Made by a program: the position numbers and the translations under genes | Origin: Dicyema japonicum | Taxonomy: Eukaryota; Animalia; Dicyemida | Direction: 5' to 3' | Assembly (NCBI GenBank): GCA_011109175.1 | Contig: RDEW01000018.1 | Coordinates: 820,510-884,509, forward strand | DNA length: 64,000 nucleotides | Part shown: piece by piece, positions 1 through 64,000 of the stretch | Numbering within the stretch: position 1 is the first letter of the stretch | Layout of the letters: each line of letters starts with the position of its first letter | The notes under the pieces: generated by a model | Told to the model about the DNA's origin: nothing | The model's input: only the letters and a program-made list of their open reading frames with translations | The model's database searches: none

Positions 1-179
1 TTAAAATTATTTTTGCAAACATTGCTTAGAGTCCGTCGCAGGTCCGGAGATAAATGAAGTACAACTAAGAACGATTCCAGATCTTCTATGGATGACCGAC
101 TTTTGTCAGAAAAAAAAATTGTAGTATAGAATCTTCCGGACCATGGCATCGGAGACAGCATAAACGAAAAGTTTGCGGG

Positions 180-1250
180 CAGAGAAACATTAAGAGAGGT
201 TAAAATCCAAATGTGAAAGACAGTTTGGCATATTTCCATTAAACGCTGTAGAAACGAACGTTACAAATGTGATCGGTCTCTTAGCGGAAGAGTCAATATG
301 TGAGAGAGAAGAAATTGAAGCCATTCTGAAGATATAAGAAATCTCTAAATTAATGACCTGTTATTTAGGAGGAACAGAATGGTATGATGATCGAGGGTAC
401 AGATGATTTTTTTGATGGCCAAAAAGAAGAGGAATGATTCGAGAGGGTTTCCCTGCTAGAGTATGGAGGACGAAAATATTCAATATTCTTCGAAAAGATT
501 GGACTGGGGTCCATACTACTTGTTTTTTCAGCCATAAATTATAGAAACATTTCTTATACAAGTTTCCAAAATGAAATCTCTTTTAATACTACTCAAAGTG
601 TTCTTGATGTCGATAACATTTTAAGTTTCTTATCTATAAGATTTTTGCTATATAGACTGCCAAGTCTATTTTATAAAAGGTTTCGGTATCTTTTGGAGTA
701 CTAGCCTTACTCCAACTTCGATTTAGAAATGTACAACCAGGGGGTACATACCTTATGCAGAAGATCCTAGCATCTAACCTCTTGAAAATAAAACTGACAA
801 TGATCGGACGATTCCACCTCCCTTCTTATCATAAAATAGTTGATTGGGAGGAAACAGGACGTGAAAGATGCCTCGAGGTGATAGAAGATATAATAAGGAC
901 AGCTGGATCTCAAAGGGTCTTCAAATGCTCAGGTTTTATTCTATTCAGGCAACCGTTGCCCCCTGGGGGAAAATTCGAATCATCAAAAATACTTCATCGT
1001 TCGAGGCGGTTACGGAGTTCACTTTGAGAGACAATGGAATATTTCCCAGATTGTAAGGGGATGGTGGTTGTTTGTCCAACAACACATTGAAGGTGTCTAA
1101 TGATGAGTTGTGTAGTTCTTTTGTAAAAAGCACATTAGAGAAGCACGGCATCCCCATTCTAATAATTTGGCGCTCTCTTGAGGGAAGAACATCAACATTC
1201 TCGTTCTAACCTCTATTCCTGACTCTCGTATATGATTACGGGAAGTTGAG
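180..1250 (+). mobile_element. Heavily decayed Ty3/Gypsy-like pol remnant (RNase H/integrase region)
   Basis: Broken frames give IEDIIRT...QPLPP and VAPWGKI, resembling the integrase zinc-finger/PW region; many stops. Confidence 0.3.
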
Positions 1251-1329
1251 TAGTCGTAAAAATCAGTGCTTTCCAGGAAGGATCGAATGCAGTTTCATGT
1301 AAATTATTAAATAATAAATTATTACGAAA

Positions 1330-1460
1330 ACAAGACAATCAAAATAATCCAGCTGATATAATGGAATGACTGTTCTTCTGACAACTGCCAGATAAATCCT
1401 TTGAAACAACCATTCGGTTTCCCGACGCTCGTTTCTGACTTTAGAAATCATTGACTCAAT
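1330..1460 (-). mobile_element. 3' fragment of a CRE-clade non-LTR element
   Basis: ORF 1263-1451 contains RRETEWLFQRIYLAVVR, matching the C-terminal WFRERISLAIVRGN motif of the element at 17956-20875. Confidence 0.55.
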
Positions 1461-1697
1461 CGATCTTAAAAGAGACCGTTTGAACTATATTATTCTGTAT
1501 TTCTTTGAATAGTCTTGTTAAAGAAAATTTCTTTGAAGGAGTTATAAATATTATGGCTTTCGTGAGAAAGGTTATTAAGAAAAACTGAGCTGACGTCGAT
1601 TGAACCTACACGGATTGATGAAAAGCGGAAGGATACTGAGGATATTGATCGTAGACGGAAAGCATGTATTTAATTGTTAATTATAGTTAAGGTTATT

Positions 1698-4600
1698 TTA
1701 AATTTCAATTTGTTTATAAGTAGGTTTACGATAAAATCTTAATTGTGCACTCTTATCTGATGGTTTAAAGGGTTGATGTCTTCCAAAGGGTTTAGGAACT
1801 GGTATTTCTTCAGTCGTATTAGGTATATAAGCATTTGGTCGTTGTAGTGCAGTAGTATATGTACCATCTGGGAGAATGTGTATATTATCCTCCATTTCAA
1901 TCTAAATAATAATAATTATAAACATATTGCTTTTCTAATCTGTCCTTCTTTAATCTTGATTCCCGTTCTTGTATCTTTAATCTCTCAACCTCTATTTCAT
2001 TGGATGGTGGTAGTCCCTCATTAATAACCATAATATTAATACTTGCTCTATTCTCTGCTGGAATTGATCCAATTGAGTCTCCTTTTCTATGAGTTCTTGC
2101 TTATATATTGTTGTCTTTGCAATGTTCATGGCCAATTCTGAGACAGTTGCCATTAATTTACGAGTTTTCTTGAAAATTTTATGTTTAAATGTGTTTATCT
2201 ATAAATAATCATTAAAGTAACAGTTTTCGCCAATTCTAATGCTGATTCTTTACTATTTTCCACAGTTGTCGAGGTCTCCATGATATATTGGTCGATTCTT
2301 TCCACCATAAAATTCTTTTCTAATAAAAGTTCCTCTTTGACCATAACACGACTTTCTAACTGTAAATATAAACAAAGTAATACATTGCTGTGTTTGCATT
2401 TATCCTGTCCCTTTATCATTTTAATTCTTTCGTCTTGTTTATTAATTATTTCAATATATTTTTGAGATTCCACAATCTAATAATTATTATAATATTACTT
2501 GACGATTGAGGATATCACGTTGTTTTTGTAGTTGAATCTGTTTGGGGATTTTATTACGTAAAATGTCCAAATTTCTAATTTCGTTTTTCTTGATTAAATT
2601 AAGATAATTAATGTCATTGATAAGCTGTGTGAACTGTTCATTAGCATTAATTATGACATTGTCTAGTAATAAATACAACTATTGCCTTGAACATTATACT
2701 TTTCTTGAAAAATACACAATTCCCCATTTCTTTCAATAAGGCTAACTCCTCTAATGTTAAGTGAATAATTAACTTTATATTACGAAGACGCACAACTTTT
2801 TCATAATTACTTCGAATATGCACTAATTTGGTTTCAATATTATTTATTTCTTTATTTAGTTTATTTAAATTTGTTTGTTTTTCAAGTTTAATGTCTTCAA
2901 GTGATGAAATTGCTTTCTTTTGGATCCAAATCTCTGATCTGATTGAATCTCTGTTTGTAACGTTTGAGTTTGATTTTACTTTTAATTTTTGTAAATGTCT
3001 TTGTTTGATTATAAAGTAAACTTTTCATGTTGTAATAAAGTCGTACGTAGAATGCCATATTCATTGTTCATAATTAGTATTTTATCCCTCATTTCCAGTA
3101 CTCTCTGAGTTACATTTTGAATCAATCCAACACATTTATTTCTTTCCGTTTCAACACCTTCATACACCTTTGAGAAAACCTTTAGTCTAAAATTATTATA
3201 TTGATTACTTATTCTTTATAATTACATGCTTTCTTCTAATATCATCAAGACAGAGTCTTTTTACTTTGTTTTCATCAACTATTTGTTTGTATCGAACTCC
3301 TGACTTTATCAAATCCTTTGCCTTTAATTCTCTCTCAGAATCCTTCATTTTCAATAATCAAATACATTTGTTACGGCCAGTCTCGCCAGTTCTACTACTT
3401 CTACTTTTAGGTTGTTTACAATATTAATCAGACTTTCAATCTCATTTACTAAATTCTCTACTTTTACATCCTCAGTTGAGATGACGTAATTCTATTCAAT
3501 AAAACTTATCAACTTTATCAGATATCATATTTCGTGTAATCTCACATTCTTCTTCAATCAATCTTTTACGTTTATTAAAAAATCCATCATTTTGGTGAAC
3601 TAGAGAGTGCTACTATTATCACTAATATAACCTGTTCTTTAACTCTGCTGTATATTTCCATCAAATTATCCTTTTTGTCCTTTGCAATACGAATTTCTAA
3701 TAAAATTCTCTTCAATTCTTTATTCGTTTTTATGTACGCACTTTCTTCATCACTTATTTTAAATGTCAGTTTTGATAACTTTTCTGACATTTCCTTAACT
3801 TGTACATCAAAGTCTTGTCTGTTTTATTATATGTGTTACCCTTTATCCTTTAAATCATGCTCTTCCTGTTCATTGTATTCTATCCTCTTCTGCATAGAAC
3901 TCAGACTTTGTTGATGTGTCTCATATATTGCTTTTTGTCGTTCAATTAAAGTAACCAAATTATTCCTCTCGGAATCAATCTCCTCTAATCCACTTTTTAG
4001 TAAATCACATTCATTCATATATTCTACTAATTTATTATTAGTATTCTCTAAAATATCCTCTTTATTTCTAAAATAATTCATTTATTTACGATATATCTCT
4101 GCTAAGTCTCTCATTTACTTTAACCACATTATTTTTATCACTTTTAATATCAACAATTTTAATCTACAATCATTATAAATCATACAATAACACTTTCCTT
4201 TTTATTATTCTGTTTCTCCATTTCCTTACTCAATTCACTCATTCCTACTCTCTGTCTCTCAATGTTCTCCTTTACTGACTCCATTTCTGACTCTTTGTCT
4301 AATATTTCACCTTCCACGCTTTCACAATCCTTTTTTAGATTCTTTATAATTTTGTCCAATTCCTATTAATGCTTATTCGTCACTAACATTGGCTTTTGGC
4401 ATTCTCTCGTACTCCCTCAACAAAATCTTCTTTTCTTCCTCCAAACTAGCAAATTATTTAATAAATATACGATTCTATTTTATATTCCAGTTCATAGAGG
4501 TTCTCCTTTATTATTTGTGTTTTATTTCGAAAGGTCAATAGTTGTTTCCTCAATTGAAGACTCTCAGTGTTTATTACATCAGGAAAGTCCTCATATTTCT

Positions 4601-4910
4601 CCAAATTCATAATATTTTCCTCAATTTTATCATTGTAATGACGAATATTCTTTAATAAACGTGCTTCATTATTTCTCGTTCTTACAAATTACAATAATAA
4701 ATACGCTTCCAAAACATCCTTTATTTTTGAGTATTTTGTCTTTAATTTGGCAACCTGTGTCGATGTGATTGTACCACTTAAATTAAGCTACATTGTATTA
4801 ATATTTACTTCATCAAGCATTTGAAACACTGGCAAACATGATATTCCCCCAGAAGTGTTCTCATAGGCAGTTGGAGTCGGTGGAACTGACATTAAGTAGT
4901 CTTCCTCCAT
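1698..4910 (-). CDS. CCDC146: Coiled-coil domain-containing protein 146 (MBO2), ciliary; many 21-26 nt introns
   Basis: Spliced translation starts MEEDYLM...LPVFQMLDELNLSG...KLKTKY, includes RGVSLIERNGELCIFQEKYNVQ and KLMATVSELAM, and ends LPDGTYTTALQRPNAYIP...PKPFG...PFKPS...RKP..KQIEI, the characteristic CCDC146 C-terminus. Confidence 0.93.
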
Positions 4911-4928
4911 TTTATTAATTCACAAATT

Positions 4929-4971
4929 AACGTCTTGGTAACCTCCGATATGATTTTGTTGTCTTGGTAAC
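4929..4971. promoter_or_regulatory. Two RFX X-box-like sites upstream of CCDC146
   Basis: GTTGTCTTGGTAAC at 4958-4971 fits the X-box pattern, and a second GTCTTGGTAAC lies at 4932-4942, both within about 60 bp of the ATG of a ciliary gene. Confidence 0.6.
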
Positions 4972-5399
4972 TTTTTATTTAAAATATTTTACTGATATTC
5001 AACGAAATTACTAATTTTATTATAGACTTTCTCGGTACTTGGAGGACGTTAAAGATAATAGTTTTAAATCCATGAATTAAGTAATCCCAACACAAAACAG
5101 CAGTGATTTCATTTTGGCAGTGATCCTCTCTGGAGGCAACACACCACGTACTGGGTGGAGAGCAGATCGATAAGACGAATATTCAGCACTATCTTTTTGA
5201 ATTAGTTAGTCCATAGATGTCAGAGTTGTTTTTTTAGAAATTTACCGTTTTGACACAACGTATTCTGGATCATTGTTCTTGGTTGAAGGTTCTGCTGGAA
5301 CGCGTCAGGATCGAAGAATTAGCTATTTTTGTTTATCCTCAGTTTTTGGAATAATTTTATTTATTATTATTATTATCACGGTCACAGGAACTGAAATTT

Positions 5400-7300
5400 T
5401 TGTGCTACAGCAGATAATATTTTACAGGCACTACCGATTACCGAGCACTACTTACCAGAGCAGAACGATTAAAGACAAAATTTAATTTAAAATTAAGATT
5501 ATGTAAAAATTATTGATCTTTAATTATTTTTTGATACGTTTCATTTGACGAGAAGCATGATTGTCATTACAATTTTCATCATTTAGTGATCCTTCACAAT
5601 CTAAAAAATTTGTATTAATCTCACTGAAACAACCTATATCTGTAGTAATCTCATCGACTACCGTGTTTTCAAATAAGATGCTGTTGAATCATTTGTTGAA
5701 GCGATCACATAATGCCATTACATGGGAATTTTTAAAGTGAGATGCCATTTGAAAGATTCATTTTTTAATTAAACCTATAATTTATTTGATAACAAAGTCC
5801 TATCTTTTTAGATAAACCAGGTTTATTTGAAATCTTTCATTCGGCTGAGATGCTATAATGTGATTATCAAGATCTATTTGCTTCAGTGGTGTCGAAAAAC
5901 GACAAATATCACATTCTGACATCACTTTCAGAATAATTTCTCTTTTCACGAAAAATATCTTTGATTGCAATACTCTTCCAATACTTTAGGTGGGTTCAAG
6001 AATTGTGTGGTGAGTGGAATAAAATGTCCGGAAGCAATTTTTGCAGCCACTACAACGAGCGAAAACATGTTTGAAAAAGTCGAACAGATTTTGATTTGAG
6101 TAAACTCATGTTTATATATTCATTATAGTCATCCATTTTGATTTGTTAGTGCGGCCAACATGTATTCTCAAATTATCTTATCCTGGAGCTCTTGTGTTTG
6201 ACAAGTTTGTTCTAAGGCATCGGTTTGACATTGAAGAAGCGTAGTTCTTTGCATTCTGATTGAAAAATCTTCCATAATGAGGTTAAATGATGTCATAGTG
6301 TAGAGAATATGGCCAGAAAGTCGCCAGAGAGATTTTATCACTTCTTCGTTTATTGTCACGCATTTAAATAGCTCGTAAAGAGTTTTGTTTTTTAAGTTTT
6401 TCGGCTGCAGATTCTTACTATTTTTCTCAGCTGATTTTTGCAGTATCCATAAAGTCCCTTAAGTTCGTCTTTTCCTACCCTTCTATAATTCGACGTTTCC
6501 CACATTCGTACGTTATACAATAGAATTGGTTTTACGACCCATTAAATAACTTTATCCAGAGAATCAAACAACGTGCATTTTACTTGTCCAATTACGTTCC
6601 TATATGAACAAAATCAGACAATCGTCCTCCCCACTTTTCCCATAATGTCTTATTGACAAACAAAAGACTTCTTGTCAGTTTGCACAGAACAAAATACACC
6701 TGTTGATTTCTAGAAGCGTCCGCTCTTGTATGTGACGTTCCTGTTAGCCACCGGTTTCCTTCATTCGAAGGGACTGGGAATAAAATAAATAGATCTCCCA
6801 GAAGTTAGTCAAGCATTTTTATGAACCTCCATTTTTCATCAACCCGCGTAACCACCAATCAATCTCAGCTTAGTTCAGTTGTAAATTTTCAATGACCATA
6901 ATTAAAAATATGGATTAATCCACAGCTGAATTAAGTAACCCACATTGTCAGACACAAAATCTATGTAGTCCTCAAAGACTAGTTCAATTAGATATTCGAT
7001 TAAGTAACCCAATCGTTCCGAACGTCCCTCAAAACATCTTCAAAAAGAGAACCTGCAAAAGTGAATCACCCTGAGAAGTACCAATAACGGCAGCGAATGT
7101 TTCCAAATAACCCCATATTCGCCTTTAGACAAGTATCTACCAGGAAAACTCGTATAATCCTTAGACATTCTTTGAAGGAATTAATTCATAGTCTCATCAA
7201 GGTTATGTCAGTGTCAGAATAATTTCTGGATAATTGAGGGTTTTGTAATCTTATTGAGTAAAATTTGATTAATTGTCCTCCAAAATAACTTAATTTTTTA
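5400..7300 (-). mobile_element. Degenerate non-LTR (RTE/CR1-like) RT and C-terminal remnant
   Basis: Broken frames give KPILLYNVRMW (LLYGxETW-like) and LWRLSGHILY (RWxGHxxR-like). Confidence 0.35.
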
Positions 7301-7439
7301 TAAATTAAAATCTTTTGGTGTCTCACATGAAGAATGTCTATTTTCACCATTATATCTAATTATTTCTTTTTCTGCTTGCAAGTTAGACATGTGTAAAAAA
7401 CAATATGCGAGGTCCTGTTATGATTTTTATTTATTTAAA

Positions 7440-7700
7440 CTCTAAGAACAATAAGAAAGGTTAAACTCATTAATTAAGTGATCCCAGCCTCCATTCTCCC
7501 AAGCTCTCCTTGAATACTCCGCCAGCGACCCATCTGACCTCCAGAAGTGCCTTCTTTTGTGTCTGTAGAAGAATTCTATTGAGGTGCACTTCTTTATGGT
7601 CGATCGGAATTCCTCTGCATGGACCATCCTTTCATTGAATGGGTTTCCTAGATGGAGAACGTAGGAAACTCGAGGAAAGGGCAAATCTCCAGACGGAACA
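7440..7700 (-). mobile_element. 3' end of an Ingi/Vingi-like LINE (5'-truncated)
   Basis: Homologous to 8870-9190; ends in EAGIT-stop (7474-7488), a terminus shared by about 10 copies in the window. Confidence 0.6.
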
Positions 7701-7961
7701 TGACCTGATATGATATTTTTTTTATAAAAAATTAAGAAATATTGGCCAACTTACTTGCATCGTGGCTATTTAGTGTAGCTAGGCAAGTTTCTTTAAAAAA
7801 ACGAAGCGATTTCCCTCTTATTCCTCGTGTTGTCTCAAAAATAATGGGGTGGTAAGTGAATAGATCCGAAGTATATTTGAAATGTCAAAATTATAATTAT
7901 GCTTATAATATTTTTAATATTTAAATTCAAATATTATTTCTTGTTTGGTGTAATTACCATA

Positions 7962-8355
7962 ATGTTTAACAAATTTGATTTTTACATTCCTGGACGAACT
8001 CCAAATTTCAAAGAAGAGCCAACATTTGATGCCCATTATGGATTTAGGGGACAGCGTGAGCCACGTGGTTAATTTAATGAAATTACATAAATAGTAATGA
8101 AGGCCAGTTTTGAGGAAATGTCTCAAGCGGGTATTCCACTAAACAGACGTGATTACTGTGCCCACCACTACATAGAACTTATGAAATGCCAATCTGAGCA
8201 TATGCCCTTCTTTAATATGTGTAGTCATGTTAAACATGTTTATGATACTTGTGAGAATAATGAGTATTATTTACTTATTATTTTGTTATATTTTGAGAAT
8301 GAAAGAATATGAACGAGAAAAAAGATTACTTCAAAGACAAAGGACCAAACAATAA
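7962..8355 (+). CDS. NDUFB7: NADH dehydrogenase 1 beta subcomplex subunit 7 (B18), 3 exons
   Basis: EPTFDAHYGF...MKASFEEM...RRDYCAHHYIELMKC...C.H....D.CE...DYILRMKEYEREKRLLQR. Intron 1 is 8068-8094 (27 nt GT-AG); intron 2 starts at 8264. Confidence 0.95.
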
Positions 8356-8464
8356 TTAATAACATTTTACTCATTAAGTTCTAATAGTTTATTGGATTTA
8401 AATAGGAGACGTAATATTTCACTTTTTATAATCTTTGTTTTATTAACATTTACTATCTTAGTTC

Positions 8465-8779
8465 AGGGGGCATAGTGGTTAGGTGTCGGGCTAAAGTGAC
8501 TTAGGTTATGGGTTAGATTCTCGCTACTGTTCACCTGGTGGAAAATTCACGCACCAACGATGCATAAAAGGGTTTGACGAGTGACGCCGTCATCAGTGGA
8601 TACTCACTGCGGAACTGGATTGTCTAGAAAGGACACTCACACAAGAAAAAGAAAAAAAAGTGAAGATCATTCCTTGGATCTACGATTAGTTAAAATTAAC
8701 TGTTCTTTACTTAAATAAAGTCCTGCCTATGCGGAGCTATAAATATTATGGCTCTCGTGAAAAGGCTGTCATTATTATT
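8465..8779 (+). mobile_element. tRNA-derived SINE, copy A
   Basis: A-box GGCATAGTGG, B-box-like GGTTAGATTC, core and tail shared with 37691-38007; (ATT)n tail. Confidence 0.8.
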
Positions 8780-8869
8780 ACCATAGTTCAAGAAAAATAA
8801 TGTCTTTTTCTAAACAATGTAACTACTCACTTGATTCCTTATTATTTATTTATTTTAAAACCCAACAAG

Positions 8870-9190
8870 AAAGAATTAACTTGCTAAATTAAGTGATCCC
8901 AGCCTCCAACACCTCTCGAATTCTCTTCGAATGCTCCGCCAGTGAACCAACAGCGTTTCCTAAGTGTCTTCTTTTATTTCTGCAGAGGAATTCTATCGGA
9001 TGCACTTTTTTAATGCCGATCTGAATTCCTCCACATGAACCACCCTCTCTCTGAATGGGTTTTTTAGCTCATTGCACATATGTAGGAAACCCAGACCATT
9101 TCTCACCGTCGCTTCCTCTGAATGCAGACTGGGGACGGATGTGGAGTCTAATTGTGTATGCCTCATAATCTTCCTTCTGAGAAAGTTCAT
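8870..9190 (-). mobile_element. 3' end of an Ingi/Vingi-like LINE
   Basis: Homologous to 7440-7700; EAGIT-stop at 8889-8903. Confidence 0.6.
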
Positions 9191-9198
9191 AATAACGT

Positions 9199-9264
9199 GG
9201 CGTCATGCGATTCACCTTTTGTTGTGGTGGCGCTCAGTGCAAGTTCTGCATGGAAAAAAACCGT
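9199..9264 (+). ncRNA. HDV-like pseudoknot candidate (variant type II)
   Basis: P1 GGCGUC/GGCGCU, P3 ACC/GGU, P4 GUGCA/UGCAU, partial P2, A-rich J4/2; same layout as 35282-35344. Confidence 0.5.
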
Positions 9265-10000
9265 TCGACTTTCCCTACCCATCTGCGATCTTTAGAAGGG
9301 TGGCCTATCTATTCCCCTGTTTTCTCTTTACTACTTCTGTCTGGTGATGTAGAACCTAATCCGGGACTTGATTCCTTGAAAGAATTTAATTTTAATGAAA
9401 AACGTGACACTAGGTTGTCTAGTTGAGTCTTTCAGGAATTTCTGGGATAAAGGAGCAAGACGTTGAAGATGGAAGATCCGACGCAAAAATTAAAGAAGAT
9501 GGAACTTTGTCGACCCCCATGTTCTGTCCCGATTCCAATCGAACCACTTGATCGTCGCTTTCACTAACTTACCTCCTCTGTCAAATTTGTGGCATAACAA
9601 ACTTAAAGAAACTCAGAATCAAATGCTCCATTTGCTTAAACTTTGGACATGTCAACTGTCACAAGCTATAAAGAAGATAATTACTCTCAAATTGGTATAA
9701 GGATCCCCTGCCGCAAAACAACCAATCAACTCCATTGACTCCGACCTACAAAGTGCCTCCGATTGTATAAACTTGTGTCCGAGAGTTATTCCGCTTCGAA
9801 TCCAAAAATGTGATGACTAATTGTCACTTTTTAGCTGTCGAGGCTGATTACCAGGGCCATCTAAGATTCCACTCTTGTTCTCTGAGCATACATGTCTGAG
9901 TTAAAAGAAAGAAACCTCAAATCGACTATCAATAAAATCGTCTCAGAATAGCGGAGGTGCTATTTTCATAGTGTCAAAAGCCTTGTTGATACCAATGGAA
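9199..10000 (+). mobile_element. 5' part of a 2A-bearing LINE, followed by decayed RT sequence
   Basis: ORF 9205-9426 contains SLLLLSGDVEPNPG; downstream broken frames give KDP...STPLTPTYKV (RPISL-region-like). Confidence 0.6.
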
Positions 10001-10329
10001 GCATGTTGATGAAACAGAATTAAATCCGTACACAATAAACTGTTACAACGTTGGGTTGTTGTCGATCTTTAAAATCCGTGTTGGAGTTTCAGTTAGGAAT
10101 GACTAGTTAATCATCAAAGTACTAGTTTTACAAGTCAGTGAGATCATAAGAACGTTCGTATGTGGATTTTTTCCTAAAAATGCTTTATAGTTTCATCTGT
10201 ATCTTCCAAAAATTGTCGCAAAAGGTTGTCCCATCCGCCCCAAACCAGAGTTTAAGTTTAGTATAATAAAATCAATTATTATGACGTTGAGGACCGTATC
10301 GATGTGTGGAATAATAAAAAATTGAATAA

Positions 10330-10850
10330 GGGAGTCGTTAAGCGACAGAAAGATGCTTCTGGGAAAGTTTGCTGACAGATTGATCTTTCTGGACAACCAT
10401 GCTGGACTTTTTATGATCAAAAACTGTATTCGAGAGGTGTCATTGAAGAAAAATAGGGAGCACCTTGAAAGCACTGGGGATACGAGAAGACTTTCATCAT
10501 CAAACGGCTGCCATTCAGCAGGTACGTGGCTGAACGCCCATCCATGTTCTGAGATTGGTAAACTGCTGGATGAGGCAGTGAGAATAGCCGTCTTGGTCAT
10601 AGTGTTTGTGGAGCGAAAATGTGGTTTTGGACGTATGATCAATCCATATGGCTACCATACACTGTCGTACAGGTTGCAGATAGTCGGAACTTGGTTTGTG
10701 TTGGTAGATATTCTCATAAAAATTTGGCCACTTCAGTCTCAAGCCCAGGTCAAGCCAAGAATCAGAAGAGATGGAAGATCACTTGTTTGTCACATTTTCT
10801 GTTTAGACGTCAATCGAACCCGTGACCTAACCACTTTGTCCGACTATTAA
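10330..10850 (+). mobile_element. Internal/C-terminal fragment of a CRE-clade element
   Basis: ORF 10353-10850 (DRLIFLDNHAGLFMIKNC; CHSAGTWLNAHPCSEIGKLLDEAVRIA) closely parallels 19730-20450. Confidence 0.8.
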
Positions 10851-10989
10851 TTTGTGTGGGTAAACTAAAATCTCTAAACAATTACATGAATATAATTAAT
10901 TAAGCCAAGGCCATTTGACTAATTATTAATAAAAATTTGAAAAAAGTGAGTCCAAAAAGCCAAATGAATTAATTATTAGCCTTACGACT

Positions 10990-11337
10990 ATTAACTTTAT
11001 GAAGAGCTGATATTCTCTTACGGGATATCTAAATATATAATAATTATTACATATTTTAAATCAGGTCGATGATTTCTTAGAACCTTTCTTACTTTACTGC
11101 ATATACTACGTTCTCCCATTGAGTATTCTATTTGTTTACTCCCTATTAATATATAATCACTGCCAACCAGTATTTAAAACTACTTTATTATCTCTCAGTT
11201 CTATTCCAGCTAGGTTTTTGTGGATTAGTCCATTATTTATAAATGTATTACGTCCTGTTGGATTATTCCGCTCCTATTTATTATTATTTTATTACTTTAG
11301 AAAATGTGTATCCATTACTTCTAACAAGAAAAGATGA
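10990..11337 (+). CDS. Possible terminal exon(s) of an unidentified hydrophobic protein
   Basis: Open hydrophobic frame DDFLEPFLLYCIYYVLPLSILFVYSLL...KKR-stop preceded by an AG acceptor-like tract; no family recognised. Confidence 0.25.
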
Positions 11338-11420
11338 GTTATTCTTTATTATACTCCATACAACATTAGAAGACACCTTAACATGAAATTACCACGTCAA
11401 CCATTTAAACACGTTTTAAT

Positions 11421-14400
11421 TTAAATATTTAAAATAATTATTATGTTAAAAAATGGATGATCTATAATTCATCAGCTGACCATCGTAATTTAGGATCAAT
11501 AGCAAAACTAAGACGCAAAAAGTCAATTCCTTCGGGACTAATGACTTGTGGTATTGTAGGAGTATTTCCGAGACCTATTTTGAACATGATTTGGCAACTA
11601 TTGGTTAGTTCATGCCATGGTCTCTAATAGTAAAATAAAAGTAATTAACCATTCCAGTGGCCATTTCAACAACAACACAGGCAGCACTCCATATATCTGA
11701 TGATCTACCATATCCTATTGTGTTACCTACTATTATTTCAGGAGCCATATAACCTAGTATTATTATTTGACTTACAAATTGTTCCTACTAGTGATGTCAC
11801 TTCTCCATACATTGTGGTCATGTTTATTAACTTTGTTGAACTCCCAAAATCACCCAATTTGATGCGATTTCCAGATGCTAGAAATATATTAGCACCTAAA
11901 TTGGTGTATTATAGAACCTTTAATGTCTCTGTGAATTATAGAATGGTTGTGAAGAAAACTGAGTGCGGAAATAATCTGTCTTGTGTAGTTTCGTATTGCA
12001 GGTTCATGTAATCCAGATTGTGAAATGTGTGACAATGTGCCGTGAGTACAGTATTCCATAAAAATATATAAGTAATCCTATACAATTAGTATAATATTTA
12101 CATGATGAGTTTCTATTCCATAATATTGAACCAGATTTTCATGGTAAAGTCCCTCAATTATTTTTATTTCATCAGCAAGTAATTCTATTTGTTGAGTAGT
12201 GCTTATTGTAATCTGAGATTATAATAATAATTACTTCTTTCATTGCCATAATTTCCCCAGTTTTTATATTTTTGGCAGTATAAACCTTACCAAAGTTACC
12301 CTGTCCTTAAATAATAATAACAAATACCAAGTAACATTCCTCTAGTCCATTTAAACTTTGTTTTTTTAAGTTTAATATTTTCGTTTATTTTAACACTCCC
12401 AATGGTTCCACTTCTAAACTAATTATAGTTTAACCTTAAAAGTTTATCATCAATATAATAGTCTATTAAACGACAACAACCAACAATTCTCTCACATCTC
12501 GGTAGTTTATCCAAATTCAATTCCTCCCCGCAGACACTATAATAATTTATTATAATAAACAGTATCTTCCAATAGGTCTATTTATTACACTATGTGACGT
12601 TGGAATTCCAATTATATAATTCCAACAATTTGTTATCATTCTCTTTATATCCTTTAATACAAATTAACATAATTACTAAATATGATTTATCATCAAAATA
12701 GAAATGAAATGTAAGTCAGTAAAATAAACTCAAATCCATTCTTTGACCATCTTTTGCTAAATATAATAATTACATTGGTTGCTTGCCCTTTCCTCTTTCA
12801 TAATATTTATATACAACATCAATCCACACACGCGATAGTTCATCCATTCCTTCATAAATATTCAATCGCTCTAACCCTGACACGTGCTTTAGTATTTCTT
12901 TATAATACTAACAATTTTAATTAAAATAAACCTCAAATCCAAAATTGAAGGATTGTCTTAGTGTTTCCTTAAATATATCTTGTGAGGTATAATATTTGTC
13001 TATAAATGTTATTGTAGTTTTTATGAAATTATTTATTTTACAACTCAAATCAATAGCAGATAACTATTATTACAAAATAATACTACTTTTAGTTCAATAT
13101 ATTTGTCTTTATTGGCGATAATGGTAGATTGATGATCCACCAGTTAGCACAATTCCCAATTATATCAACAAAGTGATTCCTTTGCATAGACAAATTGGAT
13201 GAACAACTCACAATCAAAAGGAGGGATTTTATCAAAATAATATTTATGATTACCTCAAGAGATTCTATATTCTTAATAACAAATTCAGAAATGCAAATTT
13301 TGATGGTGGGTCCTTTCCATTTTTGAGGGATATTATCATCCTGAACAACGAGGATGTAGTTACTCTGAAATGTAAATTAATTACAAACCAAATATATTGG
13401 TGAATCATCACAAACTTGTATTTGTAAGGCCAAAGTCTTAATAAGTTTGTCAAATAAATGCTTATTAAATACAACATTGAGTGGTGCAAATATGTGTAGA
13501 TTGGAGTTATTAGAATAATCAACCTAAAGTAAATTTACATATACCATGACATGTTGTAGTTCTATTAATCTATCAAAAAACTCATCAATTCCGACCACAA
13601 TATCAAAATCAGCAGCAATCTCAATAGTCTATAATGAATAACCAAAATAACAGTTCGAATAGCTGATAATAATGATAGTCCTTTAAAAGATCTATCTTTT
13701 GCTTGGAGCATATTATTACGAATTTGTCGACATGTATTTATCATTTGTAACCTAAGAGACTCATTTACTGGATTGAATATTGACTCATTTACATATTGTG
13801 ATATTAATGACAAATGTTTACTTCCTAATTTACTATTTGTAAATTATCAAACAAACGAGAATATTAAAATAGACTCTGATGCATTCTTGCTCCCAAATTT
13901 ATAATAAACTTGTTTAATGAAATCCCATTCTGACTTGTAAGTTTGTGTATTTTGAACATTTTCAAACCATTCATACAAATATTGAAGATAAATCTAGTAA
14001 TATACAAAAAATACAGAGAAAAAACATTCAAATATGTTATCATATGACTCTAACTTATATTTTATATCCTCACTACAGGTTGAATAAATTATTGAAATAA
14101 AATTGCATCTCCATTCCAACGATAAAAGTAAAGTTTCCTTCCAATCTTTGATAATCTTTATTATAATATATATTACATGGCTTAGAGACAACATTGACAC
14201 ACTTAATGGTGGACGATTCTCGTATTTTACTTTTAACACTCCGAAAGCAATATCCAGTGGAATTTGTGAGAGAAATGAAATGTTTGAACGTAAACAAGGC
14301 AAATTCATATTAATGAAATCATCCTTTAGAAGACACTTTTCTGAATATTTACAATTTTGACACACAAATTCATGTTCATTTTCTAATAGTGCCCAATCAA

Positions 14401-15567
14401 ACTCATTCTCAAAGTAAAATCCAAAATCCTAAGTACATTATAAATCAATAATAAAATTATTAAAAATCCATACTTTTCTTATTTCTTTATTTCTGTAAAT
14501 TCCACATGCCTTTAGTAACGTGGGGTGTGTTAGTCGTTTCAATGTATTATTAAGATTTGACAAATTATCACTTCTCAACATTTTCTCAATAAATGGTTTG
14601 TAAATTAAACTCCAATCAAATTCATTATCATTTATTGATTCAGGAGATAACGATGGAGGGTTTGAAACCAAACTTGGCAATCTATTCCTTACAGGTGTCA
14701 CACTAAGGGATATCTTCCTTTTGAGCATATTAGAGTATTCTGATAACCTATCACGACTTTTACATGAATCTTCCTCATTTCTGTAATTTATAATATTATT
14801 AGGCAAAAAATAATGAAAACATGTTCTAATAGCATCAATGAAGGATTTACAAATGTTATACCAGGTTTGCAAATTACACAAACGAATTATAAATAAATTG
14901 TCTTTTTTAAGTTCATTTGAAACCAAAAACATACTAAAACTCGGATATAACCCAATCAAGTAATATCCATCATTCAATACACTTTCAATCATATTCATAT
15001 TACTCAATATATGCTCCTCTACGAATATTTGCTGATCGGGCATAAAATTTTTAGAAATAATAAATATAATTTCATCCAATTTTAGTCGAACAGAATTATC
15101 AAAAACACAACTTGTCGACAAAGTAATATCATGGGGTGTTGTCACAATAGCAGAATCTGTTCTATCAACAAATTTATATTTTTTGCACGTAAAATTTGAA
15201 TTTATGCAAAATTCATTAATACTCTAATAATATGTACAAACCAAACTTTAATAAAATCAGGGATTAAAGACCGCCTATTAGCGATATATATTTCTTGTTC
15301 TGTTACTGAACGTTCATTCAAATATGCCAATATTTCAATCCATAAGCTAATTATAGTATTTTCACACAAATTCACTTTTTGTGATTGATTGGATGGTGAT
15401 GCACTTATCTATAATATCAATTAGTAACGACAGATGAATTATTAACAAGCTCCCTTAAATTTTCATGGAAACTTATTCTCTCCGGTGGACATTCAATTGA
15501 TGATGACTTTCTCAAAGCCTCCCTTGAATTTTTGTAAATATATCTGATAAACAAATGAATTCCTCAT
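11421..15567 (-). CDS. MAP3K4: MAP kinase kinase kinase 4 (MEKK4/MTK1), many tiny introns; start approximate
   Basis: N-terminal [12 protein letters not shown] and [13 protein letters not shown]...IPD; middle [10 protein letters not shown]; kinase [13 protein letters not shown]...IKLGDFG; C-terminal [11 protein letters not shown]...SPEGIDFL...[11 protein letters not shown]. Confidence 0.93.
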
Positions 15568-15680
15568 TAATGTATTATTAATAAATCAATATTTTATTAT
15601 TATTTAAATTATATATTGTATATATCAACATTTTATTAAATTTATTTATTTCATTTATCCTCGCTACCTTTAAATGAATG

Positions 15681-15744
15681 AATTTTCGATCTGAGTCACC
15701 TCCTTGTGGCGAAACTTGGGATTTCTCAGGAAATCCTTCTGGCT
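15681..15744 (+). ncRNA. HDV-like ribozyme candidate (canonical type I)
   Basis: P1 AAUUUUC/GAAACUU, P2 AGUC/GGCU, P3 ACC/GGC, L3 UCCUUGU, J1/4 GG, P4 GAUUUC/GAAAUC, C at 15736. Confidence 0.65.
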
Positions 15745-15910
15745 GCTATCGAGATACGCTCCTACAAGTCACTATTTCCGGGTATATCTAAAGACCTTAA
15801 TATCCTAAACTGAATATTAATGATATCTCCCGTAAACGGGACGAACTCAAGGTGTTTCTGACTGCCCACAACATAGACATTGCTCATCTTTTTTTTCAGG
15901 AAACTCTTCT
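15681..15910 (+). mobile_element. 5' stub of an APE-type LINE (fold, decayed 2A, start of endonuclease)
   Basis: LLQVTISGYI-stop (decayed SGDIE) then LNINDISRKRDELKVFLTAHNIDIA...QET, matching the APE start at 51700-51600. Confidence 0.65.
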
Positions 15911-17199
15911 ATTTATGAGTAGAGTTGAACTGACAGTGATCTGTTGTTAAAATTAAGGACAACTAGAGTGTAGAAGGTGTGATAAAATTGTGTTTAGCAA
16001 AAGAAAATATTATTAAAATATTCCTGAATAAAGGCAAAAACAATAGCTTCACCATGATAGTGAAACAATTACAATATCAGCATAAGAAATAATCAATCTG
16101 AGAACGTTTGTTGCTAGTCATGTAACTATTATTAACTTAATTATTTGGTAATTACGTGATAATGGTGAGAGGTTGGGTCTATTCGCTACAAATATACTTT
16201 TCTCCTCTATTAGTTGATCCACATTCGTGTTCTCTCTGGAGTTTTGTGGGTTGTTGAAACCATCTCTGATGACTTGATAAGATTTGAAGAGTGAGTTGTA
16301 TTAGATCCCAATTCATTCAGCCCGCTATTTTATAGAAACTCATCAGACGTGATCCCTCTACTAATTTCCTTGGAGATAATTTCCTAGCTTCCGCTCAGGG
16401 CATAACGTCTGATATCTATGCTACTATTGGAGAATATTAAAAAACTGGGACGACCAATGTAAAGATTGTCGGTTATTTCCAAAATTTTGTGATAATCCGT
16501 AGTTAAGAGAGTATTCTATCAGATTAGTTAAAACCATTCACACTAATATGCAAAGATTGTTAGAACCTTTATTATTCGAGTTTATAGAGTTAGTGAAATG
16601 TTCTGTCATTGACGACTGTGGGATAGTAATAAGTTCAACTGTTTTTGAACACTAGGTTTTCTACAATGGATATTTTCTGGGGGTAGAAATGTGCCTGATC
16701 TCCTCATAGTTCACATGTTACTGTTATCTTGGAAGGATTGTACATTTTTGTTGTTAGAGAAACCAGCGTCATGTATATTAGGACATTGATCGCTTGGAGA
16801 TGGTAATCAGCTTAAAGGAGAAAATTAAGTTAGATGTTATTACCAGAACTCTGAACATATATCTCAATTTACAAAGTGCCAGATTGTACGAAAATATTGT
16901 ACAAAATCTTAATGCTGGATAAAGACAAGGAGGTAAAGTTTAATGGACTATTGGAGGATGTATTTGGTAGGCACAAGCAGACATTATCCCTTGGGTTCCT
17001 TCCTTGGATTAATTAGTTGTGACTTTTTTTGATGGGTTTACAAAAGATTGTGAGCCTGGGGTTAAAAAAAGACCATTAACAATTTCAAATATGATTTTAG
17101 TGATGACATATCTTTCAATTGGCAAAATGTTTACAAACATTGCAAAGATGACTGAATATTAATTAGTTTTCACTATAAATAACTTTCTCATAGCGAAAA

Positions 17200-17310
17200 G
17201 AAAAACGATAGGAGAGAAAGGAGTTGGCTCATTGAGCGAATTTCCTTGCAAATCGTCAGGGAAATACGTTTTCAATTATGAAAGCAGCCAGCAGTTGTTA
17301 ACTGTTAGTT
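17200..17310 (+). mobile_element. 3' stub of a CRE-clade element
   Basis: RSWLIERISLQIVR / GNTFSIMKAASSC-stop. Confidence 0.55.
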
Positions 17311-17955
17311 TTTGCGTTTAAATAAAATTGGTTTTTGAAAAAGAAAATAATTTAATAATATCAAATCAATTGTATCAGAATTGAATATTTCCCTTTTCAC
17401 TAATATAAATAATAATATTTTGAATATTAAAAATGCTTCTCCTCAACGGATTATCAGTTTTATTATGTTGTTCAAAGAGTAATTCACCCAAAACATATAA
17501 TTTCCTGTAACTTAAGAATGACATTTGTGTTTAAATTCAATAATTTACACCTTTACATAAAATGATGACCTCAAATAACTGACCAGAATTAACAAGATCG
17601 TCGATATTTCAAGTTTGTAAATTAGTACTTAAGTCCCCAATAGTTTCCTTGTATGCAAATATCAATGACTGTCTTAATTTTGTAATTATTAGTGTGCTTC
17701 GATGTACTCAAAATACATTTTTGACTAAATAAAAATATGAGAAATTTTATGAGTAATGTAATGTCTTTTGAGAACCTCATAATCTTGCATAAAGCAGTCA
17801 AAAGTCAAATGATAATTTAATACTTCTTTCCATTTGTTAAAGTCACCTTATATCATTATTTTTGCTATTATTTTTAGAATTGATTACAGGTTAAGGTTGT
17901 CGGTTTTCGTTGTTGTGGTCGTTAATATATACATTCTCTCTCCTATTATTTATTC

Positions 17956-19683
17956 ATGTCTGTTTTTTATGATGTACTACACGAAGACACCTCATGCAAA
18001 GGGTGCAGAGTATCCAATTCTCGCAAGTGCGGGATTCGATGTTCTGTATGTGTTGGTTACTACCACATAGGTTGTGAAAAACTATCCAAGAAAATTGCTC
18101 GATCACTTCCCTCGTGGTCGTGCCGACTGGAACTCACTAAAATTGAACCTCATGATCATTTTGTGTCATCATCATCTGTATCAGATCTTCTGGAAGCCAT
18201 GTCTCCGGAGGATTTTCTGGTTTTATTATCAAACACGCGACAAAGGAAGATTATCCCTGTCAGGATCCCCAAGGCTTCCAGAATCTCAATTGCTTCAGCC
18301 CTTTCTTCTTGCATTGAGATAGCTGTGTCCAATGGCTCGAAAAAGGATTGGATGGTTCTTTTCTCTTTTCCTGTCCTGGCTATGGGGTTAGAGCGTAAGC
18401 CTGCCCCATCTTCTCGGAAACCCTCTCTATCCCATGTCCTGAAGAAGCGCGTGAGTGCCTTTATGGATTCATGGGAGTCCCTGGCTGAAGAATTATTTGT
18501 TTCCCCAGTTGATTACTTCCCAAAGTCCAATTCCAAACAATCCAGTATGGCTCCTGAGAGGCTTCGCTCTCGTGTCAGGAGGAAATTGATGGAGGGCGAT
18601 CTTACTGCTGCAGTTCGAACTGTTTGTACGGATTCTGACCCGGTGAAAGTCACTCAGGAGACACTCTGTATATTGGGACAGAAACATCCTCCAGAACCAG
18701 AAGATTTTTGTAAACCTGTTTGTCCAGAACAATCTATGCATGATATTTCCACTTCAGCCATTTACAACGCTCTTTGTTCTTTCCGAAGAAGTAGCAGTGT
18801 AAGAGTTGACGGTCTCAAACCTGAACATCTATCAGACCTGGTGTCCCATTCTGTCGGCAGGCCTGGATCGCTACTCTTGGAGCGAACCCGGGATCTCGTA
18901 GCTCGCATGCTTTCCGGAAACGTTTCCGATTTTGGTCGGAATCTCCTCTTTTCAGCGAATCTAACGGGCCTTGGAAAGAAAGATGGTGGTATTCGCCCCA
19001 TTGCAATTGGAAACGTATTTCGACGTTTATCCGCAAAAATGGCTTGTCGTTTTGTTATCTCCCGAATTTCAGCCGAATTTTGTCCTTCGCAGCTTGGTGT
19101 CGGAATCAATGGCGGCTGTGAAGCTGGGATCCACGCAGTGAGAGAATTTGCGTCACAATCAGCTGAATTGAATGTTGAGGACAGAGTTTTATTCAAATTG
19201 GACCTCCGGAATGCCTTCAATTCAGTCAGAAGGGACACCGTTCTTGATACCTGTAGGAGGAGGATTCCTCAGATTTATCCCTTTGTATATCTCGCGTATT
19301 CGGATCCATCCCCTCTTGTTTTTGGCAGTGGAATTATTTCATCCGGATCCGGAGTTCAACAGGGGGACCCACTCGGTCCTCTTCTATTTTCTTTGTCTAT
19401 CGACCATATTGCCCAAGACTGTTGCACTCCACTAAACGTCTGGTATCTGGACGATTGTATTCTTGGTGGAAGTCCCGATGATATTCTCTCCAAAGTGGAA
19501 TCGATCAGACGTTTGTGTGGAAAAATCTGTCTGGAATTTAACAATGAAAAGTGCGAAGCAACTAATCTGAATTTGAGTTCCGATTCATTCTACCTTTTTC
19601 ATAGAAAACTCTGCGAAATCATCCCAGTGGTTAGGGAGACTCATATTGATTCTCTCGACTTCCTTGGTGTGGGATTTTGGTAA
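17956..19683 (+). CDS. CRE element ORF, N-terminal 575 aa (PHD finger plus reverse transcriptase)
   Basis: Uninterrupted ORF carrying the RT motifs listed for the element. Confidence 0.9.
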   Translation: MSVFYDVLHEDTSCKGCRVSNSRKCGIRCSVCVGYYHIGCEKLSKKIARSLPSWSCRLELTKIEPHDHFVSSSSVSDLLEAMSPEDFLVLLSNTRQRKIIPVRIPKASRISIASALSSCIEIAVSNGSKKDWMVLFSFPVLAMGLERKPAPSSRKPSLSHVLKKRVSAFMDSWESLAEELFVSPVDYFPKSNSKQSSMAPERLRSRVRRKLMEGDLTAAVRTVCTDSDPVKVTQETLCILGQKHPPEPEDFCKPVCPEQSMHDISTSAIYNALCSFRRSSSVRVDGLKPEHLSDLVSHSVGRPGSLLLERTRDLVARMLSGNVSDFGRNLLFSANLTGLGKKDGGIRPIAIGNVFRRLSAKMACRFVISRISAEFCPSQLGVGINGGCEAGIHAVREFASQSAELNVEDRVLFKLDLRNAFNSVRRDTVLDTCRRRIPQIYPFVYLAYSDPSPLVFGSGIISSGSGVQQGDPLGPLLFSLSIDHIAQDCCTPLNVWYLDDCILGGSPDDILSKVESIRRLCGKICLEFNNEKCEATNLNLSSDSFYLFHRKLCEIIPVVRETHIDSLDFLGVGFW

Positions 19684-20875
19684 ACCGGGTGAGGGAGTTA
19701 TTGGAAGGCAAGAGGACTAATTTACGTCAGTATGCCGACAGGATGAGTTTTTTGGACCGTCATGTCGCCTTTTTTATGCTGAAGAATTGTCTCCTTCTCC
19801 AAAACTCCTTTTTATTTTACGGGGATCCCCATGCTACGCCGAAAAAGACCTTCTATCGTTAATTATATGGATATCCGGTCAACGATGGGGTCCATTCTTA
19901 ATGTTTGTTTTGATGATTTCGGATGGTTACAGGCCTCACTCCCTGTAGCCTACGGTGGTTTGGGTCTTTCTCTTCCTTCGGACGTTACTTTGGGCGCCTA
20001 TTTATCTTCGTTCGGCTCGTCAAGGCGTTTAGTGGATACGGTCCTTCACTCTACTTCCGGACTAAACGTACCGTGAGACTAACGTACCGGGAGCCTGGGA
20101 TGAATGGATGAATTTGTACCTGAATGCTCCGGCCAATTGTGATAAGCAAAAGTCCTATTTGTTTTGTGTCTTCGAAAAGAAAAAGAGTCCCTTGAAAAGA
20201 CGGAAGATGTAAGAAGGCTTGCCTGCCTCAAAACAGCCAGTTGTCACTCGACGGGGGCCTGGATGAACGCTTATCCATCTGCCGAAATTGGAAACCTGTT
20301 AGATGATGAGGCTGTGAGAATAGCTACCTCGCTTCGTCTTAGTCTTAAATTGTGTGCCGAAAGAAAATGCCGCTGTGGACGTTGGATCGATCTTTTTGCT
20401 TGTCATGCAAGTGAGTGCGGGTCGTTTCCCCAGGCACTCCTGTCTTAACATGACATTAAAGAATTCCCTTGCCTCTGCTGGACACCATTGCCTGTTAGAA
20501 CCTGCTGGTCTTTCCCGAAACGATGGAAAACGCCCCTTTTCCATTGTGTTTGATACTTATTCCCCGTCTAATTTGGTTACTTCTGCTTCAGACCCAGGAC
20601 ATGCTTCAAAACAGGCCGAGGAACGTAAGAGGAGGAAGTACCAGAGAATTTCGGAGGAGTATCTTTGTGTTCCATTCGCGGTGGAAACGTCAGGAATCCT
20701 TGGCCCCCAAGCAGATGAGTTGGTTCGTAAGATCGGCTCCATGATTCAAGCTGTGACCAAGGATCCGCGAGAGACTGGTTGGTTCCGAGAACGTATCTCG
20801 TTGGCTATTGTTAGGGGAAATAGCATGGCCATTCAGATGCCTTAATTTAATATTTATTCATTTGATAATAAAATT
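17956..20875 (+). mobile_element. Near full-length CRE-clade non-LTR retrotransposon (PHD finger, RT, CCHC, REL endonuclease), frameshifted after 19683
   Basis: CKGC...CSVC....HIGC...WSC (PHD); KKDGGIRPIAIG, QLGVG..GGCE, LDLRNAFNSVRR, GVQQGDPLGPLLF, WYLDD; CRCG...H, DGKRP, AVETSG, ERISLAIVRGN. The 3' end is defined by the homologous copy at 40605-40775. Confidence 0.92.
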
Positions 20876-20999
20876 ATTTGTGAAAAAAAAATTATTTACT
20901 TGAAAATAATTACCAATTTTTCTATTTACTGACAAGTAAATATTTTGTGCCTTTTATAATTAAAAGTCATAACGTTGGTTAATTTAATATGATTATCCT

Positions 21000-21190
21000 A
21001 AATTAAAATCCAGCCGTCTCAAGATAGCGCTTCACGATCTCGTTAATGGGGCCACACTTCCGTAACCGGCCAATGCTGGGTGGACAGGAGAGTGGGTGAA
21101 GCATTTTGCGGTCAACAACAGACCCGCACTGGCAAGGATAAGGCTGCCAGGTCAACTCAGAGATGGACGGAAAGATCGATTCGAAGAGCA
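21000..21190 (-). mobile_element. CRE zinc-knuckle fragment
   Basis: QPYPCQCGSVVD...HPLSC...GRL...INEIVKRYLETAGF. Confidence 0.7.
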
Positions 21191-21499
21191 TCAAGATTTA
21201 AAAAAAATCCAATAGATAAGGAAGAGAATCTATTCAGCCTGCAACCTCTGTAAGGGGAAAAGGCTGACAGGATGCATGTCCCACGGTGTAAGTTGTTTGT
21301 TTCCAAAAAAAGATTGAGAGATTTTGTTCTTCGATTTAAGGTAATGCCCACAAATTTGAGGGGTAAGAAGCATCATATAACTTTATATTTACAATATTTT
21401 TAATATATTTAACAATGAGTAACTTTCTTGATATGGCATAACTTTGATTACTTTAATTTATTAACTCCGAATCACGAGCACGAGCATTACTTTGATTAT

Positions 21500-22330
21500 T
21501 ATTATTATTAAAAACCAAAAATCACCGACAAATTAAATAACTACATGGCCGTCAGGTGATTCCGGCCGCCTCAAGTAGCCATCTCATTCTTGCTCGGTGT
21601 TCTTCCCGGGTTCCAACGCATTACCGGATTGGGCGGGGGTTTCTAACTTTTTTGGAAGGTAGTAGGGCTCCGGTTTTCCTCACTAATTCCTCAAAAGGTG
21701 TAGGGTTTAGAGGTGTCCAAGAAAACCTTTGCAAAGCCTTACTGGTCATTTTTGTAAGGTATTAATTTTTTCTATATTCGTGTTTGATAGGTTGGTTCCC
21801 CATGCAGCAAACCCGTAAGTTAGAGACGGTTGAAAATACTGCACGTAGAGTGAGTCCAAATTTGAGTTGAAACACCATTATATTGTCCAAGGAGTGTTTT
21901 AACAAAATTTAGCTTTTGTAGTGCCGAAGAGATGACGTTGTCGATGTGTTTGCTGAAGGTCAAGAGTGGGTCGTAAGTTACGCCCAGTATCTTGACCGAG
22001 TTGGTCGTGGAGATTGAGTTTCCATTTATGGTTACACATGGAGCAGAGTTTGTCAATCTTCTGTTTGTTGTGAAAATTATTGTATAAGACTTTTCGTGAC
22101 TTGTATGTAGAATGTTCTTAACGAGCCAACAGTTCAGATCGTCCAATGAAGCTTGTATCCGGTAAACAGCAGTGTTAACGCACTGGTCTTTGACTGTGAC
22201 GATTATATCATCCGCATATGTCAGAACCAGAGTATCGTCACTGGTAAGGGAGGACACATCATTTAAGAATAGGTTGAATAGGTGTGTGAAAGTGGAGATC
22301 TTTGAGGGACCCCATTTGGAAGGAACTTGG
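21500..22330 (-). mobile_element. 3' portion of an Ingi/Vingi-like LINE (RT C-terminal half)
   Basis: TYADDII, ILGVTYDPLLTFSKHI; ends AGIT-stop at 21552-21566, then (TAA)n. Confidence 0.75.
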
Positions 22331-22479
22331 TCACTGATCTAGTTTTTCCAGCAGTTACTCTTCCTTTTCTTCCATTTAGGAAATTTGATAATATAATAAT
22401 AGTATATTATATATTTTGGGATATTTCTTCATTTAAATTATTTATTTTTTTATTTTTATATTAAAGACAATTATTTAAC

Positions 22480-22640
22480 AAAAAAACAAATGTTAGTTGA
22501 GGAAGCCGGCTGCGTGAATCGCGAACGAGTTCCCTCGGAGTATGGCCATTCCAATCTTTTTTCTCAGCCAGAACCCTTCTCGTTAATCCTTTTCATTCTG
22601 GCAAGCATTCCTCCAGTTCGCGCAAGAACTCAGCGTCATT
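22480..22640 (-). mobile_element. 3' stub of CRE family 2
   Basis: Near-identical to 53815-53960 (EKIGMAILRGNSFAIHAAGFLN-stop). Confidence 0.8.
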
Positions 22641-22693
22641 AGACCAATTATTTTTTATTATGTAAATAAAATTCTTTAAATCCTAATTACATC

Positions 22694-22990
22694 GCCGGGT
22701 GGCACAGTGGTTATGTGTCGGGCAAAGTGGCTTAGGTCACGGGTCCGATTCTCGCTGCTGTTCACCTGGTGGAAGGTTCCAAGCATCTACGATTCTAAAA
22801 GGGCTTGACGAGTGACGCCGTCATCACTGAGTAGCTGGATAGTCTAAAGGGACATCCAAGAAAAAGAAAACAAAAAAGTGAAGAGCATTCCTTGGTTCTC
22901 CCTCTACGATTAGTTATAATAACTTCTTTACTTAAATAAAGTGTGTTCTGCAGGAACGAAACCCTAGGTATTTTACGTGCTTATGGAAAC
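22694..22990 (+). mobile_element. tRNA-derived SINE, copy B (different 3' tail)
   Basis: GCCGGGTGGCACAGTGG head, GGGTCCGATTC B-box, shared core. Confidence 0.8.
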
Positions 22991-23049
22991 TTGGAAGTGC
23001 TTACTTTTTTCCTAATTACATTTGGAATATATATTATTACTTTCTTTAA

Positions 23050-23350
23050 TTTAAAAACCAAGAATCACCGACAAAAACAAAGGAAGATAGGTGATCCAGG
23101 CTTTTTTGAGCAGCCGCCTCATCTTTCCTCGGTATTCCTCCTGAGTGCCTACGCACTTCCTGTATGCACGAATCACTTTTTGGAAGTTTAGGGTTTTGGC
23201 TGAGCTCCCGTTCTCCTCACGAGTTCCTCGAACGGAGTTGGTTTTAATGACGAGGAGGATCTCTGTAGGGTTTTCGCTACTGTCTCTTGGAAGGAGTTTA
23301 ATTTCTTTTGTTGGTGTGGGATATGTTAGTACTCCATGCCATGCAGCAGT
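23050..23350 (-). mobile_element. 3' end of an Ingi/Vingi-like LINE
   Basis: Shares the terminus and the 3' UTR TTGTCGGTGATTyTTGGTTTTTAA with the copy ending near 21500. Confidence 0.6.
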
Positions 23351-23695
23351 AACTGATTGACGGAAGTATAAATTTGTTGACCTTCTACCTGAACAAATCC
23401 TCTGGTAGAGGTTACATTATGAAAACTATTGCGCCGAATATTGAAGTTATGTCCGCGATGGTAGAAATGGAAGAGATCGGACCTACTTCTCCATCTCTCT
23501 TCGGAAGCCTGTAGTGTACTATTGGAGGATGGATTTGGTCGGCACAAGCAAATGTTCTCCCTTGGGTTCCTTCCTTGGAGTGATCGTTATGACTGATTGT
23601 GCTGGCCTTATCGTAAGCGTGGGGTTAATAATAAACTATAGAATACAACTTAGCTAACACTAAAGATTTACAAGAATGAAAATGTCCCCAATCAA

Positions 23696-24226
23696 TTATG
23701 ACTTATTTAATCTTTTGTTAGCCAATTCATGACATGTCATTTTCTAATAATAATAAATACTACCTTTGTCAGTTTATCCATTTCATCCTTTTGTCTATTT
23801 ACTGCAATATAATATAAGACATACACAACTCCTTAAAATATAAATGAGGGGGATATGTGTGGGGGAGTATACTCTCTATAATAATTATAATATTAACCTG
23901 AGGGAAGTTTGATCCATATTCATCAATCTTCAAAAACTGAATAATTTTCTCATAAATACTGTAATAAGTGCTAATATTACCATGGATTTCTAAAGTCCTT
24001 CCTAGACATTGCTTCATTTAAATCATAACCATTCTCTGCATAATTATCAAATTTATTCTATATTATAATTTTTATTACTTTTAATTCTGATGAAATGTTA
24101 TTTAATTTATTATTTGACTCACATTCCATATCATTGCACTCCTCTTTATGCTGTATCTAATAATAAATAATAATAAACATCATCCATTTCATCCTCGGAA
24201 TTATATGATATTATTAATTTATCCAT
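23696..24226 (-). CDS. SAP30BP: SAP30-binding protein (HCNGP family), about 5 tiny introns
   Basis: RKDFRNPCIYEKIIQFLKIDEYGSNFP...PH...YFKEL...QKDEMDKL matches the HCNGP core. Confidence 0.88.
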
Positions 24227-25019
24227 GTCACACAATATTACTTATTTTTAAATTAATATTATTTTTTAATATATATTTGAGTTTTTATTATTACCAAAAC
24301 TTTAGTTGACTCTAGTTGACGTTTGAAAAAATCAGTTCATTACACGAGAAAAATACGTTCTATACGACGTCTAATTGGCACTCGTTCTTTCCTGCTGGAG
24401 TCGTCAAGAAACAGTAAATCCAATATGTGTGTCCATGTCACTACCGGCAAATGGTCAGTTCTTCTTTAGACGTCATTCTTATTTCGATATTTAACATCTC
24501 TGAGTCGCACATGAAGCAATAATGATTATCACGTTTTAGAAGTCTTAATCAAGATATTTTTGGAGGTGGAATATGATGAAAGTAATTGTAATGATGAGCA
24601 CTTATATTACTGCATCTACAAACTGTAGATAAATCACCCCCAAATATTGAATAGGCCTGTTTCGCGTGGAGATTTGCGATATCCTACCCATGACTGATAA
24701 ACTAAACTTAATCAAACGAAGAACTTTACATCTTATTCCTGCATCTATCCATCTCGCCCCCACCACTCTCAAATTCAAGAGAAACCATTTGATGATGATG
24801 CAAAGCAAGAAAGTGTACTAGTATTAACCGATTGAGTTCCTTTGTATGAATTCACTGTATATTTTGTGTTCAACACATAAAATCCCGCAAGGAGAGTTGT
24901 GGATTATTTGAAACTGTGAACACATAATTATTGGTTATTAATATATTTATTGTTGGTGATTAGGTTTTCTAATAATAATATTGTAAATGACAAGATATTG
25001 AATAAAGTAAAGTGAAAGA

Positions 25020-26762
25020 TTAAGGTGGTCCCCATATAATGACCTTCTCATCATCTGAACAACTAGCAATCATCATGTGATTGATAGGATTCCAGTGAAC
25101 AGCATTAACAGTAGCCTTATGTTGATCAAGTTTAAAAATGGTTTTATTTTTGTGAATATTCCAAATACAAACGTGATTATCTAAAAAGAAAGAAGGTAGA
25201 ACTTTGAGAGCCAGAAGCAAAGAATGATTGTCCAAGTCCTCCAAATGATGCTCTAATATTGAATATAGAAATATTAGCACCAATAAAAGTATTAAGTTTA
25301 ACCTTATTCCTAAAATCCCACAAAGTAATAGTCTATTGAATAATATAAAATATACAGAATTATTTAAAGAGAGTAAAAGATATTCTTCTAAGGAATCAAA
25401 CTCAATGGAGACAATTGGATAGTCTTCTTGAATGAGAACAGTAAAGTTGACATTAATTAAGTTATAAGAGACAATTCTATTATGAGTGTCAGCTATAACA
25501 ACACATCCACTCCTGAGACAGTAAAGTCCTACACATCTGATTCCCTGATGTGAGAATACAACATTTCCATTTAAATTCTAAATAAATGATATAATTACTG
25601 ATAATATAAGATTCCCACATTTTCCTCCTACAATAAACTGTCCAGTAGTAATAGTATCCCAGGTGGCATGCTGAATATCACAATTAAATGTAATTCGTCT
25701 GTGAGAATTATTCTATTAGTAATTACAATAATAAACCTCCATATCAAAGAGAATAACAAAGTTTGATGGTTTAGAGGCTATTGAACACAATAAATATTCT
25801 CCATTCGAATTCCAATGTAAATCAGATATTGGTGCATCATCATTACAACTTACTACACATTTTCTTGTTATTTTATATTTCTAATATTAATACTCACTTA
25901 CATTAACATTAAATATTACTAAATTACCATCACTAACACCAACAGCCAAATGTAAACCATTAGGAGAAAATTTACATGACAATACTGCATCTGAACATTC
26001 TATTTCTTTAATATTATGGATTGGAATCGATTCCCTTTATTTATTATTATTTATACTTTGCACATGAATGATCCACTAATAAACTAATATTTGATAATTC
26101 TTTATTATGGTAATCACAATTCTTTATTTGCATTTGTATTGCCTGATTTAGTAATATACGTAGACGATTAGGTGGTACAATAACATCACAAGGTAATATA
26201 TTATTTATTTTATTTACTAATCCTACTCTTTCTTCATTACTATTTTTCAATAATAATTTTGCAATTTCCAATATGTCCACACAATTTGATTTTAATATAT
26301 CTATTCGCATACATACAAATGCTTCCTCATAATTACCATTCTCCACCAATTCTATTAACTTTCTCTTCAATATTAAATATTTTATTTTCTAATAATCATC
26401 ATCATTCATACTTCAACTAATGAACCTTCCAACACATCAATCAACAACTTTGTCTTCTCATAAGCCTATCATTATATTATATATTACATCATCCCATTTT
26501 CCTTCCATTATGCATTCATTTATAGTCATTACTATTGAGTTTTCCATTATAACACCTGTCTCTTTCCTCAATTCACTTAATGTTGAACTAGTATTCTTTA
26601 TTATTATATACTTTAATCCCAAGTACTTCAATTCTTGACCAATCAGTCTTAGTCTTTCCTTCTCACGTACTGAAAACTCTTTTATATCATCACAATCCAT
26701 TAATTTTATACGTTTTGCCGACGATGTATTATCAATCACTAACAATAATAACAACACATACT
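25020..26762 (-). CDS. WDR26: WD repeat protein 26 (CTLH/GID complex, GID7)
   Basis: LisH/CTLH RLIGQELKYLGL...IMEGKWD, VPPNRLRILLNQAIQMQ..C.YHN, WD repeats, ending HKATVNAVHWNP...ASCSDDEKVIIWGPP. Confidence 0.92.
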
Positions 26763-27099
26763 ATTTTTAAATTATATATTTATTTTATTTTATAAAATTA
26801 TCATTAATCTTTTTTAATGGATATACAGTAGGTGTGATTTAACATCACTGTTTTAGGCATCCTCGTAATAATTTAGTAATGCCGTATACCAACTGAGAAG
26901 TTATATCGATCGGATCTGATCGGCTCTGAAAACAGTGTTATTTTGGGAGTTTGGATGGGATTGTACATCAACTAAACGATAGCACATATGTTCAAAAGTG
27001 AGCTCATAAACAAACAAGAACACTGTCCCGTCTGGGTGGCACTTATACTATACAGGACATTTCTTTTGCTGCTGCTTTTCTTGCGACTGATATTTCTGT

Positions 27100-27377
27100 G
27101 AGTGTAACGGTTGCCGGAAAAGAGGCCTGAATGTCTCTAGTTCAAATCCCGATACTCTACATTTCGGTTGAAGGTTCCACGCATCAATAGTGAACACTTC
27201 ACTGCGGAACTGGATCGTCTATATAGGACATACATCCAAGAAAAAGAAAACAAAGAAGTGAAGAGCATTCCTTGATTCTCCCTCGTCGATTAGCTATGAT
27301 AATTGGTATTTGCTTAAAATAAAGTGTGTGTTCTGCCAGAGGGTAGCGATAGCTGCTATGGCTCCTCGGAAAGTGCA
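27100..27377 (+). mobile_element. SINE copy C: same core, different tRNA-like head and tail
   Basis: Head GTGTAACGG...AGTTCAAATCC; core GAAGGTTCCACGCAT...CACTGCGGAACTGGAT...CAAGAAAAAGAAAA...GTGAAGAGCATTCCTTG shared with copies A, B and D. Confidence 0.7.
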
Positions 27378-27419
27378 TTGTTTTTTATATTTCTGTGAAT
27401 GTTATATATGACTTACAAA

Positions 27420-28640
27420 TCAGACCATAAACCAAATCATTTTGAGAATTACAAAAAAACAAAGGTTTCCGTTGGTCCGTCTTCAACGTCTTTCGCAGCC
27501 TATTGATTCTGAAACACGAGCTCTCATTCATACCAGAAATAAACAGTCAATGAACGTCAGTGAAAGGATGTCAAAACTAAATAACAAAATCATGCGGAAC
27601 ATCACAAAACACAACAAAGGACGTTTAGAAGCCATGCTGAATACCACTATATTATGGAGTTCTAAAAGGAGGCCCAAGAAGTGTTCTTCACAGTTAATTG
27701 CACATAGTGAGCCGTGACAAAATCCCAATGACTTTATGGAATAATAATATGTGAATATCAGTCATAAACCATATTCAAAGATCTGTATCTTCGTTCAGGT
27801 CATGTTCGAAAGAATAAATGTCCCAACATAATTCTAAGCTGTAATCGTATAATCATAATAATTTTAATGCTCTTATTCCAATAACTCTAATCCTCTTTGT
27901 AAAAGTTTTTATTAAGAAAAGAAAAGAGAGTAAACCGTTATATAGCGGCTGAGATCCACCATGTTAGGTCATCGTATGCCCGCTGTCCTGCATAAATTAT
28001 GTCCGTTATCTCGTTAAGGTCATCAAGGGGTTGCATAGTAGTATAGTTGGATATCACAGCAATTCAATTCATTAAGCAAATCAACTCTGACCAATTTGAA
28101 CGGTGTCTTTTGAGTATAAACTCTTGTATCTCGTGGGATAGAGCTAGCTCCTTGATTTGAACATTCAAAGCCTCAACACATATTCCAATATATACAGATT
28201 TTACTCACTGAGCTTTTTCGGAAATTTTGCGGACTGAACATCTTTTACATTCATCCTCTCTTCTCTGCCTTAAGCAGTTTATTGACTTTGGATATGCCTT
28301 TATTAGTGGAGAAGCGGTAATTGAAGGAGTCAGGGATCAGTTGCCATTCTCCACGAGGGATCCTTCCAAACCTAGCTTTGGAACATTTAAAAACATCAGT
28401 CATCCACTCGCATTTTTCTGAGCTGTCAACACTAGCGATTAAATACTTAAGAGGAAGGAGGTGCACAGGTCGTTTTTCAAGGTCCTGACAAATATCACGG
28501 GGTTCACACAGTACTGAATCCGCCGTCCAACTCCAGGTTCTGTATTTTCATTAATTGTCTCAGTAGGAGGGCCACCATAATTTGTTTTTTCTTTTGCGAA
28601 AACTGACAGCCAAGTGAAATTCAAATTAAAAATTGTAATA
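27420..28640 (-). mobile_element. Decayed BEL/Pao-like integrase remnant
   Basis: HGGSQPL, HFLGLL, KRPLLCF...DILSLTFIDCL, TNGNL loosely follow BEL integrase motifs; many stops. Confidence 0.3.
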
Positions 28641-28957
28641 AAAAGGTATATAAACATATGCACTAAAGATTTTTTTGTTTTAATTTGATGTAAACGTTGT
28701 GTAAAACATTAGTTAATTCTGATTCTCCATCAAAAATGAGCTCTCTCAGAAAAAAAATTATTTTATTTATAAAAACTTACAAATTTTCTATAAATATTAG
28801 TCATAAAATTAATAGCATTTAAACAACATGACATTTGTTTTGTTTATTACTTAATTTATTGCATGCAAATTGTTTAGTCAATTGTACAGATTTGTGATAA
28901 TCAATTTGATTATTTGATGATAAAATTCTATTAATTCTACAAATATAATAATATATA

Positions 28958-31900
28958 AGCCCCACTTTATTTAACAAACAATAAAAAAAAGTTAATATAT
29001 TTATTAATCAACAACCTTCCTCGCCTGCCTGTTCGCCAGCCTCCTCAGGCAGGTTCGATTCTGGTTGCTGAAACAACTCCGAGAGCGCTTTGTCTAATTG
29101 AACCCTCTGCCCATATGGCATCTCAGGGCTCTGCCTCCTATACTCCAGTGTCAGGCTCTCTAGGGTCCGCTTTAACACAGTGGACTGTAGATAGGCCTGG
29201 AGCTTCCTATCTACCCCCAACTGCTTCAGATAACCCTTGTGGTACTTTGTTGCAATTCCTTCCCACGTCATTACTATAGGAATAACGAGGACCTTGCAAC
29301 CAAGCATCTGCCCCATCTCGTTTGCAAGAAAGTCATACTTCCTTTTTTTCTCCACCTCCACAGTCTGCAAACGGTCTTGAGACGTGATGCCAACCTCTAT
29401 GATAAGGACTTGGCCAGACTCCTTATCGTGTACCACAATGTCCGGTTTATTGTGCTTGACTAGCACCGAGGTACGGATAACACTGTCTACCTTAATTTGG
29501 ACCCTGGTGTTCTCTACTACAGATTGCACCTTATGAGTCCGCAACTTTCTGGTGTGGCGAATACCATACTTATTGCATAGTAGAAGATGAAGACTCCTTA
29601 CTACCTCGTTGTGCCTCCACACATAGTCGTGGCAGAGCATGGATCCACATCGAGTGGCTAAATGATCAACCGACATGCTCCTTGACTTACAGTGGGGACA
29701 TGTATTTGTTGATCGACCCCAAAAAATATTGCGGTCTTGCATATACGTGTACAACGCCTCCGATCGAGGTGAGTTGTCACCGTATTTTAGCCATATTGTC
29801 GACGACTTAAGGTCGACATGTGGGTTGTCCAATGCTCTGAAGAGGACCTTATGAAGGCTTTTTAAGTTGATCTTTTCCATCAAATTATTATATTGTAATT
29901 CGATCAACGCCTTCACATTTACTAGCCCACCATCATCAACACCATACTTAGCAGACAAAAAAGGTCTGATAGTGCCTAGGTGGGTTGCCCGTGTTTTCTC
30001 GGTCGTTATTATGGCGTGCTTCCTAGCAGACACACTTGACCCAGCTATCAGGGTGTCGTGCATTCGCATTAGGATGCGCTCACTTAGTTGGACTACTCCA
30101 CACAGTCCACGGCCGAATTTATCACGGGGTAAATATAGTCTCTCCTTATTGGCTGCCAACACATGGACATGGTTCTCTCTGAGTACTCCACGGATCATAA
30201 CATCCATCTCATCATACTCTTTGGGCTCAAACTCCACAACACCTATGTAGTAGTTTAGCAGCGAGACAGCATACTCATTTAATGCTAGGAACAAATTCCT
30301 TGCATTTAGAGACGTCTTACACAATAACGCTGCTCTTTTACGGATGCCTTCAGTAATTTGTCGCTTTGTCTCAGGCATTATAAGGGACTTTGGAGATTCG
30401 GTAACACCCAGATACTTATATCCTTCGTGTTCCTCTAGGACTCTTACTAACTCGCTACATACTTGCGTGTTAGTCGCAGACTTTGAATAATTCAAATCTA
30501 GCCCTATACTCTCAAAGAATTCCCTGGCACAGACCCCCATGGAGTAGAGCTCCTCGGCTGTTCGAGCATACATCTTCAGTCATCGATAAAAAGAAGGTGA
30601 TTTGTACTGAAACAGACCCCTTCACAATGAACTGGTATTTGCTCAAACCGGTCATTGAGGCGGCGACTCAATGGCTCCAAACAGAGAACAAAGAGTAGCG
30701 GAGACATGCTATCCCCCTGAAGGATCCCCCTCTTGAGTTTTACCTCGCCTATCCGGTGCCTATTATAGTTCAGATGAATACTCCACCTATTCATCACAGC
30801 CACTACAAAGCTGATGAACCACACAGGCATACACAGACTGTGTAGGCACTCGACAAGGTAAGAATGATCAACTGAATCGTAAGCCTTCTTCACATCCACC
30901 CACATAGACAAAAGTGAGTTTCCGTGAGACACAGAAAGGCATTTGTTGATCAAAGCCTGCTCTTTTGCCCCCTGACAATTTCGAACAGTTCCCAACTGAT
31001 TCTCGGAGAGAATCCCATTTGCGTCTACAAAGCTTCTGACCTCATTAGCCACTAATTTGGTCATCAGCTTATACAGGGTTGGCATGCAGGTTATCGGTCG
31101 ATAATCTGCAGCAGACTGGGGGTTGTCCAGCTTTGGGATCAAATAAGTTGTCCCTGTGCATGCCCAATCAGGAATCGTTTCCGGGTTAGTGATGCTTTTC
31201 TGTAATACACGACACATAGACTCGTGTAATGAAGTGCATCTTTTGATAAAGAAATTATAAACTTTATCGACCCCGGTCGTCTTCCAATCAGGGAGATGTC
31301 TCACTACCGCCTCAAATTTCTTGCGAAAATCGAAAATTCCGCAAGATTCCGCCAAGAAAGGAGCGGCGCTGTACGGGACATTCCACGCATTTCCTCTGCG
31401 TGGTTTAGCCTCCCACATACTACCCCATGTGGAAAGCATTTCCGCGTCCTGCTGGGAACATACACTATGGCCATTTTCGTGTAGGCGACGGTAAAACAAT
31501 CTGCGATTAAACTCAAACAGATTATTTTCTCTCCTTCTCTTACACCGACTTTCATGTGTATAGAGTTTCCTCTTATACACCATTATTGCCCCCTCTAACT
31601 CCACCTTTGCCCTCCTCAACTCTTTGAGGTCCCATTTGGGAACACGGAGTTTACTAATTAGCCCCTTTACTATAGCCGGTGCTTTTCCTCTAACCCCTCT
31701 CGCCACACTACTTATGTGCCCCTCCAGTGCTTCCAGCTCAGTCTGTCTCCAAGCAATCTTGGCACAGATCTGCTCCCTCCATTTACTGGGTGGTCTGGGC
31801 TTGTCCGTCAATTCCTCATAGGTGATCTGTGCTGCATACAGCACTAGGGAGATGTCACCCAATGACCCTACTGGCTTAGCCTCCACCGCATAAGCCACAG

Positions 31901-32423
31901 CCTTATTGATGCAGGTTAACACTCCACCGTTAACCTTACAATGAGGAATCTTGCGGGTAAATCTACGGTCCTCAAGTGGGACATCTGCCGCTGCAGCGAG
32001 ATTCCGCGCAAAGACCTCATAAACATGCTTGAGCTGCAACGTATCACAGCTCTGGTGCTCGTGCTCTCTTTGACAGTTGTGGTCACCTGGTCCCCGCCCC
32101 TTTAGACCAGTACCCTCTTTGCCTACAGCCATCTTCTTGAGTTCACTCACAGATATAGCAGTACTGAATCTGCCACTGCAGAGCTCCGCCAAGTATGGCC
32201 ATCCATTCCAGGGCATTCGAGATAGCCTGCTACGTACCTGCAGGACTACCTGCCTCGCCCATTCTTTTGGGTCATCTGCCACAACGCTCTCGGATATGGC
32301 AAGAATTACATTCATACCATCAGGTAACGCAAGTGACCCTTCTCCTTTTTTCCTTTCAACATTTTTGCCAACTCGAGAGAGTTTTAACGCCACCGAATCG
32401 AACGCACGTTGCATGTTATTTAT
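28958..32423 (-). mobile_element. Near-intact R4/Dong-like non-LTR retrotransposon (RT, CCHC, REL endonuclease) with 20-bp TSD
   Basis: ORFs 32414-30576 and 30573-29008 join through a 1-nt frameshift at FIDD(L)KMY. Motifs YRPITC, DVKKAYDSVDH, GILQGDSMSPLLF, CPHC...HLATRC...RHNEV, KPDIV...IIEVG...EKKRKY. TACAAATATAATAATATATA at 28938-28957 and 32424-32443. Confidence 0.93.
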
Positions 32424-33189
32424 TACAAATATAATAATATATACTTTTCATGTATTTTTTCACAATCTTCTGATAGTTTAAATAAATTTATTATTCCCTA
32501 TTATAATTATTAGTGTCATACATTATCACTCATTATTATTTGTCACTTAGTTATTAATTTATATTAAACAAATATATTAGTTTTAAGTCTATAATTTTAT
32601 CAAATAAAAAAGATTATAATTTTGCCTTAAATTAATTAATTTTGCATGTGAATAAAAATTCTTCCGATTAGGGATTATTTCATAGATTAATTTATTGATA
32701 AATGTAAAACATCGGACCATTCGTCCCACTGCCTTTTGCTTTTCACAAACAAAAGGAGAATCATATTTACGGTGATAAAGTTCGCATTCTTTAAACCATT
32801 CCAGACATTGATCCCAGTCAGTCGCACCTTAAAACGATTCACCACTGGGTTTCTATTAATATAATCAAAACCCCTGCTACTAACAAGCTTCTGGAATCTC
32901 TTTCCCTCCACATTGAAGGAAACAAAACTTCACTACCACCGGAAATTTGTGCCCTCTTGGTACACCTTTGGTCCTGTCACTATATGGCTATTTAAATAAA
33001 ATCGACTTTGCTGTTTTGTTCATTTTGTCTTCTAGATTAATAGAAGTGTCACATTTTCTCTTTTCCGTTTTCAGGTTCTGCGCCACCACATCCTCTCAGG
33101 ATCGTTGGCACATGGTTGTGACTTTCTTGTTAGTCACCTGTTTTCACTTGAAGGTACCGGGGTGAATAAATATTAAATAAAAGAAACAA

Positions 33190-33440
33190 ATCAAACACTA
33201 ACTGCCAAATGAGAGTAGGCATTAATGTGAAAGATGGCAATTCCAAGACGTTCACTGAACCAACGCCGCTTCCGAGGATCAACAGACCTGGATGAGATCG
33301 AACTATTTTCGGTGAACCTCTCTGATGACAAGCCAGACCACAGTCGAAGTCTTAAATGCAATTGGGACAAAATGGAAAAGGTCGCCAAGTGAAGAAAATT
33401 TCTCCATCCGGCAAAGTCAGAAGTAGTGCAGTCCGACCAC
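33190..33440 (-). mobile_element. 3' fragment of a CRE-clade element
   Basis: DPRKRRWFSERLGIAIFHINAYS. Confidence 0.6.
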
Positions 33441-33539
33441 AATTATAAAACAATTTAATTCCCACTGCCCATAACCAAAGAGACCTTCTAATATTATACA
33501 CAAGTAAATTCAGAGCCAAGAAAAAGATAAGAAAATATC

Positions 33540-35190
33540 CAGCCCAGCAGTTGCGTGGACAACTCAAATGAGTGGGAGATATAAAAAAAGATGCCATCTG
33601 ATGGACCTGGAGTCCTTGACAGCCCTCAGACATCTGAATAAAAGGATCAGTCAGAGTATAAAAGAACACAAGGACAAGAGATGGCTAGTTAACCACCTCG
33701 ACAGGAAAAGTACATCCCGACATTTACAAGTCAAGTCGGAGCTGGATGATGCAGACGGAACCGGAAAGTCTTTTCCTGAACACTTATGCCACCTACATCC
33801 TAACACCCTTATGAAACATTACGCTGGAATTAGCTTCAAACCATTCTCGAAACACCTGGACATTAAGGTGCGTGCCCATAAACCGAAGAAGAAACCTTAC
33901 CACGAACTATTCTCAGATGACCAAGTCTTGGATGTGATCACCAGATTAAAGAGCTCACGGGCGTGCGGGCCTGACAAAGTATCTTCTATTCACCTAAAAC
34001 ATCTAAGCCACTACGCAATTTGCAACCTCACGCATATATACAACCTGTCCATCAACTATAATATTACTCCCAAGATTTGGAAGAATTCTATCATCAGACC
34101 GATATTGAAGGATGGGAAACCAGAGACAGAACCTACCTCCTACAGGCCTATTTCCGTTACCATCACACTGTCAAAAATTATGGAGAAACTTGTACTATCA
34201 GTCATTATTCCGTATCTTCCACGTCCTATATTTCAACATGGTTTCCTCCGCGGTAGGTCCACCGCTACATACTTGGCAACCCTATCGCAGTCCATTGCCG
34301 ACGGTTTTAACACCCATCCCCCGCCTCACAAACGCACAATCTTGGTTTCTATTGACATCAACAAAGCCATTGACACTGTTTCGAGGAAAATCCTGGTTGG
34401 AAAAATATTTTCTACTAATATTCGTCCGAATGTGAAATTATGACTGGCCAACTTTTTGTCTGGAAGACGTGGAAGAGTATTCAGTGGTGATCTCAGATCT
34501 AGATCACGATTACTACCGAACGGGGTACCCCAGGGGTCTCCACTTTCACCAATTCTATTCAACCTATTCCTACACGACCTACCTAATGATGGAGACGAAG
34601 ATTCCCTGCTATCATCCTACGCAGACGATGTAGTCATTGCAATACGAAACCGCTCGACGCAAATCGCATCCCTTAAAACTCAGACAAAATTGAACACTCT
34701 CCACGATTAGAGGACCACGAGGAACATGGACTTTTCCGTTTCTACCCTCTACCAACAAACAATCGCGCCTGCCGTTGAGTATGCCTCCGTTGCATGGAGA
34801 TTCGCGCTATCGGAGTCTATGGTCCAAAGAATCAACTCGATACACCGGAAAACAATCAGTACGCTAATGGATCAACAGTCGACCCACTACTCATGGAAGC
34901 TAAGATCCGTAGTCGTGGCTCCGGATTTCTTCGCGTCTGTGAGGAAGATGGTAATTCGCTTCGCCTGATCCTTTCCACGGCAAGAGAAAACCGATTGGAT
35001 AAGAAATTCCCCTCCCCGATCGGATTCCTTTGCAAGATCGAGAGAAGGCTCTTCCGGAAAGTAGTGGGGACGATGGAAGATCACAGACGCCGAATGGCAC
35101 AATTGATTGCCGAGGACTGGGATCACCTAACTGTTTAACTCTTTTGTCTTTCTTTCTCGGTTTCCCGGGGTTATTAAAATAAAATAAATA
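33540..35190 (+). mobile_element. Ingi/Vingi-like LINE, RT region and 3' end (no RNase H seen)
   Basis: SRACGPD, SYRPISVT, QHGFLRGRST, DINKAIDTV, GVPQGSPLSPILFN, YADD; TGIT-stop at 35116-35130, then an A-rich tail. Confidence 0.85.
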
Positions 35191-35281
35191 AATGCCGCGT
35201 GGCGCCATGTAGTGCTTTGTGGCTAATTGGTTGAAGTTTCAGTTTTGTTCGTCTGTTCCCCTTCTTTCTTCCTATTAGAGT

Positions 35282-35344
35282 GGCGTCATGTGATCCACAA
35301 TTCTAGGTGGCACCCAGTGCTAGGCCGGCACGGAAAAGGATCAC
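35282..35344 (+). ncRNA. HDV-like pseudoknot candidate (variant type II), best P2
   Basis: P1 GGCGUC/GGCACC, P2 GUGAUCC/GGAUCAC (7 perfect bp), P3 AC(A)/GGU, J1/4 CA, P4 GUGC/GCAC, J4/2 GGAAAA. Confidence 0.6.
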
Positions 35345-35399
35345 TCCCCCACTCCACTGGGGCTTTGTTGATGTCATTCTCAGACGATAAAGAAATCGT

Positions 35400-36824
35400 C
35401 ATATGAGAATGAATTAAACTGACTAAATTAAAGACATGTGTGATAAGTGGATTAGCAAAGTGTAAATAATAATAATTGTAGGAAAGGGATACATTAACAA
35501 ATTATTTGATTCCTCATTGTAAAGAGAATGATGAAATAAACTCAATGGTAGTGAACCGAATATTGGATATGAAACTAAATATGTCATCAATACTAGAATA
35601 ATTAGACCAAGAATATATAAATAATTATTTATTAGAAACATTTTCATTATTGTGATCATGTCCAATTGGACAAATAAAGTTAGGAGTGTCATAATAGATG
35701 GAGTAATATATAATATAGTTAATAAAACAAAATGAGGAATTACAGGAAACTATGAAAATACTGAGTAATATTGTAGATGGAATAAACATTAATAATTATA
35801 CTTTGTGTGATTTAATAGTTGAAAAGTATTATTATAATAAAGTATTCAAGAACATTTACAGCAAGTAAAACAATTAAATTGGATAATATCAAATTATAAG
35901 AATTACAGGAATGTTGTATACTTTTGGGTATTTATAATATTAATAGATGAATATCCCTTTAAACCCTTTTTACTATCATTTGAGGAATCATTGAAAAGTG
36001 ATTAAGAGAGTTTATTATATAATGTTATATTTTTATTATATTTAGGAATTTGAGGCTGTTAATTATAGATTGGATGATTTACTCTAATGGATAATACTTG
36101 CTTAGATCTTAATTACATTACCCATATTATAACATTGTGATGATCTAATTACTCAATTTACACAATATGTCTATACTATTATGGATCCACTATCATTATT
36201 GGAATCTCATAAGCATATTATTGCCTTTTTAGGGTCTTTTGAGGGATCATCGATATCAAATGATTTATCATATACTTTCGGAAATATTAGACAATGATAC
36301 TATTTCATATGCTGGAGGTTGTCTATTTGTGTCATCAATTTCATTCATTTATTGAGGATTTGTACTTTTATTATTTAGATTAAAACATAAAATTGATTTT
36401 CTACACACAGTCACACAATACTCAACATATTATTTATTGTTTAAAGACATATTCACTTTTTCTGTAGATAAAGTCAAAATTTCGAGTCATGTCGTCCCCA
36501 AGCACCTCAATGCATTTTTTGTACTTTTGACATAAGGCACCTAGCACATATGTGCACAGATTACATCTGCAATCGATCTTCCTTTCCACTTTGTCCAGAT
36601 ATAAAAAACTGTTAACTTTGTTTTTTATTCAGTACAGTATAATAAGGGATAATTCTTTCCGTAATTTCGTTAATAGAATAATAGGTTTTAGATATGGAGG
36701 TCCTTTTGGTTTTCCTGGCTTCTGTATGGGGATTAACCACTCGCTGCCAATATCTAGTTCAGTGGTTCTCAACTCACCCAAATTGGGCGTTGGAAATTTT
36801 ACTTTTGGGCGGTGGGATTTGTAA
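35400..36824 (+). CDS. Unidentified multi-exon host gene (5' end not resolved)
   Basis: Open exon-like blocks separated by ~22-nt GT-AG tracts (near 35460, 36024, 36610); last exon ends GGPFGFPGF...GRWDL-stop. Confidence 0.45.
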
Positions 36825-37690
36825 ATATTGATTTTTTTTATTTTTGATAGAAATAACGAAAGTATTAATAGAAAGAATAAGAAGACAACCATAAATTATT
36901 AAGAAGTGTGAAATAAATTTCTTCGTGATGAATTCAGCCCGTAATTACTAAATTATATTCTTATCATTTGGGTTTATTCCAAGTCCCATTGATGATACAA
37001 AGTCGCATTGCCTAATATGCATTATTAATTTGTCAAATGAAGCAATGAAACATTAAAACTATTGTTGCATTGTGAAGCAAGCATTTTTCTAAACTTGACA
37101 AACCTTTCGAATATTTTGAAAAACAAACTGAGTACAATTTCAACACTCCTACAATCAAACAAAATTATGGTCTCGACTTATCGGAATCATGATCGTAAAT
37201 TATGAAAAAAAATTCACTCAGCCGTCGAAGAATCGACAAAATGGGAATAAATATTGATTTGGGTTTTTAAAAACTTAACGAGGTTTCTATAAATTAAGAT
37301 TACTTTTAGGTATCTTTGTATCGTAGATGCGTGGAACCTTCAACTGAAATGTACAGTCATTAGACCTTTTGTGGCATTCGTCACGTTGGCTTTGGAAACT
37401 GTTATTCACATAATAGATGCTCAAAGAATGATAAAATATTTTATGGGAAAAATCTACCTACCCGATTTTATTTTAATTTTAAAACAAAAAAGAGTTAGTT
37501 AAAACAAATTCCATAATAGGTGGTAGTGGACTCAAGTCCATAGTGTCGACATATGTTATCTATGGTGATAATATAAAAATTTCAGCCATTATGCTGCTTT
37601 CCACGATCTCTTTTCTGATATGGTGACTCCAAAAATCCTGTGCAAGCTGGTGATTTTTGTGATTGAATTTCATTTCTCTTATATTGAAGC

Positions 37691-38007
37691 GGGTGGAATA
37701 GTGGTTAGGTGTCGGGCTAAAGTGACTTAGGTTACGGGTTCGATTCTCGCTGCTGTTCACCTGGTGGAAGGTTCCACGCATATACGATGCTAAAAAGGTT
37801 TGACGAGTGACGTCGTCATCAGTGAATACTCACTGCGGAACTGGATTGTCTAGAAAGGACACACACACAAGAAAAAGAAAAAAAGAAGTGAAGATCATTC
37901 CTTGGATCTACGATTAGTTAAAATTAACTGTTCTTTACTTAAATAAAGTGTGTGTCCTGCCTATGCGTAGCTATAAATACTATGGCTCTCGTGAAAAGGC
38001 TTTATTA
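37691..38007 (+). mobile_element. tRNA-derived SINE, copy D (complete, with TSD)
   Basis: A-box, B-box GGGTTCGATTC, core, (TTA)n tail; TTATATTGAAGC at 37679-37690 and 38008-38019. Confidence 0.88.
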
Positions 38008-38214
38008 TTATATTGAAGCTTCCAAGTGAAAATGTGGAAGACGTTGTGATTCGCGAAAAAGAAATATCTGTAACTGATAGGCACGTCACTACTTCATCCA
38101 AAAAAATCCCACAAAAAATATCATAACTCTGCATTGTTTTTTCCCACAATCCTACCCTTCATGAAGCCGTCTGAAATCCTGCATAACCCCTTGTACTTAC
38201 AGCACTAAGAACAC

Positions 38215-39386
38215 TTAAAAATTGTTTTCAGACAGATGCAAGCTGAAACCTCGATGAATCTGTGCCCAAAATTGAATTTTCCTAATATGGATTGGTGAGG
38301 ATTCGTAAATGTAATTGGTATTAAAGAATGTAATTTTTATTGAATTAAAATGTAATAACAGGAGAAATGGCAACAGATGAAATGACATTATTATTAAATA
38401 ATATATTATGAGAATATAAATCATTAATAATATTTGATGGTAAATAAGTCCAAAGCAGTTGATTGTTTTGATTGCACATAATTGTGTTATATATAAAAGT
38501 GTATTAGAATTAGAGACAATACCATAACACCTAGAAATAGATAAAACCTCCAAAGTATTATTTAAGTTTTGACATAAGAAAGGTATAACTTTGTGTGATA
38601 GAGAATAAGAGTCATCAATATCAAGTCTTTGTAAATTATGACAACGAGTAATAATTGTAAATAATTCTAATATTAAAATAAATAAAACGATTGTCGGATA
38701 AACAGGTTCTACTCCCACTAAGATTAAGAAATATAACAGAATGTGGTATTAATTGAGACAAAGTTTGGAATCCGTGACAATCAATCATTGTCCATGATAA
38801 ACTTAATGAAATTAGACTAAAATTATTATTATATTACTTTTTTAGATAACATATTGATGTAATCCCCTTTGATGTTAGTCCTTTCACTGATGATAAATCA
38901 ATTGCTTTAAGATTTGGATTTAAACTTAAATATTCACATATTGAATCAGAAATAATATTCCTACAAAGACAAACTTCAATAAGTTGGTGACATTTACTCA
39001 ATAAATTATCAAGATTACTTTCAGACATACAAATACAACTAACATTAAGATATACAAGTTGACAGTCATCAAATATATCATCTAATCATTAAGTAAAACA
39101 ACAACCACACACTTTAGCTGATGTTAAATCTAATATTTTATTCCTCTATTAATTAATGTACTCAAACTAGATCCACCAAAATAACATTTACTACCATTTA
39201 CTCTTACCCACAATGATGAATTACATCTAATTTTATTACAAAACAAACGAAGCTCTTCTCCAACTACGGCTTACTAGACTACAACACAATAATGATTTTA
39301 TTGGTAGATATTTAAAAATACATGTGATAATATCTGATGGCAACATTTCCAACGGATCTATTATTATTCATATTATAACCACACAT
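38215..39386 (-). CDS. SKP2: S-phase kinase-associated protein 2 (F-box/LRR)
   Basis: Spliced F-box LEMLPSDIITCIFKYL...VSRSWRRAS..SSLW; LRRs LLSKCHQL, LNLSGSR, RCHNLQRLDIDDS, LSISRCY, INCFG; C-terminal FW. Confidence 0.88.
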
Positions 39387-40256
39387 TAGTCTTATTTTAA
39401 TTAATTATTTTTAAATTTATAATTAATATAATTTAATAATATCAGTTTCTTCTCTACAACTCACCTTACCTGTCTATCAAATTCATTTGAAATTCAAATC
39501 AGGACATCCAAAGTCCGTTTTATGTTTGATTTAAATACAAAAGGCTTTTGACTCAATCATGAGAAAGTTATTGACAAGAAATATCTACGCATCAGATATC
39601 ACAAGCAAACCCAAAAAATGAATTGCTCACTTTCTCAGAGGCAAAAGTCCACAGCTCAAACATGGCAAAAAAGCCATGGTCCACAAAGTCGTAAACCCAT
39701 TGCCATAATCTGGAGTTTAATCTCATAAGGGCCTATCCGGTTCGGTGTTCTCCACAAATCTAACGCTTCGTTAGTCTGAAAGTCCACTTTTGCATATCCT
39801 CGATCTTCCTCATATTTGTCCAAGATATGGATGGTCCCTACGAGGGGCATGCATATGAGAAACATGGCTCGATGTACTGTTTGTACACGTTCATCAGGAC
39901 CGGGTGAGTACCACGCATCCATATTCTCGATAAACTTTTAATACGTTCAATGTATATTCGCATTTCCATGTCGATAATTATGCAATTGAGTGATTACAAT
40001 GTCGATTTGGTATTTATAATATTATTAACAACCAAGGATCATAGTGTTGCTAAAGACATATGATCAATGTTTCTCTGAATTCGATGGATCTTAAGTAAAG
40101 ATGATAATTTTCTTTGTTTAGAACTTGGCTTTGATATCTTCGACTCTGAGAAAAAGGAATACAAGATTCTCACAGTAAGCAATTTTAATTTTTTAGAATT
40201 AACGATTTATTATTTAACAAAAGAGATAAGGAGTTTTCTGGAGGGTATTACACCTG

Positions 40257-41469
40257 GAGTGCGGAAAAAAAGTCAAGTGGAAAAAAGGTCAAGCGGAAAA
40301 AAAGTCAAGTCCGTAAGCGGAAAAAAGTCAAGCGGAAAAAAAGTCAAGTTGTCTTTTTTAGTTTATATCGCATTTTTGTGATACTACTAGCATTTTAATT
40401 TTTTAAAATTTTTTTACTTGATTTTTTTCCGCTTGACTTTTTTTCATTTTTGAAATTTTTCCCTTATAAATTTTCGAAATTTAGCGCAAAACGGAAAAAA
40501 AGTCAAGTCCGTTAACGAAATTACGGACTTGACTTTTTTTCCGCTTTGGTATAATCGCTTTGACTAAATCAATTTAAGAATTTCAAGGTAATAATAAAAA
40601 ATTTTTTTTTATTATAAAATGAATAAAAATTAAATTAAGGCATCTGAATGGCCATGCTATTTCCTAACAATAGCCAACGAGATACGTTCTTCGGAACCAA
40701 CTAGTCTCTTGGATCCTTGGTCACAGCTTGAATTGGAGCCGATCTTACGAACAACTCATCTGCTTGGGGGCAAGGTTCCTAATTAATAAAATTGACTTAA
40801 TTTTTTCGCTTGGTTTTTAATCTTTTTGACCTTGACTTTTTTCGCTTTGTGTTTAATCTTTTGACTTAATCAATATACGGATTTTAAGTTGAATTTCCCA
40901 AAGAAGAATTTCTCAATCACGAATTTGACGAAAGTCAAATAAAAAGATGAAAATTGTGCATTGAAGCAAAATTATTGCTAAAACGAGTCAAGAAATCCCT
41001 TACAAATCTATTCAAAAGTTGTGTCTCAATGTGAAACAGCAACCAGAATTATCTCCCTTCTGCAGATCTTTTTAAGCGAACACTAAGGAATCAACGCTTT
41101 GTCTCTACATATTCCAAAAAATATTTTCGATCTCGGAGATATTCCATCGTTTTATCTTAACTCTTGGTCCAGATTCAGAAAATTGGTTTAGTCAAAGCGA
41201 TTATACCAAAGCGGAAAAAAAGTCAAGTCCGTGATTTCGTTAGCGCGACTTGACTTTTTTCCGTTTTGCGCTAAATTTCAAAATTTATAAGGGAAAAATT
41301 TTCAAAAATGGAAAAAAAGTCAGTATTGAAAAATTTTTAAAATTAAAAGATGCTAGTAGTATCACAAAATGCGATATAAACTAAAAAAAGACAACTGACT
41401 TTTTTTCCGCTTACGGATTGACTTTTTTTCCGCTTGACCTTTTTTCCACTTGACTTTTTTCCTACAACC
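40257..41469. mobile_element. Non-autonomous foldback Mutator-like (MULE) DNA transposon, ~300-bp TIRs, 10-bp TSD
   Basis: TIRs about 40257-40575 and 41180-41469 built of GAAAAAAAGTCAAG units; TSD ATTACACCTG at 40247-40256 and 41470-41479; internal LPSADLFKRTLRNQR transposase-like piece. Confidence 0.85.
40605..40775 (-). mobile_element. 5'-truncated CRE family 1 copy nested in the MULE
   Basis: Reverse complement of about 20700-20875, including the 3' UTR and an A-tail. Confidence 0.88.
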
Positions 41470-41479
41470 ATTACACCTG

Positions 41480-44400
41480 AGTCTACTATAGGCTTGGACT
41501 CCACACCTGGACTTCCTCCTTTTTTTATTAATTTTTTTCAGGACGTTTCTCCCAGCTTTATATACGTGTCCTGGATCTTTGATCTCCTCCTGAAACTATT
41601 TATCCGATCCTCCACAATCCTGCTAATCGGTTCTAAGAGCTTGTTTTCGTCTTCGCTTAGACAGCCTTTCAGTTTCTTGTTTAATGAGAGCTAAATTGCA
41701 GCTCTCCTAGTCTTCTCTAAGAGGGATAAGATCTTCTTCCTCTTCGGAGAGAAGAACCACCCCTCGCACCCATAAAGTAGGTTAGGAAAAATAACTCCCT
41801 TGAAGATGAACAGGTCGGTGTCGCGGCTAACGTGTAACTACCGTGTATGTAGGAGCGACTGAAAGGCTCTATTTATCCTCCCCTTTATGTCGTCCATTTA
41901 ATTGCCTGCGTGTCCATAGTCGACCCCCAGGTAGTGCAGACTGTGTGCATTGTTTACTCCCAGTGTGTATTCTTGTTTCAGGTGATTTTTCACATTGCTT
42001 ATTCTGAGTGCGCAAGATTTTTCAGCAGAGAGCTTTAGCCCTCTCAAGTTGCACCAATGCTCAATCTGGTCAACATACTCCCGGATTCTTCTTTTAGATA
42101 TAGAAGATTTTAAAGATGTGTCCACCATGATTACGTCATCCGAATAAAAAGAAGACTAGTATTAATATTCCCCGGACGTGGAGAACTCGCCATGAATATA
42201 TTAAACAAAATAGGTCTCAATACCGAACCTTTTGGTACTCCCCTCTTGAATGATATTGCATCGGATATATTTTCCACACACTTTCACAAAAGATTGTCTT
42301 TCCTGAAGATAATTTCTTAGCCAAACAAATAGGTATCTTGGAACACATGCTGATACAAGCTGCTTTAACAACGCTTCATGCATACACTGTCGAATGCTTT
42401 CGAGATGTCAAGACATAATAAGTTTATTTGCCTTTGGAATCCTTTGCTTTCATGATTTCAAAATTCAGTAGAAAGAAACAGTCTACACAGCCTCTTCCGG
42501 GACGAAAACCCCACTTCTCTGAAATCAGAAAGTCATTCTCTTTTATATGTCTGCTTAGCCTCTTGAAAATGATACGTTCAATCAATTTCGCGCAAGAACA
42601 TATTAAGCTAATTGGTCTGTAGCTTGCCGGATCTCTCTTTGGCTTCCCTGGTTTTGGAATCATCCTCACAACAGCTTTCTTCGATATTAAAGGGAGGTGG
42701 CCAAGTCGTAAACACCCATCATAAAGACATCGCAGATAGTCAAATAAAATATCCGGACCTTCTTTGATAAATTTCATTGATATGTGGTCATATTTTGGAG
42801 CATTGACCTTGCATTCGCTGATAGCTGTCGTCATTTCAAGACGCTAACAGTGCTATCAACAATAGGCAGTTCCTCGTCGGAGTGTTTAAGTATATCGGCA
42901 GACACCTTTTTTTTGTACACGGATCGACACCCTGAATTTTTTGGAGCTGATCTCTGAATATCGAAGGTGAATCCTCCGTTATGCACACTCTTCCGTCTGG
43001 TTTATTCAATATAATTTTTTTATGCTCCGACTTCGGACACATTATCTTCTGATGGCATTTCCAAAAAGAGGGATTCTTCATATCAATTTTCGCAGCCTCA
43101 GCCTTCCATATACGGTCAGTCTCTTCCTTCGATATACTGCTGATTGCTTCCTTCATCATCCTGATTCTGGCTAATATGAATTCCCCGTCTATTTTGTCTA
43201 CACAACGCCTTTGCTTTGCCCTTAGGCGATTCCTCTCACGAATAAACCTCATAATAATTGACGACACAAAATAATGATTATTTTTTTAGAAAACTTCGTG
43301 CATATAGGTGAAGATATGATGAGATTTGTTAGTTCTTGACTTGCAGTATTGATATCTTCTATGGTTGAGAACTCTTTCGGTAGAACACACAAATTATTGT
43401 ATGTGAAGACCCTACATTGGACCCAATCCAATTGAGATATGTTGAACCTCAAGAAAACATTTTCCATAACATCTGGCCTCATACTAATAACTAATTCTTG
43501 TGGAATATGGCCGCTCCCGATATCCCATAGAGTTTTTGGCTTTCCACATACACAGATAGAACTGGCGATACTAGGAATACGCCGAGTTTGTCGCCATTAT
43601 GATAAGAAAAATGATTTGGGTCATTCGACGTAAGGATCACAAAGCCACATGAATCAGACAATAATTCTAAACTTTGTGTCCATCCTGATTTGTCTTGCTA
43701 CAACCATAACAGTGTTCTTCGAATTAAGATAGTGTAGTGATTCTTGTTGTAGAACTCAGTGATATCTGTAGAATAAGTCTCATTATGCTTTTCCCTAAGG
43801 ATCAGGCATTCACTAGCACTACTTTTAGTCCTTGCTTCAAACATCTGGGTTACCTTGCTTCTTCAATGCCAAGGTCACCGTTTCCATTAAATCCACATGT
43901 GCAATCGAGCACAGATAGTTTAGCCGTGACATAATCTCCAATATTTTAGTGTATATCTTATCTGATAGATTGGGTGGGACATCGTTCGGTTTTCGACGAA
44001 TTTTAGTTGCCGACTTTGACGTAACTGTCTTTGCTGTCCAAGTTCTCCCAATATCGCTTATTATTGCCTGTCCATCGCTTTTAGTTGCTCTCCTCTGATC
44101 AGATTTCTTGGCGGCTGGGCATCCACCATATCTGGCACAATGTGAGGACGAGCCACAATTTATGCAATTCATTGTGTTCCAGCAGTTTCTCCACAAGCAG
44201 TAGGGTTCCCTGCACAACGGAGACATCTTGTCTTCTCCTTACAGAAAGAGGATATGTGTCCATAGCGTTGGCATTTGAAACACCTAGGTGGGTCTCTTAT
44301 GTACCATTCACATGTAATCGGCACGTGGGTAATGTTTAAACCAAGACGGACAAGTGATGTAGCCTCCTTTGTGGCTTAATCTGATAGACCCTGTCAAATC

Positions 44401-44600
44401 GAACGAGTACAGTACGTTAGAGATTTTGATGGCTCCATACTCGACGTAACAGAGATTTGTATAAAACATTCCCAGAGTATTCAAAGCAGGTTCCAGAGAC
44501 AGATCCTTATTGTTTTCAATACAACTCTTCTTTAAAACCTCTCCAGAAGTAGTGTGTTTTTATTCTAGTCTTTGTAGGAGCTTTTTTAACGACAGCATCA
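41480..44600 (-). mobile_element. I/Jockey-group LINE with gag-like ORF1 and APE-RT ORF2, frameshifted
   Basis: ORF1 knuckles CFKCQRYGHISSFC, CINC...H....GC; ORF2 SYRPISL, WGFRPGR, DISKAFDSV, GSVLRPILFN, YSDD. The 3' UTR resumes left of the MULE near 40205-40246. Confidence 0.85.
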
Positions 44601-44893
44601 CCAACCAAGGTAAGTCGTAAATTCTGTTATTTCACAGTAGCAAACAGATAACAGATAACATGATTTATTCGCAAAACCCCAACTAACTAAGGTAAGAGCA
44701 TTACTAAAGAGGAAAGTCAAGATTTGGGGTCGTGGCATGCTCTCATGAGACACCGTATGTCTCTTCTCCGTAAAAAGCCCCAATTACAATGCGAGTTTTC
44801 CACAAGCAATGTAATAAATCACCAATTTTCTCGTTTTTCTTTCGTATTCGTCATCAATTTCAGATGCTAAATCCAATCCATGTGCTTTTTGTT

Positions 44894-45660
44894 GTTATAA
44901 TTAGAACTTCATCTGGATCGTGTGGCTATAGCAACCAGCACTGAGGCCCGTTTTCCGAAGAGAACGGGCATTAATCAGGGTTATCCTGACTACTTTGGTT
45001 TTTTCGGTGGCTGCCCTCTCTTCTTAAGAGCACCACTCTCTTCTCTGTGTTGAAGCTTCTACTGTTTCTTTTTTTAGAAGGTTTTCTTATTATATGTCGT
45101 TTCCAGCCAGTCTGCCCATACATTCTAAACTCTGACTTTATTTTTATTAGTTCCAGTTTTGGAAACTTCACTTCTCCATTATGGGCATTTCTCGTTTTAG
45201 AAATAATTTTCCATTCGATTCTTTCCTTTTTTGGTCAATTTTGTTTTTCTTCGCAATGTTAGCTTCAACGCATTTGGGCATCTTCCATAATTTAGTTTCG
45301 TTATAATTAGAAATCCTCTGGATCGTGCTGGCTATAGCAACAGCACTGAGGCCCGTTTCCAAAGAGAACGGCATTAATCGGCTATCCTGACTACTTCTGG
45401 TTTTTTTTTTTCGGTGGCTGCCCTCTCTTCTCTGTATTGAAGCTTCTCTGTTTCTTTTTTAGAATGTTTCTTATTATATGTCCTATTCCAGCCAGTTTTA
45501 ATTTCTTATTCGTTCCAATTTTGGAAACTTCACTTTCTCCATTAATGGGCATTTTCTCGTTTTTAGAGATAATTTTCCATTCGATTCTTTCCTTTTTGGT
45601 CAATTTTGTTTTTTTTTCGCTATGTTAGGCTTTAACAGCCTTGGGAGATCTTCCATAATT
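44894..45660 (-). repeat. Tandem duplication (period about 406 bp) of an RTE-like LINE 3' segment
   Basis: Copies 44894-45292 and 45300-45660; KLAGIGHIIR...EKRGQPPK resembles the RTE WxGH...GRP C-terminus. Confidence 0.8.
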
Positions 45661-45929
45661 GGCAAAGTCGATGGATGAACCACAATTCAAAGGACTTATT
45701 ATTGTTGTTAACCGGACACTGCGATCTTCTATGTGAATCAGAACAAACATGGCATCTTTCAACACATTTCCATTAGGCTTGAAGTATGTTTCTCAAACTC
45801 GTAGTATATTTCTTCGTCTTGTAGCACCAGTGGCACCACTTTTTCATTAGTCACAGTAAGCAAAGTAGACATTAAGCGTAATAGTAATAGTACATATTAA
45901 ACAATTTTTGTTAAGTAATTAATACTTTG

Positions 45930-46473
45930 TTATTTAACAATTGAAATCATATAAAGTATTCTAAGTGGTTAATTATTTAATACTTTCAATTTATTAAATT
46001 TTATAATTTCATATTTATTAAAATCATTAATTTTTGACAGAATTTCAATTTCATTATTTTGACTTTAATAATTTAAATAATATACTTTTAATTGTTCTTT
46101 TAATATTAATATTGCTTTTTTGTATTTATTTAGTTGTTTAATTTCTACATTTTTCTCTTTGACTTTATTTTGAGTTAATTCATTTAATTTTAATTTTAAA
46201 CTGTCGTTCTGTCAATTAAATATAATTAATACTTCTAACTTGAGTTCTCTTACAATCTCAGTCTTTTGATTCAACATTTTTATTTTATTACTATTCTCTT
46301 CATTCCATTTGATTTGCTTTTCATTAAAAATATTATCAATTTTAGTTAATAAATCTGTCATGAGACCTTCAAAGTATTTAAATAATGGATTTGTTAATAT
46401 TCTTAATTATAATTATTGTTTACTCAATTTCATTACTAATTAATTCTTTCCACATATTATTAATACTACTCAT
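45930..46473 (-). CDS. Small orphan coiled-coil protein gene with 22-24 nt introns (3' end uncertain)
   Basis: ATG at 46473; spliced frame NNMWKELISNEIEILTNPLFKYFEGLM...KLKLNELTQNKVKEK...; GT-AG micro-introns. Confidence 0.55.
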
Positions 46474-46639
46474 CCTAATGTTACCATGGATTCAAACAGT
46501 TAGTAATTTCTTTAAGCGTTCATTTAATTTAGAACTTAATTCAAATATTCATTGCAACATCATAATTACTATTACATAACCGACCTGGTTCTAAAATAAA
46601 AAAATGTCCTTTTTCTCATAATTTGAATAAACTCTTCAC

Positions 46640-47900
46640 GCTGGCGTCATTCAATTTTCGAAGCCTTAAAGATAGGTGGAAACCCGTAGACTTGAGCAGA
46701 GACCCAACAGCTTGCAAAATCACTCTATACAGTTTTCAAGAAACTAAATTAATGGAGGGAGTCCAGTCTTGATAGAGAATCTATAGAGTGTAAGGAGTTA
46801 ATGACAGGATAACTGTGTTACAGATAAAGACCGGGAGTCAGATGAATCCCTTATTTCTATTGTTACTGTGTAGGCTCCTACTATGGCAAGGGTCTCTAAA
46901 CCCCCAAATAATTGTACTTATTCTACATGTCATTAACTGACTATCTCTTCTCAAATCATCGTTCATGACATTTTTATGTGGTGACTGGAGTCGGTTATTG
47001 TCCACTGAGAGAACTCTATCTTGAGAGGCATGCAAGTGGGGTGAGAATATATTGAGAGTCACTTGCACAATTTTGTAATTTATTCGATTATTTTATTTGT
47101 ATTTTGGCAGTCGCACATCCCGCAAGACATAAAACTACATGGACCGGATTAAGAAAAAAAGTATTGGAGATTATTAATAATCAGATAAATTACGTACTCT
47201 ACCAAAGATCTTTGAAGGCACTGTTAACCGATTTGAAGTTAAGGAGACACTTCCACATATAATGATCATAAGCTCTTAGTTGTACGCTTTAAGATGAAAA
47301 GGTTGTTTGGTATAGATTAGAAGGAATAAATCAATTACGGATAGTTTTGCAGTGTAGAAACTATACCTGTCTCACTAAACTCGTGAGATCTATCGTTTGG
47401 AGATTAAGAAAGAGATTGCTCACATTATTGTGTGATAAAGAAAATAAAAAAGTGGATTAAAAAGGAACCTTGTGGATTAAAAGGACCATAAAGAGAATCC
47501 TGAGGGACGATAAAGAATTGAGGTGTCTGGTATCAAATAGAGGGACACAGTAGTTTCTTTCCTATAGTGCCTTTGGAAAAGTTTGTTTGAATATGAGGAG
47601 GTCGAATCTGCTTTCTGATATATCGTAAGAATCATATAAATGATGTAATTGGAAATATCTTTCGCACCCTCGAGGCTTGGGCAGAGAGTGGGATCCGATT
47701 ATTTCCAATCCTTTATAAACTCAACCTCGTTTAGAGGTCAAGCCTGCTCTAGTATGCTATGATCTTACAAGTATAAATTGGGACCATTACCGAAAAAGCA
47801 GTGCTATATATTTGGAAGTTTTGGGGATCTTTGTAATTTAACGAAAACTCGATTTGAAGAAAGAGACGTTTATCTTTATTTTTGAATGTATCAACATTTA
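46640..47900 (+). mobile_element. Decayed APE-RT LINE remnant
   Basis: LASFNFRSLK...SFQETKL (APE start) and degenerate RT motifs downstream. Confidence 0.45.
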
Positions 47901-48609
47901 TATCTGACGCTATATGTGAACTTTGCATTCACATATAAATCGAGAAAATTGTTTATACATCGGTTGTGGGATGTTTAATTTAAAGACTTGGGCTGCCTGG
48001 ACATGGTGGCATGCGACAATAAATTTGTATATGATTTAAATGAGAGAATAAAAAATGACCCTTCCTTGGATAATGGCATTTTATGGCAAAAGATTTCCCT
48101 AGTACTAAACTGACAGATTTACTGCAATTGTCTCAAAATCTTTTTCTGGTCCTATATCTCAAGTCATGCAAACTTAATCAGCGGCAGCAGAGAACAAATG
48201 ATATTAAATAACAAAAATTAAATACTGAATACCACTCGAAAAGAGTCCCAAAGGATCCCATTATCTCAACAACTATTTCTTAGAACTCTTCCCAACTCGA
48301 AAAGCACTTTTTTGTTTTACACTGACGATCTTATTATCACAGTAAGAAATTGAATATCTGAGAAGGGCATAAAAACCATAAAAAACTGTGAATCCGATGG
48401 GGCCTTGGTTTTCGAATAACAGTTTAAAATCCTCACCATATAACAATGTTACTTTACACAAAGAAACGAAGACAATGCCAAAAGAAATTTAAATAGCTCC
48501 CCGACCCAATCTGGAATGCTTTTTTTGTATAGATCTACCTGCTAAAACATCTACATTTATGATATTGATATGATCGAAACTAAACCAGAGATACTGCATA
48601 ACACACCAA

Positions 48610-49020
48610 AAGATTTCTTAGTTAGTTAAGTAACCCCAGCCTCACTAACTTGTAGGAGGCCAGCAGCTATTAAGTAAGACGCAGCAGATGTTGGTCTCTC
48701 CCATAGATCGGTCAGTTCCGGCATTGTAGAGAAATGTTGTGCCAATTCATGACATTTAAATAGGTGATTTGTTGTCAGCACGTGGAGGTTGGAAAAGGGG
48801 CAGAGTACATCACATGTTGGTAGATATGGGTGGTGCCCACATCGTAGACGAGCCAGGTTTACTCGCACGTCCCTTGAAAGAGTGGATTCTGATTGGTATA
48901 TTAGAGGAGGGGGTCGCTGTAATATTTTATTGTCTCCGAGTCTTCGGATACTTCTCGTAGAAACAAAATCGTGTATCTGTTTCAGACGACTCCTGTCATT
49001 GGGGATGGACGGAATGGAAT
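48610..49020 (-). mobile_element. 3' end of an Ingi/Vingi-like LINE with C-terminal zinc motif
   Basis: LARLRCGH...C..C...NHLFKC...LWERP..AASYL...EAGVT-stop. Confidence 0.75.
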
Positions 49021-49239
49021 GATAACTAGGGCAATATAAGTGCTAAAATGCTATTTATATTTCTATACTTATTTTGATATCAAATTGAATTTGGAATAAT
49101 TATTTTTTAATTTTGTTAAAAAAAAACATACATTATAAATACTATAAGTGCTATTTTTAAATTTAAATGCTAATTTTTTTTTAAAAGGCTAATTTAAATA
49201 AATAAAATAATCAGTTAATTTATCCCCAGTAAAGCAGAT

Positions 49240-49620
49240 ATTTAAAACTGCCATCCATCCAAAGTGGACCCCGCCGACATTATCGACGTTGCGTTGCCTC
49301 TCACGATTGCAACAGAGATCAACTGGAGTAGCCACCGGGTCTCACGTGCGTCGTGGNGCAAATATACTTAATTTTTTCATCATAAAAGTCGTTTTGCGGG
49401 GACAAGTCGATAAAATGATCACAGAATACTTTAATAAAGGGTATCTTACTTTTCTGTATAATGAAATGATCAAGAATTACAAAAGGACTCAGATTATGTG
49501 TATAGAAGGTGTATCATTCCAATTTCGAAGTTGTGTTGAATAACTTTTGTGCAATAAGATATGATCAAAATTCACTAATAGACTCCTGTTTTTTTGTATA
49601 GAATGGGAATTCCTTTCCAA
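49240..49620 (-). mobile_element. MULE transposase fragment
   Basis: PLWMDGSFK resembles the WxxDGTFK catalytic motif; one N at 49358. Confidence 0.4.
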
Positions 49621-49643
49621 TTTGGAATACTCTAGAATCAATA

Positions 49644-49672
49644 GCCGGGTGGCATAGTGGTTAGGTGTCGGC
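49644..49672 (+). mobile_element. SINE head stub
   Basis: GCCGGGTGGCATAGTGGTTAGGTGTCGG matches the family head. Confidence 0.7.
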
Positions 49673-49744
49673 AGGTTTCATGACTATTCATTCCTCTAGC
49701 CTCTACTACTACATTGAAGACAAAAGGCTTATCGACCGAAAATA

Positions 49745-50170
49745 TTAATTAGTCAGGTGATCCCGGCATCTCTCAATAATCGGGCCATTTTTTTCTCGAT
49801 GCTCCGACTGTGATCCCACGCATTTTCTATACGGACGGGGGTCTTTTTCCTTTCCTCTTCTGAAATTGCCTCCAGTTGCCTCTATGATAGACTCGAGTGC
49901 TCTGGGGGCAATTTCTTTATCTGTATATTTTTCTAGTAACTTTTTTGCTCTTGACTGGATATCTTGAATTTTTGTTAGGTTCGTTGCCGACAGGTTAGAT
50001 CCCCATGCAGCATGCATAGCCTATTGTTGGCTCGGCATACTGCTTGTAGAGGGTCCCGATACCTGGCGATAAATTCCTCCACAGTTCCAAAGGAAGGCTT
50101 TTACAAAATTGATCTTCTTTGCACAGGTTGATATGATAGATTCCACATGGGCTGAGAAGCAGAGGAAAGT
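49745..50170 (-). mobile_element. Ingi/Vingi-like LINE RT C-terminus and 3' end
   Basis: ILGVTFD...FSAHV, AAWGSNLS.TNL.KIQ.IQ; AGIT-stop at 49753-49767. Confidence 0.7.
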
Positions 50171-50851
50171 ATCAAAAGTTACTCCCAGTATCTTCTCAAA
50201 AATTAATTATTATTTCTCTCTCTCATCATAAAATTAATTATTATTTTCTAGAAATCAATTTTTTTATTTTACTTTTTTTTATTTGATATATTTAAACTTT
50301 GTAGAATTATTCTATTTTATTTTCTTTTTTTATCAAAATTCTTTAAACAACTAATTTGGTTAGAAAAAATAAATGAGACTTATATTAAATAAAAAATTAA
50401 AAAATAAGTCAAATATTCATATTGCGTTCACAAATGTATGAAAATTAAAAAATCATTCCTTTAATCAATCTACGAAACGCTAAGATTTTGCTAATAAAAA
50501 CACTTCTTGATGTTAGCCTTAGTCTGTTTAATTTGTGCAAGTAAAAGTACATTTGACAGAAAATTAATTATATAAAATAAATACGTCATATACAGTCTAC
50601 AAATAAAATTATTTAATGAAAGATAGTTTAATATAAAAAATATAAATTGCACTTTTAAATAAAAAATTGTAAAAATAGGTTAAATATTCATATTGCGTTC
50701 ACAAAAGTATGAAAACCAAAAAATTCTCATTCTAAATTTTAGACAATTAATATGGTTACTAAGAACCCTTCGGGATTTCTTTAAATTGCCTAGGTCAGAA
50801 CAATGTATTCAATTATAGTGCTTTAAAAAAAAATTAAAAAAAATTAGGACT

Positions 50852-51928
50852 TCATGTAAAGTGTTTAATTAAATATTTTATAGGACGATAGAATATTGCG
50901 GCGTCAAGCGATTTGAAATTCTCAACGGAAAAGTCAGATATAAATTTTTCTGTTTCTTCTCTGTATGAATCCCATTTTGCACGGTTGTAATTCGTTATAG
51001 TTTTCCGATGCATAACAATAGGTGAGAGTAGTTCGATTGACAGTAGAATTGGATTATGGTCCGAGTGTAGGTCATATACAGTTCTCCAAGATATCGCCGA
51101 AGATAGTGATGGCAAACATAGTGTGAGGTCGGGTGATGTATTAGAGTCTCCAGGTTTGGAAGCTGTTCGAGTGTGTGATTTCCTGTCATTGAGGATAACT
51201 AATTGTTCTAGTTGAGAGAGGACCTGAAACCACCTCTCATTACTCTTTTGGCCGATTAGCCAGAGAGGATCTTTTACATTTAGGTCTCCGCAGATTATCA
51301 CATTTTCAATATTTTGCAATTCGGTTAGTTTTGGGGAGTAATGTTTCATACTGGGACTTGGTGGCGGGATGTAAATATTTACGAATGTATACTTTGTGTA
51401 GTTTATTTTTACCAAAACGGAAGTAAGTTCGATGTGATTGTCATCTTCAAACAGAGCTCGTGTCTGAGCGAAAGTATCGGAGAATGGAATAAATTTGTGT
51501 ATGAGAACACCGCCTCTTCTGTTTGAATTCGGTCGGTCACGGCAGACAATTGAGTAGTTTTTGTAGTGTGGAAGCACTGACTTTCTTGATAGTTTCGTTT
51601 CCTGTAGCAAGGCAATATCAATTTTGTGGGAAGTTAGAAATGCAAAACGTTCATTTGATTTGTGTATGAGGCCGTTTATGTTGAATTGCATGATATTAAG
51701 GAATTTCCCGTTTTTATGCCCGGGGTTCTGTTCGATGTTTCCAGCTAGGATTAGGAGTAGCCAATCCGATCTTTGGGAGCAAAAGCTACGCGCCTGCTCA
51801 ACAGCCGCCATCATCCAGCCCGACTTCCCATAAGTCGTTGATAAGGTTGACAGGAAAATAGTATTGGTTCTTATAGTTGCCAGTTTGATACAGGCATCCA
51901 ATTTTCCCCACGTGAAGGTGAACCACAT
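50852..51928 (-). CDS. LINE ORF N-terminus: leader, 2A-like peptide, APE endonuclease (358 aa)
   Basis: WLLLILAGNIEQNPG, then QFNINGL, LLQETKL, RRGGV, NIYIPP, GDLN, LND, SPDLTL, SDHNPI. Confidence 0.88.
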   Translation of the reverse strand: MWFTFTWGKLDACIKLATIRTNTIFLSTLSTTYGKSGWMMAAVEQARSFCSQRSDWLLLILAGNIEQNPGHKNGKFLNIMQFNINGLIHKSNERFAFLTSHKIDIALLQETKLSRKSVLPHYKNYSIVCRDRPNSNRRGGVLIHKFIPFSDTFAQTRALFEDDNHIELTSVLVKINYTKYTFVNIYIPPPSPSMKHYSPKLTELQNIENVIICGDLNVKDPLWLIGQKSNERWFQVLSQLEQLVILNDRKSHTRTASKPGDSNTSPDLTLCLPSLSSAISWRTVYDLHSDHNPILLSIELLSPIVMHRKTITNYNRAKWDSYREETEKFISDFSVENFKSLDAAIFYRPIKYLIKHFT

Positions 51929-51936
51929 CGAAAATT
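51865..51936 (-). ncRNA. HDV-like ribozyme candidate (canonical type I), best example
   Basis: P1 AAUUUUC/GAAAAUU, P2 UGGUUC/GAACCA, P3 ACC/GGG, L3 UUCACGU, J1/4 GG, P4 UGCC/GGCA, J4/2 ACUAUAA with C at 51876. Confidence 0.75.
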
Positions 51937-52146
51937 TCTAGACAGCCGGTGAAAAGATTTCTTGGAAGAAGCTAGAAAAGCATGAAAGGTTATCAGTGGC
52001 ATAGATGAGGGAATTCTATATGAGAGAAATTAAATTAATTAAAATTCTTTTCCAAAATAGGTATTTTTAATATTCTAATAATTATTTTTAATGTTTTAAT
52101 AATATTATTTAAAATAATAATAATAAAGATCGTTTGCTGTTGCGTG

Positions 52147-52823
52147 ATGAAGTTATCATTAGAGAATCGAGACAAAATAAAAGTAATTTAATATAATAAA
52201 ATAGACATTAATAAAAGATAAATTAATAGAAATAAATGCATATGTGGGTTAGTATAATGTAATAATAAAAGATGATGAATTACCAGAATATATAGTTGTG
52301 CTGTCAAATCATAATAAATCTCGAAGTAGTATGATAGATGACTTAAAGCTATTTTTGGGGAGAAATACAGAAAAATTTGTAGATTGGTAAGTAAAGTGAT
52401 GATGATTAAGGTTAATGGAAGTGGAAGGTAGTGAATCTGATGTTGAAATGCCAGAATGTAAAGGAGATTGTAGAGTAGTAATAAACAGAAGAACATTTGA
52501 TGATAACCCTGGGATTAGTGTAACATTTAGAATGAAAGAACGTTGTAAGTATTGGCCATTATGTAAGAATGGAGAGTCATGCAAATACCATCATCCAAGT
52601 AAATATTGCAAGTATTAATGAATATTTATAGTAGAGTATTCCCTAATTGTAAATTTGGTGATAAATGTAATTACATTCACCCAAATTGTGTTTTTAATGC
52701 TTTTTGTACTCGTCCTGATTGTCCTTACACACATACTAAATGTTATATTTTTATTTATTTTTAGCAAGAAAATGTAGATTTGGTAATAATTGTAATAATA
52801 ATTATTGTAAATTTATTCATTAA
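52147..52823 (+). CDS. ZC3H14: Nab2/ZC3H14 poly(A)-binding protein, miniaturised (186 aa; 5 introns of 22-24 nt)
   Basis: PWI-like AYVDDELPEYIVVL...DLKLFLGRNTEKFVDWL; ERCKYWPLCKNGESCKYHHP..CKVFPNCKFGDKC.YIHP and two further CCCH fingers. Confidence 0.93.
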
Positions 52824-53292
52824 TAATATTTCTTGGTACCTTAATTAATAATAATAATAACTATAAAATATATTCCATCATCTAATAACTTGATAGCCAC
52901 TTCATATGATGGTAAATCATCAGGATTGTCCATTATTATTGCCGATGTAAATGATGGAGGCAATGTATTCCTTGACCTAATATGTTATAATATTATTTAC
53001 AATACTGCACGTGCTATATTTGTTATATTCTAACATTTATATTATTATTACATTATTTCTCAATATATTCTTGTATTTATAATAATAATTTATTGATGAT
53101 GACGAAAATATTACTGCAAATACTAACATTACAAATGAGGCGTATGATTTTTTATCATCGGCTTTGTTCATTACACTTCCTTCTAGTATATATTATTATT
53201 ATACCAAATAATGTAAAACCTGATACTCCACAACATATAAATAATACAAATGAAATTATTGATATTAACAAGTAACGTAATTCTAATGACAT
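52813..53292 (-). CDS. Small orphan two-TM protein with C-terminal PPSF/LPSY motifs
   Basis: Spliced frame MSLELRYLLISIISFVLFICCGVSGFTLF...FVMLVFAVIFSS...LPPSF...DLPSYEVAI...; ~22-nt GT-AG introns. Confidence 0.65.
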
Positions 53293-53399
53293 TATTATTT
53301 TAAATTTTTTTTTAATTTAAATAAATGATTATTATTTTTATTTATTATTAAACAATTTTATTATTTTACTTTTATTTGTTAGCAACTAAATTCATTATG

Positions 53400-53590
53400 A
53401 TACACATAAACCGTGGAACGCGCCGTCGTGAACGAAGATCCAGTCATTCGACCGACACGTGCTTGTGTGGGGTCGAGGGAGGAACACCGGGCCAAGTTGA
53501 GGTCTCTGCTAGAGCGTGCTGCGATCACCTGATTAGTTAGATGTGTAATGGTGGTCTCTGGTGTTATTATTATTATTATTATTATTAAGT
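53400..53590 (+). mobile_element. 3' stub of an Ingi/Vingi-like LINE with (TAT)n tail
   Basis: AAIT-stop at 53518-53532, followed by (TAT)n. Confidence 0.55.
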
Positions 53591-53814
53591 GCTCTAATTT
53601 GCAAGTCCTGGTTCTTTCCATTGGATAGTGAATTGTAAGACGCAGACGATCTAGACAGCCGGTGAAAACTCGACGTCTCGAGAAGAGCGTAAAGGAATCT
53701 AGCAGTACAAATAAACTAGAGGCTGACACAAGTTATCTAGAGGCTTTCTTTTTACGAATTTTCATAATGAATTAAAAGATTATTTTATAATTCGTTTAAA
53801 AAAATTATTAACGA

Positions 53815-56400
53815 AAGAAACAAATGTTAGTTGAGGAAGCCGGCTGCATGGATAGCGAACGAGTTCCCTCGGAGTATGGCCATTCCAATCTTTTGTCTCA
53901 GTCATAACGCTTCTCGTCGATCCCTTTTTTCTTTGGCAAGCATTCCTACGAGTTCATGTAAGAACTCAACCGTAACAGGAGTAAATCGATAGTGGTCCCG
54001 AGGGTATATATTTCTTGGTTTTCGAGTTTTCTGCGGTCGAAGCAGCTGCTCCAGGTGTCTGAGCCGATTTGAAAAGATTCGTGCTTGAAAATGTGTCACA
54101 AGTTACGTCCCAGACCAAAGATCTTCCGGATGTGTAGGGGAAAAGGGTGATCCCATCAGGTCTCTTTCCATCTCCTCGATCGAGACCCACTGGTTCAAGC
54201 TGTAGCATTCAGAGCTCTGACGATCACATCGTTCAAAGCAGCGTGACGTGGTCCTCTTCCAGCGCTTCTTCTGCAGGACAGCAGGTGCAATCCCTTCGCA
54301 TCGACTGTTTTCCCGCATCGGCATCGGTGCTCCTGGCAAACGTCTAGTCCTTGCCTTTGTCAGATTCCATTCCTCAAAGAATCGTCCTCCAAAAAATCTC
54401 TAGGTTTGGCAGTTTGAGAAAGACGACAGATATGCGGGTACGCAACCTTCAGCGCCGATCTTAGACCGACACCCCCAAATCCAGAAAAAAAATTTACATT
54501 AATTCCAATCAAGTTCGTTAAAGCGGACGTTAATTAGTGACTCAACAGTTTGTTTGAGAAATTTGTCTATCGAAAGTAGACTGTCGTATTGTTCGTAGCT
54601 GGGTGAACATCGTAGTAGATATAAAAGCTTTGGTAGTAGGATTTTGTTCCTCATCAGGAAGAAGGATGTGTGAGAGTCGAGACATGACAATCTTTTTTGC
54701 AAGGCGTGTTAATTCTTCATTTTTGGAAAGCAGATAGTTCTTGGGTTTCTCTTCGCTGAGTGAGCATCCAAGGAAATATAATTTGTCAACTGGTACAGTC
54801 GGGATCCCAGGAAGCAGTTTGTTAAAAGACTCCTTGATAGAGAGAAAGTCGGTGTTTAGAAATGAGACATTTATTAGCTTTGATTTGTTAACATTGATGT
54901 CAAAACCCAAGAGTTTTAAAGCGGGTTACGTAGTGAATTGTACGTTTCCTTGAATGATCCTCCGATTGTGGCATCGTCGAGATACAAGAGATTCACAACT
55001 TCATAAATGGTCAGGGCAAATAAGAGAGGTCCAAGCAGATCTCCTTGTTGGATCCCCGTTTTTGATTTAATAATTTCATTTTCAAAAACCAGAGACGTAT
55101 CTTCTCCATGGGATAATTTGACAAGAGGAAAAAGCTCTCGCGCCCTCTTCCAACACGTTTTTATAATTTTATCTCTTCTGATAGAATTGAATGCATTCTT
55201 TATGTCCAACTTAATTTCAATGCATTCATTTGAAATATTTCTCTGTGTGAAAAACGCCTTGCTGTATGAACCGCAGCCTCACATCCGTTTTGGCTGATAA
55301 CACCCATTTGTTTTGGAAAGAACTCTCTCCAAGTTGTCGGCTCTACAGTGTCGATGCTACTTTTGCTGCAAGTCTTTTGAAATAATTCTTGACCGCAATG
55401 GGGCGGATTCCCCCATTAGATTTTTTGAAAGCAAGTAGCCTTGCGGAGAAGAGCAATTCTCTGGAATATTCTGGGATGTCGTTGATAACCAGTTTTCTGA
55501 TTAGGTCCGTAATTGATTTGAATAGACGTCCTGCTTCCGATGTGTAAGTGGACGTAAGGTCTTTAATATGTCCAGGACGTAACCCTTCCAAGCCTCCGCC
55601 GCTGCTAGCGGCGGAGGAAGCTACTTCGGAATCGGTCATGATAATCTCTGGGGTTCCTCCAGGATTCAAAAACTTTTCATAGTCAGTCGGTGCATCTGGA
55701 TGCTTCAGTATTAAGGTGTTCAGGACCTCGGGGGTACAAGGCAATACTATGTCATCGGACGTGATAACCCGTAAGGCTGCCCGCACATCGCCCTCCAGAA
55801 GTTTACGTTTACTCTCTCTTTTAGTTTGTTGGGGACATCTTTGATGTATGCTCCTCTGGTTTCGACTTCATTGACATTAAGTGACTGTCCAAGTATTGCG
55901 TGTATGTTATGACTGCTAAAATTCATTATGTTTAGTTTCAGTTTCCCTGATAAGTTGAACCGGGAGTTTGTTTCTTTATTATTGTCCTCAGATTCCGTTG
56001 TAGGTACAAGTGCAACACATAATTTTTAATCAGGATTCCCAACTGTCAGAGGACAGTGCGTGATCAATGGCATCTGAAAGACACGTTGATGCTGCAATTT
56101 GTACTTTTTTAGGGATTTTTAATAAAATCTTTTTGGCTTTCTGGTGGTTCGAGATCTTCAAGAGAGTGTGGTCAGTATGTGGCAGTGTAAAGTTTGGTTG
56201 AGCTATTTTTTCCCGCTTGGGGACCTCCTTTACAGTACAAGAGGGCCACAGCCAACTCGACAGCGTCTCGGCGCAAACTTTACTCATTTTTATGCAGCCC
56301 AAATGGATGAATAATTTACATGGCGTGCAATTAATTCCAAATTTCCTGATATTCGATTGTCCACATAAGAGACATGAGTTGTCCTTACTGGCTTTGTTCC
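53815..56400 (-). mobile_element. CRE family 2, near full-length, decayed (PHD-RT-REL)
   Basis: CLLC...CTPC....HLGC...W (PHD); KSNGGIRPIAV, DIKNAFNSIRR, GIQQGDLLGPLLF, YLDD, DGKRPDGITL, WDVTC. Confidence 0.88.
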
Positions 56401-56634
56401 TCGTACTTCGTCTCTTTTTTGTTCTTTATATCTATCTGAGACGATCACACCACAGCACACGTTTTTTCAAAGAAATATTTTCTAATCTTTATTTCCATTT
56501 TGCGACATTGACCAGCTAATAACATAAAAAATAAAATTTTTCCAAAGACGAAATGTAAAACCAAACTAACTAACTTCTCGATCCTGACGCGTTCCAGCGA
56601 TATCAGAACTAGTCCTCCAATAAAAAAAATAGTT

Positions 56635-56696
56635 GGATCCTTTTTATGCCGACCAGGCATTAGGCGTCTCTTTAGTAAGGTGGATTCAATGAAGCC
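56635..56696 (-). ncRNA. HDV-like pseudoknot candidate (variant type II) upstream of CRE family 2
   Basis: P1 GGCUUC/GACGCC, P2 GAAUCC/GGAUCC, ACC, P4 AUGCC/GGCAU, J4/2 AAAAA. Confidence 0.55.
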
Positions 56697-56758
56697 ATAT
56701 AGCACCACATGGCCACACGCGGCTAGTTAGAATAGTATTTTTCTGAAAAATTATGAAC

Positions 56759-58300
56759 GCGTCATGTGGTTTGCCATATCTTAGTTGCGCATATTGTGGA
56801 ATCTACTTAAAAAACAAAAAGGACCCTTTTATTCCTTAAATCCAAGAAGATTGTTTTTCCTGGATGGCCGCCTTACTGGTCTGCCTTACCCTACTTGCTC
56901 AAAGCCCGACTGATGCTCCCCGGAGATATAAATCCAAATCCCGAGCCATGAAAAGCCCTTGTCCTTTTACAGCTAAACATAAACGGAATAACAGGGAAAG
57001 TCCTTGAAATCAGGGACCTTCTGAAAAAACAAAACATAGACTTTCCCTTACTTCAAAAAACAAAACTGTCTTCTCCACACTCACCCCAGCCTTTTCAGGC
57101 TACAACATTATTCGACGTGACCGCCCTTCTGGCCGCGGTGGTGGAATCATTACACTTATCAAGAAGGAAATCTCCTTCACGGAAAAAATACACATCCACT
57201 TTCCCTTTCCCGTTGAATACATCACAATTTTAACAAAGATTGGATCCATCACAGTATTAAACAAGTATGTACTCCCTCCCACTGCTTGCCCCAAAGGATT
57301 CAGTTTCTCATTGCCAGATGTCGATTATACCAATAACCTGTTATTATATGGAGACTTGAACGAAAGCATTCGATGTGGTTCAAAAACCAGCCGAGAGAAG
57401 CCAGAGTTTAATTATCTTGTGTTATTAAAAAACCCTATATTTAATACAATAACTTCTTAAGAGCAAACGACAAAACATCCTGCTCGACCTGATGTATGCT
57501 TCCACAAAAATTGTCTCTCTAACCAATTGGTCAGTGTCTTACAATACTACCAGTGACCCCAACCCCATTATCACTACCTTCAAAAAAAGACTGTTTCTCT
57601 AAAGAAAGTTTATGTTACTGCCAGGCTACAAAAACGTCGACTAGAGATTGTTTTTATACTTCGTAGACTACAAATTGTGTGGTTGTATTCTAACAACTTC
57701 AACGTCCTCGACAACGCAGTAAACTACTCCAATGGTGTAGTGCGTGAATGTGTGAGAATTTTCATCAAAAGGAAGTCAATCCATTTTACGAAGAAGCCTT
57801 CCCATGCATCCGATTCATTTACGAAAGAAAGAAATTGTTTAAAAACCTACATATTCAATCTTAGGAAACCAGGATGAGGATTCTAGCCTTGGAGAGAGAT
57901 CAGAAATAAGGCAAGATGAAACAGAAGAGAGTCTCGAATAGCTTCATGTCCACCCTAAGCCTTTTACAAAACTATTTCTATTTTGTGTGCATCTTCAAAA
58001 AACTGGAAAAACTCATTCTCGATAAGATTAAACCTTAACTCTGGGACGTATCTTCCAACATGGTTTTAAGAAGGCTCATTCCACAACTACTCACCTAACA
58101 CGCTTGACAAAATTTATCAAAGAGGGCCTACTATGCAAACTTCGGTATCAAAAGATTTGTTCTATTGACATACAGAAGGTTTTTGACTCGATTCCGAGGA
58201 AATTACTAACTATGAAGATTTTTGACTGAAACATTCCAAACAATTTGAAAATTTGACTTGCAGCCACTGAAAAATCGCAATCTCGAAAAAAACGTAAATA
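56759..58300 (+). mobile_element. Decayed 5' half of a 2A-APE-RT LINE with a degenerate type II fold at 56759-56815
   Basis: GCGTCATGTGG start; ARLMLPGDINPNPEP; LQLNINGI, RGGGI, YVLP, YGDLN; later HGFK...STT, DIQKVFDS. Confidence 0.75.
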
Positions 58301-60056
58301 AATCAAACAGGAAAAATAATCTAGAGGATTGCACAAGCTACGGGAAAAACATAATTTTCTTTTTGCGAATGTCACTAATGAATGTTAACAACTAAAATAG
58401 GTCAATTATGTCGGTTAAATTTAACATAATCTAAAAATACACATAAAAAATATTGAAAAGGTCCACTTAAGTATTAAAAGAAAATAATCGAATAACAACA
58501 AAAAGAATCAAATAATTATAGACCAATTAACAGAATTCCACCATTTATTCAGCAATGTGACTAAAATTTATTCAGTTTTGTCAATCCTTTTGAATTATGA
58601 CAGTGGAAAATCACAATTATCTAAAACAATCATGATGTTAAATCAATGAAAATAAAGATCAGTATTGTTTTTAAAACTTGTACGTCAAGGATTGGCTTTT
58701 TGGTGGAAGTAAGATTTTCGGAACTGTTTTTTGGAAGTCACTAGATGTTCTACGGATGTGCCTAAGGTTAGTGGATTTTAGTCGTAGGAAAGTTGAGTGA
58801 TTGTAGAAAATAATGTAATTTTTCATTTCGATGTGATCACACGATGACAGAATCTTAGTTTCTTAGTATTGGTAGTCAATAATAAATTTTAAACAGTCCG
58901 TTATAGTTCAAAAAAACTGAGTTTGAATATATTGTATCTTTTGATTTTGTCGAAAAAGACATGACGATCGAGTGAGTAATATTGGGGAGGCATAATTAAG
59001 AGTCATCATGATAAATTGCTTCTATAAGAGACATACTTTTTTTTCGTTATGTTTTAGTGGAGATTTTGGATGCTGAGACAGCAGACGGGGCGAAAACAAT
59101 TTTTGGATGTTTTCATTAAGAAATTTGTTAAAATTTAAAATAATAATAAATTAAGCAATATCGATATTGATGTTAGTTGTTTTATGAAATAATAGAAAGT
59201 TTTTGGAATTCTTTCTCTCGAGGGAAATACTTGATTTGTGAAAGGGCTTCACCGACATCTAACCCCAGTAGAGACTTCCTGGTTCTGTGTAGAAACCTGA
59301 GAATGCTATCCGAACTTTCGAGAATTTCAAAATAAGAAATTATGATAACCTCTCAACAATATTCTATGTACAACCCGTAGTCGTCGAGACGAGCTGAGTT
59401 TTTGGACCCATGAAGGTCTCTTGGGTCCATGATAACGAAAGCGTATAGCAAACTTTAGGAAACCGAATGAGTGTTCCATTGGATTTCTCTAGCGGTTGCC
59501 AGGGGAAACAGCCACTCAATTACCTCAAATTGATTACTTTGATTTTTTTGTTACATAAAAAATATTTTTGTTAAAAATAGAAAGTTAGTGATGTGTTCGT
59601 TGTGATAGTATTGCAGTTAACATGTTTTGTTTTTGGTCTTTGGTAAATAAGGTATTGAGGACTTCAATGAGAACAACAAATTTGAAGCCATTCAATCGGA
59701 TTTAGGTTTTGTGAATATTTTCTGAATCAATTTGAATGCCCTTTTCTAGGCCAGATAGTCATTAAACAAATTATTATTGTTATTCCCAGGATCACTGGGT
59801 CAAAGATATAGAAATAAAAGTTCTCATCTAACTAAGTGACCCCAGACCGACAAAGGAGAGGACGAGTCAGCGGGGTCGAGAATCCTGAACAGCTCTTCTA
59901 ATTGGACATGGTATCAGCTCAAAATTTCTATATGATTGTAGATATTTTGATAGTGTAACAAATCAAAACAAATGCAAAAGTAGAAAATGGAGATAATATT
60001 GAGTTGAAAAAAATATATATAATTATTATAAATTAATAAATAAAATTAAATAATAA

Positions 60057-60766
60057 ATGGGTTCTTTACTATCACGTGGTAAACCAAAGAAGCAGAGTAA
60101 CAGAGAACGACAAAATAATACTAGTAATAAACAAAAATATATTGTAGCAATTAAAAAGACAGAGGGATGAATTAATACAATATAAAAGCAAATTAATAAT
60201 GACAAATGAAAGTCACATATCACTTGCAATAAGGTTGATTAAATCAGGGAATTTAAAGTACAATTAATAATAATATTGTCGTGCAAAACTAATTATTATG
60301 AAGAAAAAGAGATCTGAAAAAATGATTGAGAGAACTCAAATCAATTTGGATAATATAGAAGAACTTGTAAAATAAATAAAATAATAGACACGACAAATTG
60401 AAGATAAACAGATTCAGATTCGTATAATTGATTGTCTCAAGAATGGTAATGAAACATTAAAACAGTTAAATAATGTAAAATTATAAATATATTTAAGTTA
60501 TTCTCAATACAAGATATTGAAAATATAATGTCAGATACAAAGGAGGCAGCTGACAAAGAGAATGTATAATAATTTTATTTATATTAGGAAATTACTTCAC
60601 TATTACAGATATTACCTATTGATGATGATGTCGAGGATGAATTTAATTTATTATTTTCTGATCAGGTTTATCATTATTACTATTATAGAATATTCCATTA
60701 CCTAATCTTCCTTCATTTAATCCTCAGGGTTTATCACCTAATGACAAAGTTATCATTTATGAATAA
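60057..60766 (+). CDS. CHMP6: ESCRT-III subunit CHMP6/VPS20 (one apparent frameshift near 60085)
   Basis: MG N-terminus, SRVTENDKIILQLKRQRDEL.QY.K, GNETLKQLN..SI.DIENIM.DTKEA, acidic DDDVEDEF, LP.LP tail. Confidence 0.9.
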
Positions 60767-61705
60767 TATTGTCACACATAACCAGCTAGAAAATTCTCGG
60801 AAAATTTAATTTTTTTTAATTTAATTAAAATAATTTTCCAAAGATAAAATTGAGGTTTTGGATAACTAGGGTTAGTCGAAGAGGGCTTTTGAGAGAGCAA
60901 CATGATATTATCAGATAGATGCATAATGACTAACTTTCCGGTAAATTTAAGCACCCGTTTCCTGGTTATTGACATAAAAGAGGTCTTTGGAAACAACTAG
61001 AAGATCTATTAGTGCACCAAAAACCTCAGTTTTTAATTCACACAAATCAGAAACTAATGAGTTGATGAAGGGGATGACTAGATTTCTTCCACCTATGCCT
61101 TTACTTATTATATGGAGGAATTGACAAATTTTTGATGGCTGTTCGGATATCTGCATCTGTAACAAAAACATGCCAATGGTAGAACGGGTAGCGCAAGTAA
61201 TCTAGAAAAGCTTAGTATTTCGCTTTTATCAAGATGAGTGTCTCTGTGTGGATAGTGTCATCAAATGTTAAAAGACGGTTGGCAGTTTAGACATCACACT
61301 CACAAAACTTCAAGCAGATCCGCTTGAGGAAATCTTAAAGTGCTCGGAAATCCTAAACAAAGTTAGGAGGCGTACAATGGTGTATTTCCTAGGGATGCCT
61401 TATAAGACCCAACCACAGCGTTTGTCCATTTACATTAAACCAGGACAATAAGAAATTTGTAGATTTAATTGTAGAGATTTTGCGAAACTTTATGGCAAAA
61501 GAATAAAAAATATAAGCAAAGATAAGCGTCCATAAGATGCCCTGATCGAAGATGTTGAAAAGGAGAAAATGCCCTAATATTTATTTTGTACTAGTTACTA
61601 AAAATTTATTGCCTCATTTAATAAGGGGAACTTGTAGAAGCATCTCATAAGTTGTGATGTATATGTAAAAACTGTTTGTATAAGGAAAGACAAATTAATG
61701 AAAAT

Positions 61706-62305
61706 CTAATTGTCATTAATATTCAATTGACTCATCTCATTGGATAAATCATTTTGTTTCTGGTACTCCTCTGAAATGTAATAATAAATTACCTTTAGCC
61801 TTCTTTCGATCCCCTAAAATATTAAAATCCGACCCTTTCTTGAAAAATGAATCATTTTTGTAAATGTAAGAGTCACTTTTACGGGAATAACTCTGTTTTC
61901 TATTATTCCTTTCATTAAATTTCCTATCACTAAAATTCCTATCATCTCGATTGCGTCCCCTCCTCTCAATAGTCAAATATTTATCATCATAAGTCTAAAG
62001 TAATGAATACTCCAAACACATCCATCAAACTCAATTGCTTTGTTTATGGAGGCTTCATTAGACAAATAAACAACAGCACGTCCTGTGAATGAACCACTTT
62101 CACCATCATTTATTAACTTTATTTTCTTTATCTAACAATCACATTAATTATTTACTTCACAATTTGATAATATTCCATAAATATCACTATCTATTGTGTC
62201 TAAAGGAAGACCTGATATTTGAATTGCATATTGGTCATCCTTGAACTCTTTAAGTGCATTTGTATCACGTATTCTATATGTTATTATAACACACCACCTA
62301 GACAT
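61706..62305 (-). CDS. EIF4H: eIF4H/eIF4B-like single-RRM translation factor
   Basis: YAIQISGLPLDT...IKKIKLINDGESGSFTGRAVV...AIEFDG...YLTI followed by an R/D/N-rich tail; 22-24 nt introns. Confidence 0.7.
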
Positions 62306-62389
62306 CTTATTATCTTTATTATTATTTATAATATTAATATATAATTATTGTATATTTATATAAATTAGTTGGTAATTAGAGGCATGAAA

Positions 62390-62600
62390 TGTCCACGTTG
62401 ATGACTTATAAAATCAAAATGCAACTCTCAACAATACACAGCCACGACGTTCTTATGAGAAGGATGTACATCACCTCTCTCCAATTCCTATTCCCGAAAC
62501 CACCCCGCCCACAGAGAAGTTGTGTTGGATCTCAGAAGGCGCACGAGGAGAAAATGAGAATTCTGATTGAGGTTTTTGAGATCACTTAATTAATTTAGTA
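62390..62600 (+). mobile_element. 3' stub of an Ingi/Vingi-like LINE
   Basis: Decayed CPRC-like motif; ends FEIT-stop at 62575-62589. Confidence 0.45.
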
Positions 62601-64000
62601 ATTAAATTAACTATTGATGTTCTTGGGTTAATAATAATAATAAAATGACGTAATTAGGAGCCTTTGAAACCCCCAATCTATAGAAGTGTTGAAATAGGAA
62701 TAATTATAATCCTGTCTCAAAAAATTGTAGATTAAATATATAATATGATTTGCTAATAATAAGTTCAATTTGTAACCAAACAACAAAAGTATAAAAATTT
62801 TCCACATCATTGATAAAATTTGTGAATATAAGAAGTTAGTTAAGAGAAAAACATAGATGTACTTACAACTTAAAAGTTCCTTAACCTTTGTGATTGTCCT
62901 TGATAATATTTCAAAAAGATTTCTTAAAGAAAACAATATGAATCAATGATCTCCCAATCGAAACTTGCGTAATAAATCATTTTAAACAAAAAACCAAGAT
63001 TTTAGATTTAATATTGAAGTATAATATGTCACTTTTTGTTAAATCGCTTGTCTGATATCGCCTCTTTTCAAAAATCGAATTAAAAACTATTATAATATAT
63101 AAAATCTAGTGATGCTTTGTTAAGTTTCGACACTTAATGGCGATTAATCAGACTAGTGACTTATCAGAATGAGATATAATATGATTAACAAGTTATAATT
63201 GTTTATTCCAACATAATTGATAAAATGTTCTTTCACGATAACTATCGAAATTGAATTTAAAAATCGACATCATGGATTCTTCTGAGTGTGGTCACAGCCT
63301 CTTTAGGAAAAACAAAATATCCCATTTATCACCCAGTTGTTTCAACAGAAGTCGTATGGAATCTCAACCGGTCGAGATTTCTTTCCTTTAGTCTACTCTG
63401 CATTTTTTTCAGCGGATACATTGACTTGCTAAAATGTTTTTAAGCAGGAAAAAAATTTATAAAGTAAAATATTACCAGACATTTTTACTTGTTCTTTTGT
63501 TTTTGATAACGTCATTGATTCTTCCCTGTGAAATAAGGAACACGAGCACTTCAAATTGGTTTGCTAAAGTCACCAGACCCTGGAAATGATCTCTTTTAAC
63601 GAAAAGATTTTTACACTCAAGCCTCATGAATCCAAAATTGGTAACCTCATATTTTGAAAAATTGAATGAGGCCGATGCTTTGAAGGATTGAGATTTTTCA
63701 ATACAGTATTTGGTTGGTTGTCCATCATAGTGCAATCTTCATACTCGTTCAAAGAACTGCATCATATAACCACCAATTTCGAGGCTGAACAGAGCTGCTC
63801 TAGTGGATTTCTACTGATCAAACCTCTCTCCCTTATTAAACAATTATCAAACGTTTTCTTGGAAGTAGTTATGAGATGACAACCTCTAATATGCTAAATC
63901 CTTCATATTGAAATTGTGTCTAACCAAATCAATAGATCTGTTACACTTTTTGTTAATTTATGTATCCCATCGACGTGCTAGTAACAATATATATTTTTTT

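Follow-up and report, generated by a model that had tools for sequence, protein, structure and literature searches.

The stretch at 35282-35344 on the plus strand of the Dicyema japonicum window (the window being the whole 64,000 nucleotides of DNA that were analysed) can be drawn as an RNA with the topology of the HDV ribozymes, and it had been read as lacking their catalytic hallmarks. This raises the question whether the locus encodes an atypical self-cleaving ribozyme or a non-catalytic, HDV-derived pseudoknot which is kept for another role. A sequence-only reading of the window had left these two possibilities side by side. We favour the second one, and find in addition that the fold, called type II in the following, is homologous to canonical-looking HDV-like folds in the same window, called type I.

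Four type II sites of about 65 bases each had been proposed, at 9199 (+), 35282 (+), 56696 (-) and 56759 (+), and all four are indeed present. They are listed here with the pairs formed in each helix, the values of copy 4 being counted on an alignment of the four sequences (alignment A3):

9199 to 9265, plus strand: copy 1, LINE-borne; P1 7/7 with a G.U at its base, P2 5/7, P3 3/3, P4 5/5
35282 to 35344, plus strand: copy 2, the focal copy, SINE-borne; P1 6/7, P2 7/7, P3 2/3, P4 5/5
56633 to 56696, minus strand: copy 3, SINE-borne; P1 5/7, P2 7/8, P3 1/3, P4 5/5, J1/4 UA
56759 to 56824, plus strand: copy 4, degenerate, LINE-borne; P1 4/6, P3 2/3, P4 3/5, AUG at 56764

The layout suggested for these sites also holds. 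In the aligned consensus GGCGUC is followed by AU, P2, ACC, the loop L3, GGU, GGCGCY, CA or UA, the P4 hairpin, an A-rich linker and P2'. The helix order P1-P2-P3-P1'-P4-P2', which is the HDV topology of a nested double pseudoknot, is common to all four copies. In copy 2 the parts of the fold are placed as follows:

35282 to 35288 and 35308 to 35314, plus strand: P1
35288 to 35290, plus strand: AUG, resembling a start codon
35290 to 35296 and 35338 to 35344, plus strand: P2
35297 to 35299 and 35306 to 35308, plus strand: P3
35300 to 35305, plus strand: L3
35315 to 35316, plus strand: J1/4, with the bases CA
35317 to 35321 and 35327 to 35331, plus strand: P4, with C35331 at its end
35332 to 35337, plus strand: J4/2

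P2 and P4 had been said to change in sequence and to keep pairing. This is correct for P4, which reads GUGCA/UGCAU, GUGCU/GGCAC, AUGCC/GGCAU and, as a core, GUGG/CUAC. It is also correct for P2 in copies 1 to 3; copy 4 has no convincing P2 and is, with its incomplete P1 and P4, as degenerate as had been claimed. Relative to copy 2, the P2 helix of copy 1 shows two double compensatory changes (U-A to C-G and C-G to U-A).

A covariance model was built from the four copies and run with filters off over both strands of the whole window. Its matches are these four at 62-73 bits; such high scores are built in, since the same four sequences served to make the model. No fifth type II copy was found in the window by this search, the next match reaching 10.8 bits with an E value of about 1, and the type I folds were not matched by the type II model. 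Independently of the model, blastn aligns copies 1 and 2 with 71% identity over 72 nt (E = 0.006). Pairs were counted on alignment A3 with P2 entered as a pseudoknot. Standard pairs occupy 75.9% of the cells, compared with 32-51% after shifting the 3' partners by 1-3 columns, and in six pairs both sides have changed. The covariation score of 0.317 lies above the shuffle mean of 0.187 and was reached in none of 500 shuffles, a result which with four sequences is indicative only. RNAalifold recovers P1 and P4 of the type II copies de novo. MFE z-scores are not discriminating for pseudoknots; they range from -0.17 to +0.5 for the single type II copies and amount to -1.23 for a type I control.

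In Rfam release 15 no HDV-family match to type II was found, neither at the gathering score over the whole window nor at E <= 10 locally. The type I control at 51865-51936 is likewise without a match at E <= 10 (51800-52000 searched). The silence of Rfam on type II is therefore uninformative, because a canonical-looking type I fold is missed too, and Rfam searches will miss the class in this genome. Candidate relatives in public collections were also considered. An exact 17-mer scan pointed to 54 metagenome and five viral-contig loci; the covariance model gave three weak matches, which were driven by the seed word and were rejected as chance.

The type I folds and the coding remnants next to the LINE-borne copies show to which kind of element the fold belongs:

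51865 to 51936, minus strand: type I comparator; P1 AAUUUUC/GAAAAUU, L3 UUCACGU, J1/4 GG, P4 UGCC/GGCA, a C in J4/2
15681 to 15744, plus strand: second type I comparator; L3 UCCUUGU, J1/4 GG, P4 GAUUUC/GAAAUC, then C
9205 to 9426, plus strand: leader ORF of copy 1, from an AUG inside the fold through the 2A (StopGo) site LLLLSGDVEPNPG to the first APE residues, broken thereafter
56910 to 57361, plus strand: frameshifted 2A/APE remnant downstream of copy 4, found by tblastn with the type I ORF (E = 4e-6 and 2e-8)

The type I AUG at 51928 opens an intact ORF of 358 aa (50852-51928, minus strand) with a 2A-like motif and, after it, an APE endonuclease (Pfam Exo_endo_phos_2, E = 1e-13). A 2A leader (D[V/I]ExNPG) downstream of the 5' fold and before APE is present for both type I and copy 1. 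The ORF which starts at the AUG inside the copy 1 fold reaches DVEPNPG, and its leader/2A part matches that of type I in BLASTP (E = 2e-5). The APE remnants after copy 4 lie at the distance expected from the type I element. Copies 1 and 4 head decayed 2A-APE LINEs. The leader peptides encoded by the fold, located upstream of the 2A site, begin with MRFTF... and MWFTF.... At the nucleotide level the block AUGNGRUYCACC occurs in both types, and copy 3 has the P4 stem AUGCC/GGCA in common with type I. Judged from sequence, that is from the shared blocks, the position relative to AUG, 2A and APE, and the matching leader/2A and ORF remnants, type II is the positional homologue of the ordinary HDV-like 5' fold in related 2A-APE LINEs. 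As the leader would be shed at the 2A site, its peptide sequence would be freed to serve the RNA structure.

Further non-LTR elements are found in the window. Two adjacent long ORFs of 521 and 612 aa at 28938-32443 (-), the upstream one matching RVT_1 with E = 1.5e-20, look like a young non-LTR element. Two diverged LINE copies at 17956-19683 (+) and 54955-56386 (-), with 31-47% amino-acid identity, possess an N-terminal cysteine-rich finger and RT, and a Pfam search for APE gave no match in either of them.

The four copies do not form one uniform set of element 5' ends. Two copies are LINE heads. The other two do not start their element at the first base of P1; they lie 88 nt (copy 2) and 34 nt (copy 3) from the start of SINE-like units, in which they are preceded by a common head, GCCGCGUG...:

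35194 to 35281, plus strand: head and leader of the copy 2 unit, beginning with GCCGCGUGGCGCCAUGUAG... (GCCGCGUGGCGCCAUGUAGUGCU at 35194)
56697 to 56730, minus strand: head of the copy 3 unit, GCCGCGUGUGGCCAUGUGGUGCU..., which is the 35194 head joined straight to the fold

Exact head matches occur in the window only at these two places (35194 on the plus and 56730 on the minus strand). The local alignment of the two heads gives z = 8.3, with 0 of 300 shuffles as high, and by local alignment the head was not found before copies 1 and 4 or before type I. Within the head, GUGGCGCCAUGUAGUGC presumably resembles a tRNA D-arm. A tRNA origin of the head was not confirmed, as ARAGORN found no tRNA in it and Rfam nothing at E <= 10. 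A common leader upstream of P1 in copies 1 and 2, in which 9 of 13 bases agree by eye, was rejected, since local alignment gave no significant match (z = -0.03).

The sequence that follows copy 3 is met again at 5294-5375 (+), where it ends in a (TTA)n tail. This 83-nt stretch is 79.5% identical to the copy 3 region (E = 1e-12), has no recognisable fold upstream, and probably represents the 3' portion of a further member of this SINE-like family whose 5' part is degenerate. Because of this recurrence with its tail, copy 3 is assigned to a SINE-like unit of about 215 nt, which probably lies upstream of a separate LINE fragment and does not represent the 5' UTR of that LINE. The LINE copy at 54955-56386 (-) is found about 130 nt downstream of the unit.

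For copy 2, the assembled contigs of four public sequencing runs were placed on 35100-35700 at a likeness of at least 80%. In run X1, 4055 contigs could be placed, which makes copy 2 a member of a huge repeat family. The family unit starts at 35194/35198, where 64 + 17 contigs of this run diverge into heterogeneous flanks, and a contig from a second species covers exactly 35194-35343. There is no end class at 35282 among the best-supported loose ends listed for the assembled contigs. Since the unit starts at 35194, the genomic copies inherit the 88 nt which cleavage before G35282 would remove. Copy 2 fits a SINE in which a middle part homologous to a LINE 5' end stands behind an unrelated head, given its 71% identity over 72 nt to the LINE-borne copy 1.

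The surroundings of the copy 2 unit comprise two more features. At 33568-35193 (+) there is a LINE with RT (ORF 33568-34443, Pfam RVT_1) and an apparent highly repeated 3' UTR (35080-35193) with a (TAAA)n-like tail. The SINE starts right after this tail, which suggests insertion into A/T-rich tails. Downstream of the fold, a perfect-looking inverted repeat at 35367-35419 (CAUUCUCAGACGAU...AUCGUCAUAUGAGAAUG) may be the 3' stem-loop of the SINE tail; Rfam gives a single chance miRNA-like match there (E = 5.5).

The majority sequence of the family differs from copy 2 in six letters, and all its helices are perfect, with 22 of 22 pairs formed. The change from AAT to CTG at 35299-35301 restores P3 as ACC/GGU, A to G at 35312 restores a C-G pair in P1, T to C at 35321 turns the U.G of P4 into C-G, and G to A at 35333 makes the linker GAAAAA. 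From the end of P4 onwards the majority reads GGCA-C-G-A-A-A-A-A. Among the variants listed, none at 5% or more affects C35331, G35317 or the CA of J1/4 (35315-35316).

Can such a fold cleave? The GG of J1/4 had been reported as absent, and it is, with CA, CA, UA and UA in copies 1-4. The wider statement that the catalytic hallmarks are lacking stands only in part. It is right for the GG and for the G of L3, which is missing in three copies; it is wrong for the catalytic C, which the focal copy and the family majority possess. At this position copies 1-4 have U, C, U and U. As had been noticed, the base can act as the closing pair of P4 together with the first P4 base in copies 1-3 (G-U, G-C, A-U), the corresponding bases of copy 4 being U-U. 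In copy 2 and the family majority C35331 stands directly after the P4 core and is followed by G(G/A)AA. Genomic HDV and CPEB3 have C-G-A-A after P4.

The loop L3 is UUUUGUUGU in copy 1, where the type-I-like GU before P3' is kept. Counted on alignment A3, the family majority has UGUCUA, copy 2 AUUCUA, copy 3 UUACUAA and copy 4 AUAUCUU. The conserved U...G of L3, a reverse wobble, is broken in copies 2, 3 and 4 by the missing G, and the SINE majority and copies 3 and 4 have an A in its place, before P3'. Copy 3 moreover has AUU in place of AUG. P1.1 canonically consists of two pairs in which CC of L3 is opposed to GG of J1/4. In type II a P1.1 can be drawn between L3 UG and J1/4 CA in copy 1 and the family majority, and between UA and UA in copies 3 and 4; this is a dinucleotide match in a loop of 6-9 nt and likely to arise by chance. 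In R2 ribozymes much sequence variation is tolerated outside the catalytic C and four other positions, J1/4 comprising 0-2 nt; the Nasonia R2 ribozyme no longer cleaved once its L3 G was lost, and the sow bug R2 version, which has no L3 G, is inactive (PMC3774820). In view of the altered active-site signature and of the 88-nt head kept in every informative SINE copy, cleavage by type II is probably weak or absent. The C-G-A-A of the SINE-family majority and its possible P1.1 of 2 bp leave room for residual or conditional activity.

The head itself might influence the fold. In the predicted MFE fold of 35195-35344, the bases 35196-35208 can pair over 13 bp with 35280-35292, so that CGCGUGGCGCCAU of the head is opposed to GUGGCGUCAUGUG, a segment spanning the 5' P1 strand, the AUG and the first bases of P2. 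The same two stretches also form a near-perfect direct repeat of 12 nt (GTGGCGCCATGT / GTGGCGTCATGT). This complementarity could serve the masking of the fold in SINE RNA, or could mark the recombination point that created the SINE. An alternative P1 made from the first bases of the element (35194-35200) was rejected, as it consists of only 5 bp and a mismatch.

On balance we think that type II is a module derived from an HDV ribozyme, with little or no cleavage activity of its own, and that it is kept for a role in cis. Its source would be the HDV-like ribozyme heading 2A-APE LINEs of the Ingi/Vingi/L1Tc style. In the LINE copies (9199 and 56759) the fold is situated at or near the front of the element with the initiation codon in J1/2, so that the first 20 or so codons are the pseudoknot itself; at the 2A StopGo site the resulting junk peptide would be released before the endonuclease is made. 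A SINE-like family of very high abundance (35282 and 56696) would have taken up this module as its body, behind a separate head. Master copies keep the perfect nested double pseudoknot with an altered active-site signature: J1/4 CA(G) for GG, the L3 G missing in three of four copies, and at the catalytic position a C in the SINE family and a U in the other three copies, able to close P4. In LINE RNA the module may persist as a structure acting in cis, by which translation initiation and the 5' end are positioned, and SINEs would reuse it, probably in order to engage the same ribosome or LINE-protein machinery. More tentatively, and with some doubt on our side, one may picture a delta-type ribozyme that was converted to a non-cleaving, structurally selected pseudoknot and now acts as a cis signal for retrotransposition and translation, positioning the LINE start codon and docking SINE RNA to the ribosome or LINE-protein machinery. 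If the non-cleaving reading is true, a ribozyme has been taken over as an RNA recognition module, and this in very many copies as a SINE body.

The data can be read differently. It seems rather unlikely to us that type II is a self-cleaving HDV-like ribozyme which remains active with a variant core and processes LINE co-transcripts, and that in SINE RNA the head masks P1 so that full-length molecules survive. The P1.1 of this core would consist of L3 UG with J1/4 CA (or L3 CU with AG), and the catalytic C would be followed by GAA. Activity of this kind would agree with the complete set of helix pairs and the C-G-A-A right after P4 in the family majority, with an L3-J1/4 pairing that each of the four copies allows (CA to UG or UA to UA), and with the 13-bp complementarity of head and P1. 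The CPEB3 ribozyme works with a single Watson-Crick P1.1 pair, which also counts in favour of activity, as does the wide variation tolerated by R2 ribozymes beyond the catalytic C and four positions (PMC3774820). However, neither the SINE majority nor copies 3 and 4 possess the L3 G needed in the Nasonia ribozyme, and three of the four copies have a U at the catalytic position. The head is kept in the genomic copies, copies 1 and 2 perhaps share 13 nt upstream of P1, and no copy class beginning at P1 appears among the best-supported loose ends listed. Because all four window copies reside in dead elements (immediate stop codons in copies 2 and 4, an ORF broken past 2A in copy 1, a frameshifted APE after copy 4), the U in three of them could also be decay. 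Type II would then comprise dead copies of ordinary HDV-like ribozymes which lost GG and C after insertion, and there would be no distinct type II family. The U may indeed arise by C to U change, copy 2 has CG where copy 1 has UG, and the private mutations of copy 2 are repaired in the family majority. What makes decay an improbable explanation in our view is that the majority of thousands of family members has CA in J1/4, not GG, together with L3 UGUCUA, that the GG is missing from J1/4 in four copies which are only about 70% alike, and that copies differ in P2 and P4 by double changes which compensate each other. CpG decay was rejected as an explanation of the C to U change, since a depletion as mild as the one observed (observed/expected 0.79) does not bear it out, and three independent losses of the same C are not expected from it. 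A consensus that restores GG and C had been named beforehand as the mark of dead ordinary ribozymes; the larger family sample keeps the C and does not restore the GG.

The last reading takes the HDV-like drawing as a coincidence, with a conserved SINE/LINE block that forms ordinary hairpins and is unrelated to delta-type ribozymes. We find this hardly credible. The unremarkable z-scores of the single copies, the missing Rfam match and the little statistical power of four sequences are compatible with it, but nested-fold energies and Rfam fail on the type I control too. The pairing collapses when the partners are slid, and the four helices, the pseudoknotted P2 included, are perfect in the family majority. 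Furthermore, homologous LINEs of the window have a canonical-looking HDV fold at the corresponding place with respect to AUG, 2A and APE, and type II has sequence blocks in common with this fold.

HDV-like ribozymes at LINE 5' ends and SINE bodies derived from LINEs are each already known. In the literature searched we found no paper joining HDV-like folds with SINEs or cephalopods, and no description of a delta-type pseudoknot which is structurally perfect in a hugely abundant SINE, altered in its core and still attached to its uncut head. SINEs are reported to make up 11.6% of the genome of Octopus vulgaris (PMC13282606). If the type II module is non-cleaving yet selected, it shows other uses of the fold, for example cap-independent initiation or docking to the retrotransposition machinery, and would explain one enigmatic conserved SINE body. 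If it cleaves, the accepted active-site sequence space of the HDV-like family is widened.

Among the known systems, the CPEB3 ribozyme is one of the closest; its cleavage was reportedly demonstrated by Salehi-Ashtiani et al. in 2006. Like type II it is compact (about 65-68 nt), and like the family majority it continues directly from P4 into C-G-A-A. Its P1.1 is weak and not GG/CC, as the P1.1 that may be drawn in type II would be, and its L3 is identical to the UUCACGU of the type I copy. Unlike type II, it keeps the U...G of L3 and occurs as a single intronic copy; its G1.U wobble has a counterpart in copy 1 alone.

The HDV-like ribozymes of R2, RTE, R4, LOA and Ingi LINEs have the same helix order P1-P2-P3-P1'-P4-P2' and an A-rich J4/2, and like the LINE-borne type II copies they are found at the LINE head, just before or around the start codon, according to the parts of the sources used here (Sanchez-Luque et al. 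2011, via PMC5786205, PMC3774820). Compared with the ribozymes as described there, type II has CA or UA and not GG in J1/4, misses the L3 G in three copies, and has in three copies a U at the catalytic position which can pair as the last pair of P4. Its SINE copies are also internal, so that sequence upstream of the would-be cleavage site is inherited.

The architecture is the same as in the L1Tc/ingi elements of trypanosomatids, in which the 5' HDV-like fold Pr77 is followed by a 2A peptide and APE-RT, and Pr77 has been carried into the short non-autonomous NARTc, RIME, SIDER1 and SIDER2 just as type II into SINEs (PMC3185411, PMC4035085, PMC5814959). SIDER2 contains a second, internal signature, and several SIDER folds are inactive in vitro (PMC4035085). 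In contrast to Pr77, the type II module is located in an animal host and stands behind a different head, not at +1; the two are likened by architecture and not by sequence.

SINE bodies are known to have arisen from the 5' parts of RTE and Vingi LINEs, and SINEs with such middle bodies show the same succession of head, LINE-5'-derived body and tail as the copy 2 family, according to the part of Kojima 2018 drawn on here (PMC5786205). In that part a cleaving 5' ribozyme, which would truncate such SINEs, is treated only as a cause of 5' truncation and not as a SINE body. Compared with the SINEs presented there, the captured piece in the copy 2 family is the HDV-type pseudoknot itself, and it is structurally perfect in the family majority.
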